IMG/VR virus record: IMGVR_UViG_3300028029_000004
Coordinates: 1-29,131 of that record
Source of the DNA: a virus
Length of the DNA stretch: 29,131 nt
Reading direction: 5' to 3' (one strand)
Part shown: positions 1 to 29,131 of the stretch, piece after piece
Numbering within the stretch: position 1 is the stretch's first letter
How the letters are laid out: each line of letters opens with the position of its first letter
The notes under the pieces: generated by a model
What the model saw: only the letters and a program-made list of their open reading frames with translations
Told to the model about the DNA's origin: nothing
Database searches by the model: none
Made by a program: the position numbers and the translations under genes

Positions 1-32
1 ACAAAGCTTATCGCTCCAAACATAGGGAAGAG
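1..32. repeat. Terminal overlap: nt 1-32 equal nt 29100-29131 (circular or circularly permuted genome closed by assembly)
   Basis: ACAAAGCTTATCGCTCCAAACATAGGGAAGAG is present at both window ends (32/32). The HNH reading frame is continuous across the join. Confidence 0.8.
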
Positions 33-329
33 CTAAGGGCTTCCCACAAAGATTACGATGCTGAGCATAGGGAAGAGAAAAGAGCTTACGACAAAGCCTA
101 CAAAAAAGATCACCCCGAAAGGATCAAGGCCAGGGATGCTCTTAATAATGCTATCGCTTCAGGCAAACTCACTCGCCCAGATCATTGTGAGATATGTGGA
201 ACCCCCTGTAAGCCCCATGCTCATCATTGGCGCTATGAGCCAGAGCACCGCTTATCTGTGGTATGGTTATGCCCTCTATGCCACCGTGGTATCCACGTAG
301 CCCTGACAGAGCAGGGGGTGGTATTATGA
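1..329 (+). CDS. HNH endonuclease, C-terminal part (the 5' part of the same gene is at 28898-29131)
   Basis: Frame 3 is open from nt 3 to TGA 327-329 and has no ATG, so it is absent from the ORF track. Translation: ...KAYRSKHREELRASHKDYDAEHREEKRAYDKAYKKDHPERIKARDALNNAIASGKLTRPDHCEICGTPCKPHAHHWRYEPEHRLSVVWLCPLCHRGIH. This shows the CxxC...HH...CxxCH..IH signature of phage HNH nucleases, preceded by YxxxHREE repeats. Confidence 0.85.
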   Translation, partial: KAYRSKHREELRASHKDYDAEHREEKRAYDKAYKKDHPERIKARDALNNAIASGKLTRPDHCEICGTPCKPHAHHWRYEPEHRLSVVWLCPLCHRGIHVALTEQGVVL

Positions 330-1111
330 GTCAACCAACCAACTACTGTACCCTCGAATATACATTCTTAACCGGTGGGGAAAACCACACATTCATGACA
401 CTGACATCTGCACAGAGATATGCCTACATTTGTGCATGGAGTTATGCAACAAGTTTGCGCAAGATACATCTAAGTTACTACGAAATTGAGCATAGACTTG
501 GTGCAATTTATGATATTGACCGCAGAACTGTTGCAAAGATGTTGCAAAGATGTAGCAAAGATGCAGAACTGCTGATTGAGGAAGATGGCGGTTATACTAT
601 TGTGGGAGTAGCAGATAAACATAGTAAGTTAAAAGGGTTCAAACCCTCCAAGTCTCCGTCAGATACTGAACCCGCAGAGGATAGTATAGGATACAATAGA
701 ATAGGAGAGGATACCGAGGAGGCCAAGCCTACACCCAAGCCAACAGTTAAGGAACACAAGAAACCAAAGCTTCCATACGGTCAGAAGTTCGAACAGGCGT
801 GGCAGGATTGGGTACAGTACCGTATTGAGAAACGAAAGAAGCTTACACCCTTATCGGTTACTAGACAGCTCAAGAAGTTAAGTGAGTACAAGTCGGAACT
901 CATAGCTGTAAATGTTCTGGAGCAGAGTATCCTTAACGGCTGGATCGGATTGTTTGACCCTAAAGGCGAGTCCCCTAAACCCACCACACACTCATTCGTT
1001 TTAGATGGCCGCCCTGATCCTGACCCCGATTACACGGTGAATACCGGTATGGCTAAGGCAGAGCGAGCCAGAGAATTAATAGAGGAGGCTACCAATGGAA
1101 GCAACCAATGA
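326..1111 (+). CDS. Replication initiator / replisome organiser-like protein (N-terminal winged-helix-like region, basic linker, C-terminal DnaD-like motif)
   Basis: ATG 326 overlaps the HNH stop (ATGA) and has the GGGGGTGG SD upstream. C-terminal motif FEQAWQDWVQYRIEKRKKLTPLSVTRQLKKL...LEQSILNGWIGLF resembles phage replication-organiser C-termini as I remember them. It lies directly upstream of the helicase. Confidence 0.5.
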   Translation: MSQPTNYCTLEYTFLTGGENHTFMTLTSAQRYAYICAWSYATSLRKIHLSYYEIEHRLGAIYDIDRRTVAKMLQRCSKDAELLIEEDGGYTIVGVADKHSKLKGFKPSKSPSDTEPAEDSIGYNRIGEDTEEAKPTPKPTVKEHKKPKLPYGQKFEQAWQDWVQYRIEKRKKLTPLSVTRQLKKLSEYKSELIAVNVLEQSILNGWIGLFDPKGESPKPTTHSFVLDGRPDPDPDYTVNTGMAKAERARELIEEATNGSNQ

Positions 1112-2396
1112 GATTAGGGAACGCATTCTAGTAAGGGCCTATGCTGTGTACTTAAACGTTCCTTCTGTCCGAGACCTACTGGATACCTTACCACGTGACT
1201 ACCCTTTCCAGTCCAGGGTCTTAAACGTGCTTATAAGCGTATCGATAGACTGTATTATTCGTCGGCATACAACCCCTGAAGAAGTCATGTCTGCTTATTT
1301 GAAGGCTGGTGGTAACGAAGAGGCTTTAATCCAGATATTAACCGATGAGGGTCTCCGGTTTGAAAACATGCCTGAGCACGCCTTGCGAGATACTATCAAT
1401 CACTTCATAGGAGCGCAGATTGCCGACAGGATTGACAGCACCACCAGTGATTTTCGTCGTGGATTCATTGACAGGGACGAATATGCCTACAATCTTAAAT
1501 CTATCAGCGATGGTGGCGGGGTTGTAGGAGACATGGTTCATTCCATACAGGACATTATTTCCCGGAATGCCAACCCGCAGGATACCCATGGTATTGCTGT
1601 ACTACCCCCATGGATGAATACCAGGATGAAAGGCTTGCGTAGGGGGAGAACTACTCTACTGGCGTGTCGCCCGGGTGTTGGTAAGACTGATTTCAGTTTA
1701 GAGATAATCAGAAGGGCGCTGGCAGAGGGTTACAAAATCCTGCATATCAGCATGGAGATGGACGAGGTAGAGATACTATCCAGGATGTACAACTCTATTG
1801 GCGGAGATGCCTTCGCAGAGCTGGTAGAAAAACAGTTGTATTCTATAATTGACGAGGGCAGGGTTTCCATACCTCAGATTGCGTCTATTATTAATAGCGG
1901 TGGATACGACTTGGTGGTTATAGATTACCTGCAGATACTGGAATCTGATAAGAAATTCGGGAGTCTATACGAGAAGGTAACGCATCTAAGCAACGAACTG
2001 CGTATAGCGGCTAAGAACAGCGATGCAGCCTGGCTGGTGCTATCACAATTCAGCAGGCATGCCAGGAGTGAGCACGAGAGGCCGGTATTGGCTGACTTAA
2101 GAGACAGTGGTAGCCTTGAACAGGATGCGTTTGCCGTAATATTGGGATATGAGCCCCTAGAACGGGTTAAGTACGAAGGTGTGTATGCTCCGTCGAGGCT
2201 CGTGTCATGGTACGTTGCTAAGAACCGTGGAGGCGGTATTGGAGACTTCTCGTACAGATTTATCATGAGTAAGAGCACTTGGGAGCAGCTATCTCAAGCA
2301 GAGTATAATGCTTTCGAAGAGGAGGAATTGAAGAAGTTAGAGGACTATGCTAAAAGAAGTAAGCCGGAATATGACCGGGGGTGGATGAATGATTAG
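1095..2396 (+). CDS. dnaB: DnaB-family replicative DNA helicase
   Basis: GAGGAGG SD before ATG 1095. Walker A CRPGVGKTDF, Walker B DLVVIDYLQ, LSQFSR, and ADLRDSGSLEQDAFAVI (DnaB arginine-finger region). Confidence 0.88.
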   Translation: MEATNEIRERILVRAYAVYLNVPSVRDLLDTLPRDYPFQSRVLNVLISVSIDCIIRRHTTPEEVMSAYLKAGGNEEALIQILTDEGLRFENMPEHALRDTINHFIGAQIADRIDSTTSDFRRGFIDRDEYAYNLKSISDGGGVVGDMVHSIQDIISRNANPQDTHGIAVLPPWMNTRMKGLRRGRTTLLACRPGVGKTDFSLEIIRRALAEGYKILHISMEMDEVEILSRMYNSIGGDAFAELVEKQLYSIIDEGRVSIPQIASIINSGGYDLVVIDYLQILESDKKFGSLYEKVTHLSNELRIAAKNSDAAWLVLSQFSRHARSEHERPVLADLRDSGSLEQDAFAVILGYEPLERVKYEGVYAPSRLVSWYVAKNRGGGIGDFSYRFIMSKSTWEQLSQAEYNAFEEEELKKLEDYAKRSKPEYDRGWMND

Positions 2397-2574
2397 TTGG
2401 AGGGAACTGAGGAAGATGGATCCTACTGCTAGTCCGGAACACGACGAAGAAACCGAGGAATGGCTTAGCGAGATACCATCGGATGAGGAATGGGCTAAAA
2501 AGGGGAGTGTAGAACGGTATAGTATACAGGAGGCGCAAATGGTACTTGATAGGATAGGAGGTAAAGGGAAATGA
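2389..2574 (+). CDS. Hypothetical small acidic protein (61 aa)
   Basis: ATG overlaps the end of the helicase gene and has the GGGGGTGG SD. Asp/Glu-rich sequence (PEHDEETEEWLSEIPSDEEW). Confidence 0.5.
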   Translation: MISWRELRKMDPTASPEHDEETEEWLSEIPSDEEWAKKGSVERYSIQEAQMVLDRIGGKGK

Positions 2575-2681
2575 AAAGAATGAGGATGTGGCAATGGTTT
2601 CTAATTGGTATCGTTATGGGGAGCTTCGTTGGAGCTGGAGTTTCGTGCGTTATTGAATGGTTGATGAGAATAGACTTATAG
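2571..2681 (+). CDS. Micro-protein, 36 aa, single transmembrane helix (not in ORF track)
   Basis: ATG 2571 overlaps the TGA of the upstream ORF (ATGA). Translation MKRMRMWQWFLIGIVMGSFVGAGVSCVIEWLMRIDL. Stop TAG 2679-2681. Confidence 0.5.
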   Translation: MKRMRMWQWFLIGIVMGSFVGAGVSCVIEWLMRIDL

Positions 2682-2698
2682 TTTAGGAGGACGAGAAG

Positions 2699-3064
2699 AT
2701 GAATAAAGTATTAATGGTTCTAGTTGTACTGGGAATGCTCGCGTGCTCGAACCCAGAGTGTCCTGTGGTGAGTGGTAACAAAGAGGTATCTGTGTCTATG
2801 GAGATATCAGGTACCGTAGAGAGTTGCAGGGTAAGATACCAGATTAACGGTAAAGACTTCGTTCCGTGGATATATATTAACAATGCGATGCCAGAGGTCA
2901 GGGAACTCAGCGTAACGCCTGGAACATATGTTAATATCGAGCTTGAGTTGTTATCAAGTAGTGGGTGGTTGCGTCTATCTCTACATGCTAATGGGCAGGA
3001 GTACACAACGTATACAGAAGAGTCTTACGGGTCATTATCTCTGAATGTATTGATAGAACAATAA
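2699..3064 (+). CDS. Lipoprotein (121 aa), paralogue of 27717-28076
   Basis: AGGAGG SD. Signal peptide MNKVLMVLVVLGMLAC with lipobox L-A-C. The mature part is beta-rich and resembles the second lipoprotein in length and C-terminal pattern. Confidence 0.75.
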   Translation: MNKVLMVLVVLGMLACSNPECPVVSGNKEVSVSMEISGTVESCRVRYQINGKDFVPWIYINNAMPEVRELSVTPGTYVNIELELLSSSGWLRLSLHANGQEYTTYTEESYGSLSLNVLIEQ

Positions 3065-3101
3065 ACCGTAATGTATTCACGACAAGCTGGAGGAAGAAAT
3101 T

Positions 3102-3341
3102 ATGGCAAATGAAGAATTCCAGGAAAACGTAACCAAGAGGGAACCTGACAGGGGTAGCTGTACCGAGCTAAGCGCAAGGATAGATACAACCAGTTATGAC
3201 GACGAAGAGGTACTCATTATTTCAGACGGTCGGTTGTATGTTGGGCTGTTGTTCCCCGATATCGACATCCCGCCAGACATCCGCAAGAGGCTGGAAAAAA
3301 GAGAATCAGTGCGGGTTGACCTTGTCTGGAAGGATGAATGA
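3102..3341 (+). CDS. Hypothetical protein (79 aa)
   Basis: GGAGGAAG SD 6 nt upstream of ATG 3102. Clean ORF in the co-directional gene string. Confidence 0.55.
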   Translation: MANEEFQENVTKREPDRGSCTELSARIDTTSYDDEEVLIISDGRLYVGLLFPDIDIPPDIRKRLEKRESVRVDLVWKDE

Positions 3342-3454
3342 TGCGAGAATACTGGCACATGTTAAAAGACGTACTCGGGGTATGGGGGATAATCGCCTGT
3401 GCGGTTAGTATAGCGGTTATTGTAGGACAGATAATCTGGATACTCTTAAAGTGA
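3338..3454 (+). CDS. Micro-protein, 38 aa, single transmembrane helix (not in ORF track)
   Basis: ATG 3338 overlaps the stop of 3102-3341 (ATGA). Translation MMREYWHMLKDVLGVWGIIACAVSIAVIVGQIIWILLK. Stop TGA 3452-3454. Confidence 0.5.
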   Translation: MMREYWHMLKDVLGVWGIIACAVSIAVIVGQIIWILLK

Positions 3455-3528
3455 GTAGAAATGAGCAGGTTCTCATGGTAGGGTACGGATTATTATACGG
3501 CTGAGTGAGAATAAAATGTCAATACTTA

Positions 3529-3557
3529 TTGTACTGTCAAAATTATGACAGTGTAAT
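3529..3557 (+). promoter_or_regulatory. Candidate promoter TTGTAC-N17-TGTAAT. The 20-bp palindrome ACTGTCAaaattaTGACAGT (3533-3552) covers the spacer and overlaps both hexamers.
   Basis: Hexamers at 3529-3534 and 3552-3557. Perfect 7+7 inverted repeat at 3533-3539 / 3546-3552. Located 23 nt upstream of the small terminase start. Confidence 0.45.
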
Positions 3558-3579
3558 GTTCGGAATAGGAGGTTTAGTT

Positions 3580-4188
3580 ATGGAGAGAACTTGGAAGACC
3601 TGTGGCGATTTCGGGGGGAAACGAAGGGACGGTAAGCCTTGCGGTAATAAAGCCGGTATGAAGACTAATCATAAAGGCACTGGTCGGTGTTACAGACATG
3701 GCGGATGTTCGATGGGTCGTCCTTTGGTACATGGCCGGTATGCCAAGGGTTTACGTGGCAAGTTGGCTGCAAAGATTGTCGAGCATATGAATGATCCTGA
3801 CCCTCTGGACTTGCGTTCGGAGCTGGCTGTGCTCAGAGCCAGGATTAGTTTCCTCACAGAGAAGCTTGATAAGGCCCCCGAGAAGTCTGATGAGGATGCA
3901 GATAATTCTACATCGGCTTTCAGTGCATCCGCAGAGATACTTAATGTCATTTACGGGATACAGAAGGTTATAGACACTATTAGCAAAGTGCAAGCGAGGA
4001 AAGCGCTTACAGCTCGGGAAAGTCTCTATCTTCTTACTTCTTTAGCAGATGTTATACAGACGGAGATACATTACATTAGGGGGGTGGATATCAGTGACGA
4101 AGACGCAATCAGACACATACTTAGTAAGCTCAAGAGTCGTTTTGCCCTTTCTCAACCTTTTGGAGGAGAAGCTCTTATCGAAGGTTAA
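3580..4188 (+). CDS. Terminase small subunit (putative)
   Basis: AGGAGG at 3567-3572, 7 nt before ATG 3580; the ORF-track start at 3505 has no SD. Basic Gly/Cys/His-rich N-terminus (GKPCGNKAGMKTNHKGTGRCYRHGGCSMGRP) of a kind seen in some phage small terminases. It sits immediately upstream of the large terminase and overlaps it. Confidence 0.55.
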   Translation: MERTWKTCGDFGGKRRDGKPCGNKAGMKTNHKGTGRCYRHGGCSMGRPLVHGRYAKGLRGKLAAKIVEHMNDPDPLDLRSELAVLRARISFLTEKLDKAPEKSDEDADNSTSAFSASAEILNVIYGIQKVIDTISKVQARKALTARESLYLLTSLADVIQTEIHYIRGVDISDEDAIRHILSKLKSRFALSQPFGGEALIEG

Positions 4189-5563
4189 CCCTGTAGAAGC
4201 TGGCGATGATCCTGTACAGTTTTCTATTGATGTTCTCGGGGTTACACCATGGGAAATTCCTGCTCAGGTTATGAGGTCTGTGCGTGATAACGTGTACACG
4301 ACTGTACGTGCGGGGCATAAGGTATCTAAATCTCACTTGGCGGCTAGTACGGCTATCTGGTGGGCTTTAGGGCCGCAAGATTCCAGGGTATTGCTTACGT
4401 CATATAAGGATTCATCGGTTAGGGACATTATATGGCGTGAATTAAGAAATCTAAAAGACAGGGCTTTAGTACCTCTCCCGGGAACATTAAATAAGATGCC
4501 TGCTAATGGGTGGGATCTAGGAAATGGGAGGCAGATAGTTGGGCGTGTATCTGATAAGCCGGAGGGTGTAGCCGGTATATCTTCGCCGAGGCTATTAATC
4601 ATTGTAGACGAAGCTAATGGGCTTGAGGATAATATCTTTGAAGCCCTAGAAGGTAATATGGCCGGTGGAGCCCATATGCTATTATTGGGAAACCCCACCA
4701 GAGTTACTGGACGTTTCTATGATTCTTTTCACGGACAGAAAGAAATCTGGTCACGTTTCCATATCCCGTCTACGGAATCCCCTAACGTCAAAGCTGGGAA
4801 GATAGTAATACCAGGGTTAGCTACTCAGGAATGGGTTGATGCCCGTAAGAAGGTCTTCACTCCTGCACAATTCGCTGTCAGAGTTATGGGAGAGTTCGCA
4901 GAGTCTGATATAGAAACCCTGATTAAGAGGGAATGGATAGATGCTGCTTTCGACAGGCATGACCAATGGGTACGAGACGGTAAACCCGGGGTTTTTATGT
5001 CCATAGGGGGCGACCCAGCGAGTTCCGGCGGCCCAGACTCATGTACTATGGTCACGAGATACGATGTTGGTATAGAGGCTATACATCGGTATCCGAATAA
5101 AGGACCTCTTGATCTGGCAGATGTTATTGAACAAGAATATCGTTCGAGAGGAAGCAATTCTACGGCCATTGTAGACGTACTTTCGGGCCCAGGGACTGCT
5201 GATAGTCTGAAGCGTAAGAAGGTGCCGTGTATCGCTTATAAGGGCAGCGAGAAGACAGACAGGCGTGATGCCACAGGATACTTGGAATTTGTCCGTGTGA
5301 GGGCTGCAGCATACTGGAAACTGAGAGACGGCCTGAACCCCGAGCGTGGTATCAACATGATTCTCCCCAGAAACGAAGCCCTTGTAAAGCAACTTGTATG
5401 TATAGATTTCTGGGAAAACGTAAACGGCAAGATATGTATTACAACGAAGGATGATGTCAAAGCTTTGCTTAGTGGAGAATCTCCGGATGAAGCCGATGGT
5501 GTTGTTATGGCATGGTGGGTATTACCACGTCCGAAGCATATTTCCATCAGAGATGCTTTATAA
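4094..5563 (+). CDS. Terminase large subunit
   Basis: Pre-Walker motif VTPWEIPAQV, deviant Walker A RAGHKVSKSH, Walker B LLIIVDEANG, LLLGNPT, and nuclease-domain SIGGDPASSG. The start is uncertain: GTG 4094 follows the GGGGGGTGG SD, while ATG 4049 (ORF track) has no SD. ATG 4271 is too far downstream because it would remove the conserved PWE motif. Confidence 0.85.
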   Translation: MTKTQSDTYLVSSRVVLPFLNLLEEKLLSKVNPVEAGDDPVQFSIDVLGVTPWEIPAQVMRSVRDNVYTTVRAGHKVSKSHLAASTAIWWALGPQDSRVLLTSYKDSSVRDIIWRELRNLKDRALVPLPGTLNKMPANGWDLGNGRQIVGRVSDKPEGVAGISSPRLLIIVDEANGLEDNIFEALEGNMAGGAHMLLLGNPTRVTGRFYDSFHGQKEIWSRFHIPSTESPNVKAGKIVIPGLATQEWVDARKKVFTPAQFAVRVMGEFAESDIETLIKREWIDAAFDRHDQWVRDGKPGVFMSIGGDPASSGGPDSCTMVTRYDVGIEAIHRYPNKGPLDLADVIEQEYRSRGSNSTAIVDVLSGPGTADSLKRKKVPCIAYKGSEKTDRRDATGYLEFVRVRAAAYWKLRDGLNPERGINMILPRNEALVKQLVCIDFWENVNGKICITTKDDVKALLSGESPDEADGVVMAWWVLPRPKHISIRDAL

Positions 5564-5686
5564 TGGAGTATTTTAATATTCACAAACGGATATTCAATTA
5601 TCGTTCTACAACACGGGTATCCTGCATAGAGGGGGGTCAGCTTGAATAAACGGACAAAATTAAGATTGGTGGTTTCGGGACGTGCT

Positions 5687-5727
5687 ACTGTCAAATACTT
5701 GACACTTGATTTTTTTTTGACTATGAT
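5687..5727 (+). promoter_or_regulatory. Near-consensus sigma70 promoter TTGACA(5699-5704)-N17-TATGAT(5722-5727), overlapped by the operator-like site ACTGTCAaatactTGACACT (5687-5706)
   Basis: Hexamers read directly from the sequence. The spacer contains a T9 run (5710-5718). It lies in the 268-nt gap between the terminase stop and the portal start. Confidence 0.6.
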
Positions 5728-5831
5728 CAGATCAAATGAGAACGAGGGGTACATATTTGAAAACTCCATTACAGTTCTTTAGGACATATAGGCGCAACAA
5801 GGTCAAACGATTGGCTGCTGAGGTCTTACGT

Positions 5832-7439
5832 ATGTCTAACTCAGGGGGCCAAATAGGTCCTAGAAACCCTGAAGTTAAGAACATTACTATTCCTGTCTAT
5901 CGGAAAATGCTTCGAGATAGCGAAGTAGCAAGCGATTTAACTCTAAAAGAATTGCTTATGGTCCCGACCTTACGAGTAATGGAACCGGACGGGGACGAGA
6001 AATCCAAAAAAGCCACTCAGTTTATAAAGGCTATTGAACAGGCCATGCCTGGAAGTCCTATATCTGTATACAGGAACCAAGCGTTGCATGAGGCCTTGAT
6101 ATCGGGAATGTTAATCGGGGAACCGGTCTTTAAGAAGATGGATATTCCTGGTTTTGGGGTAGTTAAAGGCTTGTCCGGAATCACTATTGCTAATTCGGAA
6201 GATTTTTCAGGCAATACAGAAATGGATGAATACGGCAAGATAGAACATTTTATCCAGAATCGCAGCGGATCGGTAGAATTGAGTCCTGACGAGGTGTTGT
6301 ATTATGGGTACAAGACAATATCCGGTAATCCTGAAGGTATTTCTGCTCTATTTGCAGCACACGACCCATGGAAGCTAAAGCTTATCGCTTTCAGGAATCT
6401 ATCTACATTCATGAATACGAACGCATCCGGTTTTAGTATCATGGGTATCCCTCCCGATTACTTCATTGACGAGAGAGAAGATGCTCTACAATTCTTACGT
6501 AACCTTGCCGAGACTGGTAATATAGCCAAGCCCACGGATTGGGAGCTGGACTTCGAGAATCCTCCAGGAGATGCGGGTAAGCACTTTATCAGTATTATTC
6601 AGGAGATTTGTAATAAGAGTATCCGTAAAGCTATTCTATATGACGAGACTATAACAGCCGAATCCTTGCATTCGTGGAGATCCGGAACAGACGAAACTAA
6701 CCAAAACCTAGTTATTGAGATGATGAAGGCCGAAGGAGAAGAATTCGCCGAGTCGTTTATACAGGAACAGCTCTACAGAAGGATACTTGATGTTAATGGA
6801 ATGCGGGATTATCCAACACCTCTAGCTGTTACAGGGCTTGCTATGCAGAAGAAAGAGCCTGTTGCTATTTTAAGTGCCTTGGGTAAGGCTAAATCTGACG
6901 GAATACTAGACAAGGTAGCTCTACCTGCAGAAACTCAGGCTCAGATAATGGCTGAAATGGTAGACTCCATAGGAACCCCCTGCGACGCCTCTCAGATTGA
7001 AGTTATTTCTCAGGGTATAGAAACATCTGACGGGTTGAGTTCCGGGGACTACGCAAGGGCCAGTGCGGTTATCTCTGATTTATGGGACAAGACTCTCCCA
7101 GGTATTGTAAATGGACTGAACAACTCCTTGCCGGTAGCTTACGATGATGAGAATTATGGCATTATGCGTGAATTGGTAGAGAAGGCTATTACGACAGGTG
7201 GTGGAGACTTCCGCAAGGCTTTAACAGGGCTGAGCGCCAATCGAGATGCGGGGGCTGCCAGTAATTCTGCGTATTTAAGGCTCAAAAGGGGTTACAGTCG
7301 CCTATCAGAGAGGATTTTCGCAGAGTTGAACGATTCTATACAGAAAAAGTTGGATTCTAAACAGGCTTTTACTAACGTTGAGGCTTGCCTGGAGGATCAA
7401 AAAGCGGAATTCATCTCAATTGTATTGGAGAGACTATGA
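5832..7439 (+). CDS. Portal protein (putative)
   Basis: 535-aa ORF directly after the large terminase. GAGG at 5820-5823, 8 nt before ATG 5832. The ORF-track start at 5736 would sit at the predicted transcription start. Confidence 0.6.
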   Translation: MSNSGGQIGPRNPEVKNITIPVYRKMLRDSEVASDLTLKELLMVPTLRVMEPDGDEKSKKATQFIKAIEQAMPGSPISVYRNQALHEALISGMLIGEPVFKKMDIPGFGVVKGLSGITIANSEDFSGNTEMDEYGKIEHFIQNRSGSVELSPDEVLYYGYKTISGNPEGISALFAAHDPWKLKLIAFRNLSTFMNTNASGFSIMGIPPDYFIDEREDALQFLRNLAETGNIAKPTDWELDFENPPGDAGKHFISIIQEICNKSIRKAILYDETITAESLHSWRSGTDETNQNLVIEMMKAEGEEFAESFIQEQLYRRILDVNGMRDYPTPLAVTGLAMQKKEPVAILSALGKAKSDGILDKVALPAETQAQIMAEMVDSIGTPCDASQIEVISQGIETSDGLSSGDYARASAVISDLWDKTLPGIVNGLNNSLPVAYDDENYGIMRELVEKAITTGGGDFRKALTGLSANRDAGAASNSAYLRLKRGYSRLSERIFAELNDSIQKKLDSKQAFTNVEACLEDQKAEFISIVLERL

Positions 7440-8626
7440 ATATCGAGAACTTATCGAAAGAAATAAAGGCAAAGTTGATAGACAAACAGCAAGTTGCTTT
7501 TGTAGAGGCGTACAATGAGACTGAGAGTAAGGGTGAATCCGAACCGGCATGCTTACGTAGCGGTTGGACGGCAGCCATCTCTATTAATAGCCGGGTTGTT
7601 CCTCATGCTTTTCTGTTTCGTCCCGGGAATTGGGATGCTGCTCAGGGTGACGGCAGGATTACAGAGACAATGGTAGAAGATGCTGTGTTTGCTATTAACC
7701 GTTGTGCAGAGCTTGGCGTGCCTATTGCTACAAAATACATGCATTCAGAGGATTATGAGGCCATTCCTGTTGGTATTACCAATAACGCAACAATTGAGGA
7801 TGACCACGTAGCATACGGAGACGTTTATATCTTACAGGATGCCAGGGCTGATTTAGATGGAAATGGCAGTAAGATTCTAGCCACCATTAATCAGATGGCA
7901 GATGCTTTATTAACTGACGGCATGAAGCTTTCAGTAGAGGCTCTTTACGATGTAAAGGTTCCTTCATATTATGGTAACAAGACAATTTCGCTTGAGCCTT
8001 CTGCAATGGCGATTCTGCCTGCAGGTGTAGCACCTGCGGTAACTAAGAAAATGATCGCTGGAAGAAACAATAGAGGGAGGCCGGTTGCCTTTCTCGCAAA
8101 CAAAAAAACCCTTGAAGGGGGTGGACGAATGACACTCGAAGAACTCATTAAACTTGTCGAAGGATTAATCCCAAGGATTGACGCCCTCGAACAGGGAATT
8201 GCAAAGAAAGAGGCAGATGTAGAGGGAGATGTTGCGGCTGATGTAACAGAGCTTGAGAAAATCAATGCTGAGTTGAAGGCCAAGTTAGATAAGATAGAGA
8301 AAGATAAACTGGAGGCTGAAGTTAACAGCCTCGAAAAGGAAATTGTTGATAAAATTGATGCTGACCAGAAAGAAAAACTGGAAGCAGCCATGAAGGAGAC
8401 AACCAATCTTTCTGAGAAGAAAGTAGTGCTGTCCAGGCTGAATGCCATAATTAAAGAGCCAGCCGACTCTGAGCGAAAGCTTAAAGCTGGTAGACAGACT
8501 AGTATCGACAAGGTGAGAACGATTGACAACGCTATTGTAAAGCGCATGGAAGAAACTGGTGAGTCTCGACTTGCCGCATCTCGCGCAATACGTAGGGAAA
8601 TGTCAGAATCGGAACTTGATATATAA
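7436..8626 (+). CDS. Scaffolding protein, possibly fused to a prohead protease domain
   Basis: ATG 7436 overlaps the portal stop (ATGA) and has a GGAGAG SD. The C-terminal ~170 aa are a Glu/Lys-rich coiled coil (ELEKINAELKAKLDKIEKDKLEAEVNSLEKEIVDKIDADQKEKLEAAMKE). Position is between portal and capsid genes. Confidence 0.5.
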   Translation: MNIENLSKEIKAKLIDKQQVAFVEAYNETESKGESEPACLRSGWTAAISINSRVVPHAFLFRPGNWDAAQGDGRITETMVEDAVFAINRCAELGVPIATKYMHSEDYEAIPVGITNNATIEDDHVAYGDVYILQDARADLDGNGSKILATINQMADALLTDGMKLSVEALYDVKVPSYYGNKTISLEPSAMAILPAGVAPAVTKKMIAGRNNRGRPVAFLANKKTLEGGGRMTLEELIKLVEGLIPRIDALEQGIAKKEADVEGDVAADVTELEKINAELKAKLDKIEKDKLEAEVNSLEKEIVDKIDADQKEKLEAAMKETTNLSEKKVVLSRLNAIIKEPADSERKLKAGRQTSIDKVRTIDNAIVKRMEETGESRLAASRAIRREMSESELDI

Positions 8627-8635
8627 ACAACTACA

Positions 8636-8664
8636 GGGGTTTCCCTGATTTCAGGGTGAATCCC
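8636..8664 (+). other. Imperfect stem-loop between the scaffold and decoration genes
   Basis: Inner stem CCCTG/CAGGG (8643-8647 / 8652-8656). Outer pairing GGGGTT / GAATCCC. No U-tract follows. Confidence 0.3.
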
Positions 8665-8684
8665 AACAATGAGGAGGTGAACTT

Positions 8685-9071
8685 ATGGGTCTAGCAACCA
8701 TGACCGGGCAAATAGGCGGGCTGAGAGCTGCTGCTGATCTGCGAACCAAGCAATTCTACCTCGTGAAGAGAGTGAGTCCTACCACAATTAATCTTTGTGG
8801 TGCTGGTGAAGTAGCGCTTGGCGTTCTTGTGAATAAGCCTAATGTCGGTGAAGCTGCTGATGTATTCGCGTTTGGATACGCTACAGTGATTAGTGACGGT
8901 AACGCTGCTGCAATCGCTGCTGGTGACCCCATAAAGTCGGATGCTAACGGGAAGGCAGTTAAATCTGCTGCCAATAGGGATCATACGGTCGGATATTCTG
9001 ACCAGGCAAGTACCACAGATGGCGCTCAGATGAAAGCGCTCATCGTTCCTGGCTCTTTGAGCCATGCATAG
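8685..9071 (+). CDS. Head decoration protein (DUF2190-like)
   Basis: GAGGAGG SD. 128-aa Gly/Ala/Val-rich sequence with ALGVLVNKP..GEAADVFAFGYATV..AAGDPIKSDANGKAV, the typical DUF2190 pattern. Located immediately upstream of the capsid gene. Confidence 0.6.
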   Translation: MGLATMTGQIGGLRAAADLRTKQFYLVKRVSPTTINLCGAGEVALGVLVNKPNVGEAADVFAFGYATVISDGNAAAIAAGDPIKSDANGKAVKSAANRDHTVGYSDQASTTDGAQMKALIVPGSLSHA

Positions 9072-9082
9072 GGAGGTGACTA

Positions 9083-9979
9083 ATGGATCTTTACACGCTG
9101 ACTGATGCCGAGCTGAATCTGTATGTCACTTCTATCGTAGAGGCTTATACCAATGAGTACTACGCAACTACAGATATGGCTCCTGATGTACCAGTAGGTA
9201 GCTCTAGCTTTGCTTATAGAAAGCTCCAGCGCTCTGGTGCTGTCCAAAGTTCTGTTGTAGGTGAATATGGTGAAGGTATTCCTTTCGGGCAAAGTTCCGA
9301 ATGGGAAAAGCTCAAAACTGAAGACCACTTCAGAATAGGGCTTATCCCTGATGCTGTACGTCTACTTGGCAGAGAAGCTGCTATAGACCTTGCTTCTGAA
9401 CTCGCTGATGGTATTGGCGAAGAGTTCAAAAGAGAGGCCAACGTAGACTTCGCTAATTGGATCACCAAAACTTCTAATTTTACCAATCATGGGATTCCAG
9501 GAACCAAATGGGATGCTCCTAACGGTGATCCTGCGAAGGATATCTCCGCTAAGATTCTTACTATCTCTACGATAGTTGGAAGGGCTCCTAATGGGCTGGG
9601 AATGACTCCTGATGTCTTCAGGGAAATAGCAACGAACCACGCTAGAAGCGTAGATGGTAACCAAGCTACTGCGAGCAAGCAGGCGGTATTGAATTATATC
9701 GCTGCAGACGCTCTCACAACCCTTGCTATTTGCGATGTCGATAATGGAAAAGGAGTGAATGCCTATGGTACCAAGAACCTATGGCTGTTCTACAACGCTC
9801 CTACAGCTTCCAGAGTGAGTCCTTCGTTTGCCAGTACGTTCCGGTTCAAGAAAGGTTCTTATACCAAAACTGCGGTAATAAATAGTCCTGCTGGTCAGGC
9901 TCTTTATGCCCACAGTAACTACTTGACTCATGTTCGTAACGAGAAGGCATGTTACTACTTCCACGGAGTACTGACTTAA
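9083..9979 (+). CDS. Major capsid protein (putative)
   Basis: GGGAGGTG SD. 298-aa ORF after the scaffold and decoration genes, the classical position. Confidence 0.6.
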   Translation: MDLYTLTDAELNLYVTSIVEAYTNEYYATTDMAPDVPVGSSSFAYRKLQRSGAVQSSVVGEYGEGIPFGQSSEWEKLKTEDHFRIGLIPDAVRLLGREAAIDLASELADGIGEEFKREANVDFANWITKTSNFTNHGIPGTKWDAPNGDPAKDISAKILTISTIVGRAPNGLGMTPDVFREIATNHARSVDGNQATASKQAVLNYIAADALTTLAICDVDNGKGVNAYGTKNLWLFYNAPTASRVSPSFASTFRFKKGSYTKTAVINSPAGQALYAHSNYLTHVRNEKACYYFHGVLT

Positions 9980-9989
9980 AGGAGAGATT

Positions 9990-10775
9990 ATGATTTTCGG
10001 GTCTTATCACATGATGGTAAAAAACTTCACAGTCTTCGATGATGTAAAAGTGAGCAAATATTTGCTCATCACCGAAATGACTTCTCAGGCTAACCTTATG
10101 TCGATGAGACTAAATAAACGTTTCAAATCTCTTCCAGAGCAGTCTGTTGGATATGTAACAGCTACTGGAAATGTTTCGGAAGGCGACATTGTCAATATCG
10201 GTGATGTCGCCTACACCTTCACATCTACTCCGAATGTGCAAAATAGTGTTAAAATCGGGGCAAGCGCTACAGAATCTCTGTTGAATCTACATTCTGCCAT
10301 TAACGAATCCCCTTCCGGAGAATATAATAGCGGTACAGATATTAATATCACAGTAGAATCAATACGAGATTCACTTACCCTTACCCTAATGGCGAGAACA
10401 TGTGGACGTTCTGGAAATGACATCACTCTAACAACAACATCTTCTGATCTAGCCTTAGTTCCTTTTTCTGGGGGTAAAAATGAGGTAATTGCCTTATCTA
10501 CTCTGAATATATGGTTAACCGCTTTATCTCTATTAACTGGTGCCGCTATGAGTAATAGCAGCGGTATAAGCCAAGAGCCATTGATAAACCGTCTCAAGGA
10601 ACAAATAGATGCTGCGTGGGAGGTTCTTGATAAAGCCAAATCTTTGATTACTGTAGAAAATAATGTTCTTACGGCAGCCTCCATGACTCCTATTACTGAT
10701 GATATCACAAGGGCTATCGACATGTGTGATCCTGTTGGTTGGGCTATAGATCCTAGACATGCGGTGAAACGATAA
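9990..10775 (+). CDS. Hypothetical virion protein (261 aa)
   Basis: AAGGAGAG SD. Contains GDIVNIGDVAYTFTS...VKIGASATESLLNLHSAINES...GRSGNDITLTT, a motif I recall from uncharacterised phage structural proteins. Confidence 0.5.
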   Translation: MIFGSYHMMVKNFTVFDDVKVSKYLLITEMTSQANLMSMRLNKRFKSLPEQSVGYVTATGNVSEGDIVNIGDVAYTFTSTPNVQNSVKIGASATESLLNLHSAINESPSGEYNSGTDINITVESIRDSLTLTLMARTCGRSGNDITLTTTSSDLALVPFSGGKNEVIALSTLNIWLTALSLLTGAAMSNSSGISQEPLINRLKEQIDAAWEVLDKAKSLITVENNVLTAASMTPITDDITRAIDMCDPVGWAIDPRHAVKR

Positions 10776-11203
10776 TGACTAATGCAATGACATTAGAGTT
10801 CGATGCTGCCGATAAGCAACTATTGGAACACTGGGGACGACAGAAGACCGATAGAATCCACGAGGCGGAAAAGAAATGGGTAAATAATGTAGCAACATTC
10901 ATGAAAGACGAGACCAACAGTGCTTTCGCTATGCAGAAACAACCAGGAGGTAGCGCATGGCATGATAATTCTCCTTCGTGGAATAATTACAAGGCTTCAC
11001 ATGGGGGTTCATCTCTGATTAACGTATTTACGGGACGATTGCGTGATTCTATTTCTACGTCCAAGACCAAGAACTCCTCGGAGGTGTATACTACTGTACC
11101 ATATGCCGAGTCTATTGCTGACAGAAATCCCTTTATTCCTACCAAGAACCATGTTTCTACTTGGGGGAAGAAAATGGCCGAAGAACTGTTGAGGCACATA
11201 TAA
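10775..11203 (+). CDS. Virion morphogenesis / head-tail joining protein (putative)
   Basis: TAATG junction with the upstream gene. Motif FTGRLRDSIS....VYTTVPYAESIADRNPF resembles head-closure / tail-completion families. Call is largely positional. Confidence 0.4.
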   Translation: MTNAMTLEFDAADKQLLEHWGRQKTDRIHEAEKKWVNNVATFMKDETNSAFAMQKQPGGSAWHDNSPSWNNYKASHGGSSLINVFTGRLRDSISTSKTKNSSEVYTTVPYAESIADRNPFIPTKNHVSTWGKKMAEELLRHI

Positions 11204-11667
11204 TGGCTAGAATAGAATATCTGGAAGTACGAGAAGCGATGCTTACTTATGCTAAGGAACAGGTGCAGAAAGACTGTAAGACCGATGTTTATACTATTAC
11301 TAGTAATTATACCCAATCTGTTGGAATACTCGGTTCTATACCCGTATCTGTGCTGCTGAAGTTTATTAAATTTAACGCACAGCCAGACATGTCGGAAACT
11401 AGCTACGGTTATACACGCGAGGCCATATTCGAATTGTTATTCGCTCCAAAAGCATTGGACGACGACGAAGCAGACACTCTCCTGGGACAAGCTCTATCAG
11501 ACTTTGAGTGGTATATGAGTGATAGGGAACCTGGAAACGCATTCAACACAGTATTCGATGGCTATAGTATCGAAAAAATAGAGGTTAATCAAGGTGAAAT
11601 CGGCAGAAATAAAGAAGCTGGTTTAATCGGTTGGATGAACCTATCAGCTTTTATTATGGAGGATTAG
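11203..11667 (+). CDS. Hypothetical head-tail module protein (154 aa)
   Basis: TAATG junction at 11201-11205. The ORF-track TTG start at 11161 would overlap the upstream gene by 43 nt. Confidence 0.5.
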   Translation: MARIEYLEVREAMLTYAKEQVQKDCKTDVYTITSNYTQSVGILGSIPVSVLLKFIKFNAQPDMSETSYGYTREAIFELLFAPKALDDDEADTLLGQALSDFEWYMSDREPGNAFNTVFDGYSIEKIEVNQGEIGRNKEAGLIGWMNLSAFIMED

Positions 11668-11668
11668 A

Positions 11669-11893
11669 ATGGCAAAGAAAAAGATGACGGAATCCTTGGT
11701 GTACACAGGTGTTGTCTCTGCAGATTATATGAAACTGGACGGGACTTTAGCTAAAGTGCTACCAGGGCAGGTTGTACAGACACCAGATATCTTCGTAAAG
11801 CAACGCCTTGCTGAGGGTATATGGGAGCGCAAAACAAAGCCGGAGAAAGATATCCCGGCACAGAAGGAAGAAAAAGAGAGGGGTGCTGAATAA
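11669..11893 (+). CDS. Hypothetical protein (74 aa)
   Basis: ATG 2 nt after the upstream stop, with GGAGGA upstream. Lys/Glu-rich C-terminus. Confidence 0.5.
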   Translation: MAKKKMTESLVYTGVVSADYMKLDGTLAKVLPGQVVQTPDIFVKQRLAEGIWERKTKPEKDIPAQKEEKERGAE

Positions 11894-12897
11894 TGGCTGC
11901 TACTGATTATTACATTGGTAAAGATGTTCGTATTGGAGTTGCTATAAATGCAGAGGTCTCGGGGATTTCTTTTAATGGGACTCCAGGCTCTTATGACTGC
12001 ATGAAACTACAAAAGGGTAATAGCTGTAAGATTGATCATATCAATGCTAAAACTCCAGTTGAGGAAACAGGTATAGTTTCTGAGGATCATGAAACTGGAG
12101 GTTTGCTCCACAAGATTAGCTTGGATCTCGTAATGAGTTATTCTAAACGTGAGAAATTCTTCCAGCTTTATAATGGGGCTGTTGCTGCTACTGTAGGGGG
12201 ATCAGCTCCTTATACGCATACTCTTACCTTGGCCAAGAAAGTTCTTAATGGTAGTTTCTTCGTGGAATATGCCAAGCAGTCTGGACAGCCCAACCAGTTC
12301 ATTCGGGACACTTACGATAATTTCGTTATAACAGGTATTGAGATTAAGCAGGCTGTTGAGCAGTTTGCTCTGTTATCTGTTAAGGGTTTCTGTACAGGCA
12401 TGGTACATTCCACCGCACAATCTTCTCTAACGTCTACCAGTACTACTGAGAGGCTTAGCTGGAAACATTTCTCTCCTACCCTTAATGGAACCTCTACTTA
12501 TCGTCTGGGAGACATAGGGGTGTCTCTAGGGGCTTCTCTGGCTGAGGGAGAGTTCGATCATGCAGCAGGTACTCCTACGTCTCAGGACGGAAACTGGTAT
12601 AGTGGTAACCTGTCGGTAGGATATACCGCTGATGTGAGGATGAATGATAGTTCGTACGCCTTGAGTTCTCATCCAGCTATCCTATGGGATGGAACCAACG
12701 AATATAAGTGGGACAATGGGAAAGCTGCAGGAGACAATAGACAGTTTGTTCTGACCTTCGGTAATAGTTATATTGATACTCCAAATGAGGCCATGGGAGA
12801 ACCTGGACGTATAACACAGTCTTTGTCACTTACTGCTGAAGGGGGCTCTACACCAATTATTGGTATAGTGTTTATAAATGCTAGTGCCACTGTGTAA
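11893..12897 (+). CDS. Major tail protein (putative)
   Basis: TAATG junction. 334-aa ORF located two genes upstream of the tape measure gene. Confidence 0.5.
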   Translation: MAATDYYIGKDVRIGVAINAEVSGISFNGTPGSYDCMKLQKGNSCKIDHINAKTPVEETGIVSEDHETGGLLHKISLDLVMSYSKREKFFQLYNGAVAATVGGSAPYTHTLTLAKKVLNGSFFVEYAKQSGQPNQFIRDTYDNFVITGIEIKQAVEQFALLSVKGFCTGMVHSTAQSSLTSTSTTERLSWKHFSPTLNGTSTYRLGDIGVSLGASLAEGEFDHAAGTPTSQDGNWYSGNLSVGYTADVRMNDSSYALSSHPAILWDGTNEYKWDNGKAAGDNRQFVLTFGNSYIDTPNEAMGEPGRITQSLSLTAEGGSTPIIGIVFINASATV

Positions 12898-12918
12898 TTA
12901 CTAGAAAGAGAGAGAGCT

Positions 12919-13587
12919 TTGAAGAAGTTCGCAGCTATAATTGATGGTTTGATGGATCGGTTCATCGATAAGATGATGGACAGATTCATGCATGAGCTAC
13001 TCGAACAAGGTAAACCGGCGCAGGTTAAAAACACTCTTGACGTATATATCCCGACCTTTGACGTTACGTTAAAGCTGCATCGTGTTGATGGAGAACGCCT
13101 TCTCAACGCAGGGGTTCATCCTATGCTGCACGGAGCTCCTAATAACGAGATGGATGACGAAGAACGTGAAGCTGAAGCCAATCTGTACATGCGAAACGCT
13201 CGTCAACTCATCTGTGAGTGTTCTATTTCTCCTAAAATCTATCCTCATTACCATAAGGTCAAGGGAGATGAACTGTCTATCAGTAAATTCTCTGATTCTA
13301 TGGTCCTGGAAATCTTAGGGTTAATATGTCCGTTCGATAACAGTGGTTTTTTACGAGCTAACAGGTCTTCTGTAGACTTAATGGACGCCGATTGTTTAGA
13401 TGAACACTACGTCAGGGCAGATAACCAGGATAAGATTGCGAATGACTTCCAGTTCATGGCTCAAAAGACCGGAATACCACTAGACAGGCTTATGAAGAAG
13501 TCTAATGAAGAATTGGCTCGTATCGGTGAGATGATTAATGCGGTTGTAGACAACGAAAACAGCAATGCCGCTAAAGGTAAGGGGTAA
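12919..13587 (+). CDS. Tail assembly chaperone (putative)
   Basis: TTG start after a purine-rich AGAGAGAGAG tract. Position is between the major tail and tape measure genes. Contains an in-phase T_TTT_TTA heptamer at 13347-13353. Confidence 0.45.
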   Translation: MKKFAAIIDGLMDRFIDKMMDRFMHELLEQGKPAQVKNTLDVYIPTFDVTLKLHRVDGERLLNAGVHPMLHGAPNNEMDDEEREAEANLYMRNARQLICECSISPKIYPHYHKVKGDELSISKFSDSMVLEILGLICPFDNSGFLRANRSSVDLMDADCLDEHYVRADNQDKIANDFQFMAQKTGIPLDRLMKKSNEELARIGEMINAVVDNENSNAAKGKG

Positions 13588-13589
13588 AA

Positions 13590-15839
13590 GTGAGTGATAC
13601 TGTAACCCTAGTAGCGGAATTCAAGGATAATATATCCGGTCCTGCGAAGAACGCTGGTGATAACGTCAGTAACTTCGGGAAAACAGCAGGTATTGCAGGT
13701 GCTGCCGTCGTAGGATTAGGAGTTGCTGTTTTATCTGCTGCCAAGAAGATGGGTGAGTTGGGTGCGAAGGTAAGAGATACTGCTGCCGAGCTTCATATGT
13801 CTACTGATGCTGTGCAAGCTTATAATTATGCCTTCATTCAAACCGGAGGCTCGATTGATACCTTTCAGTCATCTATGCGTGGTGTTGTTACTTTCATGCG
13901 TTCTGCAGCCGCTGGGGGGGCACAACAGATACAGGTCTTAGATGAACTCAATCTAACATACCAACAGCTTCATGATATGTCTCCGGAAGAGCAGTACGAA
14001 ATCTTAACTGATCGTATCGGAGCAATGACTGATGTAACCACGCAGGCTACGACAGCAGCTACTATCTTTGGATCAAGATACGCGCAACAGGTTATTGGTA
14101 CTCTGGAGCAGGCTGGAGGGTCACTGAGGCAATTAACTCAAGACTTCAAAGATTCTGATATGATGATTCCTGCGGAGGATATTGAGAGCCTTGCTGAATT
14201 TTCAGATAAGTGGACTGAGATTGAAACCAAGATTCAAACCCTAATGGCGGAGGCTATTGTTCCTATATTGCCGGCGATTGAAAATGTGGGTGATGAATTC
14301 GCTGATTTTGCAGCCGAAACTCTTCCTAAAGTCGTTGAAGCAGTGCAAAATGCAGTACCTGTGTTTACGGCTTTAACTGATGTAGCTTTGAAAGTAGCCG
14401 AGGGCTGGGGTAAATTGTTCGGGGGAGACTCTAAAACACAGGTGCAATATGCAAGAGAAGCTATGACTCAAGTTAAAGAAGACCTAGAGAACGGCGTTGC
14501 TAATGGCTTCATAACGGCGTCAGAAGCATCAGAAACGTTTAACGCTCATCTTGAAGGTATGATAAAAGGTTTTTCTCATAGTGCTTACGAACAAGCGGTA
14601 TTGCGTGCTGGAACCGATGATATAACCTTGAGTTTCAATTACGCATCTATTGCTCTACAGAATCTTTTGAAGATTATGGGCTTAGACGATATAGTGTCTG
14701 GGCTGACTAATCAGTTTAGGGACTTGGGTGCTCAGGTAGCCGGAATCGTTGGGATGATTAGCGGGATAGCAGAAACCCCACCAATATCGGTAGTTCCTGG
14801 GGATATCGTACCAGATATTACCGATAAAAAAGATAAGTGGATATCTGATATCCAAGAAGTTGCTGAAGCTGAGGCTGAACGCGCTGCAGCTCATAAGGCA
14901 TTAGCTGTAGAAGCTTATAATAATGCAGCAGAAGCCCACAACGAACTCTTGAGTATGATTGCCGAAGAGAATCTTTCTGTACAAGATAAATATACAGCCG
15001 AATTAGCCCGTATACAGGAGCTTGAGGATGCATCTGGAGATCATGATGCTGCTGATAGAGCAAGGATGGATGCTAAGGATGCTTATGAGTCCGAATTACA
15101 TGACATAAAAGTAGCCAGAGAGGAAGAATTAAGAGACATTAGTCTGGAAGTATTGAACCAGACTGCAGCCCTTGTTGATCAAATAGGTGATATGAAGCTT
15201 AGAAATCTACATCAGGAAACTAAAGAGAAGAAAAAGGCGAGTAAAGATGCTTTAGCAAAAGAGATAGCAGCAATAAAGGCTACAACTATGAACGAGAAGG
15301 ATAAGCAGGCTGCGATAACTAAGGCTAAAGAGGAGGCTGCAAAGCGACAAACAGCTATACAGGAGGTAGCGGCTCAAAAAGAAAAGGATATCAAGAGGGC
15401 TCAACAACCCATGAAATTGGCTGTGGCTATTTCCAACATTGCTTTAGGAGTTTCGGAAGCTTTAGCATCCGGTCCTCCTCCTATGAACCTTGCTCTGGCA
15501 GCTATTACTGCCGCAGCAGGAGCAACAGAGATTGCGACCATAGCCTCCCAGAAGTTTGCTACTGGTGGATACGTCCAAGGATCGGGGACTGGAGACTCAG
15601 TTCATGCCAGGCTTACTCCTGGAGAGTACGTCATGACGGTGCTGGAAACTAAAAGGATCGAAGAATCGCAGCGATATTCCGTTCCTCAACCCCAGACAAT
15701 GTCTGCCTCAAAACTGGGAGAATCTCCGGATATCTATATCTCTATACCCTACCAGCCTACGTTTTCTTCTGCGACCCCTGGAGAAATGGTTAAGTTTACA
15801 GAAGCTGTGGTCAAAGCACTAAAAATGGCAGGATTATAA
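13590..15839 (+). CDS. Tail tape measure protein
   Basis: GTG start after the AAGGGG SD. 749 aa, Ala-rich and predicted helical, with long coiled-coil stretches, a hydrophobic Gly/Ala segment (LAVAISNIALGVSEALASGPPPMNLALAAITAAAGA), and the canonical position. Confidence 0.8.
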   Translation: MSDTVTLVAEFKDNISGPAKNAGDNVSNFGKTAGIAGAAVVGLGVAVLSAAKKMGELGAKVRDTAAELHMSTDAVQAYNYAFIQTGGSIDTFQSSMRGVVTFMRSAAAGGAQQIQVLDELNLTYQQLHDMSPEEQYEILTDRIGAMTDVTTQATTAATIFGSRYAQQVIGTLEQAGGSLRQLTQDFKDSDMMIPAEDIESLAEFSDKWTEIETKIQTLMAEAIVPILPAIENVGDEFADFAAETLPKVVEAVQNAVPVFTALTDVALKVAEGWGKLFGGDSKTQVQYAREAMTQVKEDLENGVANGFITASEASETFNAHLEGMIKGFSHSAYEQAVLRAGTDDITLSFNYASIALQNLLKIMGLDDIVSGLTNQFRDLGAQVAGIVGMISGIAETPPISVVPGDIVPDITDKKDKWISDIQEVAEAEAERAAAHKALAVEAYNNAAEAHNELLSMIAEENLSVQDKYTAELARIQELEDASGDHDAADRARMDAKDAYESELHDIKVAREEELRDISLEVLNQTAALVDQIGDMKLRNLHQETKEKKKASKDALAKEIAAIKATTMNEKDKQAAITKAKEEAAKRQTAIQEVAAQKEKDIKRAQQPMKLAVAISNIALGVSEALASGPPPMNLALAAITAAAGATEIATIASQKFATGGYVQGSGTGDSVHARLTPGEYVMTVLETKRIEESQRYSVPQPQTMSASKLGESPDIYISIPYQPTFSSATPGEMVKFTEAVVKALKMAGL

Positions 15840-15840
15840 T

Positions 15841-17556
15841 ATGGACAAATATTCTCAAGATTCGGAATTACAGTGTAACGTTACCACTTCGCCAAGTGAT
15901 AGGCCAGTGTTGTCACGCAGGTTGTCTCGTAGGCCAAAAATCAAAGAGAAACCCAAGAACAAAGCCGTTGTGTTTCAGTCTTCTAACAACGAGAAAACTT
16001 TTTATCACATGGGAGAAAGGCTAGTAGACCTGTCGTTATCGGGAAAGTATTTTCACGAAGATGACAAGAAGTTTCTCGATGAATTGGAAGAACGCAACTC
16101 TGAAGCATATGTCTATTCATCGGTGCCAGGCTCGTTATTCCAACACTGCCCTTTAACAAGAGGCGTAAAGGGGGATCCTTCTGATGGTACGTACGTAGGT
16201 ACTGTTTCAACGGGCACTGTTGTTTATCTGCCTCACGTTGATACTAGTTCCCAGGTTTATCTTGAAGAGACGGATTTTGAGAACAATCCTGTGCTGGCTG
16301 ATGGGATCATCTACAAATCAAGTCTTAACGATCATATTAGCAAAGACCTCCCCTTAGGACGAGGAGTTGCTATATTGTCCAAATCTACAAACTATATTAA
16401 AAATTCTTTGTTTGCTCATGATTCTTCTAGTGTTTACAACTGGGCTTTGTCGTCTGGGACACCTATGCCAAGGATAAATGCAGACGGATGGATGGGTGTT
16501 CCGGCGTTAGAACTATGGGGGACAGAAGTTTGGTCATCTTCAGCGGTTGACATATCATCGCTATCGGACGGAGATAATTTCGCTGTATCTTTTGGCTGGA
16601 GAACAGACGGTACTATGGACATACGTTTAACATTTTTCAATGGGGGGAGTTCTATTAGTAAAGCCATTACAAAGTTAAAAGGCTCAGGATATTGTAATTA
16701 TAAAGCTACTGTTCCTCCTGGTTATGGTGGTGCAGGAGCCGACGTAAAAATGCTAGTAAGCTTAACAACAGGCATTAGAGGAAGTTTTTGTGCACCTCAG
16801 ATAGTACTTGATATCAGTGGCTTAACCGGTAGAAAAGAATACCCTGTATTCATCGGGGCCTCTGGTAATAATAAAATAGGTTCAATAACCGCACAAACAT
16901 TAAAATATACAGGGAACTGGCAAGCTGGAGTCTATCGTATCGGAGGAACTGCTGATGCAATGATTATAGTGTCGGGATACATTCAGCCGATGCTTTCCGT
17001 GACTAGTAATATTAACGAAGCGAAGTACGTGTATACTCTGGTTGATTCATATTCTGGGAAATATTCCTCTGTGTACTTATACTATTCAGGAGCGCTTTTA
17101 ACGGCTTATCTTTATTCTGATGGAGTCTTGTATTCTGGGACTACTATTACTAGTTATAATCCAGGAGATACCATATTTATGGCTCTATATGTTGGGTGGA
17201 CATCTGGAACCTATACTCTAGGATTTAAGACGAGAGTTGTGGGCGGTGATACCACTTATAGTGCAGAAGATAATACTTCAGCAGACAAGTTTGTTATCTA
17301 TGATACTCTATATGTCGGTTCGGCTAAGGATGGAACTATGGGGGCAGATTCCATTTTCCAAGACGTTAACGTGTGGTCAGGAACAGAGGCAATGGTAGCC
17401 GCACAAGTAAAGTACATGGCCGATCCTGCTAATTTGATGGAGCATAGAGAGGTGTTGGGGCGTAAATATCGAATATCTGCTAATTTATCTCCCAATCCTT
17501 ACAATAGACGCAGGTACGATGGCACTATATCCTGCGAGAACACGAAGGTATTATAA
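15841..17556 (+). CDS. Distal tail protein (Dit-like, extended)
   Basis: Starts 2 nt after the tape measure stop. 571 aa. Positional call. Confidence 0.5.
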   Translation: MDKYSQDSELQCNVTTSPSDRPVLSRRLSRRPKIKEKPKNKAVVFQSSNNEKTFYHMGERLVDLSLSGKYFHEDDKKFLDELEERNSEAYVYSSVPGSLFQHCPLTRGVKGDPSDGTYVGTVSTGTVVYLPHVDTSSQVYLEETDFENNPVLADGIIYKSSLNDHISKDLPLGRGVAILSKSTNYIKNSLFAHDSSSVYNWALSSGTPMPRINADGWMGVPALELWGTEVWSSSAVDISSLSDGDNFAVSFGWRTDGTMDIRLTFFNGGSSISKAITKLKGSGYCNYKATVPPGYGGAGADVKMLVSLTTGIRGSFCAPQIVLDISGLTGRKEYPVFIGASGNNKIGSITAQTLKYTGNWQAGVYRIGGTADAMIIVSGYIQPMLSVTSNINEAKYVYTLVDSYSGKYSSVYLYYSGALLTAYLYSDGVLYSGTTITSYNPGDTIFMALYVGWTSGTYTLGFKTRVVGGDTTYSAEDNTSADKFVIYDTLYVGSAKDGTMGADSIFQDVNVWSGTEAMVAAQVKYMADPANLMEHREVLGRKYRISANLSPNPYNRRRYDGTISCENTKVL

Positions 17557-20021
17557 TGGCAACTATATTGCCGGCGCGTAGAATGTATCAGATAGAGTAT
17601 GATTATGGTCTGTGGTGGGAGCAGGCCGGTGGAGGCTCTATATACCCAAATTCTGATATTCTGTTGGTATCTTCTACTGGAGACCAGACTACGCCCACTG
17701 AATACGCTCGTAGCGCGATACAGTTTAAGACAAATGTTCCAACGTGGAGCACGGTTGGTTCTTTGACGGAGCTTAATGCAGTGTTATGGCTGTACTTAGA
17801 AGCTTATGGCTATTCTGGAGGCATAGGTAACATACAAATAGCTCCTATTACTGCTGCATGGAACATGTCGAGTTCTCAAGTAACGATGAGGTCTATTGCT
17901 ACCGGAGCATATTCTGGAGCCATAGCTCCTAGTCCTAACCAGGAGCGTGGCTGGGTGGGCTTCGACTTGGGGACGAATTCGTCCCTACTCCGAAGTACTC
18001 ACGGCATATGTATAAAGATCAATACCACTCTTGCTGGGCCAAGCTCTTTCAAGTTTTCTCGCGTTCCGGTTCCGGTAGGACGGGCATACTTGGCTATAAA
18101 TGTGTTAAATGCAATAAACGTTGATGCTGTGGATAGAGCCTCGTTAGATAGTAGTCTCCTGGAGGCTATGAAGAGCTCGTCTCCGACGTACTCTTTAAGC
18201 GCACGGGTGAAACAAGAACCAATAGTTCCTTCTCGTTCAGATATACCAGTAACATTGGGGCGTGACCTCCAATTCAACAGGAACGTTCCTTTCCCTGAAA
18301 CGTGGCGGATGTCAGTTCCATCGTTGGGGAATCTATCTTTTTCTTTAGACGTAGACTTGTTGCCTTACAGGGGGTCTATTTTAGAGACATCCTTGAAGGT
18401 ACGATCAGGTCAAAAAGCTCCAGTTGTGATCGCAAAACAAAACGTTATTTTAGGGGAGGTCGATAGCACATTTTCACAACAGGAGGTTGTTACGGCAGAC
18501 CCGCTGAAGGAAATGTTATCCATGGTTCCTTATAGAAGAGATCCTATCCTGGGGATGGAAAACGTCCAGATTGATACAGAATCTCGACTATACGCTATGT
18601 TGGCGGTAATGATCAATGGAGCAGGTATAGGCTGGGAGCGTATAAGGCAAAAAGATTTATATTGGCTTATGTTAAGATTTGGTTCTATCTGGGATAGAAT
18701 ATCTAAAACTGCCGCAGATATGCGGAGTTATACAATCGACAATTTTGTGCAAGAGATTGGAGCACAGTACGCGATAGCAATATCTCGTGGCAATGATGAT
18801 TCCATTTCTATTTGGCACCCTGCAGTCTATCGTCCATCACTCAGAGTGTGGGAGATAAACGACACTGAAATTGCCAACGTGCATTACAAGAGGAAAGACG
18901 GACAAGATACTTATGACATCGTAAAGATTCAGACTACTCCGGTATCTTTAGAGGATGAATTTCCTACCCGCCTTGATTCTCGTGATAACATATATTCTTT
19001 GAGTTCTCTTGGAGGATGCTTTAATTCCTATCAAGCAGCGAGAGCGTCTTTGGGAAAGCAATTAGCTCAACGTTTAACGTGTCCTTATTACACTTATGAA
19101 TTTACCGCGGGTCCCGTTGCTGCTGCGTGGGAGGTGGGCGATAAGCTTAAAATAACGTCTAAGTCTAACTCTTTTTCAAACAAAGTATTCACTATTATTA
19201 GAATATCCGGGAAAAGTGTTGATGGTAAATATAAGATACAGGCTGTCCACTGGCCGCAATCTCCAGGGTACCAGAGTACGTGGCAAGATACAGGCTTAAA
19301 AGGTATCTGGCGTTTCTGGAAGTGGGATACGTGGGCGAAAACGGGGGCGAATCAATCTCCAATCGGTAACGCCGGCAGCATGACCGTTACTACATTTAGT
19401 GATATCTTACACCTGGACTGGCGAGGTGTGGTGGGAAACGCGGATATAACGGCTCCTGCTACGTTTGCACCCGACAATGGCGGAGGGTCTTCGAAATATG
19501 ACTTGGTTGATTTTATACTGACCTTGATAGGAGAACAGGCATCTGATCCAACTTATGGAGCTGGTGACCCCGCGTGGACGAACATACTAAGATTCGAGGA
19601 CAGTGCTAGTAACAAGGCTGTGTATTGCGGTATACACAGGGTGTCAGCCCCGAAACCAACAGGTACGTATTATTCTTCATGCGACCTGAGGTTCTTCTTG
19701 GGATACACAGCGAACAAGACCACGAATCCTATCGTGTGGTCTTCTAAAGTAGAATCTCCTCCCGGGTTCGGAAATTTTACTAATCCCTGGACGTACGGAA
19801 TTGCTATTCAGTGGCATAATAATACTGTTCGGCTGTACGTTAATCAGGCGTTGATGGGAGCGATTACTGTAGCTGGTACGAATTACAATACAGTAAAGCT
19901 TATCACGCCTGTTGGGACAGAGCATAAAGTTGGTTGTCTTAGGTGGTTACAGAATCAAGACGATTGGTTCAGTCCTTCTCAGTGCGTTGGTGCGATAGGT
20001 CATGACAATTATTATCCTTAG
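17556..20021 (+). CDS. Tail hub / host-specificity protein (gpJ/Tal-like) with a C-terminal lectin-like domain
   Basis: TAATG junction. 821 aa. Segment YTYEFTAGPVAAAWEVGDKLKITSKSNSFSNKVFTIIRISGKSVDGKYKIQAV resembles the phage tail-3 domain of J-like proteins. C-terminal motif WTYGIAIQWHNNTVRLYVNQ is LamG-like. Confidence 0.6.
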   Translation: MATILPARRMYQIEYDYGLWWEQAGGGSIYPNSDILLVSSTGDQTTPTEYARSAIQFKTNVPTWSTVGSLTELNAVLWLYLEAYGYSGGIGNIQIAPITAAWNMSSSQVTMRSIATGAYSGAIAPSPNQERGWVGFDLGTNSSLLRSTHGICIKINTTLAGPSSFKFSRVPVPVGRAYLAINVLNAINVDAVDRASLDSSLLEAMKSSSPTYSLSARVKQEPIVPSRSDIPVTLGRDLQFNRNVPFPETWRMSVPSLGNLSFSLDVDLLPYRGSILETSLKVRSGQKAPVVIAKQNVILGEVDSTFSQQEVVTADPLKEMLSMVPYRRDPILGMENVQIDTESRLYAMLAVMINGAGIGWERIRQKDLYWLMLRFGSIWDRISKTAADMRSYTIDNFVQEIGAQYAIAISRGNDDSISIWHPAVYRPSLRVWEINDTEIANVHYKRKDGQDTYDIVKIQTTPVSLEDEFPTRLDSRDNIYSLSSLGGCFNSYQAARASLGKQLAQRLTCPYYTYEFTAGPVAAAWEVGDKLKITSKSNSFSNKVFTIIRISGKSVDGKYKIQAVHWPQSPGYQSTWQDTGLKGIWRFWKWDTWAKTGANQSPIGNAGSMTVTTFSDILHLDWRGVVGNADITAPATFAPDNGGGSSKYDLVDFILTLIGEQASDPTYGAGDPAWTNILRFEDSASNKAVYCGIHRVSAPKPTGTYYSSCDLRFFLGYTANKTTNPIVWSSKVESPPGFGNFTNPWTYGIAIQWHNNTVRLYVNQALMGAITVAGTNYNTVKLITPVGTEHKVGCLRWLQNQDDWFSPSQCVGAIGHDNYYP

Positions 20022-20035
20022 AGAGAGGAAGAAAA

Positions 20036-20404
20036 ATGCAGAATATAAAAATGCTTCATCTTAATAACTCTGGAGAGGCTGTAATCGCTAATGGTGCGAG
20101 CCTTTCCGGTGAGATTGATGTCAGGGGGTTTAGCCATCTATGGGTCAGAATGCCAGCGGCTTGGACTGCTGCAGATATAGCCCTGCACACATCTGAAGAG
20201 TCTGGCGGTACGTTCAGTTTGCTTCGGGATAATGCTGCATCTGCTGTAATTATAGACGGATGTAGTACGAATGATTCCTACGTTGGGATCAATATGCTGG
20301 TTGGATTAAGATATGTGAAGCTCGCATCTGTCAGCGCGGCAGACCCCGCTGTTGCTGTTAATCAAGCTGCAGCTAGAACGATTCAGTACGCCATGGAAGT
20401 GTAA
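20036..20404 (+). CDS. Hypothetical tail-associated protein (122 aa)
   Basis: GAGAGGAAG SD. ORF lies between the hub and fibre genes. Confidence 0.5.
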   Translation: MQNIKMLHLNNSGEAVIANGASLSGEIDVRGFSHLWVRMPAAWTAADIALHTSEESGGTFSLLRDNAASAVIIDGCSTNDSYVGINMLVGLRYVKLASVSAADPAVAVNQAAARTIQYAMEV

Positions 20405-20432
20405 GAAATTGGCTAAAGTTATTTCAGCCGTA

Positions 20433-22481
20433 ATGGGGAACTCCCCTGCAAACGTGATTGCTACTCTGCAAGCGGGAGGAAATCTTCCTGTAGGGGTGAC
20501 ATATTACTACCGTGTTGCCCGGTGCGGACCGCATTACAATTACTACGGCAACGATAACTCTCTATGGTGGAGATCAGTTCCCTCTGTAGAGGTATCGGCT
20601 ACTACAGACGCTACTCACAGGACGATTCGTATTGCCTGGGATGATGATGGTGGGGAGGACTACCATACGTTCTATATATGGCGTGTTCGGACTGCCGGCA
20701 ATTACTCCTATTATGATAGAAGGACCGATGTTTTAACACACAACTTCATTCAGATCGGCAGTCACAGTATAGGAGGTTTGAGAGGTTATGAAATGCCCGT
20801 TTCTGGGGGCAGATTCTATATAGATGATGCAGGGCAATATACTGAAGTATGTTATCCTATTCACGAATATGGCGTCCCAAACATCGTTTTGTCTGGCGGA
20901 GATGCTTCTGACCCTTTAACTCTTTACGATGTTGTAGACTGGATGCAGGATAACGGTTGGGGAAACAACGTTCAGACGGTGGATTATTATACAGGTAACA
21001 ATCTTCCTGTAGTGATTTATATGACTGCAACGTTGAGAAACAACGGTGATCTGTACTTCAAGATCCCTAAACGGGTTCATTTCATCCAGCAATACGGCAA
21101 AATCTTCTTTTATGGAGGCGATACGACCTTCCAGATGGGAGAGCGTCCCGACCCGTCTAAAGATTGGACTGAGAACGGGTGTATCTGGCAGTGTATGTCC
21201 TCGGGAGCGTCTTACAGCGGTACTTACGGCAATTTCCTGATGTATGATTCTATTATGTGGGGACAACCAGCCTCGTTCCGACCAGATTTCCACATGTTTA
21301 GGATGTATCTTGGGCCTGCTTTTCACATGTACAATCAGTCTGGTTTTAAGTGTGAAATTTTGAACAGTATTTATATTCCTGGAGAGGTCGGAAGTCGTGG
21401 AAGATTGGCTCCCGTCTCGGCTCTCATGCGTAATTCAATGTTGGATATTTATAGTGCTGAGTTCGGAGTTCCGTTCGCAACGTTCGAGAATATTCAAGGC
21501 CCGGGATACCTGCTGGGCAAATTTGCAACGCAAGCCTGTAGGACTGACGAGTATCAAAATATGGGAAAGTCATCATACGATGTCGTCTGCCTCTCTGGCA
21601 GACGGGATTCCGAGGTTGGGTTCTATCATATCAACTATCGATGCAACGCGGAGCCGTACATGGTTTTACGTTACTATCCTTACCTAGCAGACACGCAGCC
21701 TTATCATATTGCCAGAATGTGTAAACTGAGTGTCAAGGTAGTGGACGAGACTGGTGATCCTATTGCTGGAGCAACCTTGAAAGTTTACGATAAGAACGGG
21801 AAAGACAGAACATACCTGTTCTCAAGCACCTTGAACGCGAACATAATGAGCAAGACAGAGACACAGTTACAAGTGCAATCCGCTGCTATATCAGAGTTCG
21901 CGGTCGGTGATATCGTCCGGATCAACGAAGAAGATATGCTGATAACCGGAATATCTGACCCTTTCCTGACCGTAGAACGCGGTTACAATGGGACAGCGCC
22001 TGCAAAGTATTATGGTACCAGTAGCCCTGTAGATGGGTTATACGTGTTCAAACCTATGAAGAACGTATCGGATGCAGACGGGTTATTTCCAGAGATTCCT
22101 GTGGTGTTTGCTTTTCATCGGACTCCGGTTCCTACCAGAAACGGCCCATGGACGACATATACATTTACGGACGCTGATTCTATATCTCCTCATACAATCG
22201 TAATAGAGCGTGATGGGTACAGAACTTACACCTCGATACTGACAATAGACGGAAACCAGGGGCCTATCGATGAAGTTATAGCTATGGTGCCAAAATCAGA
22301 GTACATAACAACTGCTCCTCTGGAAGTTTCGATGGACAATCCTGATATCGAAGTAGAGGTGGGTTTACCGGAAATACTGGTTATGACTGACATTCCGTCG
22401 GTTGACGTTGTGATTAAAAAGACAGATATTGAAGTCACGGTGGAAGGGCCGGGCATAGACGTGGAGGTTGATTGTGGCTAG
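20433..22481 (+). CDS. Tail fibre / receptor-binding protein (putative)
   Basis: 682 aa. Contains a carboxypeptidase-regulatory-like beta-sandwich motif KLSVKVVDETGDPIAGATLKVYDKNGKD. The C-terminus has four short DIEV-type repeats. The start is either ATG 20433 or TTG 20409; the ORF-track start at 20352 overlaps the upstream gene. Confidence 0.55.
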   Translation: MGNSPANVIATLQAGGNLPVGVTYYYRVARCGPHYNYYGNDNSLWWRSVPSVEVSATTDATHRTIRIAWDDDGGEDYHTFYIWRVRTAGNYSYYDRRTDVLTHNFIQIGSHSIGGLRGYEMPVSGGRFYIDDAGQYTEVCYPIHEYGVPNIVLSGGDASDPLTLYDVVDWMQDNGWGNNVQTVDYYTGNNLPVVIYMTATLRNNGDLYFKIPKRVHFIQQYGKIFFYGGDTTFQMGERPDPSKDWTENGCIWQCMSSGASYSGTYGNFLMYDSIMWGQPASFRPDFHMFRMYLGPAFHMYNQSGFKCEILNSIYIPGEVGSRGRLAPVSALMRNSMLDIYSAEFGVPFATFENIQGPGYLLGKFATQACRTDEYQNMGKSSYDVVCLSGRRDSEVGFYHINYRCNAEPYMVLRYYPYLADTQPYHIARMCKLSVKVVDETGDPIAGATLKVYDKNGKDRTYLFSSTLNANIMSKTETQLQVQSAAISEFAVGDIVRINEEDMLITGISDPFLTVERGYNGTAPAKYYGTSSPVDGLYVFKPMKNVSDADGLFPEIPVVFAFHRTPVPTRNGPWTTYTFTDADSISPHTIVIERDGYRTYTSILTIDGNQGPIDEVIAMVPKSEYITTAPLEVSMDNPDIEVEVGLPEILVMTDIPSVDVVIKKTDIEVTVEGPGIDVEVDCG

Positions 22482-22794
22482 TTTAACTCTTAATAGGCAC
22501 GACAAAGGGTTTGACATTAATTTCGCAGTGAAAGATTCGGACGGGAACGCTTACGATTTGACTGCTCATACTATAGAATTTCACATTTCAGACGAGAATT
22601 ACGTTACAAAGCTAAGTAAGGCGTGTGTCATCACAGACGCAGCGCAGGGGTTGTGTAAGTACACGCTTGGTAACGACGATTTGGATTTGGAGCCTGGAGA
22701 TTATCTTGGAGAGTTAGAATTAACAACCGCAGGCGGACTCCGGATAACGAATGTTAGCAAGATAAGTATAAAACTGGTTGAAGAATGCGGTTAA
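22474..22794 (+). CDS. Small Ig/BppU-N-like tail accessory protein (106 aa)
   Basis: GGAGG 6 nt before GTG 22474. Pattern FDINFAVKDSDGNAYDLTAHTIEFHI....ITDAAQGLCKYTLGNDDLDLEPGDYLGELEL is typical of phage Ig-like baseplate/fibre accessory domains. Confidence 0.5.
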   Translation: MASLTLNRHDKGFDINFAVKDSDGNAYDLTAHTIEFHISDENYVTKLSKACVITDAAQGLCKYTLGNDDLDLEPGDYLGELELTTAGGLRITNVSKISIKLVEECG

Positions 22795-22812
22795 TAACAA
22801 CAGGAGGCTATT

Positions 22813-22962
22813 ATGACATTATGGAAATGTGATTGTTGTGGGCACGTATGGGAAGAGCCGGATGGCTACGTTCCGGACGAGTGCCCTAACTGTTCCGGGT
22901 GCGATAAAATACCCCACCTTCACGACGACGACCCTAAACTCCACCCAAGACCGAAGACTTAA
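22813..22962 (+). CDS. Zinc-ribbon (rubredoxin-like) micro-protein, 49 aa (not in ORF track)
   Basis: AGGAGG at 22802-22807, 5 nt before ATG 22813. Translation MTLWKCDCCGHVWEEPDGYVPDECPNCSGCDKIPHLHDDDPKLHPRPKT has two CxxC knuckles. Stop TAA 22960-22962. Confidence 0.65.
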   Translation: MTLWKCDCCGHVWEEPDGYVPDECPNCSGCDKIPHLHDDDPKLHPRPKT

Positions 22963-22963
22963 C

Positions 22964-23266
22964 ATGTTTAGGTGGATAAGACAGCACCCTAAACTCACGA
23001 TACTCACACTATCCTTATGCGTTCCGGCTGTGTATGGCAGCATTACGTGGATATCGGGTGTTGATAGGGTGATAGATGATTTTCCCGTAACCAGACAGGA
23101 TGTGACTGAGGTTATGGTCGATAACGCTCGGTTGGAAACAGAGGTAGATGCTTGCCAAAGCAGGATATATGACCTTGAAAAACATCAGATAGAATTGTTA
23201 CAGGCGATACCCCGAATTGATGCCAACCTGGAGTGGATCAGGCAGGCGCTGGAAGAAGGTAAATGA
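22964..23266 (+). CDS. Membrane-anchored coiled-coil protein (100 aa), possibly a lysis accessory (i-spanin- or holin-like)
   Basis: ATG lies 1 nt after the zinc-ribbon stop. N-terminal transmembrane segment LTILTLSLCVPAVYGSITWI is followed by the heptad-like stretch ARLETEVDACQSRIYDLEKHQIELLQ. The ORF-track start at 22829 runs across the SD-led zinc-ribbon ORF. Confidence 0.5.
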   Translation: MFRWIRQHPKLTILTLSLCVPAVYGSITWISGVDRVIDDFPVTRQDVTEVMVDNARLETEVDACQSRIYDLEKHQIELLQAIPRIDANLEWIRQALEEGK

Positions 23267-23421
23267 CAATGAAGGACAAGCTGGTGTGGTACCTGAAACA
23301 ACTGCTCCCGCTGAAATACTACTCTGAGTACAAGCTCAACGGTGTACCTTACACATGCCGCTGGCGCATGTGGTTCGGGCGCTGCTTTCAAATCGATGAA
23401 AGACTGGTGGTGTTCGAATGA
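23263..23421 (+). CDS. Hypothetical 52-aa protein with an LLPLKYY...WRMWFGRCF motif (not in ORF track)
   Basis: ATGA overlap with the upstream stop and a GAAGG SD. Translation MTMKDKLVWYLKQLLPLKYYSEYKLNGVPYTCRWRMWFGRCFQIDERLVVFE. Confidence 0.5.
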   Translation: MTMKDKLVWYLKQLLPLKYYSEYKLNGVPYTCRWRMWFGRCFQIDERLVVFE

Positions 23422-23585
23422 CCTGGAACATGAGAAGCAAGCGGTTTCTGATGGCGCTGATGGTGTTTGCCGTGTGGGTGGCTACCCTGATCCTGGACAA
23501 AGACCTCTTCCGCTGGCTGACTCCATACGCGCTGGGGGCAGTGGCTGCGTGGATGGGGTGGGATTCATGGAAGCCACACACATAA
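23418..23585 (+). CDS. Two-transmembrane-helix 55-aa protein, holin/pinholin candidate (not in ORF track)
   Basis: ATGA overlap. Translation MTWNMRSKRFLMALMVFAVWVATLILDKDLFRWLTPYALGAVAAWMGWDSWKPHT. Stop TAA 23583-23585. Confidence 0.5.
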   Translation: MTWNMRSKRFLMALMVFAVWVATLILDKDLFRWLTPYALGAVAAWMGWDSWKPHT

Positions 23586-23590
23586 AAAAA

Positions 23591-23607
23591 CCCTGCATGG
23601 TGCAGGG
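23591..23607. terminator. Stem-loop CCCTGCA-tgg-TGCAGGG preceded by A7. It is a canonical intrinsic terminator only when read on the minus strand.
   Basis: Perfect 7-bp stem. A-run at 23584-23590 upstream and no T-run downstream on the + strand. Confidence 0.45.
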
Positions 23608-23646
23608 ATACCCGAGAGGGTGATTTACTCTTGAAAGGAGTAACAG

Positions 23647-24258
23647 ATGAAAACTTATAGTAACAGGAAACTATCCAAACTGGTCAGGATATTGATCGAT
23701 GGTACTCAGATCATCTCAGGGGCCAGACAGAACTCTGATAATGTAGGCACGGTAGGGGCTACCACTGTAGCTGCTACTGAATATGGTGACGGCATGCACC
23801 ACGTCACTGTGCTTACATTGACAGACTTCGTCGTAGGGGCTCCAGGGGCTGGAGCAAATAAGGCTTTCGGAGCAAAGGTATACTCTTTCCCGGCAGGAGT
23901 CCATGCTCACCAGATTACCAGGTTTAACTTGGGTCTGACTCAAGGCGGAGTAACTACGGACACGCCTGACGTTGGTATTGGGTCTGTCGTGGGTACCGGG
24001 GCCGTTGCCGTTCTTGGCGGAACCGCTACTTTCGAGGATTACGTTACAGGACAGACATGGGGTGTAGCCCTAGACGGTACTCTGCAGGCTTGTGCGCCAC
24101 TTGGAGCCACTGCGGGTATTAATACAGGCATTTCTCTTAATGACACCTCAGATGTCAAAGATGTGTTCTTAAACGTTGCTGATGGTTGGAATGCCGGGGT
24201 AACCGGTAACCTTACAGCCAACGGCACAATAGTACTAATCTGGGACACGGTGGTATAA
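23647..24258 (+). CDS. Hypothetical Gly/Thr/Val/Ala-rich beta protein (203 aa)
   Basis: AAGGAG SD. No transmembrane segment or catalytic motif recognised. Confidence 0.55.
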   Translation: MKTYSNRKLSKLVRILIDGTQIISGARQNSDNVGTVGATTVAATEYGDGMHHVTVLTLTDFVVGAPGAGANKAFGAKVYSFPAGVHAHQITRFNLGLTQGGVTTDTPDVGIGSVVGTGAVAVLGGTATFEDYVTGQTWGVALDGTLQACAPLGATAGINTGISLNDTSDVKDVFLNVADGWNAGVTGNLTANGTIVLIWDTVV

Positions 24259-24260
24259 CG

Positions 24261-24383
24261 ATGAATATTCGAAGATTGATTCAGTTGGAGAATCAGGTTG
24301 CTGAGAATACCAAGGTTCTTACAGAGATCAAGAGACAATTGGCTAAGAAGAAAAAAACCAGTAAGCCAAAGACCAAGAAGTAG
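24261..24383 (+). CDS. Basic coiled-coil micro-protein, 40 aa (not in ORF track)
   Basis: ATG lies 2 nt after the upstream stop. Translation MNIRRLIQLENQVAENTKVLTEIKRQLAKKKKTSKPKTKK. Confidence 0.4.
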   Translation: MNIRRLIQLENQVAENTKVLTEIKRQLAKKKKTSKPKTKK

Positions 24384-24400
24384 TTCTGGAGGGGGATAGT

Positions 24401-24841
24401 ATGTTTGATTTAGCCGAATACAGCGAACGATTAAGTGACAAACTGTCCCCCTCTACACGATTATCTGAGCATTTCAAAGCATCTGAGCTATCGTGTGCGT
24501 GTTGCGGGAGGGTATTTATCTCTCCAGTAGTGCTAGAAATGCTTGAAAGGCTGAGAGAGAAACTTGGTTGTGCGATATTGTTGAATCCTCGCGAGGGTAT
24601 GGGTAGTGGATATCGTTGTCCTGCTCATAACAGTGATATCAGGGGGGCTACTCATTCCAGACATTGCCTCGGATTAGCAGTAGACGTTCCATTACCCACC
24701 AAATACTTGCACCTTCCCGAAGAATTCGCATTTATAGTGGAGTCTGTGGCTAGACAAGTTAGGGGAGGCTTCCACTATTACCCCGAGAACCGTTTTGCAC
24801 ACATGGATGCCTGGGCATGGCCACCGAACAGAAGGTGGTAA
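24401..24841 (+). CDS. Endolysin, zinc peptidase M15 family (Peptidase_M15_3 / DUF882-like)
   Basis: GGAGGGGG SD. Motifs HFKASELSC, GSGYRCPAHNSDIRGATHSRHCLGLAVDV and AHMD are the H/D/H zinc-ligand pattern of M15 cell-wall peptidases. Confidence 0.85.
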   Translation: MFDLAEYSERLSDKLSPSTRLSEHFKASELSCACCGRVFISPVVLEMLERLREKLGCAILLNPREGMGSGYRCPAHNSDIRGATHSRHCLGLAVDVPLPTKYLHLPEEFAFIVESVARQVRGGFHYYPENRFAHMDAWAWPPNRRW

Positions 24842-24844
24842 AGT

Positions 24845-25501
24845 ATGTCTGTCAACTTATCATTCAAGATCAATATAGGAATAATTCTCTCAGTTGTGGC
24901 TGTAATCTTCATATTCATTCTAAGGCCGTTTTCCTGCCATTCTAGCCCATCTAATAAAAACTGGCACGTACTACACTCAGGATTAAAGAATCTGTCTTAC
25001 GCACAGGCCGAGCCTATAAATTTAGCGAAATTACATGATTTTACTCCGGAGATTAAGGATAACACCATATCTACCTCTATCACTGAAGGAATATGGACGC
25101 CCGATTCTGTGTATACTCCAGAAGACACTCTGATTGTTACCGCGTCTGGTATTACCCTGGCTGACAACACCCATTGGACACGCATAACCATAGATGGTAA
25201 GCCCGTGACCGTATTAAAAGCCGAATACTACAGCAGGAACATTCAAAGACGCTGGATCGTACTGGTAGAAACCACTAATAATGCCGGTATAGGTGCCGGG
25301 ATAGGTTATAACCTGTTTTCGCTTGCCGGTATTGACGCCGTGTCTGCTGTTTCCATCTCAATTCGTGGCAACTGGATAGCTCCGGAGGTTAGAATACAGC
25401 AGAATATCTGGAGCGGAATAGCAATAGGGGCTGGTATAGGGTATAGGTTCGGGGATTCAGAGGGTATTCACTTATCTGCAGGAGTTAGCCTGGAGATTTA
25501 G
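24845..25501 (+). CDS. Membrane protein with an N-terminal transmembrane anchor and a C-terminal OMP-like Gly-rich beta region (218 aa). Candidate non-canonical spanin/disruptin.
   Basis: GAAGGTGG SD. Transmembrane segment INIGIILSVVAVIFIFIL. The C-terminal ~90 aa have alternating hydrophobic residues and repeated GIGAGIGY motifs (NAGIGAGIGYNLF, GIAIGAGIGYRFGD). It follows the endolysin directly. Confidence 0.6.
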   Translation: MSVNLSFKINIGIILSVVAVIFIFILRPFSCHSSPSNKNWHVLHSGLKNLSYAQAEPINLAKLHDFTPEIKDNTISTSITEGIWTPDSVYTPEDTLIVTASGITLADNTHWTRITIDGKPVTVLKAEYYSRNIQRRWIVLVETTNNAGIGAGIGYNLFSLAGIDAVSAVSISIRGNWIAPEVRIQQNIWSGIAIGAGIGYRFGDSEGIHLSAGVSLEI

Positions 25502-26006
25502 GAAAATGGTTCGTTCTGTAAGAATTAGAGCGTGTAAAATCCTTTCGACAGCCCATGTGTCCTGTAGAGATATTTACTGTCTCAACTTTCTTTCATTTAT
25601 CACATTGGACATTTCTTAAAAACAAAACATGTCCGTCCTCTCAAATAGGCTTGTGTTCCAAATACGTTTTCGAATCTCTCCGAGTTTTTGCAAAAGAGGC
25701 GTTGCCTAAAAATCAGAGAGTGAATGAGCTGAAAATATTACATGACACTGAAAGTACTTTTCGTGCAATCGGTAAAAACAGGCAAAAACAGCGTCGTAGA
25801 ATGGCTATACAAGGGCATCTATGAAGACGTGTAATATTATTGAAAAAGTGTAGCTACGTAAATATGAAAACGAGCAATTGAACCAATCCGAACTATTTAC
25901 ATGCTCTAATTTCTAAGAAATGTGTAATTGCCCGGAATTCAATAAATTATTCTGTAGAATTTCAAAGTTTACTGATCACGCGAATCCCTGTCGGAAAAGT
26001 TATGGA

Positions 26007-26079
26007 ATCTTGAAAAACGGGTGTAACTTTATTCTCGTTTTGAAAAAATCTAATATCTTGGAAAACGGCAGTAACTCTA
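26007..26079. repeat. Two 25-nt direct repeats ATCTTG(A/G)AAAACGG(GT/CA)GTAACT(T/C)TA with a 48-nt period
   Basis: Copies at 26007-26031 and 26055-26079, 21/25 identical. Embedded in a region full of GAAAA(A) words. Confidence 0.7.
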
Positions 26080-26130
26080 AACGCGAAAAAGATTGGAGAA
26101 CAGAATAACAGTAGACGGTGCATGGGGGTT

Positions 26131-26158
26131 TTGGGAGACTGACAAAACTTGATAGAAT
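26131..26158 (+). promoter_or_regulatory. Candidate extended -10 promoter TTGGGA-N16-TGaTAGAAT upstream of the tandem modules
   Basis: Hexamers at 26131-26136 and 26153-26158, with TG at 26150-26151. Confidence 0.35.
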
Positions 26159-26187
26159 ATTAAGTTTTCTGCTCTTACGTGTTCGTT

Positions 26188-26409
26188 TAGACAGATCCGA
26201 AAAGTTCTTAAAAGGGGGTATTTCTAATAGACCCATTCCCCCATTTCGGGGAGCGTGGGACGCAACAACTTAGGGGATTGCCACCTAGACAGATCCGAAA
26301 AGTTCTTAAAAGCGAGTATTCCAAATGTCCGTTTAACGGACTTTAGAAACTCTAACCCATTCGCCCGATTCGGCGAGCGTGAGACACAACAACTTAGAGA
26401 CCTTTTTTT
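26188..26409 (+). repeat. Two tandem composite modules (box A 27 nt + box B 42-nt hairpin). Candidate tandem structured ncRNAs or iterons. Ends in a T7 run.
   Basis: Box A TAGACAGATCCGAAAAGTTCTTAAAAG at 26188-26214 and 26286-26312 (27/27). Box B at 26232-26273 and 26356-26397 (36/42). Stem TTCCCC/GGGGAG in copy 1 versus TTCGCC/GGCGAG in copy 2 is a compensatory change. Closing helix CTCTAA/TTAGAG, then ACC and T7 at 26403-26409. Confidence 0.7.
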
Positions 26410-26424
26410 CAAATATAAATACAT

Positions 26425-26469
26425 AACCCCCAACGTGGGGGTTGACATTGGGGATAACCATGCTATGAT
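26425..26469 (+). promoter_or_regulatory. Near-consensus promoter TTGACA(26442-26447)-N16-TGcTATGAT(26464-26469), abutted by the 19-bp GC-rich inverted repeat AACCCCCAacgTGGGGGTT (26425-26443)
   Basis: Hexamers and the 8+8 inverted repeat were read directly. GGAGGTGAG SD and ATG 26494 lie downstream. Confidence 0.6.
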
Positions 26470-26493
26470 ACCCATAGAGATTGGAGGTGAGAC

Positions 26494-26742
26494 ATGAGTA
26501 GAGGAAGACATAGAAGCCATATTCAGTTGAAGAAGCTAGAGGAAGACTGGCTGTTGAGTCGAGTAGCTGCAGACGAGGAAGAAGAACTGTCCTTCAGTGC
26601 AGCGGTGCGAGAAATCCTGGTAACCCACCCAATATTCAGGGAAGTTCAAAGGCGGTTACAGGTAGATCCTGGGTTCAAAGAGGAATACGAGGTGCTGGTA
26701 GCTAAAGGCAGAGAGATTAGACGTGCTAACAAACGGAGGTAG
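26494..26742 (+). CDS. Ribbon-helix-helix (CopG/Arc-like) DNA-binding protein (putative early regulator)
   Basis: GGAGGTGAG SD. N-terminal pattern SHIQLKKLEEDWLLSRVAADEEEELSFSAAVREIL fits strand-helix-helix. It is the first gene after a strong promoter. Confidence 0.5.
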   Translation: MSRGRHRSHIQLKKLEEDWLLSRVAADEEEELSFSAAVREILVTHPIFREVQRRLQVDPGFKEEYEVLVAKGREIRRANKRR

Positions 26743-26746
26743 AGAG

Positions 26747-26959
26747 ATGAAGCATGTGAGTAAGATAAACAAGGTTCTGAACCTATTATTGAAAGGACAT
26801 ACAATATCCCAGCAGGAGGCTATAGCATTCTTTAGTTATTACCGCCTGAGCGATGGAATCTACAGATTGAAGAAAAGAGGATACGATATTAAGACTACAA
26901 TGATATACCTTCCAAATAACGAGAGGTATGCTAGATATGAACTAAGGAGGCGTTTCTAA
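26747..26959 (+). CDS. Helix-turn-helix DNA-binding protein (HTH_39-like, 70 aa)
   Basis: GGAGGTAGAG SD before ATG 26747. Pattern KVLNLLLKGHTISQQEAIAFFSYYRLSDGIYRLKKRGYDIKT....RYARYEL matches the small phage winged-HTH family as I remember it. Confidence 0.55.
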   Translation: MKHVSKINKVLNLLLKGHTISQQEAIAFFSYYRLSDGIYRLKKRGYDIKTTMIYLPNNERYARYELRRRF

Positions 26960-27342
26960 TGTTTAAGTTTACAGACAAGAAAGTAATTACCCGAACCTTA
27001 TTTGAAGCATTTAGTAGGTTCGAACTGATTGGTTGTATGCCTGTGAAATTAGAAGTGCAGTTTGTTGGCCGTAAATACTCTTTAGAGATATCATACACTG
27101 TAGAAATGGAGATATCGCCTACCGGTTATTTGCACAGGACGATGTATTATGATTATGAAACGATTGAGCGTATCATCGAAGCCTATGATAAAGCTACCGT
27201 CGGATTTTATCTTTGGGAGCGGATTGAGAAACAGATAACATATGATGCATATTCTGTTATCGAAGGGGACAATGCTGATAACCACAACACATTCAAGAGA
27301 TTGCTTAATGAAGTGAATGATACCATGAAACGGGAGGGATAA
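26959..27342 (+). CDS. Hypothetical protein (127 aa)
   Basis: TAATG junction with the upstream gene. No recognisable motif. Confidence 0.5.
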   Translation: MFKFTDKKVITRTLFEAFSRFELIGCMPVKLEVQFVGRKYSLEISYTVEMEISPTGYLHRTMYYDYETIERIIEAYDKATVGFYLWERIEKQITYDAYSVIEGDNADNHNTFKRLLNEVNDTMKREG

Positions 27343-27343
27343 C

Positions 27344-27703
27344 GTGGATCAGACATATATCAGCGGGCGCTTAGGGCGAGATGCTGAGTCAAAGGCTACT
27401 ACTGCAGGAGATATAACAAAGTTCTCGGTGGCTGTAGGATATGGCAAAAAGGACAACAGAAAGACTATGTGGTACGACGTAGTAACCTGGCACGGAACTG
27501 CCATAGCCTGCAAGGGGCTCAAGAAAGGCGACGCAGTAATAGTAGTGGGAAAACTGCGCATCAACGAATGGACAGACCGCGATGGCGTTAAAAGGCGCAC
27601 ATGGAGCCTGCAGGCAGACACGGTAGGGAAGGTGCTGTACGTAAAAGAGAGTAAATCGCAGGAAGAGAGCAGAGAATCAACTAATGATGACCCAGCATAC
27701 TGA
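27344..27703 (+). CDS. ssb: Single-stranded DNA-binding protein
   Basis: GGGAGGG SD before GTG 27344. OB-fold pattern ISGRLGRDAE....FSVAV.......TMWYDVVTWHGTAIACKGLKKGDAVIVVGKLRINEWTDRDGVKRRTWSLQADTV, with an acidic C-terminal tail. Confidence 0.8.
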   Translation: MDQTYISGRLGRDAESKATTAGDITKFSVAVGYGKKDNRKTMWYDVVTWHGTAIACKGLKKGDAVIVVGKLRINEWTDRDGVKRRTWSLQADTVGKVLYVKESKSQEESRESTNDDPAY

Positions 27704-27716
27704 AAGGATGGGTAAA

Positions 27717-28076
27717 ATGAACAGAGCAAGATTGGTGACTGTAACGCTAGGATTATTTCTCTTAGTAATGGCTTGTAATGGGAATGATGTTATGGGCCCG
27801 GATACAACTTCGACAGTGACATATAAAGTTGTAAGTGACGCAGATTCGGTACGGGTGGAATATCTGGATGCGGATTGTATGTATATTGTTGACGTATTAT
27901 CCTCTCCTTGGGAAATATCTATTCAGAAAAAGATTGGTACGCTTGCATATTTAGCGGCGTATAATCTGAGTGAGACCGGGAGTCTTACGATTATGATCAC
28001 TATTGATGGACACGATTACCGCCGGCATACCGAAGCTCCTTGGGGATGGCTTGAGTATATGCTAGTGGTGGAATGA
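27717..28076 (+). CDS. Lipoprotein (119 aa), paralogue of 2699-3064, MmpS-like beta-sandwich pattern
   Basis: AAAGGA SD 9 nt before ATG 27717. Signal peptide MNRARLVTVTLGLFLLVMAC with lipobox V-M-A-C. The mature part (TVTYKVVSDADSVRVEYLD.....SPWEISI.....GSLTIMITIDGHDY) resembles MmpS-type proteins. Confidence 0.7.
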   Translation: MNRARLVTVTLGLFLLVMACNGNDVMGPDTTSTVTYKVVSDADSVRVEYLDADCMYIVDVLSSPWEISIQKKIGTLAYLAAYNLSETGSLTIMITIDGHDYRRHTEAPWGWLEYMLVVE

Positions 28077-28080
28077 AAGG

Positions 28081-28578
28081 ATGGATAAAATGGACCATAC
28101 GAGACCGGACATAAAGCAGATGAGGAAAGAGATCAACGATAATTTGCGGAAGCTTGAGGTATTGAACGGTAAAAGCCCGGGTACGTATTCACTGCCGGAT
28201 TCCGCACCGCATATAGTAGAGTACGGCGACGCAGTTCACTTTCATTCAGCGAATATCTCTGGGATCCTATTCGATATGCTAGGGCAAGAAGGGGGTGTAT
28301 ACGTTGCTAACGAGTCAGTTGTGCTGAAGAAGGGTAAAGACACCTGGTTGCACCTAAAAGGGAAGGCATTGACCTCCTGTAGCCTTGGAGACATCTCTGC
28401 TGATGGCATAGGACACCTCGTAAAGAAGGAAGTTCAGGATTTCAAGATTGATGAGCTGTCTGTAGGAGTGTCCATCCAGCAGCTTGTACCGCTTTTCACG
28501 CAGGCCCTGAGGGTGTTGGAAGGTGTGTCTGACCTGATCACAGACTATGAAGTTGTGCTGGACAAAAACCAAACTTGA
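28081..28578 (+). CDS. Hypothetical protein (165 aa)
   Basis: ORF follows the lipoprotein gene. ATG 28090 is an alternative start with better SD spacing. Confidence 0.5.
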   Translation: MDKMDHTRPDIKQMRKEINDNLRKLEVLNGKSPGTYSLPDSAPHIVEYGDAVHFHSANISGILFDMLGQEGGVYVANESVVLKKGKDTWLHLKGKALTSCSLGDISADGIGHLVKKEVQDFKIDELSVGVSIQQLVPLFTQALRVLEGVSDLITDYEVVLDKNQT

Positions 28579-28602
28579 CAGAGGGATTAAACCGACTATA
28601 AT
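28575..28602 (+). promoter_or_regulatory. Consensus sigma70 promoter TTGACA(28575-28580)-N16-TATAAT(28597-28602)
   Basis: Both hexamers match the consensus perfectly. The -35 overlaps the stop codon of the upstream gene. Predicted start near A28609. Confidence 0.65.
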
Positions 28603-28606
28603 TGTT

Positions 28607-28719
28607 TTAACAAAACAGGGAGAATACAGTGAATTTTAATAATCCGCCTTTTGGAAGAGTGACTTTGATGCAAACCGCATCGTCTCCCTGTTTGTTAACC
28701 AAGAGGCGGGTTTTTATTT
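28607..28719 (+). promoter_or_regulatory. Structured ~110-nt leader or small RNA with two long competing helices and a terminal U-tract
   Basis: Helix A: 28607-28623 with 28683-28698 (16 bp, one bulge). Helix B: 28644-28654 with 28699-28709 (11 bp including one G-U), followed by G+TTTTTATTT at 28710-28719. The order A-B-A'-B' with no linker between A' and B' makes the two full helices mutually exclusive. Confidence 0.55.
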
Positions 28720-28926
28720 ATGAAAGCAGGAATCATGACCAAGCAAGAGGCTGATAGGATTACCAACCGACAGATCGCTCAGTTACTTGATTCAATCGAG
28801 GACGTGTTCACGTTACCCGATATTGTTAAACAGCAAATTATCAAGTATATGCATTATCTGAAGGCTAATCTTATCGTAAATCAGGAAGGACTTACCAATG
28901 GAGAACATCACCAAGATTTGCGGTAA
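28720..28926 (+). CDS. Hypothetical protein (68 aa; 63 aa if started at ATG 28735)
   Basis: First ORF after the structured leader. ATG 28735 has the better SD (AGCAGGA). Its 3' end overlaps the HNH start by 29 nt. Confidence 0.5.
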   Translation: MKAGIMTKQEADRITNRQIAQLLDSIEDVFTLPDIVKQQIIKYMHYLKANLIVNQEGLTNGEHHQDLR

Positions 28927-29131
28927 ATGCGGAGTACTGAAGCCTGTTACCGAGTTTCACAAGAACAAAAGCACGACTGATGGGCTACATCATCAGTGTA
29001 AAACATGTAGGACTGAATATTATGCTGAGCATCGGGAGGAGATAATTGCTCGTAAAAGGGCTTATCGTTTCGAGCATAGGGAAGAGATACGAGCCCGCAA
29101 CAAAGCTTATCGCTCCAAACATAGGGAAGAG
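28898..29131 (+). CDS. HNH endonuclease, N-terminal part (continues at nt 1-329 through the terminal overlap)
   Basis: ATG 28898 with the frame open to the window end, so there is no stop and it is absent from the ORF track. Translation MENITKICGKCGVLKPVTEFHKNKSTTDGLHHQCKTCRTEYYAEHREEIIARKRAYRFEHREEIRARNKAYRSKHREE has an N-terminal CxxC...CxxC zinc finger followed by 15-aa YxxxHREE repeats. Confidence 0.8.
   Translation, partial: MENITKICGKCGVLKPVTEFHKNKSTTDGLHHQCKTCRTEYYAEHREEIIARKRAYRFEHREEIRARNKAYRSKHREE
29100..29131. repeat. Second copy of the terminal overlap (equals nt 1-32)
   Basis: 32/32 identity with the window start. Confidence 0.8.

What the first reader, a model, noticed from the sequence alone, without database searches (positions are those of the whole stretch)
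3533..3552. Shared 20-bp operator ACTGTCA-N6-TGACA(G/C)T in the terminase and portal upstream regions
Seen directly: ACTGTCAaaattaTGACAGT (3533-3552) is a perfect 7+7 inverted repeat lying between the TTGTAC/TGTAAT hexamers upstream of the small terminase gene. ACTGTCAaatactTGACACT (5687-5706) is an almost identical site (13/14 half-site positions). It overlaps the -35 of the strong promoter upstream of the portal gene. A further half-site-like word, TGTCAATACTT (3517-3527), resembles TGTCAAATACTT at 5690-5701.

I found no other full copy in the window.

Inference: two copies of a 14-nt specificity pattern at the only two intergenic gaps of the packaging/head module make a common dimeric DNA-binding regulator likely. 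This could be a late-gene switch, possibly the RHH or HTH protein at 26494-26959. Alternatively they are recognition sites for the small terminase (pac/cos-related). As RNA or DNA hairpins they might also act as weak terminators.
Basis: partly seen in the sequence, partly recalled or inferred. Interest (0 to 1): 0.62.

Follow-up and report, generated by a model that had tools for sequence, protein, structure and literature searches.

The report
Paired promoter-overlapping operator dyads in phage
Two copies of a 20-base mirror-symmetric DNA site lie in front of the terminase genes and on the promoter of the head/tail genes of a small uncultivated phage, and related phages keep the same kind of site in the same place, so it is very probably the docking site of a DNA-binding protein that controls the late genes: a real but ordinary kind of phage switch.

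Summary
ACTGTCAaaattaTGACAGT (3533-3552) and ACTGTCAaatactTGACACT (5687-5706) are the only two copies in this 29.1-kb circular phage genome. Chance expects about 0.001 such pairs in its intergenic DNA.

New here:
- The right half of site 2 is the -35 TTGACA of an 11/12 sigma-70 promoter that drives the portal and structural genes. Relatives keep a promoter in this gap.
- The dyad YGTCA-N6-TGACR recurs in the first gap after terL in six diverged relatives. In three of them, as in site 2, it sits in the same register over the -35.
- The closest structural relative, L011, also has two copies (one perfect, one over the -35), and both carry its own half-site variant ATCGTCA. This co-variation points to a sequence-specific, probably phage-encoded, dimeric protein.
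- The two early promoters lack the partner half-site.

Best reading (about 0.5): an operator pair. A dimer occludes the portal promoter, and a perfect auxiliary site lies 2.15 kb away, just before terS. The binding protein is not identified; the only recognisable candidate is a 78-aa winged-helix protein.

A packaging (TerS) site is not excluded. The terminator reading is not supported. The tool for sequencing runs was closed, so genome ends and transcripts could not be tested.

Earlier notes of this scan describe similar TGTCA/TGACA promoter dyads, with other spacings, on other DNA (CPR bacteria and other uncultivated phages).

The parts
3533..3552 (.). Site 1: perfect dyad ACTGTCA-N6-TGACAGT, 28 nt before the terS ATG and 14 nt before its AGGAGG ribosome-binding site
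   Evidence: On the + strand RNA it extends to a 13-bp hairpin with 3 G-U pairs (-11.8 kcal/mol, z -4.5).
5687..5706 (.). Site 2: dyad ACTGTCA-N6-TGACACT (13/14). Its right arm is the -35 of the portal promoter; its centre lies at about -37.5.
5699..5727 (+). Portal/structural-gene promoter TTGACA-17-TATGAT (11/12), with inferred start near 5734
   Evidence: Relatives carry promoter-like TTGACA/TTGACG boxes in the same gap.
5710..5718 (+). T9 run inside the promoter spacer, 5 nt after the weak site-2 hairpin
   Evidence: Not reported as a terminator by the scan.
3529..3557 (+). Doubtful weak promoter TTGTAC-17-TGTAAT (8/12) that encloses site 1
   Evidence: read from the sequence; not listed by the promoter scan
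3517..3527 (.). TGTCAATACTT, a third TGTCAA word. All three intergenic TGTCAA words of the genome lie in these two gaps.
3580..4188 (+). Small terminase gene (202 aa; Cys/His/Gly-rich N-terminus; no Pfam or PHROG hit)
4142..5563 (+). Large terminase gene
5757..7439 (+). Portal gene (Portal_Mu). Start taken as TTG 5757, preceded by GAGGGG; the N-terminus MKTPLQFF matches MRTPIQF and similar in relatives.
26723..26959 (+). 78-aa winged-helix protein (HTH_39). It is the only recognisable candidate for a phage-encoded binder; there is no evidence that it binds.

Best explanation
The two 20-bp dyads are operators for one sequence-specific dimeric DNA-binding protein, probably phage-encoded.

Shown:
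- The half-site centres are 11 bp apart, which is one helical turn.
- Site 2 lies exactly over the -35 hexamer of the near-consensus promoter that drives the portal and the roughly 18 kb of structural and lysis genes behind it.

Inferred:
- A protein bound at site 2 would keep sigma-70 region 4 off the -35 and so repress or time late transcription.
- Site 1 is the perfect, presumably higher-affinity copy. It lies 2154 bp upstream, directly before terS. It would act as an auxiliary operator, either blocking or occupying the terS entry or looping to site 2.
- The two early promoters (26442, 28575) carry no partner half-site, so they would escape this control.
- The sign of regulation and the identity of the protein are not established.
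For: - Only two copies exist, both in the two largest gaps of the packaging/head module, far above chance.
- Site 2's right arm is the -35 of an 11/12 promoter.
- YGTCA-N6-TGACR lies in the first gap after terL in L011, L009, L043, L035 and L087, and in degenerate form (one core mismatch) in L093.
- In W, L011, L009 and L043 the right arm is a -35 with a -10 16-17 nt further on. In L035 the dyad covers the -10, the start site and the ATG.
- GTCA-N6-TGAC occurs in 4 of 15 terL-portal gaps, against 0.023 in shuffles. None of 20,000 shuffles reached 3. Given the TGAC words present, P = 1.6e-6.
- The flanking intergenic DNA of these phages does not align, so the dyad is kept by selection and not by recent descent.
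- L011 has its own pair: ATCGTCAaagactTGACGGT over the -35, and a perfect ATCGTCAaaaatgTGACGAT 2565 bp away. That is 2 hits against 0.13 expected. Both copies carry C...G where both W copies carry T...A, as expected when a protein and its sites change together.
- The early promoters lack the partner half.
- The 5-N6-5 geometry with TGTCA half-sites is a documented format for HTH dimers: the CRP/FNR-family protein Cmr has the SELEX consensus TGTCA-N6-(C/T)GACA (PMC4705688).
Against: - No binding protein is identified. Pfam finds only one small winged helix in the phage and no CRP-like protein.
- Several relatives with the same gene order have a promoter but no inverted left arm: L001, L005, L006, L079, L080, L094, L095.
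- No relative has a copy upstream of terS.
- The position relative to the promoter varies: about -50 in L093, and just before a ribosome-binding site in L087 and at site 1.
- A near-consensus late promoter held by a repressor that must first be made is an awkward design for a lytic phage.
- L011's second copy lies inside a coding region.
- The motif was defined from W, so the cross-phage statistics are partly post hoc.
Confidence: 0.5

Rival explanations
1. Packaging signal: the dyads are recognition sites of the terminase (small-subunit binding sites, or a two-fold symmetric cutting site) that bracket the terS-terL operon.
For: - Site 1 lies directly upstream of terS, where cos or pac sites usually lie.
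- In all relatives the dyad keeps a constant place next to the 3' end of terL, whatever gene or promoter register follows.
- W and L011 share a 55% identical TerS and each has its own half-site variant.
- TerS is a DNA-binding protein with an unclassified N-terminus.
Against: - Four of the sites sit in an identical register over a -35, which a packaging site has no reason to do.
- Two cutting or recognition sites 2.15 kb apart would be hazardous for packaging.
- Relatives with the same TerS family (L001, L012, L013, L006) have no dyad upstream of terS or in the gap.
- No contig of any relative ends at a dyad.
- L011's second copy lies in a gene after the portal.
Confidence: 0.17
2. RNA element: the sites act as hairpins on the + strand transcript, as a processing or stability signal, as the target of an RNA-binding protein, or as a weak terminator after terL.
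For: - Site 1 folds into a 13-bp hairpin on the + strand only, extended by three G-U pairs (-11.8 kcal/mol, z -4.5). The minus strand gives 7 bp.
- Both arm changes in L093 (TGTCG...TGACG) would be G-U pairs on the + strand.
- Site 2 is followed 5 nt later by T9.
Against: - The site 2 hairpin is weak: 6 bp, -4.8 kcal/mol, and z -0.27 in its 76-nt context. The terminator scan lists neither site.
- No U-tract follows the dyad in L011, L009, L043, L035 or L087.
- The arm sequence itself is conserved across distant phages and does not covary freely. L009 and L043 have C-A mismatches at the outer pair.
- In four phages the element lies upstream of the portal transcript start.
Confidence: 0.1
3. Promoter architecture without a dedicated regulator: TTGACA-like words cluster around these promoters, and the inverted left arm is a by-product (a reverse -35-like box or an IHF-like TCAA-N4-TTG core) or chance.
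For: - Forward TTGACA is strongly enriched in these gaps: 10 seen against 0.54 expected.
- TGACA and TGTCA differ only in the middle base. L001 and L011 also show direct repeats TGACA-N6-TGACA.
- The pattern ACTGTCA-N-AT-N-CTTGACA gave 29 hits in viral contigs. That is roughly my back-of-envelope chance figure of about 28, which rests on my own guess of the collection's size. Only one hit was in a relative.
Against: - The reverse word is not generally enriched: TGTCAA occurs in these gaps only in W.
- Given the TGAC words present, the partner at N6 has P = 1.6e-6.
- Site 1, L035 and L087 have the dyad with no -10 at the right distance.
- Both L011 copies share a phage-specific variant.
- No -10 exists for a minus-strand promoter at either W site (read).
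Confidence: 0.1
4. Binding site of a host global regulator of the CRP/FNR type (TGTCA-N6-TGACA class) that ties late-gene expression to host physiology.
For: - The geometry and half-site equal the published Cmr consensus TGTCA-N6-(C/T)GACA.
- The site is conserved across phages whose proteins are only 25-55% identical.
- No CRP-like protein is found in the phage.
Against: - The centre at -37.5 does not fit class II (-41.5) or class I positions.
- The promoter is already near consensus, so activation is not needed.
- Phage-specific half-site variants (T in both W copies, C in both L011 copies) fit a phage-encoded protein better, unless the hosts differ.
- The host is unknown: there are no prophage relatives in 185,579 species genomes.
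Confidence: 0.1

Closest known systems
CRP/FNR-family 16-bp sites, in particular Cmr (Rv1675c) of the M. tuberculosis complex: TGTCA-N6-(C/T)GACA (PMC4705688). CooA, TGTCA-N6-CGACA, is cited from my own knowledge.
   Same: The 5-N6-5 inverted repeat, the half-site TGTCA, half-site centres one helical turn apart, and overlap with the -35 region.
   Different: No cNMP-binding or CRP-like protein is found in the phage. The centre is at about -37.5, not -41.5 or -61.5. The promoter has a consensus -35, so occlusion is more likely than activation. The outer base varies per phage.
Primary plus distant auxiliary operators with looping: lambda OL/OR (about 2.3 kb apart), and lac O1 with O2 inside lacZ (from my own knowledge).
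   Same: One copy lies on the promoter. A second, better copy lies 2.15 kb away in W and 2.57 kb away in L011. In L011 the second copy is inside a coding region, like lac O2.
   Different: Looping is only inferred. There is no cluster of three adjacent operators, no divergent promoter pair and no repressor gene next to the site.
Late-promoter dyads of P2-like phages (TGT-N12-ACA, bound by Ogr/Delta/B) and of Mu (Mor and C sites overlapping the -35 region), from my own knowledge.
   Same: A dyad element shared by late promoters, kept across diverged related phages, near or over the -35 region of the promoters for packaging and head genes.
   Different: Those promoters lack a good -35 and need the activator, whereas here the -35 is consensus. 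The spacing and sequence differ. No Ogr_Delta or Mor family hit was found.
TGTCA/TGACA promoter dyads noted earlier in this scan in CPR (Patescibacteria) genomes and in other uncultivated phages (e1-825624, e1-1543131, e1-4331451). These are unchecked AI notes.
   Same: Inverted TGTCA...TGACA half-sites that overlap core promoter elements, repeated at several control regions of one genome. Relatives of this phage also have leaderless promoters, as described in those notes.
   Different: The spacings there are N7-N9 and the proposed binders (TrmB-like, XRE) are not found here. I did not test any link of host or protein.

Membership tests
Dyad-symmetric operator of a dimeric DNA-binding regulator | Inverted repeat with half-sites about one helical turn apart | tested here: met
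   7-N6-7 perfect at site 1 and 13/14 at site 2; the centres of the TGTCA and TGACA cores are 11 bp apart.
Dyad-symmetric operator of a dimeric DNA-binding regulator | More copies than chance, placed in control regions | tested here: met
   2 copies against 0.09 expected at up to 2 mismatches; 0.001 identical palindrome pairs expected in intergenic DNA.
Dyad-symmetric operator of a dimeric DNA-binding regulator | Overlap with core promoter elements | tested here: met
   Site 2's right arm is the -35 of the 11/12 promoter. L011, L009 and L043 show the same register. For site 1 the promoter is doubtful (8/12).
Dyad-symmetric operator of a dimeric DNA-binding regulator | Conservation or co-variation in related genomes | tested here: met
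   Present after terL in 6 diverged relatives. L011 has two copies with its own variant. Absent from 7 other relatives.
Dyad-symmetric operator of a dimeric DNA-binding regulator | A cognate protein that binds the site | not testable with these tools
   Only a candidate exists: the HTH_39 winged helix at 26723-26959. The 82-aa neighbour gave a low-confidence model (pLDDT 63).
CRP/FNR-family binding site | 16-bp TGTNA-N6-TNACA core | tested here: met
   TGTCA-N6-TGACA in both sites; it matches the Cmr consensus.
CRP/FNR-family binding site | Centre at -41.5 (class II) or about -61.5/-71.5 (class I) for activation | tested here: not met
   The centre is at 5696.5 and the inferred start at 5734, giving -37.5. 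The start site is inferred from the -10 and was not mapped.
CRP/FNR-family binding site | A CRP/FNR-family protein in the phage or its host | tested here: inconclusive
   No such domain in the 39 phage proteins scanned in Pfam or PHROGs. The host is unknown.
Intrinsic (Rho-independent) terminator | Stable G+C-rich stem directly followed by a U-tract | tested here: not met
   Neither site is listed by the scan. The site 2 stem is 6 bp with 2 G-C pairs, -4.8 kcal/mol, and the T9 run starts 5 nt later. Site 1 has no U-tract.
cos/pac packaging site | Packaged DNA ends or packaging series start at the site | not testable with these tools
The contig is a circular assembly with a 32-bp overlap.
cos/pac packaging site | Position next to the terminase genes, conserved among phages with related terminases | tested here: inconclusive
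   Always within about 150 nt of the terL stop, but there is no terS-upstream copy in L001, L006, L011, L012 or L013.
Pho box (PhoB) | Two direct CTGTCAT repeats with an 11-bp period, 10 bp upstream of the -10 | tested here: not met
   The W sites are inverted repeats, not direct. The distance from the site's end to the -10 is 15 nt (5707-5721). The consensus is from my own knowledge.
LexA SOS box (gamma/beta-proteobacterial type) | CTGT-N8-ACAG | tested here: not met
   Site 1 reads CTGT-N10-ACAG and site 2 lacks ACAG. The consensus is from my own knowledge.

The most novel reading that the evidence does not exclude
The dyads are not a transcription switch. They are a conserved boundary element of the terminase module: the recognition sites of the packaging machinery (TerS/terminase) that bracket terS-terL. 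The machinery would pair the two copies, or use one as the start signal, and the element has been fused to the portal promoter. This would put a pac/cos-type signal downstream of terL, a position I know of in no described phage.
Probability: 0.13. Interest if true: 0.6.

Novelty: new member of a known kind. Interest (0 to 1): 0.38.

Why it matters
It gives a first readable piece of gene-control code for a clade of uncultivated small phages with no cultured or annotated relative. That code is one conserved late promoter between terminase and portal, and a 20-bp dyad that sits on it. The dyad has a second copy about 2.2-2.6 kb away in the two phages with enough sequence to see it. The half-site difference between the two phages (T...A against C...G in all four half-sites of each) offers a direct way to find the binding protein. 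The concept itself, an operator occluding a -35 with an auxiliary operator, is textbook.

Tried and rejected
- Near-identical DNA in the phage collection: none.
- Single-protein scans of viral contigs with TerL and portal: none.
- L003 and L004 are 100% identical to the window, so they carry no independent information.
- The phages at 37% TerL identity (L007, L008) have no gap after terL.
- Prophage relatives in 185,579 species genomes: none, so no host could be inferred.
- The metagenome scan added only one new locus, L093.
- The pattern scan of viral contigs gave 29 hits. That is roughly my back-of-envelope chance figure, which rests on my own guess of the collection's size. Only L035's contig is related.
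- Terminator reading rejected.
- Minus-strand promoters that would use the left arm as a -35: no -10 at either site (read).
- Pho box, LexA box, Spo0A box and IHF site were considered from memory and rejected on orientation, spacing or the conserved positions.
- Lambda-O-type iterons rejected: two sites 2.15 kb apart and 2.4 kb from the initiator gene do not make an origin array.
- The 82-aa protein at 26494-26742 folded with pLDDT 63, too poor for a fold search.
- PDB sequence search with the winged-helix protein: nothing significant.

Full report
**What the window is**

The window is the whole record: one 29,131-base contig whose ends repeat 32 bases, so the assembly is circular. It has 44.8% G+C and all genes lie on the + strand.

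Annotation by PHROGs and Pfam:
- a replication-initiator-like gene and a DnaB helicase (326-2396);
- small unknown genes;
- terS (3580-4188), overlapping terL (4142-5563);
- a Mu-type portal, followed by head, tail and lysis genes up to about 25.5 kb;
- a largely non-coding stretch;
- an early block that contains one winged-helix protein (HTH_39, 26723-26959) and SSB.

No integrase and no CRP-like protein were found. Nothing similar exists in the annotated phage collection at the DNA level. The best protein matches there are below 30% identity.

**The observation**

Site 1 (3533-3552) is a perfect 7-N6-7 inverted repeat. Site 2 (5687-5706) differs at one arm position. The two share ACTGTCAAA...TGACA.T.

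A perfect 7+7 repeat alone means little: the window has about 22, as chance expects. The repetition is what counts.
- No other copy exists with up to two mismatches (0.09 expected).
- The 5+5 core has no third copy.
- The word ACTGTCA occurs only at these two places on the + strand.
- The expected number of identical 5-N6-5 palindrome pairs in different intergenic regions is 0.001.

**Anatomy**

Site 2's right arm is the -35 of TTGACA-17-TATGAT (5699-5727). This scores 11/12 and is one of three near-consensus promoters in the genome.

With the start inferred at 5734, the dyad centre is at -37.5. The leader then runs to GAGGGG and TTG 5757. I take TTG 5757 as the portal start because MKTPLQFF matches the N-termini of relatives.

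The other two strong promoters, at 26442 and 28575, have no TGNCA word one turn from their -35.

Site 1 lies 28 nt before the terS ATG, between TTGTAC and TGTAAT. That pair scores only 8/12 and is not listed by the scan. terS may therefore be read mainly from upstream.

**Relatives**

L003 and L004 are identical to the window and add nothing. The useful relatives came from protein searches and from contig look-ups and scans.

A promoter-like TTGACA or TTGACG box between terL and the portal is the rule in this group. Forward TTGACA occurs 10 times in these gaps against 0.54 expected.

The inverted left arm is not universal, but it recurs. The sites in the first gap after terL are:

| Locus | Sequence | Position |
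|---|---|---|
| L011 | ATCGTCAAAGACTTGACGGT | right arm = -35, -10 follows 17 nt on |
| L009 | AGCGTCATCATCTTGACATT | right arm = -35, -10 follows 16 nt on |
| L043 | ACCGTCACATTATTGACACA | right arm = -35, -10 follows 17 nt on |
| L035 | ACTGTCATATTCTTGACATG | over the -10, start site and ATG of a leaderless portal gene |
| L093 | ACTGTCGTATTCTTGACGGG | degenerate copy, about -50 |
| L087 | AGTGTCAATATGTTGACAGC | 2 nt before the ribosome-binding site of a gene inserted after terL |

Statistics for the recurrence:
- GTCA-N6-TGAC is in 4 of 15 terL-portal gaps, against 0.023 in shuffles.
- No shuffle out of 20,000 reached three.
- Given the 23 TGAC words present, four partners have P = 1.6e-6.

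The motif was taken from W, so these figures are somewhat flattering. Leaving W out still gives three gaps against about 0.02 expected.

The intergenic DNA around the sites does not align between these phages. Their proteins are 25-74% identical, and the TerL type is mosaic.

**The L011 pair**

L011 is the closest relative in structural genes (portal 46-56%, TerS 55%, TerL only 27-30%). It has a second copy: a perfect ATCGTCA-N6-TGACGAT at 9462-9481, 2565 bp from the one on its -35. That is two hits against 0.13 expected.

Both L011 copies read C...G at the outer core pair, where both W copies read T...A. In both phages the first nine bases of the two copies are identical.

So the pattern is the same in two phages: one perfect copy, one promoter copy, about 2.2-2.6 kb apart. 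Each phage has its own variant. This is what a protein and its sites do when they change together.

L011's second copy lies inside a coding region whose protein sequence is only moderately conserved. This resembles an auxiliary operator such as lac O2, but it could also be a coincidence of coding.

**Mechanism**

The best-supported reading is an operator pair for a dimeric, sequence-specific DNA-binding protein.

- Shown: the dyad geometry, the exact overlap with the -35 in four phages, the recurrence, and the co-variation.
- Inferred: occlusion of sigma region 4 (hence repression or timing of the structural genes), an auxiliary role for site 1 (block or loop), and a phage-encoded binder.

The 5-N6-5 format with TGTCA half-sites is documented for HTH dimers of the CRP/FNR family (Cmr: TGTCA-N6-(C/T)GACA, PMC4705688). 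However, the position (-37.5) and the lack of such a protein in the phage mean I do not file it as a CRP site.

**Rivals**

- Packaging site. This keeps some weight. The dyad's most constant feature is its place next to the end of terL, site 1 lies where cos/pac sites usually lie, and W and L011 share TerS. The identical register over the -35, the hazard of two sites 2 kb apart, and the absence from other phages with the same TerS family argue against it.
- RNA hairpin. This has two hints: the + strand extension of site 1 to 13 bp with G-U pairs and the two G-U-compatible changes in L093. The site 2 hairpin is weak, no U-tract is conserved, and the arms are conserved in sequence and do not covary freely.
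- Intrinsic terminator. Not supported.
- Host CRP/FNR-type regulator. Cannot be excluded without the host.

**Comparison and novelty**

This is a new instance of a familiar design in an unstudied phage group. Earlier notes of this scan report TGTCA/TGACA dyads over promoters, with other spacings, in CPR bacteria and in other uncultivated phages. I treated these as leads only and did not test any link.

**Verdict**

The feature is real. The binder is unidentified. Interest is moderate to low.

Noticed in passing
L011:9462-9481 and L011:6897-6916: The relative L011 has its own pair of 20-bp dyads (ATCGTCA-N6-TGACGAT perfect; ATCGTCA-N6-TGACGGT on the portal -35), 2565 bp apart. The perfect copy lies inside the gene after the portal (codons GIVKNVTIE).
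   Followed up: partly
L001:2307-2344; L035:1387-1423; L093:2367-2404: In three relatives the portal gene's ATG lies 6 nt after a -10-like hexamer (TAATAT, CATATT, TAAGTT) that follows a TTGACA box. The portal mRNAs should therefore be leaderless. The window's own portal has a 23-nt leader with GAGGGG.
   Followed up: partly
window 3580-7439 compared with L011:4829-9118: Mosaic terminase module: against L011, TerS is 55% and the portal 46-56% identical, but TerL only 27-30%. TerL has been exchanged between conserved neighbours.
   Followed up: partly
window 3527-3559 (+ strand): Site 1 extends on the + strand RNA to a 13-bp hairpin through three G-U pairs (-11.8 kcal/mol, z -4.5). The minus strand gives only 7 bp. 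The hairpin ends 8 nt before the terS ribosome-binding site.
   Followed up: partly
window 3341-3457: A 38-codon ORF with one hydrophobic helix starts at an ATGA overlap with the stop of 3102-3341. It was called as a gene on an identical contig (L004). It shortens the gap before terS to 122 nt.
   Followed up: no
window 26425-26469: The early promoter TTGACA-16-TATGAT (with TG before the -10) is abutted by a different G+C-rich inverted repeat, AACCCCCaacGTGGGGGTT, whose last two T are the first two bases of the -35. This could be a second operator or a minus-strand terminator.
   Followed up: no
L002:1894-1945: In relative L002 a different perfect palindrome, TACCCTG-T-CAGGGTA, lies 8 nt upstream of a TTGACG-16-TATAAT promoter, in a 410-nt gap between terL and the portal.
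   Followed up: no
window 1-32 and 29100-29131: A 32-base direct terminal repeat closes the contig into a circle, and one ORF runs across the join (28898-29131 plus 1-329).
   Followed up: no
L011:4720-4800: L011 has a clear hairpin plus T7 terminator followed by TTGCGT-17-TATAAT just upstream of terS. In that phage terS-terL is therefore its own transcription unit. The window has no such terminator before terS.
   Followed up: no

Follow-up and report, generated by a model that had tools for sequence, protein, structure and literature searches.

What is the role of the gene that directly follows the endolysin gene at the end of a phage lysis region, when its product combines a hydrophobic N-terminus with a C-terminus resembling that of an outer-membrane protein (OMP)? 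The question has a wider setting: Kongari et al. 2018 (PMC6139136) report no recognisable spanin in 13% of the phage genomes analysed, and how such phages get through the outer membrane is largely an open question. The original prediction, made from the letters of the DNA, was that this gene might encode a last-step lysis factor, possibly a single-component spanin of reversed topology, or else a Lom-like or superinfection-exclusion protein.

The window, by which we mean the whole stretch of DNA analysed (29,131 bp), is the whole of the IMG/VR virus record IMGVR_UViG_3300028029_000004; it has direct terminal repeats, and reads as the genome of a small siphovirus-like phage. Replication genes (an O-like initiator and a DnaB-like helicase) are followed by those for the large terminase, portal, major head protein and tape measure; next come large tail genes, the lysis region (~22.8-25.5 kb), a 992-nt non-coding stretch and then the early genes. 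That non-coding stretch, which lies after the gene of interest, contains two direct-repeat families (26188-26397; 41-43 nt, 86-90% identical). A scan of the large ORFs turned up no integrase, and the window yielded no tRNA or Rfam element. The terminase shares at most 30% identity with those of phages of many phyla, the capsid has no match, and close cultured relatives of the phage were not found. The features on which the argument turns are as follows.

2699-3064 and 27717-28076 (+): two paralogous lipoprotein genes, products of ~120 aa, with canonical lipoboxes (…GMLAC and …LVMAC)
22964-23266 (+): type II (N-in) transmembrane (TM) protein of 100 aa, with an acidic periplasmic coiled coil of ~70 aa containing a Cys; i-spanin-like by its features only
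23418-23585 (+): holin-like protein of 55 aa with two hydrophobic segments; positional homologue in a related locus (L002 9362-9541)
24261-24383 (+): Lys-rich coiled-coil ORF of 40 aa; counterparts in two related loci (L002 8935-9078, L004 7583-7413)
24401-24841 (+): single-domain Peptidase_M15_3 endolysin (PF08291, E 2e-10; PHROG 894 ‘endolysin’, 3e-19)
24833-24838 (+): Shine-Dalgarno sequence AGGTGG, within the end of the endolysin gene and 6 nt before the next ATG
24845-25501 (+): last gene of the late/lysis operon, encoding the 218-aa protein (P0001) considered here

The gene does begin right after the stop codon of the M15 endolysin, as had been noted, with 3 nt between the TAA (24839-24841) and the ATG at 24845, and with a ribosome-binding site of its own. 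Its GC content is 0.44 (0.448 for the genome), and a consensus scan detected no promoter or terminator above shuffle level between the two genes. In Pfam and PHROG searches the endolysin showed no signal, SAR or wall-binding domain, the holin-like protein had no family match, and the ORF at 22964-23266 gave only weak XhlA/Snapin coiled-coil matches. The earlier statement that the lysis region holds neither an Rz/Rz1-type pair nor a lipoprotein ORF survives in its second half, as no lipobox ORF is present there, but is qualified in its first by the i-spanin-like ORF. The two lipoprotein paralogues, which are 25% identical (E 5e-8), are found in the early/replication regions, and a weak relative (E 1e-4) sits directly upstream of the endolysin gene in another locus (L099, 2746-3105); exclusion and the part of a separated o-spanin are both possible roles for the two paralogues.

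Database searches with the 218-aa protein were, for the most part, silent. Pfam and PHROGs gave nothing significant, a word-seeded protein search recovered the protein itself only (and three relatives when given a profile), neither P0001 nor P0016 had a tblastn match in 50,697 phage records, and a profile search of PDB sequences gave nothing. An exhaustive HMMER search of 1.84 billion representatives returned 38 relatives (best E 6e-51), of which 23 have an E-value of at most 1e-10; nearly all of the 38 are 190-235 aa in length and match over their whole length. Every relative that we looked up stems from a metagenome assembly; a single one has an NCBI entry, and all are unnamed. In a set of one genome per GTDB species, neither P0016 nor a degenerate motif pattern picked up a member of the family. 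The product of 24845-25501 is a real, conserved, phage-borne family and not an orphan. One member, P0015, has a long N-terminal extension that we considered as a possible fusion and rejected, since it looks like a mis-called start.

Loci of relatives were collected with a degenerate DNA pattern (W-S-G-[VI]-x2-G-x-G-x-G-Y-R) followed by a family HMM filter; 13 loci resulted, and the genome-per-species collection contributed none. Nine independent contexts include upstream sequence, and in eight of these (the window and seven others) the family gene abuts or overlaps an endolysin gene. The neighbouring enzyme is a Peptidase_M15_3 endolysin in the window, L020 and L064, and an Amidase_2 endolysin in L002, L004, L055/L099, L088 and L054, such that the linkage is kept across two unrelated endolysin types and at 25-45% identity. 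The one exception is L011, where the family gene is not next to an endolysin gene. Both L002 and L004 keep the Lys-rich coiled-coil mini-ORF together with a TM plus coiled-coil ORF, and L002 also has a two-TM holin-like ORF. The TM plus coiled-coil ORFs (L002 9075-9365, L004 7413-7132) occupy the place that matches 22964-23266 in the window but have the opposite charge bias, and so may not be its orthologues. No lipobox ORF is present in loci L002, L004, L054, L021 or L064, and no credible lipoprotein ORF was found in any frame of the whole 32.7-kb terminal-repeat record (G406) that holds L002. By the criterion of Kongari et al., the G406 phage has neither an o-spanin nor a u-spanin, yet the family gene occupies the spanin slot.

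Several other small genes in these cassettes deserve a mention in their own right. A 40-56-aa ORF encoding a coiled coil with a Lys-rich tail is retained in the lysis cassettes of three diverged phages (the window, L002 and L004). Between the holin-like gene and the endolysin gene of the window lies a 203-aa ORF (23647-24258, +), rich in Gly, Thr, Ala and Val and with no family match; it falls within the kilobase of highest GC content (0.505), hairpins precede it (23591-23622), and it has no counterpart between the holin-like/TM plus coiled-coil genes and the endolysin gene in L002 and L004. A 52-aa window ORF (23263-23421) has a homologue directly downstream of the family gene in another phage (L014, 266-448), with which it shares …LKQLLPLKY…C.WRMWFGRCF…, suggesting that small cassette genes shuffle around the family gene.

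A structure prediction had been put forward as a check on the proposed anatomy. With the single sequence AlphaFold2 (AF2) performed poorly (pLDDT 36) and that model was discarded; with a 39-row family alignment it gave a model with a pLDDT of 90.2 and a pTM of 0.69, in which both the N-terminal helix and a C-terminal six-stranded barrel are predicted. The parts of the protein can be laid out as below.

24869-24922 (+): hydrophobic helix, residues 9-26, a signal-anchor or signal peptide (hydropathy; AF2 helix 11-26)
24935-24937 (+): Cys31, the sole Cys of the protein, membrane-proximal (family alignment)
24962-25240 (+): predicted folded helix-plus-beta domain, residues 40-132 (AF2 pLDDT 87-98; conserved consensus G-x-W-x-P-x4-T-P-x-D-T-L-x-V)
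25241-25498 (+): predicted mini beta-barrel, six-stranded and up-and-down, residues 133-218 (AF2 model; family columns)

The hydrophobic N-terminal stretch was therefore correctly recognised. In the model it is followed by a less confident segment (27-39) that carries the Cys, and then by a helix (40-49) and strands up to residue 130; what had been described as a ‘~100-aa soluble linker’ is instead, in large part, this confidently folded domain. The six long strands of the predicted barrel (137-144, 148-160, 163-172, 177-189, 192-203 and 207-217) are joined by connections of just 2-4 residues, leaving almost nothing that could be exposed at the cell surface. Two Gly motifs fall within it, GIGAGIGYNL (148-157) and AIGAGIGYRF (193-202); the duplication of GIGAGIGY(N/R)(L/F) that was originally reported is present in both copies, although the second is not exact (7/8 positions).

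The alternating hydrophobicity reported for the C-terminus is upheld, and exceeds chance: over residues 137-218 the beta-moment has a z of 3.6, a value reached by 3 of 2000 shuffles, and the alternation of the barrel strands is maintained column by column in 39 sequences. One set of columns has a mean Kyte-Doolittle value of about +3 (I, V, L, A, F), with Y/W toward the strand ends; the other is made up of Gly (G150, G152, G195, G197, the invariant G199, G207 and G213) or conserved polar residues (E142, R183, S185, R201 and H209). Given this conservation and the small radius of a six-stranded barrel, we infer, rather than read from coordinates, that the Gly/charged face lines the inside and the hydrophobic face the outside, as would be the case in a barrel embedded in lipid and contrary to what a soluble barrel shows.

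A C-terminus of the form polar-x-G-x-x-hydrophobic-x-hydrophobic is that of the beta-signal recognised by BAM. The window protein ends in S-A-G-V-S-L-E-I, and positions -1 and -3 are hydrophobic in 38 of the 39 members, with L (19), F (15) or I (4) as the last residue; the single exception, P0038, has three extra residues after the motif. The stricter pattern just given is found in 23/39. From shear and strand number, strands of 10-13 residues at a tilt of ~45 degrees could cross the core of the outer membrane. The predicted domain shows two features of OMP barrels, namely the C-terminal beta-signal and a hydrophobic exterior with a small/polar interior, but lacks another, at least eight strands, as the monomer model has six. 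All known natural outer-membrane cases are closed barrels of at least 8 strands; a six-stranded natural membrane barrel would have no precedent, and the model may thus stand for an oligomer or be an artefact. Foldseek against the PDB returned nothing below 1e-3, and the best BFVD match is an uncharacterised protein (4.4e-5) with a low TM-score.

Turning to the N-terminus, the helix is preceded by a conserved motif, W/L-x-F/I-K/R-V/I-S/N, shared by members that are only 30-40% identical. The uncharged stretch is 12-24 residues long across the family (16-18 in the window protein), nearly all members carry a net charge of +2 to +4 on the N-flank, against an average close to zero on the C-flank, a bias that favours N-in insertion. 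A Cys follows the helix by 0-6 residues; it is aligned in all 23 of the N-termini compared and is present in ~29/33 full-length members. The residues at -3 to -1 before it are PFS in the window protein and vary freely in relatives (K, D, R, F and L included), hence the conserved Cys is not a lipobox, in agreement with what had been concluded from the RPFSC context alone. We accordingly rejected a lipoprotein reading of Cys31; the same genome has textbook lipoboxes (LAC, MAC) in two other genes. A lone conserved periplasmic Cys suggests instead an intermolecular disulfide.

Whether the helix stays with the protein is the point at which a first alternative has to be weighed. If it were a cleaved signal peptide, the mature product, an outer-membrane mini-barrel with its periplasmic domain, could still act in lysis, either as a non-lipoprotein o-spanin that pairs with an inner-membrane protein (here the product of ORF 22964-23266) or as a stand-alone destabiliser. 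The beta-signal and OMP-like barrel are what this would lead one to expect, OMPs normally require release from the inner membrane, and the C-x-S that is frequent after the helix in the family is a candidate signal peptidase I site. The window moreover offers an i-spanin-like ORF with a periplasmic Cys, and Kongari et al. 2018 (PMC6139136), who note that their own criteria take no account of other anchors, raise as a possibility only that ‘an OMP could act as an o-spanin’. Against this, the TM plus coiled-coil ORFs of L002 and L004 are N-out by charge bias, so that no type II partner is conserved with the family; and the length of the uncharged stretch (median ~17), the invariant Cys that follows it and the conserved motif before it, as judged from sequence, would be unusual for a disposable signal peptide. 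On balance we think such a cleaved form unlikely, and take retention of the helix as an anchor as the basis of our preferred reading.

The genomic setting bears on a second alternative, that of an OMP unrelated to lysis, a moron-type gene (for superinfection exclusion, receptor masking or a Lom/Ail-like surface protein) riding at the end of the late operon. OMP genes are common in phage genomes (as in BFVD rows named ‘outer membrane protein’), the features of the predicted barrel are OMP-like, the phage of the window invests in envelope proteins (its two lipoproteins), and the L011 gene lies away from an endolysin gene. A moron would, though, sit uneasily with the lack of a promoter, terminator or compositional island of its own, with a linkage that survives a swap of endolysin type and divergence to 25-45% identity, and with predicted surface loops that leave little to expose; in addition, with no integrase among the large ORFs scanned, lysogenic conversion is unlikely. 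The Lom-like or exclusion role that was originally allowed for is weakened by the same points, although the OMP-like features and L011 still fit it, and we hold a non-lysis OMP to be distinctly improbable. A third proposal, that of an inner-membrane-only accessory of the holin-endolysin system (an antiholin, a releasin-like protein or an endolysin regulator) whose beta domain is periplasmic or soluble, draws on the N-terminal TM helix, the place in the cassette and a best structural match to a soluble designed barrel, and is very improbable given a conserved C-terminal beta-signal and a hydrophobic-outward, Gly/charged-inward arrangement opposite to that of a soluble barrel.

Synthesising these findings, our preferred reading, to which we give a probability of about 0.42, is that the 24845-25501 product is a late, endolysin-coupled envelope protein acting in the last step of lysis, as a single-chain spanin analogue whose predicted anchors are inverted. 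We suggest that the helix would insert N-in and remain in the inner membrane, that the Cys would form an intermolecular disulfide, as in Rz/Rz1, and that the C-terminal barrel would be placed in the outer membrane by BAM, such that the chain would tether both membranes through the murein mesh and be held captive by it up to the point when the endolysin acts. Once the murein had been removed by holin and endolysin, the short periplasmic part may compact and draw the membranes together, and the outer membrane would then be ruptured or fused. The last-step role proposed at the outset is in this way partly supported, by a conserved family, linkage to two endolysin types with no intervening promoter or terminator, a non-lipobox Cys, and the OMP-type polarity and beta-signal of the barrel. 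That the host has a diderm envelope is something we infer from two things only, the protein itself and the small, single-domain endolysins.

Several observations pull the other way. The folded periplasmic part (~105 residues in the model) looks too short to span a 20-nm periplasm unless partly unfolded, which counts against a tether, as would a six-strand monomer model that may hide an oligomer or be wrong on closure. The i-spanin-like ORF at 22964-23266 and the two lipoprotein genes elsewhere could together make up a conventional, separated spanin, again arguing against the tether, and signal peptidase I could cleave at the C-x-S after the helix, a sequence feature that counts against an inner-membrane anchor. 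The spanin-analogue reading itself has to contend with the L011 gene that lies away from an endolysin, and with the lack of a periplasmic Cys in all 58 known u-spanins (Kongari et al. 2018).

In spite of these points, the family offers a plausible new way, as predicted from its modelled anatomy, for phages to break the bacterial outer membrane. In a 2025 survey (PMC12596118), TM segments and lipoboxes are still what defines a spanin; the spanin finders now in use demand a lipobox, and proteins like the 24845-25501 product are consequently invisible to them. Were the proposal true, it would provide an architecture that can be searched for (a helix at the N-terminus, a mini-barrel bearing a beta-signal at the C-terminus, and a post-endolysin position), a candidate minimal barrel for the BAM field, and a compact genetic part with which to disrupt the outer membrane of non-model hosts. 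Were the protein a non-lysis OMP instead, it would still represent an unnamed and confidently foldable phage family, with a barrel topology reported by designers as almost absent from nature.

How does the protein compare with known systems? Our literature searches found no description of a barrel-anchored spanin, nor of DUF6808, a family to which we return below. With lambda Rz/Rz1 it would share the N-in inner-membrane anchor of Rz, the same genomic slot and a conserved periplasmic Cys, predicted to be able to make covalent homodimers. Unlike Rz, it has no coiled coil, and its periplasmic part is beta with a single 10-residue helix; unlike the Rz1 o-spanin, it has no lipobox and is 218 aa long; and unlike the pair as a whole, it has no lipoprotein partner in the cassette, the predicted outer-membrane anchor being on the same chain.

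Another parallel in arrangement is the T1 gp11 u-spanin (Kongari et al. 2018, PMC6139136), which is likewise the last gene of its lysis cassette and beside the endolysin gene, with a single chain predicted to hold both membranes, a beta-rich periplasmic part and a canonical endolysin. The window protein differs from that type, which is marked by an outer-membrane lipoprotein signal at the N-terminus and a TM helix at the C-terminus, in having its helix at the N-terminus and its predicted beta-barrel at the C-terminus, with no lipobox and no C-terminal TM helix (the C-terminus is amphipathic beta), and Pfam and PHROG searches found no sequence similarity to T1 gp11-type spanins. It also keeps a periplasmic Cys; the same paper reports such a residue in almost all two-component spanins and in not one of the 58 u-spanins.

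As an OMP the predicted barrel would be equally unusual. OmpX/Ail/Lom, the OmpA N-domain, OmpW and PagL have eight or more strands, against its six, and differ from it also in that it has next to no surface loops; unlike small OMP barrels generally, it comes with an extra N-terminal domain and a long hydrophobic N-terminus and has no Pfam match above threshold. The YadA anchor (PF03895) gave sub-threshold matches in 2/39 members (best E 0.0045), and contributes four strands per chain, as against the six in our model. Structurally, the best match is BBn6 (PDB 9xzt), a barrel designed de novo, at 5% sequence identity; unlike the predicted window barrel, this designed protein is soluble and its core is hydrophobic, and its authors describe the fold as rarely if ever seen in nature (PMC12478100).

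Outer-membrane disruption by other means has a precedent, to which the same comparison can be extended. Disruptin gp28 of phage phiKT (bioRxiv 10.1101/515445) provides, like our proposal, a non-spanin way of disrupting the outer membrane in a phage without recognisable spanins; unlike the window protein, gp28 is, by the title of that paper, a cationic antimicrobial peptide and not a membrane-anchored barrel. The nearest ESM Atlas clusters of the window protein (scores 0.93-0.94) are partly annotated as DUF6808 (PF20647). Disruptin gp28 itself is small and amphipathic.

DUF6808 proteins, from Bacteroidota phages and prophages, also carry a TM helix at the N-terminus and, at the C-terminus, a G-x-G...G-Y hairpin with F as its last residue; unlike the window protein, they contain a coiled coil and apparently just a single hairpin at the end. 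Membership of the window family in DUF6808 was tried and rejected: the window, L002 and L004 proteins gave no match even at E 10 (threshold 24.4 bits), whereas those of phages TCUEAP3 and Molly pass, and no member of the 39-row alignment matches the Pfam model at E 0.1. An hhalign comparison of the two families gave a weak match of the last hairpin only (E 0.006, probability 6%). We therefore treat DUF6808 proteins as an analogous class and not as kin. Among the examples located (L140 1492-2373, −, in a Bacteroidota prophage; L142 3027-3731, +, in Elizabethkingia phage TCUEAP3; L143 3003-3695, +, in Maribacter phage Molly), the gene comes just after the endolysin gene in the prophage and in TCUEAP3, and does not in Molly.

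DUF6808 proteins may be another unrecognised spanin-like class. The boldest form of our proposal would have a natural six-stranded transmembrane barrel, smaller than any known OMP, fused to an inner-membrane anchor, with disulfide-linked single chains that tether and then fuse or rupture the two membranes, and would make this family, along with analogous families such as DUF6808, the outer-membrane step so far missing from many ‘spanin-less’ phages of non-model diderms; taken as a whole this is possible, if doubtful. Set beside the systems described above, the position of the gene and the predicted anatomy of its product, from which its function has been deduced throughout, fit an as yet undescribed variant of the spanin idea.

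Follow-up and report, generated by a model that had tools for sequence, protein, structure and literature searches.

What fills the only long gene-free stretch of an otherwise tightly packed phage genome is the question raised by positions 25502-26493 of the window, i.e., the whole 29,131-nt stretch of DNA analysed here (IMG/VR record IMGVR_UViG_3300028029_000004). The genome is complete and circular (29.1 kb), with ends that overlap by 32 nt and an HNH gene that spans the circular junction of the window ends; its genes all run in one direction, and the gene map ends and restarts at the gap. Being bounded by the stop codon (25501) of a 218-aa gene of the lysis region, the last late gene, and by the ATG (26494) of the first early gene, which carries a strong SD, GGAGGTGA, at 26483-26490, 3 nt upstream, the 992-nt gap was confirmed as first annotated. 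Among the smaller gaps listed in that annotation (268, 141 and 125 nt), the 141-nt gap stood, whereas the 268-nt gap was an artefact of the window ends in a circular genome; with a more complete set of genes, the gaps that follow in size measure 172 nt (5564-5735), 141 nt (28579-28719) and 75 nt. The first early gene encodes an 82-aa basic protein, a putative RHH protein whose AlphaFold model is of low confidence (pLDDT 63), and is followed by a gene for a winged-HTH protein.

Two other assemblies (ENA ERZ27262693 and Logan SRR8439058) carry the gap with 100% identity, which leaves no variation to analyse, and the gap DNA gave zero matches to GenBank phages or plasmids. The neighbouring 218-aa protein has zero homologues, and no protein among 5.8 billion exceeds 53% identity to the DnaB of the phage. 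No close relative emerged from IMG/VR when it was searched with the 218-aa protein, the endolysin, the SSB and an SSB alignment, and a metagenome scan with a DnaB alignment returned only 26-42% identical, non-syntenic loci. The true relatives, namely L004 (DnaB 53% identical), L006 (39%), L005 (a syntenic 24-kb contig) and L087 (SSB 62% identical by BLASTP, HTH protein approximately 70% in the best tblastx segment), all end before the junction, so that the function of the gap stays inferred. Another locus, L090, was set aside as a relative, having only an exchanged SSB module in common.

Protein-coding potential was addressed with signals of translation, codon usage and homology. No start codon in the gap is preceded by an SD of at least 5 nt, in agreement with the claim that its ORFs lack one. 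The codon log-odds, which average 0.26 in trusted genes and approximately -0.10 ± 0.13 in opposite-strand non-gene ORFs, are 0.04 for both an 89-aa ORF (25555-25824) and a 62-aa ORF. Pfam and PHROG returned zero matches for the gap ORFs and for the six full-frame translations, hence pseudogene remnants are not recognisable in the gap, and the matches of the 89-aa ORF among 1.84 billion representative proteins amounted to the ORF itself and two long repetitive proteins. The peptide FKNFSDLS, common to two minus-strand ORFs, is indeed present and derives from a DNA repeat. The gap ORFs thus fail as genes on ribosome binding, codon usage and homology alike, with a small residual chance that the 89-aa ORF is an orphan gene, and the gene map, codon and SD tests together uphold the description of a non-coding region at the late/early boundary.

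Most of the gap, especially 25502-26120, could be decaying or neutral DNA left by a lost lysogeny or accessory module or by a small mobile element, perhaps with the 89-aa ORF as an orphan. Temperate siphoviruses carry their lysogeny module at this map position, integrase is absent among the annotated genes, and the G+C content in the gap region is 36-41% vs. ~45%. A 16-nt inverted repeat (15/16 matching; arms at 25523-25538 and 25896-25911) also brackets a 389-nt segment (25523-25911) that holds both a 72% AT stretch near 25830 and the unsupported 89-aa ORF, which one gene caller predicted as a gene and whose codon score is intermediate between those of non-genes and genes. However, none of the six frames holds a protein-family remnant, the ORF has neither an SD nor a real homologue, the bracketed segment has no second copy in IMG/VR, and a small packed genome would be expected to lose useless DNA, whereas the region is identical in three samples. 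Decay is regarded as unlikely.

The left part of the gap (~600 nt) is AT-rich, folds no better than shuffled sequence and contains a few short repeated motifs. It has the highest A/T-tract density of the genome, and of the three 100-nt windows with the greatest AT content genome-wide, the gap holds two. A pair of 38-nt direct repeats, 74% identical and 48 nt apart, with the core TCTTG(A/G)AAAACGG..GTAAC, occupies 25994-26079, a stretch rich in GAAAA and A-tracts and unstructured. The word GAAAA occurs seven times in 25994-26301, as many as the first-pass annotation had set as a minimum for 25994-26300, 11 times in the gap and 51 times genome-wide (Poisson P ~3e-7).

An origin of replication, with iterons and an AT-rich unwinding element served by the SSB, initiator and helicase encoded downstream, had been put forward for the gap. 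The AT-rich windows at 25830 (72% AT) and 25995 (69% AT), the direct repeats and the downstream replication module agree with such a proposal, and precedents exist in the >1-kb non-coding region proposed as the origin of Propionibacterium (Cutibacterium) acnes phages (PMC3448167) and in the second, intergenic origin oriR of SPP1 (PMC6316719). The two AT-rich windows adjoin no iteron array. The repeat families of the gap are present in two clear copies each, spaced 48, 98 and 124 nt, rather than as at least three phased repeats, there is no DnaA-box cluster (DnaA boxes being at chance frequency), and the GC skew keeps its sign throughout the genome, the gap included. In P. acnes phages, the origin call was based on a change of sign of the GC skew in that region (PMC3448167). 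They resemble the present phage in a gene-free, low-G+C region of ~1 kb with low-complexity runs, near the map end of a ~29-kb siphovirus genome, but the skew here is positive everywhere, the genome organisation differs and there is zero sequence similarity.

Tandem arrays are instead found within the initiator gene (326-1111), whose start lies past the circular junction, 2.9 kb downstream of the gap, and which encodes an O-like protein (PHROG 678, E 4.5e-16). Lying within 529-745, they comprise an 11-nt unit repeated 3.2 times (529-563, 95% matches) and a 10-nt unit repeated 3.6 times (678-713). The same layout recurs in two relatives, where the gene at the initiator position carries an 11-nt array and, after it, a purine-rich one. 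Among known iteron origins, that of lambda lies inside gene O and oriL of SPP1 inside gene 38, while oriR is intergenic (PMC6316719). The gap shares with these origins its AT-rich DNA, direct repeats and nearness to replication genes, but here it is the O-like gene that carries the phased multi-copy arrays, and the gap is devoid of those iterons: a search of the gap for the 11-nt iteron GTTGCAAAGATG that tolerated up to 2 mismatches found no copy, which leaves a second site of the SPP1 oriR kind unsupported. As judged from sequence, the array layout in the initiator gene of this phage and of the two relatives is the lambda O/SPP1 oriL arrangement, and the arrays at 529-745 represent the better candidate for the origin. 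The origin reading of the gap was thus not borne out, and its probability is now considered slight.

The second original suggestion, a giant phage RNA such as GOLLD or ROOL, fared no better. Rfam 15 at gathering thresholds returned zero matches in the whole window; on 25300-26700, searched on both strands at E<=10 with permissive filters, only chance-level matches to KRAS_3UTR, CRISPR-DR35 and TCL6_1 appeared, all far below their thresholds, and the GOLLD, ROOL and HEARO models gave no match. A search for tRNA and tmRNA found none. Folding of the whole 992-nt gap was near background (z = -1.85 for the plus strand, -2.19 for the minus strand), sliding 100-nt windows mostly gave z between -1 and +1, and those at ~25915-26140 were, if anything, less structured than their shuffles. 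The likeness to GOLLD, ROOL and HEARO is one of size class (~1 kb, non-coding) and phage setting, but neither a covariance-model match nor exceptional structure was found, the predicted structure being weak. The lesson for annotation is that neither an origin nor a giant RNA should be assigned by default to an AT-rich, repeat-bearing, gene-free block of 1 kb that adjoins replication genes; in this case the origin signature lies elsewhere and both RNA models and folding statistics are negative.

The reading that we favour, tentatively and at somewhat less than an even chance, treats the gap as non-coding DNA for transcription control, with a leader, in a siphovirus-like phage. The right 370 nt hold two predicted sigma-70-type promoters of the same strand. 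Just upstream of the SD and ATG 26494, the plus-strand promoter P_early (26442-26469) reads TTGACA-16-TGcTATGAT, with 11/12 consensus matches and an extended -10 box. Promoters with at least 11/12 matches number only three in 29 kb (5699, 26442 and 28575), all on the plus strand and all intergenic, which indicates that the host RNA polymerase consensus is informative in this genome. Further upstream, a predicted second promoter (P2, 26123-26158, plus strand) consists of the 8-mer TGGGGGTT (26123-26130) followed by TTGGGA-16-TGaTAGAAT (26131-26158), with an extended -10 box (TGaTAGAAT), a 4/6 -35 box and a predicted transcription start near 26164. Its score of 9/12 on the hexamers is about as frequent genome-wide as in shuffled sequence and, for P2 taken alone, not above chance; both promoters have sigma-70 hexamers within the 16-18 nt spacing, and TG precedes both -10 boxes. 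An AT-rich palindrome, AAAACTTGATA/TATTAAGTTTT (26144-26168), covers both the -10 box of P2 and its predicted start site.

The two promoters are linked by the 8-mer, which has 4 copies in the genome vs. 0.77 expected; three are in the gap, each touching a -35 box: one stands at P2 and the other two are paired in inverted orientation at P_early. This pair forms the palindrome or hairpin AACCCCCAACGTGGGGGTT (26425-26443), which overlaps the -35 box of P_early and is a putative operator; on the minus strand, it resembles a terminator hairpin with a U-rich tail. It is preceded by a run of seven T's (26403-26409) and an AT-rich block (together 26403-26424), a feature that, like several short palindromes in the gap, was correctly noted at the outset. 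No plus-strand intrinsic terminator is present between P2 and ATG 26494, no late-operon terminator was found, no credible minus-strand promoter was detected in or near the repeat units described below, and inspection by eye revealed no sigma-54-like or other promoter types in those units.

Between P2 and P_early lies a tandem duplication of 86 nt (unit A, 26188-26273) and 112 nt (unit B, 26286-26397), both unique within the genome. Each unit comprises a D2 box (26188-26228 in unit A, 26286-26326 in unit B; 41 nt, 90% identical, E 7e-12) and a D1 box (26231-26273 and 26355-26397; 43 nt, 86% identical, E 3e-10), and unit B has in addition a 28-nt insert (26327-26354) which, with its flanks, forms a hairpin at 26314-26352. 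The label "repeat-rich" hence stands insofar as the repeats are real, but only two families are significant and together they make up one tandem duplication. The first 27 nt of the D2 box are invariant between the units, and 27 consecutive identities against ~12% divergence elsewhere would arise with P ~0.03 by our own arithmetic. The D1 box can form a 5-bp hairpin (26237-26241 with 26248-26252 in unit A, 26361-26365 with 26372-26376 in unit B), in which the C-G pair at 26239/26250 of unit A is G-C in unit B, a single compensatory change with an estimated chance probability of ~0.03-0.05. The consensus fold of the units, which on the minus strand consists of a closing stem and three hairpins, is more stable on that strand (-18.1 kcal/mol) than on the plus strand (-9.35 kcal/mol), and three one-sided changes allow G-U pairing on the minus strand only. 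This fold stability and G-U pattern do not fit a plus-strand leader RNA. The conservation and covariation in question come from two intragenomic copies only. Apparently high helical phasing of A-tracts at 26161-26310 was not relied upon because its 4-5 tracts belong to the duplication.

In a rival reading, the units, alone or with their flanks, might encode a discrete trans-acting ncRNA, such as a regulatory sRNA or a decoy with an anti-defence role, possibly from the minus strand. The compensatory change that keeps the D1 hairpin paired and the multi-stem minus-strand fold with its G-U-compatible changes point in this direction, as do the local stability of unit B, the sole such stretch in the gap (z ~-2.5), and a terminator-like minus-strand hairpin (26463-26421, -17.4 kcal/mol) with a U-rich tail. 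However, a minus-strand promoter was not found and the plus strand has no terminator after the units, and structural evidence from two sequences is thin. A weak match of the D1 minus strand to CRISPR-DR35 (19.1 bits) might be added in favour, but it is far below the gathering score of 35 (E 1.2), and the D1 copies, 124 nt apart, are not spaced as in a CRISPR array; a solitary CRISPR-repeat-like RNA (RNA anti-CRISPR) or mini-array is not supported. Neither the D1 nor the D2 DNA pattern has a copy in IMG/VR, and a covariance model built from units A and B gave zero matches over 0.73 Mb of phage loci, some related and others not. Across 185,579 species genomes, the D1 pattern matched once, outside any array and within an unrelated bacterial gene of 1155 aa; this match is taken to be a chance one, even though 9/11 bases upstream of the pattern also agree. 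An independent ncRNA of this kind is, all told, rather improbable.

Somewhat more doubtful still is the possibility that the units (26188-26397) represent an undescribed structured phage RNA module of ~90-110 nt, acting either as a leader for processive antitermination of the whole genome or as a decoy in trans. The modelled fold of such a module may consist of a closing stem, two conserved hairpins and one variable arm, and the target of a decoy may be a host factor or a defence system.

Returning to the control and leader region that we favour, TGGGGGTT would be the operator through which an early protein switches off or modulates both promoters; this protein is probably either of the two small ones of DNA-binding type whose genes follow directly. 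Units A and B would be transcribed from P2 as the leader of the early operon, a reading prompted by the lack of a plus-strand terminator between P2 and the first gene. The 27-nt invariant box of each unit would be a protein-binding site, and the unit hairpin would serve either as a DNA element or as an RNA element acting in cis on processing, stability or antitermination. The A-tract DNA would provide upstream bent or factor-binding DNA together with the untranslated tail of the late transcript; in this scheme, the ~600 nt at 25502-26120 are given only a vague role. If the proposal is true, the gap would be the control hub of a phage whose lineage is barely represented among sequenced genomes, and the layout would be compact: two promoters in tandem with a common operator word, a leader element present in duplicate and an origin inside the initiator gene.

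A comparison with T7 bears both on this leader and on the ends of the genome. The T7 map starts with non-coding DNA and early promoters, the left end carrying the tandem host-polymerase promoters A1-A3 and a non-coding early leader. The present gap is similar in its ~1 kb of gene-free DNA before the first early gene, more than one same-strand promoter of host type and repeated modules ~100-125 nt apart, but it shows no sign of genome ends, its units lack promoter-like hexamers and no phage RNA polymerase gene is among those annotated. A gap that holds the physical ends (a direct terminal repeat or cos site) with packaging and end-processing signals, as in a T7-like left end, would account for the one-directional genes, for a map that ends and restarts at non-coding, AT-rich and repeat-bearing DNA and, through a collapsed terminal repeat, for the circular assembly. 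Three independent assemblies nevertheless cross the gap, with contig ends elsewhere, and the terminase genes are 7 kb away, with a palindrome-bearing non-coding spot just before the putative terS. In most of the characterised distant terminase relatives examined, moreover, the terminase gene lies within ~1-2.5 kb of a record end, from which packaging signals would be expected near terS, at ~3.5 kb. Genome ends in the gap are accordingly considered highly unlikely.

With regard to the leader elements themselves, lambda nut and HK022 put are cis-acting leader RNA elements for processive antitermination. Resemblance lies in hairpin elements just downstream of a promoter, in two divergent copies that keep their pairing, and in the boxA-like word GCTCTTA, 7 nt after the predicted P2 start. 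The word is, however, at chance frequency (5 observed vs. 4.3 expected) and has no adjoining boxB-like hairpin; the copies here are in tandem within one leader rather than in two operons, and no terminator to be overridden was identified in the gap.

Last of the analogues is P22 Arc at Pant, where a small repressor encoded by the first gene of its operon binds a palindromic operator and regulates its own synthesis. Similar to that system, a palindrome here overlaps the -35 box of a strong promoter and a small basic protein is encoded first in the operon; the differences are that the RHH fold is putative and its binding predicted, and that the same 8-mer recurs beside a second promoter 311 nt upstream.

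The 992 nt between positions 25502 and 26493, at the junction of the late and early genes, are tentatively read as a control and leader region, at somewhat short of an even chance. They would best be filed as a phage early-promoter/regulatory non-coding region with an unexplained duplicated hairpin element. The left edge is the stop codon (25501) of a gene for a 218-aa protein and the right edge the start codon of the next gene (26494), which has a perfect SD ahead of it. The description of the feature in the first-pass annotation was essentially correct: the gap of about 1 kb is real, since the next-largest intergenic gaps in the full gene list are only 172, 141 and 75 nt; of the values reported earlier (268, 141 and 125 nt), 141 stands whereas 268 was an artefact of the window edge. 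The statement that the ORFs in the gap lack an SD was likewise borne out, in that no start codon there has one of at least 5 nt, though such an SD precedes most genes of this phage that begin with ATG.

The 89-aa and 62-aa ORFs in the gap score 0.04 bits per codon, as against an average of 0.26 for trusted genes and about -0.10 for non-gene ORFs on the opposite strand, and neither the gap ORFs nor six full-frame translations gave any match in Pfam or PHROG. Judged by eye from the translations, ORFs crossing the duplication read its two tandem copies, units A and B, in different frames, as is expected of non-coding repeats. The 89-aa ORF was called by one gene caller, and an exhaustive HMMER search of 1.84 billion representatives matched it to itself and two long repetitive proteins only. 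Nothing in the gap thus looks coding, with a slight chance left that the 89-aa ORF is an orphan gene. It lies in a 389-nt segment bracketed by a 16-nt inverted repeat (25523-25538 / 25896-25911, 15/16 matches, E 0.04), which might be either a miniature mobile element or a case of long-range pairing; a second copy of the segment is absent from IMG/VR. A reading of the gap as neutral or decaying DNA that may include a single orphan gene is regarded as rather unlikely.

Only two repeat families in the gap are statistically solid, D1 (43 nt, 86% identical, E 3e-10) and D2 (41 nt, 90% identical, E 7e-12), and jointly they form one tandem duplication, comprising unit A (26188-26273) and unit B (26286-26397). 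In the latter, a 28-nt insert separates D2 from D1 and makes an additional hairpin with its flanks (26314-26352, E 0.003). Over the first 27 nt of D2 the two units do not differ at all; their remaining positions are about 12% divergent. In the 5-bp D1 hairpin, unit A has C-G as the third pair (26239/26250) where unit B has G-C (26363/26374), a compensatory change with a chance probability of 3-5% by our own estimate. Weaker than these are a direct pair at 25994 and 26042 (38 nt, 74% identity) and short palindromes. The word GAAAA has 11 of its 51 genome copies in the gap (P about 3e-7). All of the top eight 300-nt windows for A/T tracts genome-wide are located there too, as are two of the genome's three 100-nt windows richest in AT.

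Only three places in the whole genome (5699, 26442 and 28575) have sigma-70-type matches of at least 11/12, each reading along the plus strand in an intergenic spacer, so the consensus is informative for this phage. The predicted promoter P_early (26442-26469, plus strand, TTGACA-16-TGcTATGAT) lies 24 nt ahead of the first early gene, with a second candidate, P2 (26131-26158, plus strand, TTGGGA-16-TGaTAGAAT), 311 nt upstream of it. The 8-mer TGGGGGTT has four genome copies versus 0.77 expected; three are in the gap, every one touching a -35 box, as a single copy at P2 (26123) and as an inverted pair, the palindrome AACCCCCAACGTGGGGGTT, at P_early (26425-26443). No plus-strand intrinsic terminator was found from P2 to the ATG at 26494, nor any credible minus-strand promoter in or near the repeat units, which would place units A and B within an early-operon leader of about 330 nt.

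This anatomy is read directly from the sequence, and from it we infer each functional step. Two tandem early promoters would answer to an early DNA-binding protein acting at their common operator word, and between them would sit the duplicated leader module, its invariant 27-nt box serving as a putative protein-binding site and its hairpin as a cis-acting element at the RNA or DNA level. The A-tract-rich upstream segment may be bent or factor-binding DNA, and may also supply the late transcript with its tail. The consensus fold of the units reaches -18.1 kcal/mol on the minus strand versus -9.35 on the plus, three single-sided substitutions are G-U-compatible on the minus strand only, and a terminator-like minus-strand hairpin lies at 26463-26421; from two sequences, these features hint weakly at a minus-strand or DNA-level function of the units. 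A trans-acting ncRNA made from units A and B is considered unlikely, and unless expression data reveal the duplicated element as a functional RNA, the interest of the gap is modest.

The first-pass annotation had proposed either a large ornate ncRNA (GOLLD, ROOL) or a replication origin, and both readings fail the tests run on the sequence. No Rfam family matched the gap, even at E<=10 with permissive filters; whole-gap folding beat shuffled sequence by only some 2 sd on each strand, 100-nt windows had z within -1 to +1 except at unit B (about -2.5), and windows over about 25915-26140 folded worse than shuffles. This profile is unlike that of GOLLD, ROOL or HEARO.

AT-rich DNA, as an origin would have, is present in the gap, but a phased multi-copy iteron array and a DnaA-box cluster are absent, as is a GC-skew sign change, there and genome-wide. 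The origin signature lies instead within the O-like initiator gene (326-1111, 261 aa), which holds the best tandem repeat of the genome (TGTTGCAAAGA x3.2, 529-563, 95% matches), a purine-rich 10-nt array x3.6 (678-713) and a 12-nt pair (723-745). Since these arrays lie elsewhere and the initiator iteron has no copy in the gap, an origin there is held to be very improbable. The genes directly 5' of DnaB in two related phage contigs have the same layout with different repeat sequences, namely an 11-nt array x2.7 then ATAAGA x5.8 in L004 (2130-2208), and an 11-nt array x2.6 then TAAGGA x8 in L006 (334-362 and 674-721). Iterons within the initiator gene also characterise lambda ori, and the arrays are a candidate lambda-type origin. 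SPP1 oriL has the same arrangement; SPP1 further possesses a second, intergenic origin with the same repeats as the first (PMC6316719), whereas the gap holds none of the initiator-gene iteron.

The phage genome is complete and circular, the first and last 32 nt of the window being identical and the ENA ERZ27262693 k141_732163 and Logan SRR8439058 assemblies crossing its ends with a 100% match; the gap sequence is identical across all three assemblies. That the gap represents genome ends or packaging signals is judged improbable. The plus strand carries every credible gene, and the gap is followed by genes for an 82-aa basic protein, a winged-HTH protein (PF14090), SSB, several orphans, an HNH endonuclease, the O-like initiator (PHROG 678, E 4.5e-16), DnaB helicase, terminase, a Mu-type portal, the major head protein, tape measure and tail proteins, an M15 endolysin and the 218-aa orphan; neither an integrase nor an RNA polymerase was found among the annotated genes.

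Sequence comparison places the phage in a very isolated lineage. In GenBank phages neither the gap DNA nor the portal finds a match, and no sequence there exceeds 30% identity to the terminase. The last late gene (24845-25501), whose product has a hydrophobic N-terminal stretch, has no homologue except itself among 5.8 billion proteins. The product of the first early gene (26494-26742), labelled RHH in the earlier annotation, has no Pfam, PHROG or PDB sequence match, and its single-sequence AlphaFold model is all-helical (mean pLDDT 63). The true relatives, identified through DnaB (L004, L005 and L006) or through SSB and the HTH protein (L087), are contigs that each end before the late/early junction. 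Copies of D1, D2 or the units are absent from IMG/VR, GenBank phages, plasmids, 185,579 species genomes and loci fetched from metagenomes. A 35-nt stretch of a Candidatus Limnocylindria MAG (DATHKK010000787.1, 1008-1042) is 89% identical to the unit B D1, with 9/11 upstream bases also agreeing; the bacterial gene around it (1155 aa, 60% G+C) is unrelated, and the stretch was taken as a chance pattern-scan match.

Modules seem to have been exchanged recently with a phage that is otherwise unrelated: contig ERZ27262693 k141_716705, from the same sample, also carries the SSB gene (27345-27648; 1868-2171 in the contig; 94% DNA identity) and a small-gene segment (3096-3343; 7452-8172 in the contig; 88%). 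The HNH endonuclease gene (PHROG 2340, E 4e-34) starts at about 28898 and crosses the circular junction; the window was linearised within its four to five or so tandem 45-nt repeats (29015-29131 into 1-122), which encode a 15-residue 'AYRxEHREE' motif. In a short non-coding spot and the start of a putative small-terminase gene, at about 3456-3560, lie the palindrome CTGTCA-AAATTA-TGACAG and repeats of the word TGTCAA, possibly a pac or cos site. The 28575 promoter is a perfect 12/12 sigma-70 consensus (TTGACA-16-TATAAT) followed by a 118-nt leader; within this 28575-28719 region a hairpin (28672-28713) and a U-run extend exactly to the ATG at 28720, which might make it an attenuator or antitermination target.

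Follow-up and report, generated by a model that had tools for sequence, protein, structure and literature searches.

Two paralogous modules arranged in tandem near the early genes of a phage genome may specify a single non-coding RNA of about 245 nt. This RNA would be read from the + strand and would probably act in trans, by pairing with a target or by titrating a host factor. We give this reading a probability of about 0.35. The original prediction had offered three explanations for the repeat, and this one (structured RNA or tandem small RNAs) is modestly the best supported of them. A compensatory base pair, G·U pairing on the + strand and the non-coding character of the repeat speak for it, while the homologue searches, which found none, speak against it. 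With one genome and one compensatory pair behind it, the case is a lead and not a finding.

Genomic Setting

The window (the whole stretch of DNA that was analysed, 29,131 nt) holds a complete circular phage genome of about 29.1 kb, in which all genes lie on a single strand. The phage is very divergent, with less than 30% terminase identity to its closest isolated relatives, and apparently virulent. The two-module repeat lies in a 992-nt gene-free gap that divides the lysis genes from the early genes, just upstream of the latter. The last late gene ends at 25501. An AT-rich stretch with a separate direct repeat pair, at 25994–26079, is found just upstream of the modules; this pair is unrelated to box A, and the 8-mers that the modules have in common with the upstream sequence are no more numerous than chance would give and are not collinear.

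The repeat is not coding, since its copy spacings of 98 and 124 nt place the two copies in different reading frames. In agreement with the earlier statement that no ORF with an SD covers the region, no gene is called over the modules, and the annotations deposited with two further public assemblies of this genome have none there either; the chance ORFs in the module region have no family matches.

The downstream boundary lies outside the repeat. It is formed at 26425–26469 on the + strand by a palindrome, AACCCCCAACGTGGGGGTT, that overlaps the -35 element of a strong early promoter (TTGACA, 16 nt, TATGAT, with TG; 11/12 matches). This promoter drives a gene for an 82-aa protein, beginning at 26494, whose N-terminus is basic and disordered (MSRGRHRSHIQLKK). 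An HTH gene, 300 nt downstream, encodes a 78-aa winged-helix HTH_39 protein. The 82-aa orphan ORF and the HTH protein have no homology to anything named, and zero relatives of either were found among 5.8 billion proteins. The AlphaFold model of the 82-aa protein has a mean pLDDT of 63 and is therefore too poor for a fold search.

Structure of the Modules

Each module opens with box A, an invariant 27-nt segment (TAGACAGATCCGAAAAGTTCTTAAAAG). Its two copies, at 26188–26214 and 26286–26312 on the + strand, are identical at 27/27 positions and stand exactly where the original prediction had placed them. They are also the only two: no further box A with up to 3 mismatches occurs on either strand of the window, and 100 shuffles gave 0 matches. 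At 90% identity the repeat extends to 41 nt. Box A is predicted to be mostly unpaired, with a mean unpaired probability in the full-length ensemble of 0.45 for copy 1 and 0.63 for copy 2.

The second conserved part is box B, found at 26231–26273 in copy 1 and at 26355–26397 in copy 2, both on the + strand. It is 43 nt long as delimited here, with 37/43 positions identical (86%) and six differences; over the 42-nt span first proposed the count of 36/42 holds, and so do the gaps of 17 nt (copy 1) and 43 nt (copy 2) between box A and that span. Each copy consists of ACCCAUUC, a hairpin called P3, and a tail, which reads CGUGGGACGCAACAACUUAG in copy 1 and CGUGAGACACAACAACUUAG in copy 2. According to the pair table, P3 joins 26236–26241 with 26248–26253 around the loop CAUUUC in copy 1, and 26360–26365 with 26372–26377 around the loop CGAUUC in copy 2.

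This 6-bp hairpin, with one compensatory pair, is the single structure that is solidly common to both copies. It is the dominant local structure in each, with a pair probability in the full-length ensemble of about 0.67 in copy 1 and 0.93–1.0 in copy 2. The core stems described earlier, TTCCCC/GGGGAG and TTCGCC/GGCGAG, were both recovered, and the two loop substitutions do fall in the hairpin loop. The C-G to G-C swap at 26239/26250 versus 26363/26374 proved to be the one pair altered on both sides. An outer helix, CCCA/TGGG, had also been proposed. It forms in copy 1 (pair probability about 0.83), but copy 2 has TGAG, which leaves a central C·A mismatch. None of the six substitutions conflicts with helices P1 and P4 as proposed by RNAalifold, but these have near-zero or low probability in the full-length ensemble and are not relied on.

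Between box A and P3 the modules carry different hairpins. Module 1, folded alone, forms a short variable hairpin (GGG..UAUU-UCU-AAUA..CCC; 26214–26234, + strand), the form of which is not conserved in module 2. Module 2 forms a long irregular hairpin (GAGU-A-UUC-C-AAA-U-GUCCGU / ACGGAC-UUU-A-GAA-ACUC; 26314–26352, + strand; z = -2.66) that is built around a 26-nt insertion. Its perfect core, at 26327–26341, is the inserted hairpin GTCCGT-tta-ACGGAC that had been seen from the outset. The insertion has produced a longer helix and disrupted none. Against shuffled sequences, module 2 reaches this z of -2.66, and the whole RNA is only marginally more stable than they are (z = -1.86).

Signs of Constraint

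Two statistics describe the constraint on the modules, both chosen after the fact and both drawn from one pairwise comparison of two paralogues with one compensatory pair: box A shows 0/27 changes versus 10/57 elsewhere in the module (Fisher p = 0.016), and of 200,000 simulations that placed six random substitutions in box B, 1.8% preserved P3 while changing both sides of one pair or more (p = 0.018). In the structure tested, all 14 pairs are standard in both copies (28/28 pair cells), and this falls to 32–50% when the partners are slid by 1–3 columns. Between the paralogues, one pair of that structure is changed on both sides and another goes from G·U to A-U.

The base of P3 holds a U·G pair in both copies, which on the other strand would give C·A. 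The G·U pairs, the extended -10 promoter and the U7 tract described below all point to the + strand.

Comparison with other genomes adds nothing to these signs. Three other loci were retrieved, from two public assemblies, and each is 100% identical to the window over its full length, so that they represent the same genome and give no comparative support. The earlier argument that selection acts on the helix and not on the sequence keeps its compensatory pair and the simulation, within a single genome.

Elsewhere, the pattern, BLAST and covariance-model searches for the modules gave chance matches only, and the BLASTN check proposed for the boxes, together with pattern scans of phage and metagenome databases, turned up no homologue. 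INPHARED (blastn and megablast), PLSDB and the DNA and protein scans of IMG/VR returned nothing or chance matches inside genes. The element is absent from the contigs of DnaB relatives, which are 35–53% identical. A box B pattern had zero matches in GTDB genomes; a box B-type pattern had 5 chance matches in JGI metagenomes, none with the hairpin or box A; and a looser pattern, run on IMG/VR only, had one chance match, inside a gene. Since the patterns used on GTDB and the metagenomes demanded CCCA and CAACAAC, they would miss a shorter host repeat ending in ...GCAAC. A 17-mer from the centre of box A matched 71 times among 185,579 GTDB species genomes, approximately the number estimated for chance, and no match was longer than 19 nt. 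At the gathering threshold Rfam found no family in the whole window, and ARAGORN found no tRNA or tmRNA. A third copy of the module was also considered, and a covariance model built from both modules recovers only those two.

It is unlikely that the modules are a neutral tandem duplication in a gene-poor spacer, in which the apparent constraint arose by chance or by recent gene conversion over box A. Such an origin would fit the absence of homologues from the collections searched, as nothing then shows conservation over time. It would also fit the modest size of the statistical signals, each of which reaches only p of about 0.02 and was picked after inspection, and the marginal stability of the overall fold. 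However, two independent signals agree, the unchanged box A and the compensatory pair in the hairpin with the highest stability, and their joint probability is about 3e-4 before correction. In module 2 the inserted sequence extends a helix. A fresh, clean duplication can also be dismissed, since the sequences flanking one copy bear no relation to those flanking the other.

Possible Sites on Double-Stranded DNA

The perfect 27-bp identity of box A amid drifting flanks could also be that of a recognition sequence for a protein that binds DNA. The 78-aa winged-helix protein might use the modules as operators, or they might serve as a secondary origin or in packaging or partition. The HTH gene is only 300 nt away, and the AT-rich stretch and its direct repeat pair lie just upstream. 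Still, this reading is rather improbable. There are two copies only, set 98 and 124 bp apart, which does not correspond to whole helical turns, and box A is not palindromic. A compensatory change and G·U pairs in a hairpin are unexpected for double-stranded sites. GC skew has no inflection at the modules, and 6 kb of the circle separate them from the terminase genes and the gap upstream of those genes.

A more specific proposal had been that the modules are iterons for the protein encoded at 326–1111. This protein is a lambda-O-like initiator (phrog_678), and its gene lies 3.2 kb from the modules on the circle. The gene holds a classical-looking 11-nt tandem iteron array of its own at 522–574 (GTTGCAAAGAT, about 3.2 copies, 529–563), followed by a less regular stretch with a 10-nt period. 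Iterons in the modules are unlikely, and the proposal is not supported. Iterons of the lambda-ori type are at least three in-phase direct repeats of about 11–22 bp, with an AT-rich neighbour, in or beside the initiator gene. The modules resemble them in being non-coding direct repeats near an AT-rich stretch, and differ from them in being far apart, out of helical phase and each equipped with an RNA-type hairpin.

Putative Start and End of the Transcript

A promoter-like site with an extended -10 element is found at 26131–26158 on the + strand, about 30 nt upstream of module 1, as had been proposed. It matches at 9/12 positions and consists of a -35 element TTGGGA (26131–26136), a 16-nt spacer, TG (26150–26151) and a -10 element TAGAAT (26153–26158), with a predicted start at about 26165. 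The elements are thus present, but matches of this quality are as frequent in shuffled sequence. The 8-mer TGGGGGTT directly precedes the -35 element both of this promoter and of the strong early promoter. Box A itself was considered as a sigma-70 promoter (TAGACA, 15 nt, TAAAAG) and rejected: the spacer is too short, and the scan makes no call.

The 3' end of the RNA may lie, at least in part, at a U7 tract (26403–26409, + strand), which would be a non-canonical end. The ACC followed by T7 noted earlier is present at 26400–26409, and T7 is the only T run of at least 6 nt in the 992-nt gap. The terminator scan called none on the + strand at U7, and no canonical terminator hairpin precedes the T7. 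A weak 6-bp closing helix, CTCTAA/TTAGAG, joins 26350–26355 with 26394–26399 around a 38-nt interior.

These sequences might instead be parts of longer transcripts, on which the modules would act in cis. One form of this explanation is a structured 3' end or insulator for the late operon, which is conceivable because all genes are on one strand of a circular genome. On the + strand, no intrinsic terminator is found between the last late gene and the modules, and none was detected downstream either; U7 is the sole long U run in the gap. A terminator or insulator role, however, leaves the invariant 27-mer unexplained.

In the other form, the modules would belong to a 5' leader and would modify RNA polymerase in the manner of the antitermination signals nut, put or rrn boxA. 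The core of box A, GUUCUUAAAA, agrees with the lambda nutL boxA plus spacer, GCUCUUAAAA, at 9/10 positions, and a hairpin follows; the stretch of box A compared with nutL is GTTCTTAAAA, and the lambda boxA sequence is CGCTCTTA. The one mismatched position is permitted by the boxA consensus GYTCTTTAANA given in PMC5725501. The initiator is lambda-O-like, and the first early protein has the basic, disordered N-terminus described above. Against this, the boxA match is not significant, for the window contains GYTCTTAA 6 times where 2.2 are expected, and most of these sites are within genes. There is no hairpin of the boxB type: a boxB hairpin carries a GNRA-like pentaloop 8–9 nt after boxA and is bound by an arginine-rich protein of the N type, whereas the loop of the conserved hairpin counts 6 nt and its distance from box A is 22 or 48 nt. 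The hairpin that adjoins box A is wholly different between the modules. The 82-aa protein was considered as an N-like RNA binder and set aside, as it has no N-like family match. No + strand terminators that would need to be overridden were found. Finally, the strongest early promoter is downstream of the modules, so most early transcripts would never contain them.

The resemblance to lambda nut and rrn boxA is one of a near-identical single-stranded motif downstream of a promoter, with hairpins after it, in a phage that has a lambda-O-like replication module. The differences are the missing boxB-like pentaloop, the missing N homologue and a tandem pair in place of one site per operon. Taken in either form, a cis-acting role appears somewhat unlikely. 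Pairings of the attenuator kind (box A with tail 1, tail 1 with box A2, and box A2 with tail 2 plus U7) were also tried; they are weak, at -7 to -8.5 kcal/mol.

Likeness to CRISPR Repeats and Guides

The original prediction had also suggested that the hairpins are decoys resembling CRISPR repeats. In a broader form of this idea, the RNA would mimic part of an RNA-guided defence of the host, either as a decoy of the Racr type or as a guide-plus-scaffold RNA that loads Cas unproductively or redirects it. We consider this very unlikely, and the decoy idea in its first form is not supported, as no Rfam repeat or tracrRNA matches on the + strand, the putative handle differs between the copies and the likeness to type I-C repeats is partial.

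That likeness is confined to copy 1. This copy has GGGGAGCGTGG(G) and a TCCCC/GGGGA stem in common with type I-C repeats and solitary repeats in the PMC10651486 supplement. The 11 nt past the putative cleavage point match the I-C handle, as generally known and as seen in those supplement sequences, at 7/11 positions. Outside the loop, box B is about 72–76% identical to the I-C repeats among those supplement sequences, and the I-C termini, 5' GTCGC and 3' ATTGAAA(C/T), are absent from it. The putative handle is GUGGGACGCAAC in one copy and GUGAGACACAAC in the other. Mimicry of a single host repeat would predict the opposite of what is seen, as the handle varies and box A, which is invariant, is not repeat-like.

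The identity searches give the same picture. In Rfam, which we take to include a tracrRNA family, a 256-nt query searched with E values up to 10 matched no CRISPR-DR or tracrRNA model on the + strand, so that the check proposed for this locus yielded nothing usable there. The only Rfam match was to CRISPR-DR35, on the minus strand and in copy 1 alone, scoring 19.1 bits where the gathering score is 35. Neither GACGCAAC nor GCGTGGGAC occurs in the part of the SRU tables of PMC10651486 that was searched. As reported above, box B patterns gave nothing in GTDB and only chance matches in metagenomes and IMG/VR, and box A had no extended match in GTDB.

Solitary repeats provide the closest published comparison. 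In PMC10651486, SRUFinder accepts a solitary repeat at 90% identity or more over at least 90% of a known CRISPR repeat, and solitary means that no related repeat lies within 100 bp. Box B reaches only the 72–76% identity given above, and its copies start 124 nt apart with an 81-nt gap between them. The Racrs described there are, like the phage element, intergenic in phages, placed just past a predicted promoter and composed of a hairpin and then a single-stranded tail. They are solitary and at least 90% identical to a repeat, whereas the phage element has two copies, lower identity and no repeat termini.

Another comparison is with viral sgRNAs, in which a guide of 14 nt is joined to a stem and a terminator tail (10.64898/2026.06.01.729453). 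An invariant 5' segment followed by a drifting scaffold is the layout of a guide RNA. The modules, at 86 to about 120 nt, are also near the 89 nt of the viral sgRNA (for viral sgRNAs and rAcrIIA1, see the bioRxiv papers 10.64898/2026.06.01.729453 and 10.64898/2026.06.03.729762). Module 2 resembles such an RNA in having an invariant 5' segment, a stem-loop and a structured tail that ends in a U run, and the position at the head of an early or anti-defence-like operon is similar. In contrast to a viral sgRNA, the modules do not match the Rfam tracrRNA model and have no recognisable repeat:anti-repeat, and module 1 has no long stem or terminator.

The neighbourhood is reminiscent of acr-aca loci, in that an HTH gene and a short orphan ORF accompany a strong promoter. 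However, no acr or aca homologue was found, and the HTH protein, for which no relatives turned up, is none of the known Acas.

A bivalent anti-defence RNA would combine these features. Its hairpin and tail would be a diverged mimic of a crRNA repeat or scaffold, and its 27-mer would be a guide that sequesters a host effector or sends it to a site in the host, which the recently reported viral sgRNAs do with Cas9. The stem and GCGUGG junction that copy 1 has in common with type I-C repeats are consistent with such an RNA, which is nevertheless highly improbable. If it were real, an uncultured phage lineage would add to the RNA anti-CRISPRs a composite form with two units and a guide.

A Proposed Two-Module RNA

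In the reading that we favour, transcription would start at about 26165 and end, at least partly, at the U7 tract. Each module of the RNA would present a mostly unpaired 27-nt box A, a variable linker hairpin and then the conserved unit, made of ACCCAUUC, the 6-bp hairpin and the tail CGUGRGACRCAACAACUUAG. The RNA would act in trans during early infection. Specificity would reside in the two identical copies of box A, which would pair with a host nucleic acid or be bound by a host factor, and the hairpin unit would be a stabilising or protein-binding handle. Carrying two modules on one transcript would double its valency. An antisense target of box A inside the phage genome was looked for as well, and the best duplex is no better than that of a shuffled box A.

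Tandem paralogues with this pattern occur among bacterial small RNAs. In the pairs OmrA/OmrB and PrrF1/PrrF2 the seeds are identical while the remainder drifts. As is generally known of OmrA/OmrB in E. coli and PrrF1/PrrF2 in Pseudomonas, they are adjacent paralogues on one strand that keep one identical segment, presumably the one used for pairing or recognition, and have drifted elsewhere, and their hairpins are maintained by compensatory change, as in the phage modules. These RNAs are chromosomal, however, each has its own promoter and canonical terminator, and their targets are known and Hfq-dependent. The phage modules have one candidate promoter and one U tract for both, and no target was found.

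Few phage small RNAs have a known function. According to recent studies, some of them serve as anti-CRISPR decoys or guides. If the RNA proposed here is real, a very divergent phage uses the promoter-proximal position that opens its early region for a non-coding RNA of two modules. The design of this RNA, in which a hairpin handle accompanies an unvarying single-stranded segment, suggests that it acts sequence-specifically on some component of the host. As an orphan whose own sequence bears a clear mark of constraint, it could reasonably be put forward for a role in host takeover or anti-defence at the level of RNA.

A further comparison can be made with type III toxin-antitoxin systems, of whose antitoxin repeats phages can carry mimics. 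A PADLOC search for a toxin-antitoxin or defence context was empty, and no ToxN/AbiQ-like protein is encoded nearby. ToxI and the pseudo-ToxI of PhiTE are, from general knowledge, tandem RNA repeats that lie behind a promoter and before a U run, as the phage modules do. The ToxI units are about 34–45 nt long and nearly identical, whereas the phage modules have no Rfam match, are 98–124 nt long and are composite.

Repeat anatomy

A pair of composite modules lies in a 992-nt stretch without a convincing gene (25502-26493), between the lysis region and the early genes of the phage. Each module consists of box A, a 27-nt segment (26188-26214 and 26286-26312), a linker, and box B, a 43-nt segment carrying a hairpin (26231-26273 and 26355-26397). 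As originally noted, the copies of box A are identical at 27 of 27 positions and those of box B differ at six. The spacings, the inserted hairpin of copy 2, the ACC-T7 ending (T run at 26403-26409) and the promoter-like site at 26131-26158 were also found as described. No third copy of box A with three or fewer mismatches occurs in the genome, and none occurs in shuffled sequences. There are no further modules in the genome either: a covariance model made from the two recovers just those two.

Other details hold in part. The proposed outer CCCA/TGGG helix is present in copy 1 but not in copy 2, which reads TGAG. The T7 run is real but has no canonical terminator hairpin ahead of it. The promoter-like site matches at 9 of 12 positions and has a TG extension, but such sites are equally frequent in shuffled sequence, and its worth would rest on that extension.

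A second pair of direct repeats is located at 25994-26031 and 26042-26079 (38 nt, 74% identical, period 48 nt), where the gap is richest in AT (about 33% G+C). Its core is ATCTTGRAAAACGG..GTAACTYTA, and it has no kinship with box A beyond chance. Within module 1, AAGGGGGTATTTCTAAT (26212-26228) resembles the ribosome-binding region and start of a 127-aa gene (AAGGAGGCGTTTCTAATG, 26944-26960), with ATA in place of ATG. Chance could account for this likeness, as could decay of a former gene start.

Coding potential

The element is non-coding. The gene calls stored with two other public assemblies of this genome contain no gene in 26109-26493, and mechanical ORFs crossing the modules have no Pfam or PHROG match. 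The copies are 98 nt apart for box A and 124 nt apart for box B. Because neither distance is divisible by three, the repeat is read in different frames, and it is therefore not a protein repeat. A mechanical 80-codon ORF with a GTG start (26255-26497) extends across module 2 and the early promoter, its end overlapping the start of the 82-aa gene as ATGA. It is probably a chance ORF, since it lacks both a suitably spaced ribosome-binding site and a family match, and is absent from the two retrieved public gene-call sets.

Predicted RNA structure and constraint

Only one structure is both thermodynamically robust and common to both copies. This is P3, a 6-bp hairpin within box B on the + strand (26236-26253 and 26360-26377), whose pair probability in the ensemble of the 244-nt full RNA is about 0.67 in copy 1 and 0.93-1.0 in copy 2. 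The compensatory swap reported earlier is confirmed: at one P3 pair both partners have changed, from C-G to G-C, and the loop has taken two substitutions. When six substitutions were placed at random in box B, just 1.8% of trials left P3 intact while also producing one or more double changes. A hairpin held by compensatory change would fit RNA (or single-stranded DNA), not a double-stranded protein site. P3 is closed by U·G in both copies, where the opposite strand would have C·A, and the promoter-like site and the U tract are both oriented left to right.

RNAalifold adds a long-range helix between box A (AAGUU) and the 3' tail of box B (AACUU), and a 3-bp mini-hairpin. With these included, all six substitutions are compatible with the structure (p = 0.036). 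Both were given no weight because their probability in the full-length ensemble is low.

Box A is largely unpaired in the ensemble and differs between copies at 0 of 27 positions, against 10 of 57 for the other alignable positions (Fisher p = 0.016). Thus, each module can be described as an invariant, accessible segment followed by a drifting scaffold that keeps its hairpin. The RNA as a whole folds barely better than shuffled sequences (z = -1.86). Module 2 alone does better (z = -2.66) because of a 16-bp irregular hairpin formed around its 26-nt insertion. Neutral duplication is an improbable account of this pattern.

What is established is the anatomy, together with two modest signatures of selection; the transcription of the RNA, its ends, its target and its effect we infer. 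The element probably acts at the RNA level. With a probability of about 0.35, the best explanation is a trans-acting non-coding RNA. The locus would produce a transcript about 245 nt long, built of two paralogous modules. Box A would serve as a specificity element, by pairing or by binding a factor, and the hairpin unit as a stabilising or protein-binding handle, the RNA acting in trans early in infection. Neither the phage genome nor reference genomes yielded a target for box A.

Promoters and cis-acting alternatives

Three near-consensus sigma-70 promoters, all on the + strand, each occupy an intergenic gap heading a module of genes. The strong early promoter (26442-26469) has TTGACA, a 16-nt spacer, TATGAT and a TG (11/12); the others precede the replication genes (28575-28602, 12/12) and the structural genes (5699-5727, 11/12).

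The modules could instead act in cis, at a late 3' end or as a leader for antitermination, which is doubtful though less so than neutral duplication. The core of box A (26202-26214 and 26300-26312; GUUCUUAAAA / AAGTTCTTAAAAG) is near-identical to the boxA and spacer of lambda nutL (GCUCUUAAAA / CGCTCTTAAAAA, taken from the lambda record itself), and the boxA consensus GYTCTTTAANA permits the single difference between them (PMC5725501). Hairpins lie 3' of box A, and the N-terminus of the first early protein is basic and disordered. However, the 8-mer GYTCTTAA occurs six times in the genome against 2.2 expected, so that the match is not significant. No boxB-type hairpin is conserved beside box A, the strongest early promoter is downstream of the modules, and no convincing + strand intrinsic terminator that would require override was detected anywhere in the genome. 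The nut-like reading of box A was thus not sustained. It is possible that the modules and U7 mark the 3' end of late transcripts, the genome being wholly co-oriented.

A likely operator is the perfect palindrome CCCCCA-ACG-TGGGGG (26425-26443), which overlaps the strong early promoter at its -35. The 8-mer TGGGGGTT adjoins the -35 at this promoter and, at 26123-26130, at the weaker one upstream of the modules, a hint that the two promoters are co-regulated. The region 26140-26165 around the candidate module promoter (AAACTTGATAGAATATTAA) can be aligned to 28565-28595 (AAACTTGACAGAGGGATTAA), the -35 region of the 12/12 promoter at 28575, a likeness that suggests a duplicated promoter segment.

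CRISPR-like and guide-like readings

The hairpins had been proposed as decoys resembling class 1 CRISPR repeats. In the supplement to the Racr study (PMC10651486), type I-C repeats and phage solitary repeats include GTCGCTCCCC-GYRC-GGGGAGCGTGGATTGAAAT and ...GGGGAGCGTGGGTTGAAA. Copy 1 does have the I-C stem and junction, GGGGAGCGTGG(G), but the 5' GTCGC and 3' ATTGAAA(C/T) are missing. Its identity to the I-C repeats in that material is about 72-76%, with copy 2 still more distant, while solitary repeat units are defined at 90% identity (PMC10651486). None of the tail motifs occurs in the part of the solitary-repeat tables that was covered. A 256-nt query searched at E up to 10 still gave no + strand match to the Rfam CRISPR repeat families or tracrRNA; the sole Rfam match was DR35, confined to the minus strand of copy 1, where it scored 19 bits (gathering score 35). 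The copies also differ within the would-be Cas-bound handle, and the part that is invariant is not repeat-like. Both features run counter to imitation of a single host repeat, and this weighs more heavily against a decoy. Viral sgRNAs, with an invariant guide, a scaffold and a U run, offer a looser analogy (10.64898/2026.06.01.729453), but the modules have no model match and no recognisable repeat:anti-repeat. A CRISPR or guide mimic is very unlikely.

Putative replication origin and DNA-level roles

The protein encoded at 263/326-1111 had been taken for an initiator, and its match to phrog_678 (E = 6e-16) bears out a lambda-O-like one. Within its gene, a tandem array of GTTGCAAAGAT / TGTTGCAAAGA (529-563; 11-nt period, 3.2 copies, 95% matches) is flanked by GCAGAACTGYTG at 522 and 563 (whole array region 522-574) and followed by a 10-nt periodic stretch (678-713) and a 12-nt repeat (723-745). 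In lambda the origin also lies within the O gene, and these repeats look like a lambda-type replication origin. The modules are unlikely to be iterons. Only two copies exist, spaced 98 and 124 bp apart; each contains a hairpin of RNA type, and they are separated from the initiator gene by 3.2 kb. No feature of the GC skew coincides with them. Other DNA-binding roles for box A are about as improbable as neutral duplication.

Search for relatives

The element is real and has no known family or relatives. Three other loci were retrieved with flanking genes (ENA ERZ27262693, fetched twice, and Logan SRR8439058). All are 100% identical to the window over the shared bases and therefore represent the same genome, and no comparative data for the element were found. 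It is absent from the contigs of the closest DnaB relatives (53, 39 and 35% identity), and a search of 5.8 billion proteins gave no relative of either neighbouring protein, the 82-aa one or the winged-helix one.

Exact-pattern scans for box A and degenerate box B in IMG/VR, JGI metagenomes and 185,579 species genomes gave nothing or chance matches; in the two largest collections the box B patterns required the flanking CCCA and full CAACAAC, so that a host repeat ending ...GCAAC would escape, and the looser pattern covered IMG/VR alone. At present the element is neither a demonstrated structured RNA family nor a demonstrated anti-CRISPR. In kind it is an orphan, new among the broad class of phage small RNAs.

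Genome layout and host

The last 32 bases of the window (29100-29131) repeat the first 32 (1-32) exactly, and another public assembly reads through the contig junction. It follows that the window represents a complete phage genome of about 29.1 kb, circular or circularly permuted. Its G+C content is 44.8% and all credible genes are on the + strand. The initiator gene is followed by those for a DnaB-type helicase (1095-2396) and for packaging, head and tail proteins including a Mu-type portal (3505-24258). The lysis region comes next, with genes for an M15 peptidase (24401-24841) and for a 218-aa protein that terminates at 25501. Early genes begin at 26494 with the 82-aa orphan, a 78-aa winged-helix protein, SSB and others. 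A 176-aa gene straddles the contig junction; within it, a 45-nt tandem repeat (29027-29116; two copies, 73% identical) encodes a 15-residue protein repeat.

INPHARED contains no nucleotide match to the phage, and its terminase is less than 30% identical to the best matches. Judged by sequence, it is very remote from any isolated phage. The M15 endolysin resembles most closely, at 32-38% identity, the peptidases of gut gokushoviruses and of phages infecting Vibrio, Escherichia, Klebsiella and Nonlabens; its nearest likeness is to endolysins of gut microviruses and of phages with Gram-negative hosts. The SSB is nearest to those of uncultured human-gut phages. These affinities hint at a diderm gut host; as a counterpoint, the genome has strong Shine-Dalgarno sites and sigma-70 promoters.

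Follow-up and report, generated by a model that had tools for sequence, protein, structure and literature searches.

A putative promoter-proximal terminator cassette with two interleaved helices at the entry to the replication module of an uncultivated phage

What is the function of the ~110-nt leader that separates a perfect consensus promoter from the first replication gene of this phage? The window, that is the whole stretch of 29,131 nt that was analysed, is a complete circular phage genome of ~29.1 kb with every annotated gene on the + strand, and a search for tRNA or tmRNA genes with ARAGORN found none. The promoter and leader follow the early genes (SSB, orphan ORFs) and precede the replication module (Table 1). 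The operon context given in the earlier note is borne out by the gene order, in which a small gene, HNH, an O-like initiator and DnaB are followed by terminase and structural genes. The attenuator and the discrete small RNA that were set out there as alternatives would both arise from one promoter-terminator pair, and sequence alone does not separate them.

Table 1. Features of the promoter, leader and flanking genes, numbered from the first letter of the window
Feature	Position	Strand	Remarks
Upstream orphan ORF, 165 aa	28081..28578	+	last gene of the early block; TGA stop inside the -35 hexamer
-35 hexamer TTGACA	28575..28580	+	part of 12/12 site
-10 hexamer TATAAT	28597..28602	+	16-nt spacer; part of 12/12 site
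Predicted transcription start, A	28609..28610	+	7-8 nt past the -10; from sequence geometry
Helix A 5' arm AACAAAACAGGGAGA	28609..28623	+	extreme 5' end of predicted RNA; SD-like GGGAG within
Speculative leader ORF, 41 codons	28629..28754	+	GUG start 6 nt after GGGAG
Helix B 5' arm AAUCCGCCUUUUGG	28641..28654	+	core 28644-28654
Small internal hairpin GAUGC-AAACC-GCAUC plus U-G pair	28666..28682	+	-6.3 kcal/mol; in both alternative folds
Helix A 3' arm UCUCCCUGUUUGUUAA	28683..28698	+	
Helix B 3' arm CCAAGAGGCGGGUU	28699..28712	+	core 28699-28709
U-tract UUUUUAUUU, predicted termination zone	28711..28719	+	adjoins helix B
Conserved RBS region GAAAGCAGGAAUC	28722..28734	+	SD AGGA at 28728-28731
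Conserved 63-aa gene, start ATG 28735	28735..28926	+	first gene of replication module

The coordinates and the 16-nt spacer first proposed for the promoter are exact, and TTGACA-16-TATAAT (28575-28602) is the sole 12/12 match in the window, where simple arithmetic gives a chance expectation of ~0.01 such sites in 2 x 29 kb. After this site the next good promoter on the circular genome is only found at 5699. Sequence inspection and a promoter scan gave no alternative promoter between the U-tract and the 63-aa gene; the only sequence available for a further promoter in that interval, TTGTTA-17-TATTTA, was rejected, as it has no -7 T and leaves no room for an RBS.

Nucleotide homology to ten related loci (L006-L015, which represent seven distinct sequences since three pairs are near-identical contigs) begins at 28719-28726. 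The RBS GAAAGCAGGAA and ATG that are conserved in these relatives correspond to ATG 28735, and most relatives carry a sigma-70 promoter ahead of the orthologous gene. In six of the loci (L006, L007, L008, L012, L014 and L015) this promoter matches 9-12 of the 12 consensus positions and its -10 ends 23-30 nt before the orthologous ATG, while in L106 and L107 a promoter lies at 65 and 45 nt, respectively. In L104 the sole candidate is a weak 8/12 site at 23 nt, and L010 shows no clear site. A promoter placed ahead of the conserved RBS and ATG in relatives supports the promoter described here and at the same time shifts the true gene start to 28735. The ATG directly after the U-tract, at 28720, had been taken as the start of the next ORF; it is probably not the gene start, with the conserved start predicted 15 nt further on. 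Sequestration of the SD by helix B was rejected on the same comparison, since the conserved RBS lies downstream of the U-tract.

Within the alignment of the 63-aa gene the variable columns are distributed 19/14/38 over the three codon positions. An AF2 model of the protein forms a two-helix hairpin (pLDDT 74.8) with no meaningful fold match in the PDB. A search with the HNH protein returned distant, non-syntenic loci only, and a search of IMG/VR with the 68-aa protein and its alignment returned nothing.

Between promoter and gene, helix B runs straight into a U8/9 tract, TTTTTATTT (28711-28719). The stem is contiguous, with 12-14 bp and seven GC pairs, and ends 0 nt from the tract, so that the GC-rich stem placed 0-2 nt before 7-9 U that is expected of an intrinsic terminator is found here. 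The loop is not compact: 44 nt lie between the arms of helix B, and these fold into an irregular upper stem and a 5-6-bp hairpin. Standard models of intrinsic terminators use a loop of 3-8 nt, and a standard terminator consensus scan did not call the site. When the structures preceding the 17 U-tracts of the + strand were ranked, helix B and its tract came first at -26.8 kcal/mol. The - strand has 46 such tracts, and U-tracts are otherwise avoided on the coding strand. The resemblance to a terminator that had been noted is thus upheld in that this is the best such candidate on the coding strand, and we regard it as the only credible terminator there in a genome that uses one strand.

A promoter-terminator pair of this kind directly behind an orphan gene invites comparison with the lambdoid Q cassette, which consists of the Q gene, PR', a sigma-dependent pause element, tR' and the late genes (PMC9388147). 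Both share the succession of a gene, a strong constitutive promoter, a short terminated RNA, a terminator and a long operon. A checkpoint of the lambda Q/PR'-tR' type would have an efficient terminator and an early protein that modifies RNA polymerase at or close to the promoter and so lets it read through, for which the 165-aa orphan encoded directly upstream is a candidate, while helix A would be incidental. The stop codon of this ORF within the -35 hexamer fits the topology, as does the standing of helix B as the only credible terminator, and the -10-like hexamers GAGAAT (+12) and TACAGT (+17) could serve as sigma-dependent pause elements. However, ~0.4 such hexamers per 25 nt are expected by chance in the AT-rich leader (arithmetic), neither a QBE nor an SDPE is definable, and downstream come replication genes first, not a late operon. 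The 165-aa protein gave no match in Pfam, PHROG, NCBIfam or PDB sequences and belongs to none of the three Q families (PF06530, PF03589, PF06323). It is a singleton in a word-indexed database, and full HMMER found one remote homologue, P0013. The gene for P0013, in contig L111, overlaps the next gene and is followed by no control region, promoter or terminator, which also argues against the Q comparison. The single-sequence AF2 model of the 165-aa protein (pLDDT 38.6) is too poor for structural comparison. Taken together these points make antitermination of the Q type quite unlikely. The boxA/boxB (nut) type of element was rejected from a reading of the sequence, as the loop of the hairpin, AAACC, does not resemble GNRA and the elements come in the wrong order.

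The leader is distinguished from a plain terminator by its second helix. Helix A, described as carrying one bulged A, was confirmed between 28609-28623 and 28683-28698 (RNAduplex -18.7 kcal/mol); its core, 28613-28623/28683-28693, is 11 nt long and 100% complementary. The helix B core is likewise as described, with 11 bp (28644-28654/28699-28709) including one G-U, and extends to 14 bp (28641-28654/28699-28712). The 3' arms of the two helices abut with zero spacer, as had been claimed, and the core arms share no nucleotides, with A, B, A' and B' following one another along the strand. Of 5000 dinucleotide shuffles none carried two helices of 11 bp or more with no more than one G-U, while 15% carried one helix of at least 11 bp. 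The genome contains 14 such long helices, among which helix A is the only one without a G-U and helix B the only one with a T-rich tail, and another pair is found at 24600. Against this background two long helices within 115 nt are only mildly improbable. The minimum free energy (MFE) of the leader has a z-score of -2.6, with 3/200 shuffles folding equally well. The AGTGA..TTT..AT direct repeats reported within the loop are present, but they are short and imperfect, were not reported as a family by a repeat search, and probably reflect chance.

As inverted repeats that begin at +1 of a strong promoter beside a replication module, the arms could also act as DNA, either as operator half-sites for a phage regulator or within an origin of replication adjacent to the gene for the initiator. 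We consider this very improbable, as arms that are 59 and 44 bp apart and interleaved are atypical for operators, and neither arm has further copies in the genome beyond chance. The strand-specific G-U in the core of helix B and the adjoining U-tract point to RNA. The repeats are also missing in relatives, and a repeat region at 26110-26440 is a better origin or regulatory candidate than the leader inverted repeats.

At the level of RNA, the nested folds of 28609-28710 are nearly isoenergetic, with -26.2 kcal/mol for helix A vs -27.3 kcal/mol for helix B and a refolding barrier of ~24 kcal/mol between them. In the helix B fold the 3' arm of helix A pairs weakly with 28655-28662, which makes up the top of the long hairpin. 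Transcripts ending at 28698 and 28709 have helix A as their MFE structure, and at 28710 its probability is 0.84, so the co-transcriptional folding model agrees with the proposal that helix A forms first. In the MFE fold of the terminated RNA the 5' 28-35 nt are single-stranded. The helices were described as mutually exclusive, and while there are indeed two near-isoenergetic competing folds, exclusivity is an assumption, as a pseudoknot with both helices, roughly estimated at -35 to -41 kcal/mol, would lie below either nested fold. The steric objection to such a pseudoknot is not established either, given that the linkers are long enough and this crude energy is the lowest. If both helices coexisted in one pseudoknot, helix A would not be an antiterminator. 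The GUG-started ORF of 41 codons has a good SD and is a speculative leader ORF; its CCG CCU Pro-Pro codons are the 5' arm of helix B and it runs through the terminator.

Our preferred reading, which we hold tentatively and with a probability of roughly 0.45, is that the locus is a lineage-specific transcription-control cassette at the junction between early block and replication module, with a promoter-proximal conditional or leaky terminator and a ~105-nt RNA. Host sigma-70 RNA polymerase would initiate at the consensus promoter (28575-28602) at ~28609, and ~100 nt on the nascent RNA could close a long irregular hairpin whose GC-rich base, helix B, abuts the U8/9 tract. Together, hairpin and tract would make an intrinsic terminator in which the structured insert is unusually large. 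Polymerases that stop at the U-tract would release an RNA of ~105-110 nt, while those that read through would transcribe the 63-aa gene, HNH, the O-like initiator, DnaB and probably the genes beyond. Transcripts that come from the early promoter at 26442 would also run into the terminator. As the first 15 nt of the RNA may pair with the segment just 5' of the terminator 3' arm, nested thermodynamics predict that helix A forms first, persists in a kinetic trap and deprives the terminator hairpin of its upper half. The leader would then be a bistable attenuator with read-through by default, and termination would require something to occupy the 5' arm; if helix A always won, the terminator would never act. 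The start of transcription and termination itself are inferred, as are a regulator of any kind and the view that the helices compete instead of coexisting. A sensor was looked for as an aptamer family, leader peptide control codons, or a protein or tRNA site, and none was identified, with no relevant Rfam match at E<=10; nor was a ligand, protein or sRNA that might act on the leader.

A checkpoint of this kind is already known, and the leader would be an orphan instance of it in one uncultivated phage. Phage transcriptomes commonly show terminators within 5' UTRs from which short RNAs arise in abundance; premature termination at T102 (~71-nt RNA) and TU237 (141-nt RNA) of phiKZ gives examples (PMC10914365). 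As in the leader, these terminators lie ~70-140 nt past the promoter and ahead of the first gene, give a short RNA as well as read-through, and have an uncharacterised control mechanism. The phage cases, however, rest on transcript mapping whereas the leader is a prediction only and has no sequence relationship to them, and the leader differs in its 44-nt structured terminator insert and its interleaved 5'-terminal helix. With trp-type attenuators and riboswitch platforms it shares near-isoenergetic folds of which one is a terminator hairpin followed by a U-tract, and, as in classical attenuators, an earlier-transcribed helix sequesters part of that hairpin. Unlike classical attenuators, the core arms of the leader share no nucleotides and are interleaved as A, B, A', B', and the leader has no identifiable anti-antiterminator, aptamer, control codons, ligand or Rfam match. 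The analogy drawn to HK022 put extends to a cis-acting RNA directly past an early promoter that affects terminator read-through but fails on architecture. put consists of two tandem stem-loops of ~70 nt, adopts a V shape in which stem I holds a triplex, and has no terminator (PMC9378689), whereas the predicted folds of the leader show either a helix that joins its 5' and 3' regions over a long range or one long hairpin, include a terminator and have no tandem long stem-loops.

Conservation of at least one helix in related phages had been named as something the switch should show, and every related contig lacks the whole ~110-nt leader, with sharp homology boundaries. Local alignment of the leader to the upstream regions of relatives gave nothing above shuffles. 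The counterparts of both flanking genes overlap in L111, which together with the absence of the leader from relatives suggests that the unit is a lineage-specific, moron-like insertion. Because relatives use a leader of 23-30 nt or none, the element would be dispensable for the replication module. L109 and L110 are independent assemblies of the same phage and 100% identical, so they offer no natural variation to use.

Database searches gave the same picture. Rfam returned no match over the whole window at gathering thresholds, and at E<=10 on 28000-29131 nothing relevant, the best hits scoring 11-16 bits (E 5.7-7.4) to irrelevant families, so the impression that the leader resembles no known riboswitch class stood up to this search, for riboswitches as for other families. 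The region had no blastn match in collections of phage, plasmid and E. coli sequences. Exact and gapped scans for the leader pattern found none in four scans of viral contigs, 61 in genome contigs, all of them unrelated perfect palindromes (Polyangiaceae, Ktedonobacteraceae and others), and 27 in metagenome contigs, mostly one unrelated GC-rich repeat. The phage genome itself holds no second copy of the leader and no target in trans above chance. With no homologue of the leader in any of these collections, neither helix has covariation support.

By definition a moron is a module made autonomous by a promoter and a terminator (Juhala et al. 2000, in the form cited in PMC10914365), and the unit resembles one in having its own promoter and terminator and in being inserted between genes that are adjacent in L111. 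Unlike a moron it encodes only ~105 nt of RNA and no protein gene, and it lies in the path of essential transcription. The unit could nevertheless be a stand-alone small RNA, inserted together with its promoter and terminator and acting in trans, with the downstream genes expressed by leak-through. The free A/U-rich 5' region of 28-35 nt, the long terminator hairpin and the U tail are the usual layout of an sRNA, short RNAs derived from phage 5' UTRs are common (PMC10914365), and the adjacent or overlapping flanking genes of L111 match the definition of a moron. On the other hand, the replication genes are essential and have no other promoter, which requires substantial read-through, no significant complementary target was found within the phage genome, and the RNA is conserved nowhere that was searched. 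We rate this as unlikely.

The same distribution could be explained with no regulatory role at all, if behind a real promoter the leader were a passenger, either an imperfect palindrome or MITE-like remnant or the product of illegitimate recombination at a mosaic junction, with no more effect than that of a terminator both weak and constitutive, or of a hairpin that stabilises the 5' end. A leader missing from every relative, with sharp homology boundaries, speaks for this, and TTAA-CAAAACAGGGAGA ... TCTCCCTGTTTG-TTAA, with inverted ends of 12-15 bp at 28607-28698, resemble inverted termini flanked by a TTAA duplication. The modest z-score of -2.6 and the long helices elsewhere in the genome fit as well. 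A MITE would be expected in multiple copies, and the leader is single-copy in the phage genome, although a host-borne family may exist; the viral, genome and metagenome scans likewise gave no second copy, their matches being unrelated palindromes. The putative boundary runs through helix B, whose 3' arm lies beyond the TTAA, and it is unlikely that chance would produce a match of 11-14 bp exactly abutting both the element and a U-tract. Such tracts are otherwise avoided on the coding strand. We consider a passenger leader unlikely.

More ambitious is the proposal that the leader is a new type of self-contained RNA switch, interleaved as A, B, A', B' and gating replication and late genes, which seems improbable to us. 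Its 5'-terminal helix would close a ~60-nt domain in the manner of a riboswitch P1, and a ligand or protein would stabilise one topology, or the ~105-nt RNA would pair in trans. In the latter case the terminated RNA might pair with the 5' arm of nascent leaders and so exert negative feedback like that of P4 CI. The P4 CI RNA and P1 c4 are antisense RNAs derived from leaders whose transcript holds both the RNA segment and its complementary targets, and their pairing leads to premature termination or translational block. The leader has no sequence similarity to either.

If the conditional-terminator cassette that we prefer is real, ~145 bp would set the flow of transcription from the early genes and the consensus promoter into the replication genes, and probably through the rest of this one-strand 29-kb genome. 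It would be a compact and experimentally tractable example of the 5'-UTR terminator checkpoints that are frequent in phage transcriptomes and whose control is rarely understood. Its value is limited by its being an orphan, found in one uncultivated phage, with no homologues and with relatives that manage without the leader. The more solid by-product is the conserved promoter, RBS and start of the small helical-hairpin protein that opens the replication module. Opening of the replication module with such a protein is common to a family of mosaic phage contigs.

Positions 1–32 and 29100–29131 are identical and form a 32-nt terminal overlap, and joining the two ends restores a 176-aa HNH endonuclease ORF that is otherwise split across them. 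An independent ENA assembly of the same phage (L109, 24.5 kb) is 100% identical to the window and reads straight through the end junction. The window therefore represents an entire phage genome of ~29.1 kb, either circular or circularly permuted. It has a GC content of 44.8% and carries every annotated gene on the + strand (see table). The HNH protein contains repeated EHREE motifs.

Principal features of the phage genome in listed order
Feature	Coordinates	Strand	Remarks
63/68-aa gene, then HNH		+	First in listed order
O-like initiator	263–1111	+	
DnaB	1095–2396	+	
Terminase large subunit	4049–5563	+	Followed by portal, scaffold, major head protein and tail genes
Endolysin	24401–24841	+	Small ORFs after
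Repeat-rich non-coding stretch	26110–26440		
Near-consensus early promoter	26442–26469		
Early ORFs: HTH_39 protein, SSB, two orphans (130 aa, 165 aa)	27344–27703 (SSB)	+	Last before leader cassette

All of the sequence features that an earlier note had listed in front of the replication module were found in the window. The promoter TTGACA-16-TATAAT (28575–28602) is the sole 12/12 match genome-wide. In the leader behind it, helix A has a perfect 11-bp core (28613–28623/28683–28693) that extends to 14–15 bp with one bulge (duplex −18.7 kcal/mol), while helix B has an 11-bp core including one G-U pair, reaches 14 bp when extended (28641–28654/28699–28712) and abuts UUUUUAUUU. The minimum free energy of the leader has a z-score of −2.6, and a pair of helices each 11 bp or longer arose in none of 5000 dinucleotide shuffles. 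Across the whole genome there are 14 long helices, among which only helix A is free of G-U pairs and only helix B has a T-rich tail. The pair is statistically unusual; its co-occurrence alone is only moderately significant, because another pair of long helices no more than 115 nt apart is found at 24600.

A consensus terminator scan does not call the site at 28712–28720, since its “loop” is 44 nt. When the 90 nt upstream of each + strand U-tract were folded (n = 17), the helix B site ranked first (−26.8 kcal/mol, 12 contiguous bp at the base of the stem, 0-nt gap), and the remaining sites gave diffuse structures within genes. Runs with at least seven T in nine positions (U-tracts) occur 17 times on the coding strand and 46 times on the opposite strand, an asymmetry that fits with terminators being avoided in the sense orientation. 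By this folding, helix B with its U-tract is predicted to be the coding strand's sole credible intrinsic terminator.

For the RNA 28609–28710, which is available when termination occurs, the helix A and helix B folds have energies of −26.2 and −27.3 kcal/mol respectively, separated by a refolding barrier of ~24 kcal/mol. Helix A is the minimum free energy structure for transcripts ending at 28698 and 28709, B being favoured only once the U-tract can pair, and the equilibrium probability of helix A is 0.84 at 28710 and 0.97 in read-through RNA arriving from upstream. The two folds share nucleotides in the upper hairpin, because the long hairpin of helix B has a weak upper part whose 3′ half is formed by the 3′ arm of helix A (A′). 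Taken together, the energetics and this sharing would make read-through the kinetic default on a nested-structure model. The helices had earlier been described as mutually exclusive. The two alternative folds are borne out, but exclusivity is an assumption, since the helix cores have no nucleotides in common (A′ and the 3′ arm of helix B together make up 27 nt of uninterrupted strand), both helices could by geometry be accommodated in a coaxial pseudoknot whose linkers measure 19 and at least 12 nt, and a crude estimate puts the energy of this pseudoknot at −35 to −41 kcal/mol, below either nested fold. Helix A could instead staple the terminator together.

On the best-supported reading, the element is an intrinsic terminator, conditional or leaky, that lies close to the promoter. 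RNAs initiated at the consensus promoter, plus any from the early promoter at 26442, would either stop at the terminator, freeing an RNA of ~105–110 nt, or continue into the replication module. As no further good promoter follows, a substantial share of transcripts must at some stage read through. Within the leader itself, the 5′-terminal helix A is the evident candidate to compete with the terminator; we infer both the direction of its effect and any trigger. Of the cis-acting switch proposed in the earlier note, the promoter and the terminator-like character of helix B are supported, helix exclusivity is an assumption, and the likeness to HK022 put fails because the architecture differs (PMC9378689). 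A stand-alone sRNA “moron” would fit the insertion pattern and the unpaired 5′ portion that the RNA has after termination, and is in effect the other face of the same promoter-leader-terminator unit. The TTAA-flanked inverted ends may mark a passenger palindrome or MITE, but this would leave unexplained that helix B extends across the boundary of such an element right up to the U-tract, and genome and pattern scans found no other copies. Translation of a leader ORF, with the SD GGGAG within arm A, GUG at 28629 and Pro-Pro codons forming arm B, is possible but unsupported, and by reasoning read-through would be expected at every ribosome position.

A lambda-Q-like cassette, in which gene, promoter, pause element and terminator follow one another (PMC9388147), was also considered, but the upstream 165-aa ORF has no match to any Q family. 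This ORF is a singleton in a word-indexed protein database, and exhaustive HMMER searching gave one remote homologue, P0013 (39% identity). The contig of P0013 (L111) keeps the local order of the window (HTH_39, SSB, 159-aa homologue, small gene, replication protein), but it has no such cassette: the 159-aa homologue and the small gene overlap, with zero intervening sequence.

The downstream 63-aa gene has ten relatives, whose contigs were recovered. In ten related loci (L006–L015; seven distinct sequences, with three pairs of near-identical contigs), nucleotide homology with the window starts at 28719–28726, right after the U-tract, and ends near 28890, at 74–91% identity. Variable columns in the small-gene alignment number 19, 14 and 38 by codon position, and the segment is therefore protein-coding. 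The RBS and ATG kept in the relatives correspond to the ATG at 28735 and not to that at 28720, where the next ORF had been thought to start. AF2 models the protein as a two-helix hairpin (pLDDT 74.8), which gave no meaningful match to PDB folds. Among the contigs L006–L015 and L104–L108, which share the small gene (28722–28890 in the window), the flanks are otherwise unrelated, with sharp mosaic boundaries. The upstream neighbours in relatives include DNA methylases and large ORFs, and the gene always opens a replication module with an O-like/DnaD-like protein and an IstB/DnaC-like or DnaB-like protein.

Six relatives (L006, L007, L008, L012, L014 and L015) have a sigma-70 promoter matching at 9–12 of 12 positions, with the −10 ending 23–30 nt before the ATG. 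L104 offers just a weak match (8/12) at 23 nt, the promoters of L106 and L107 lie at 65 and 45 nt respectively, and no clear site was found upstream of the small gene in L010. The distance in the window is 132 nt; the closest relative, L014, has TTGACA-16-TATAAT and then a 27-nt leader. From these layouts the promoter is a conserved trait of the small-gene module boundary, and the ~110-nt leader is specific to this phage. No homologous leader was found in Rfam, in phage, plasmid, E. coli, genome, viral or metagenome collections, or upstream of the gene in relatives, and other assemblies of the same phage are identical to the window. In these searches the leader with its terminator is unique to one uncultivated phage, and it is dispensable in relatives. 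At the equivalent boundary of L006 (145–215) lies a GC-rich hairpin of 13 bp whose structured insert is ~37 nt long; UGUUU comes next and the promoter after it. Hairpins with long inserts therefore recur at the module boundary, though in L006 the arrangement is the canonical one of terminator before promoter (gene, hairpin, promoter, gene).

Phage 5′ UTR terminators giving abundant short RNAs are commonly observed, and 42 such terminators and 29 ncRNA candidates are reported from Pseudomonas phages (PMC10914365). The leader is of the same kind, but it is an unrelated orphan with an unusual interleaved layout, and lies outside all described RNA families. Its features are clean and testable, and its value is limited by relatives that do without it and by its occurrence in one uncultivated phage without comparative support.

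Pattern scans also returned two multi-copy near-perfect palindromic repeat families with no relation to the leader, AACAGGGAGACCGCAAGGGTCTCCCCTACA... in Ktedonobacteraceae MAGs (L040, L041, L044, L047, L053, L055, L058 and L065) and the CAGGGAGAGGGCGGGGGAGAGGGTA... element in L077–L101 from one soil metagenome (Ga0081539). Within the phage genome, the repeat-rich stretch holds two direct-repeat families, 26188–26228/26286–26326 (41 nt, 90%) and 26231–26273/26355–26397 (43 nt, 86%). The second contains a hairpin, TCCCC-CATTTC-GGGGA in one copy and TCGCC-CGATTC-GGCGA in the other, with a compensatory C:G to G:C change. With a promoter-like site upstream (26131–26158) and a T7 run downstream (26404–26410), the stretch could encode small RNAs in tandem, or be an origin or regulatory region. 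A 14-bp helix with seven GC pairs (24387–24400/24442–24455; TGGAGGGGGATAGT / ACTGTCCCCCTCTA) straddles the endolysin start codon and takes in its SD-like GGAGG, and may mask translation initiation. The cleanest canonical terminator of the genome lies on the − strand (23591–23607; CCCTGCACCATGCAGGG then TTTTTTT), opposite to all annotated genes, and − strand ORFs of 68–81 aa occur at 23185–23581. A third near-consensus promoter (5699–5727; TTGACA-17-TATGAT, with a T9 run in the spacer) stops 8 nt short of the annotated portal start codon (ATG at 5736), which suggests a leaderless or miscalled start.
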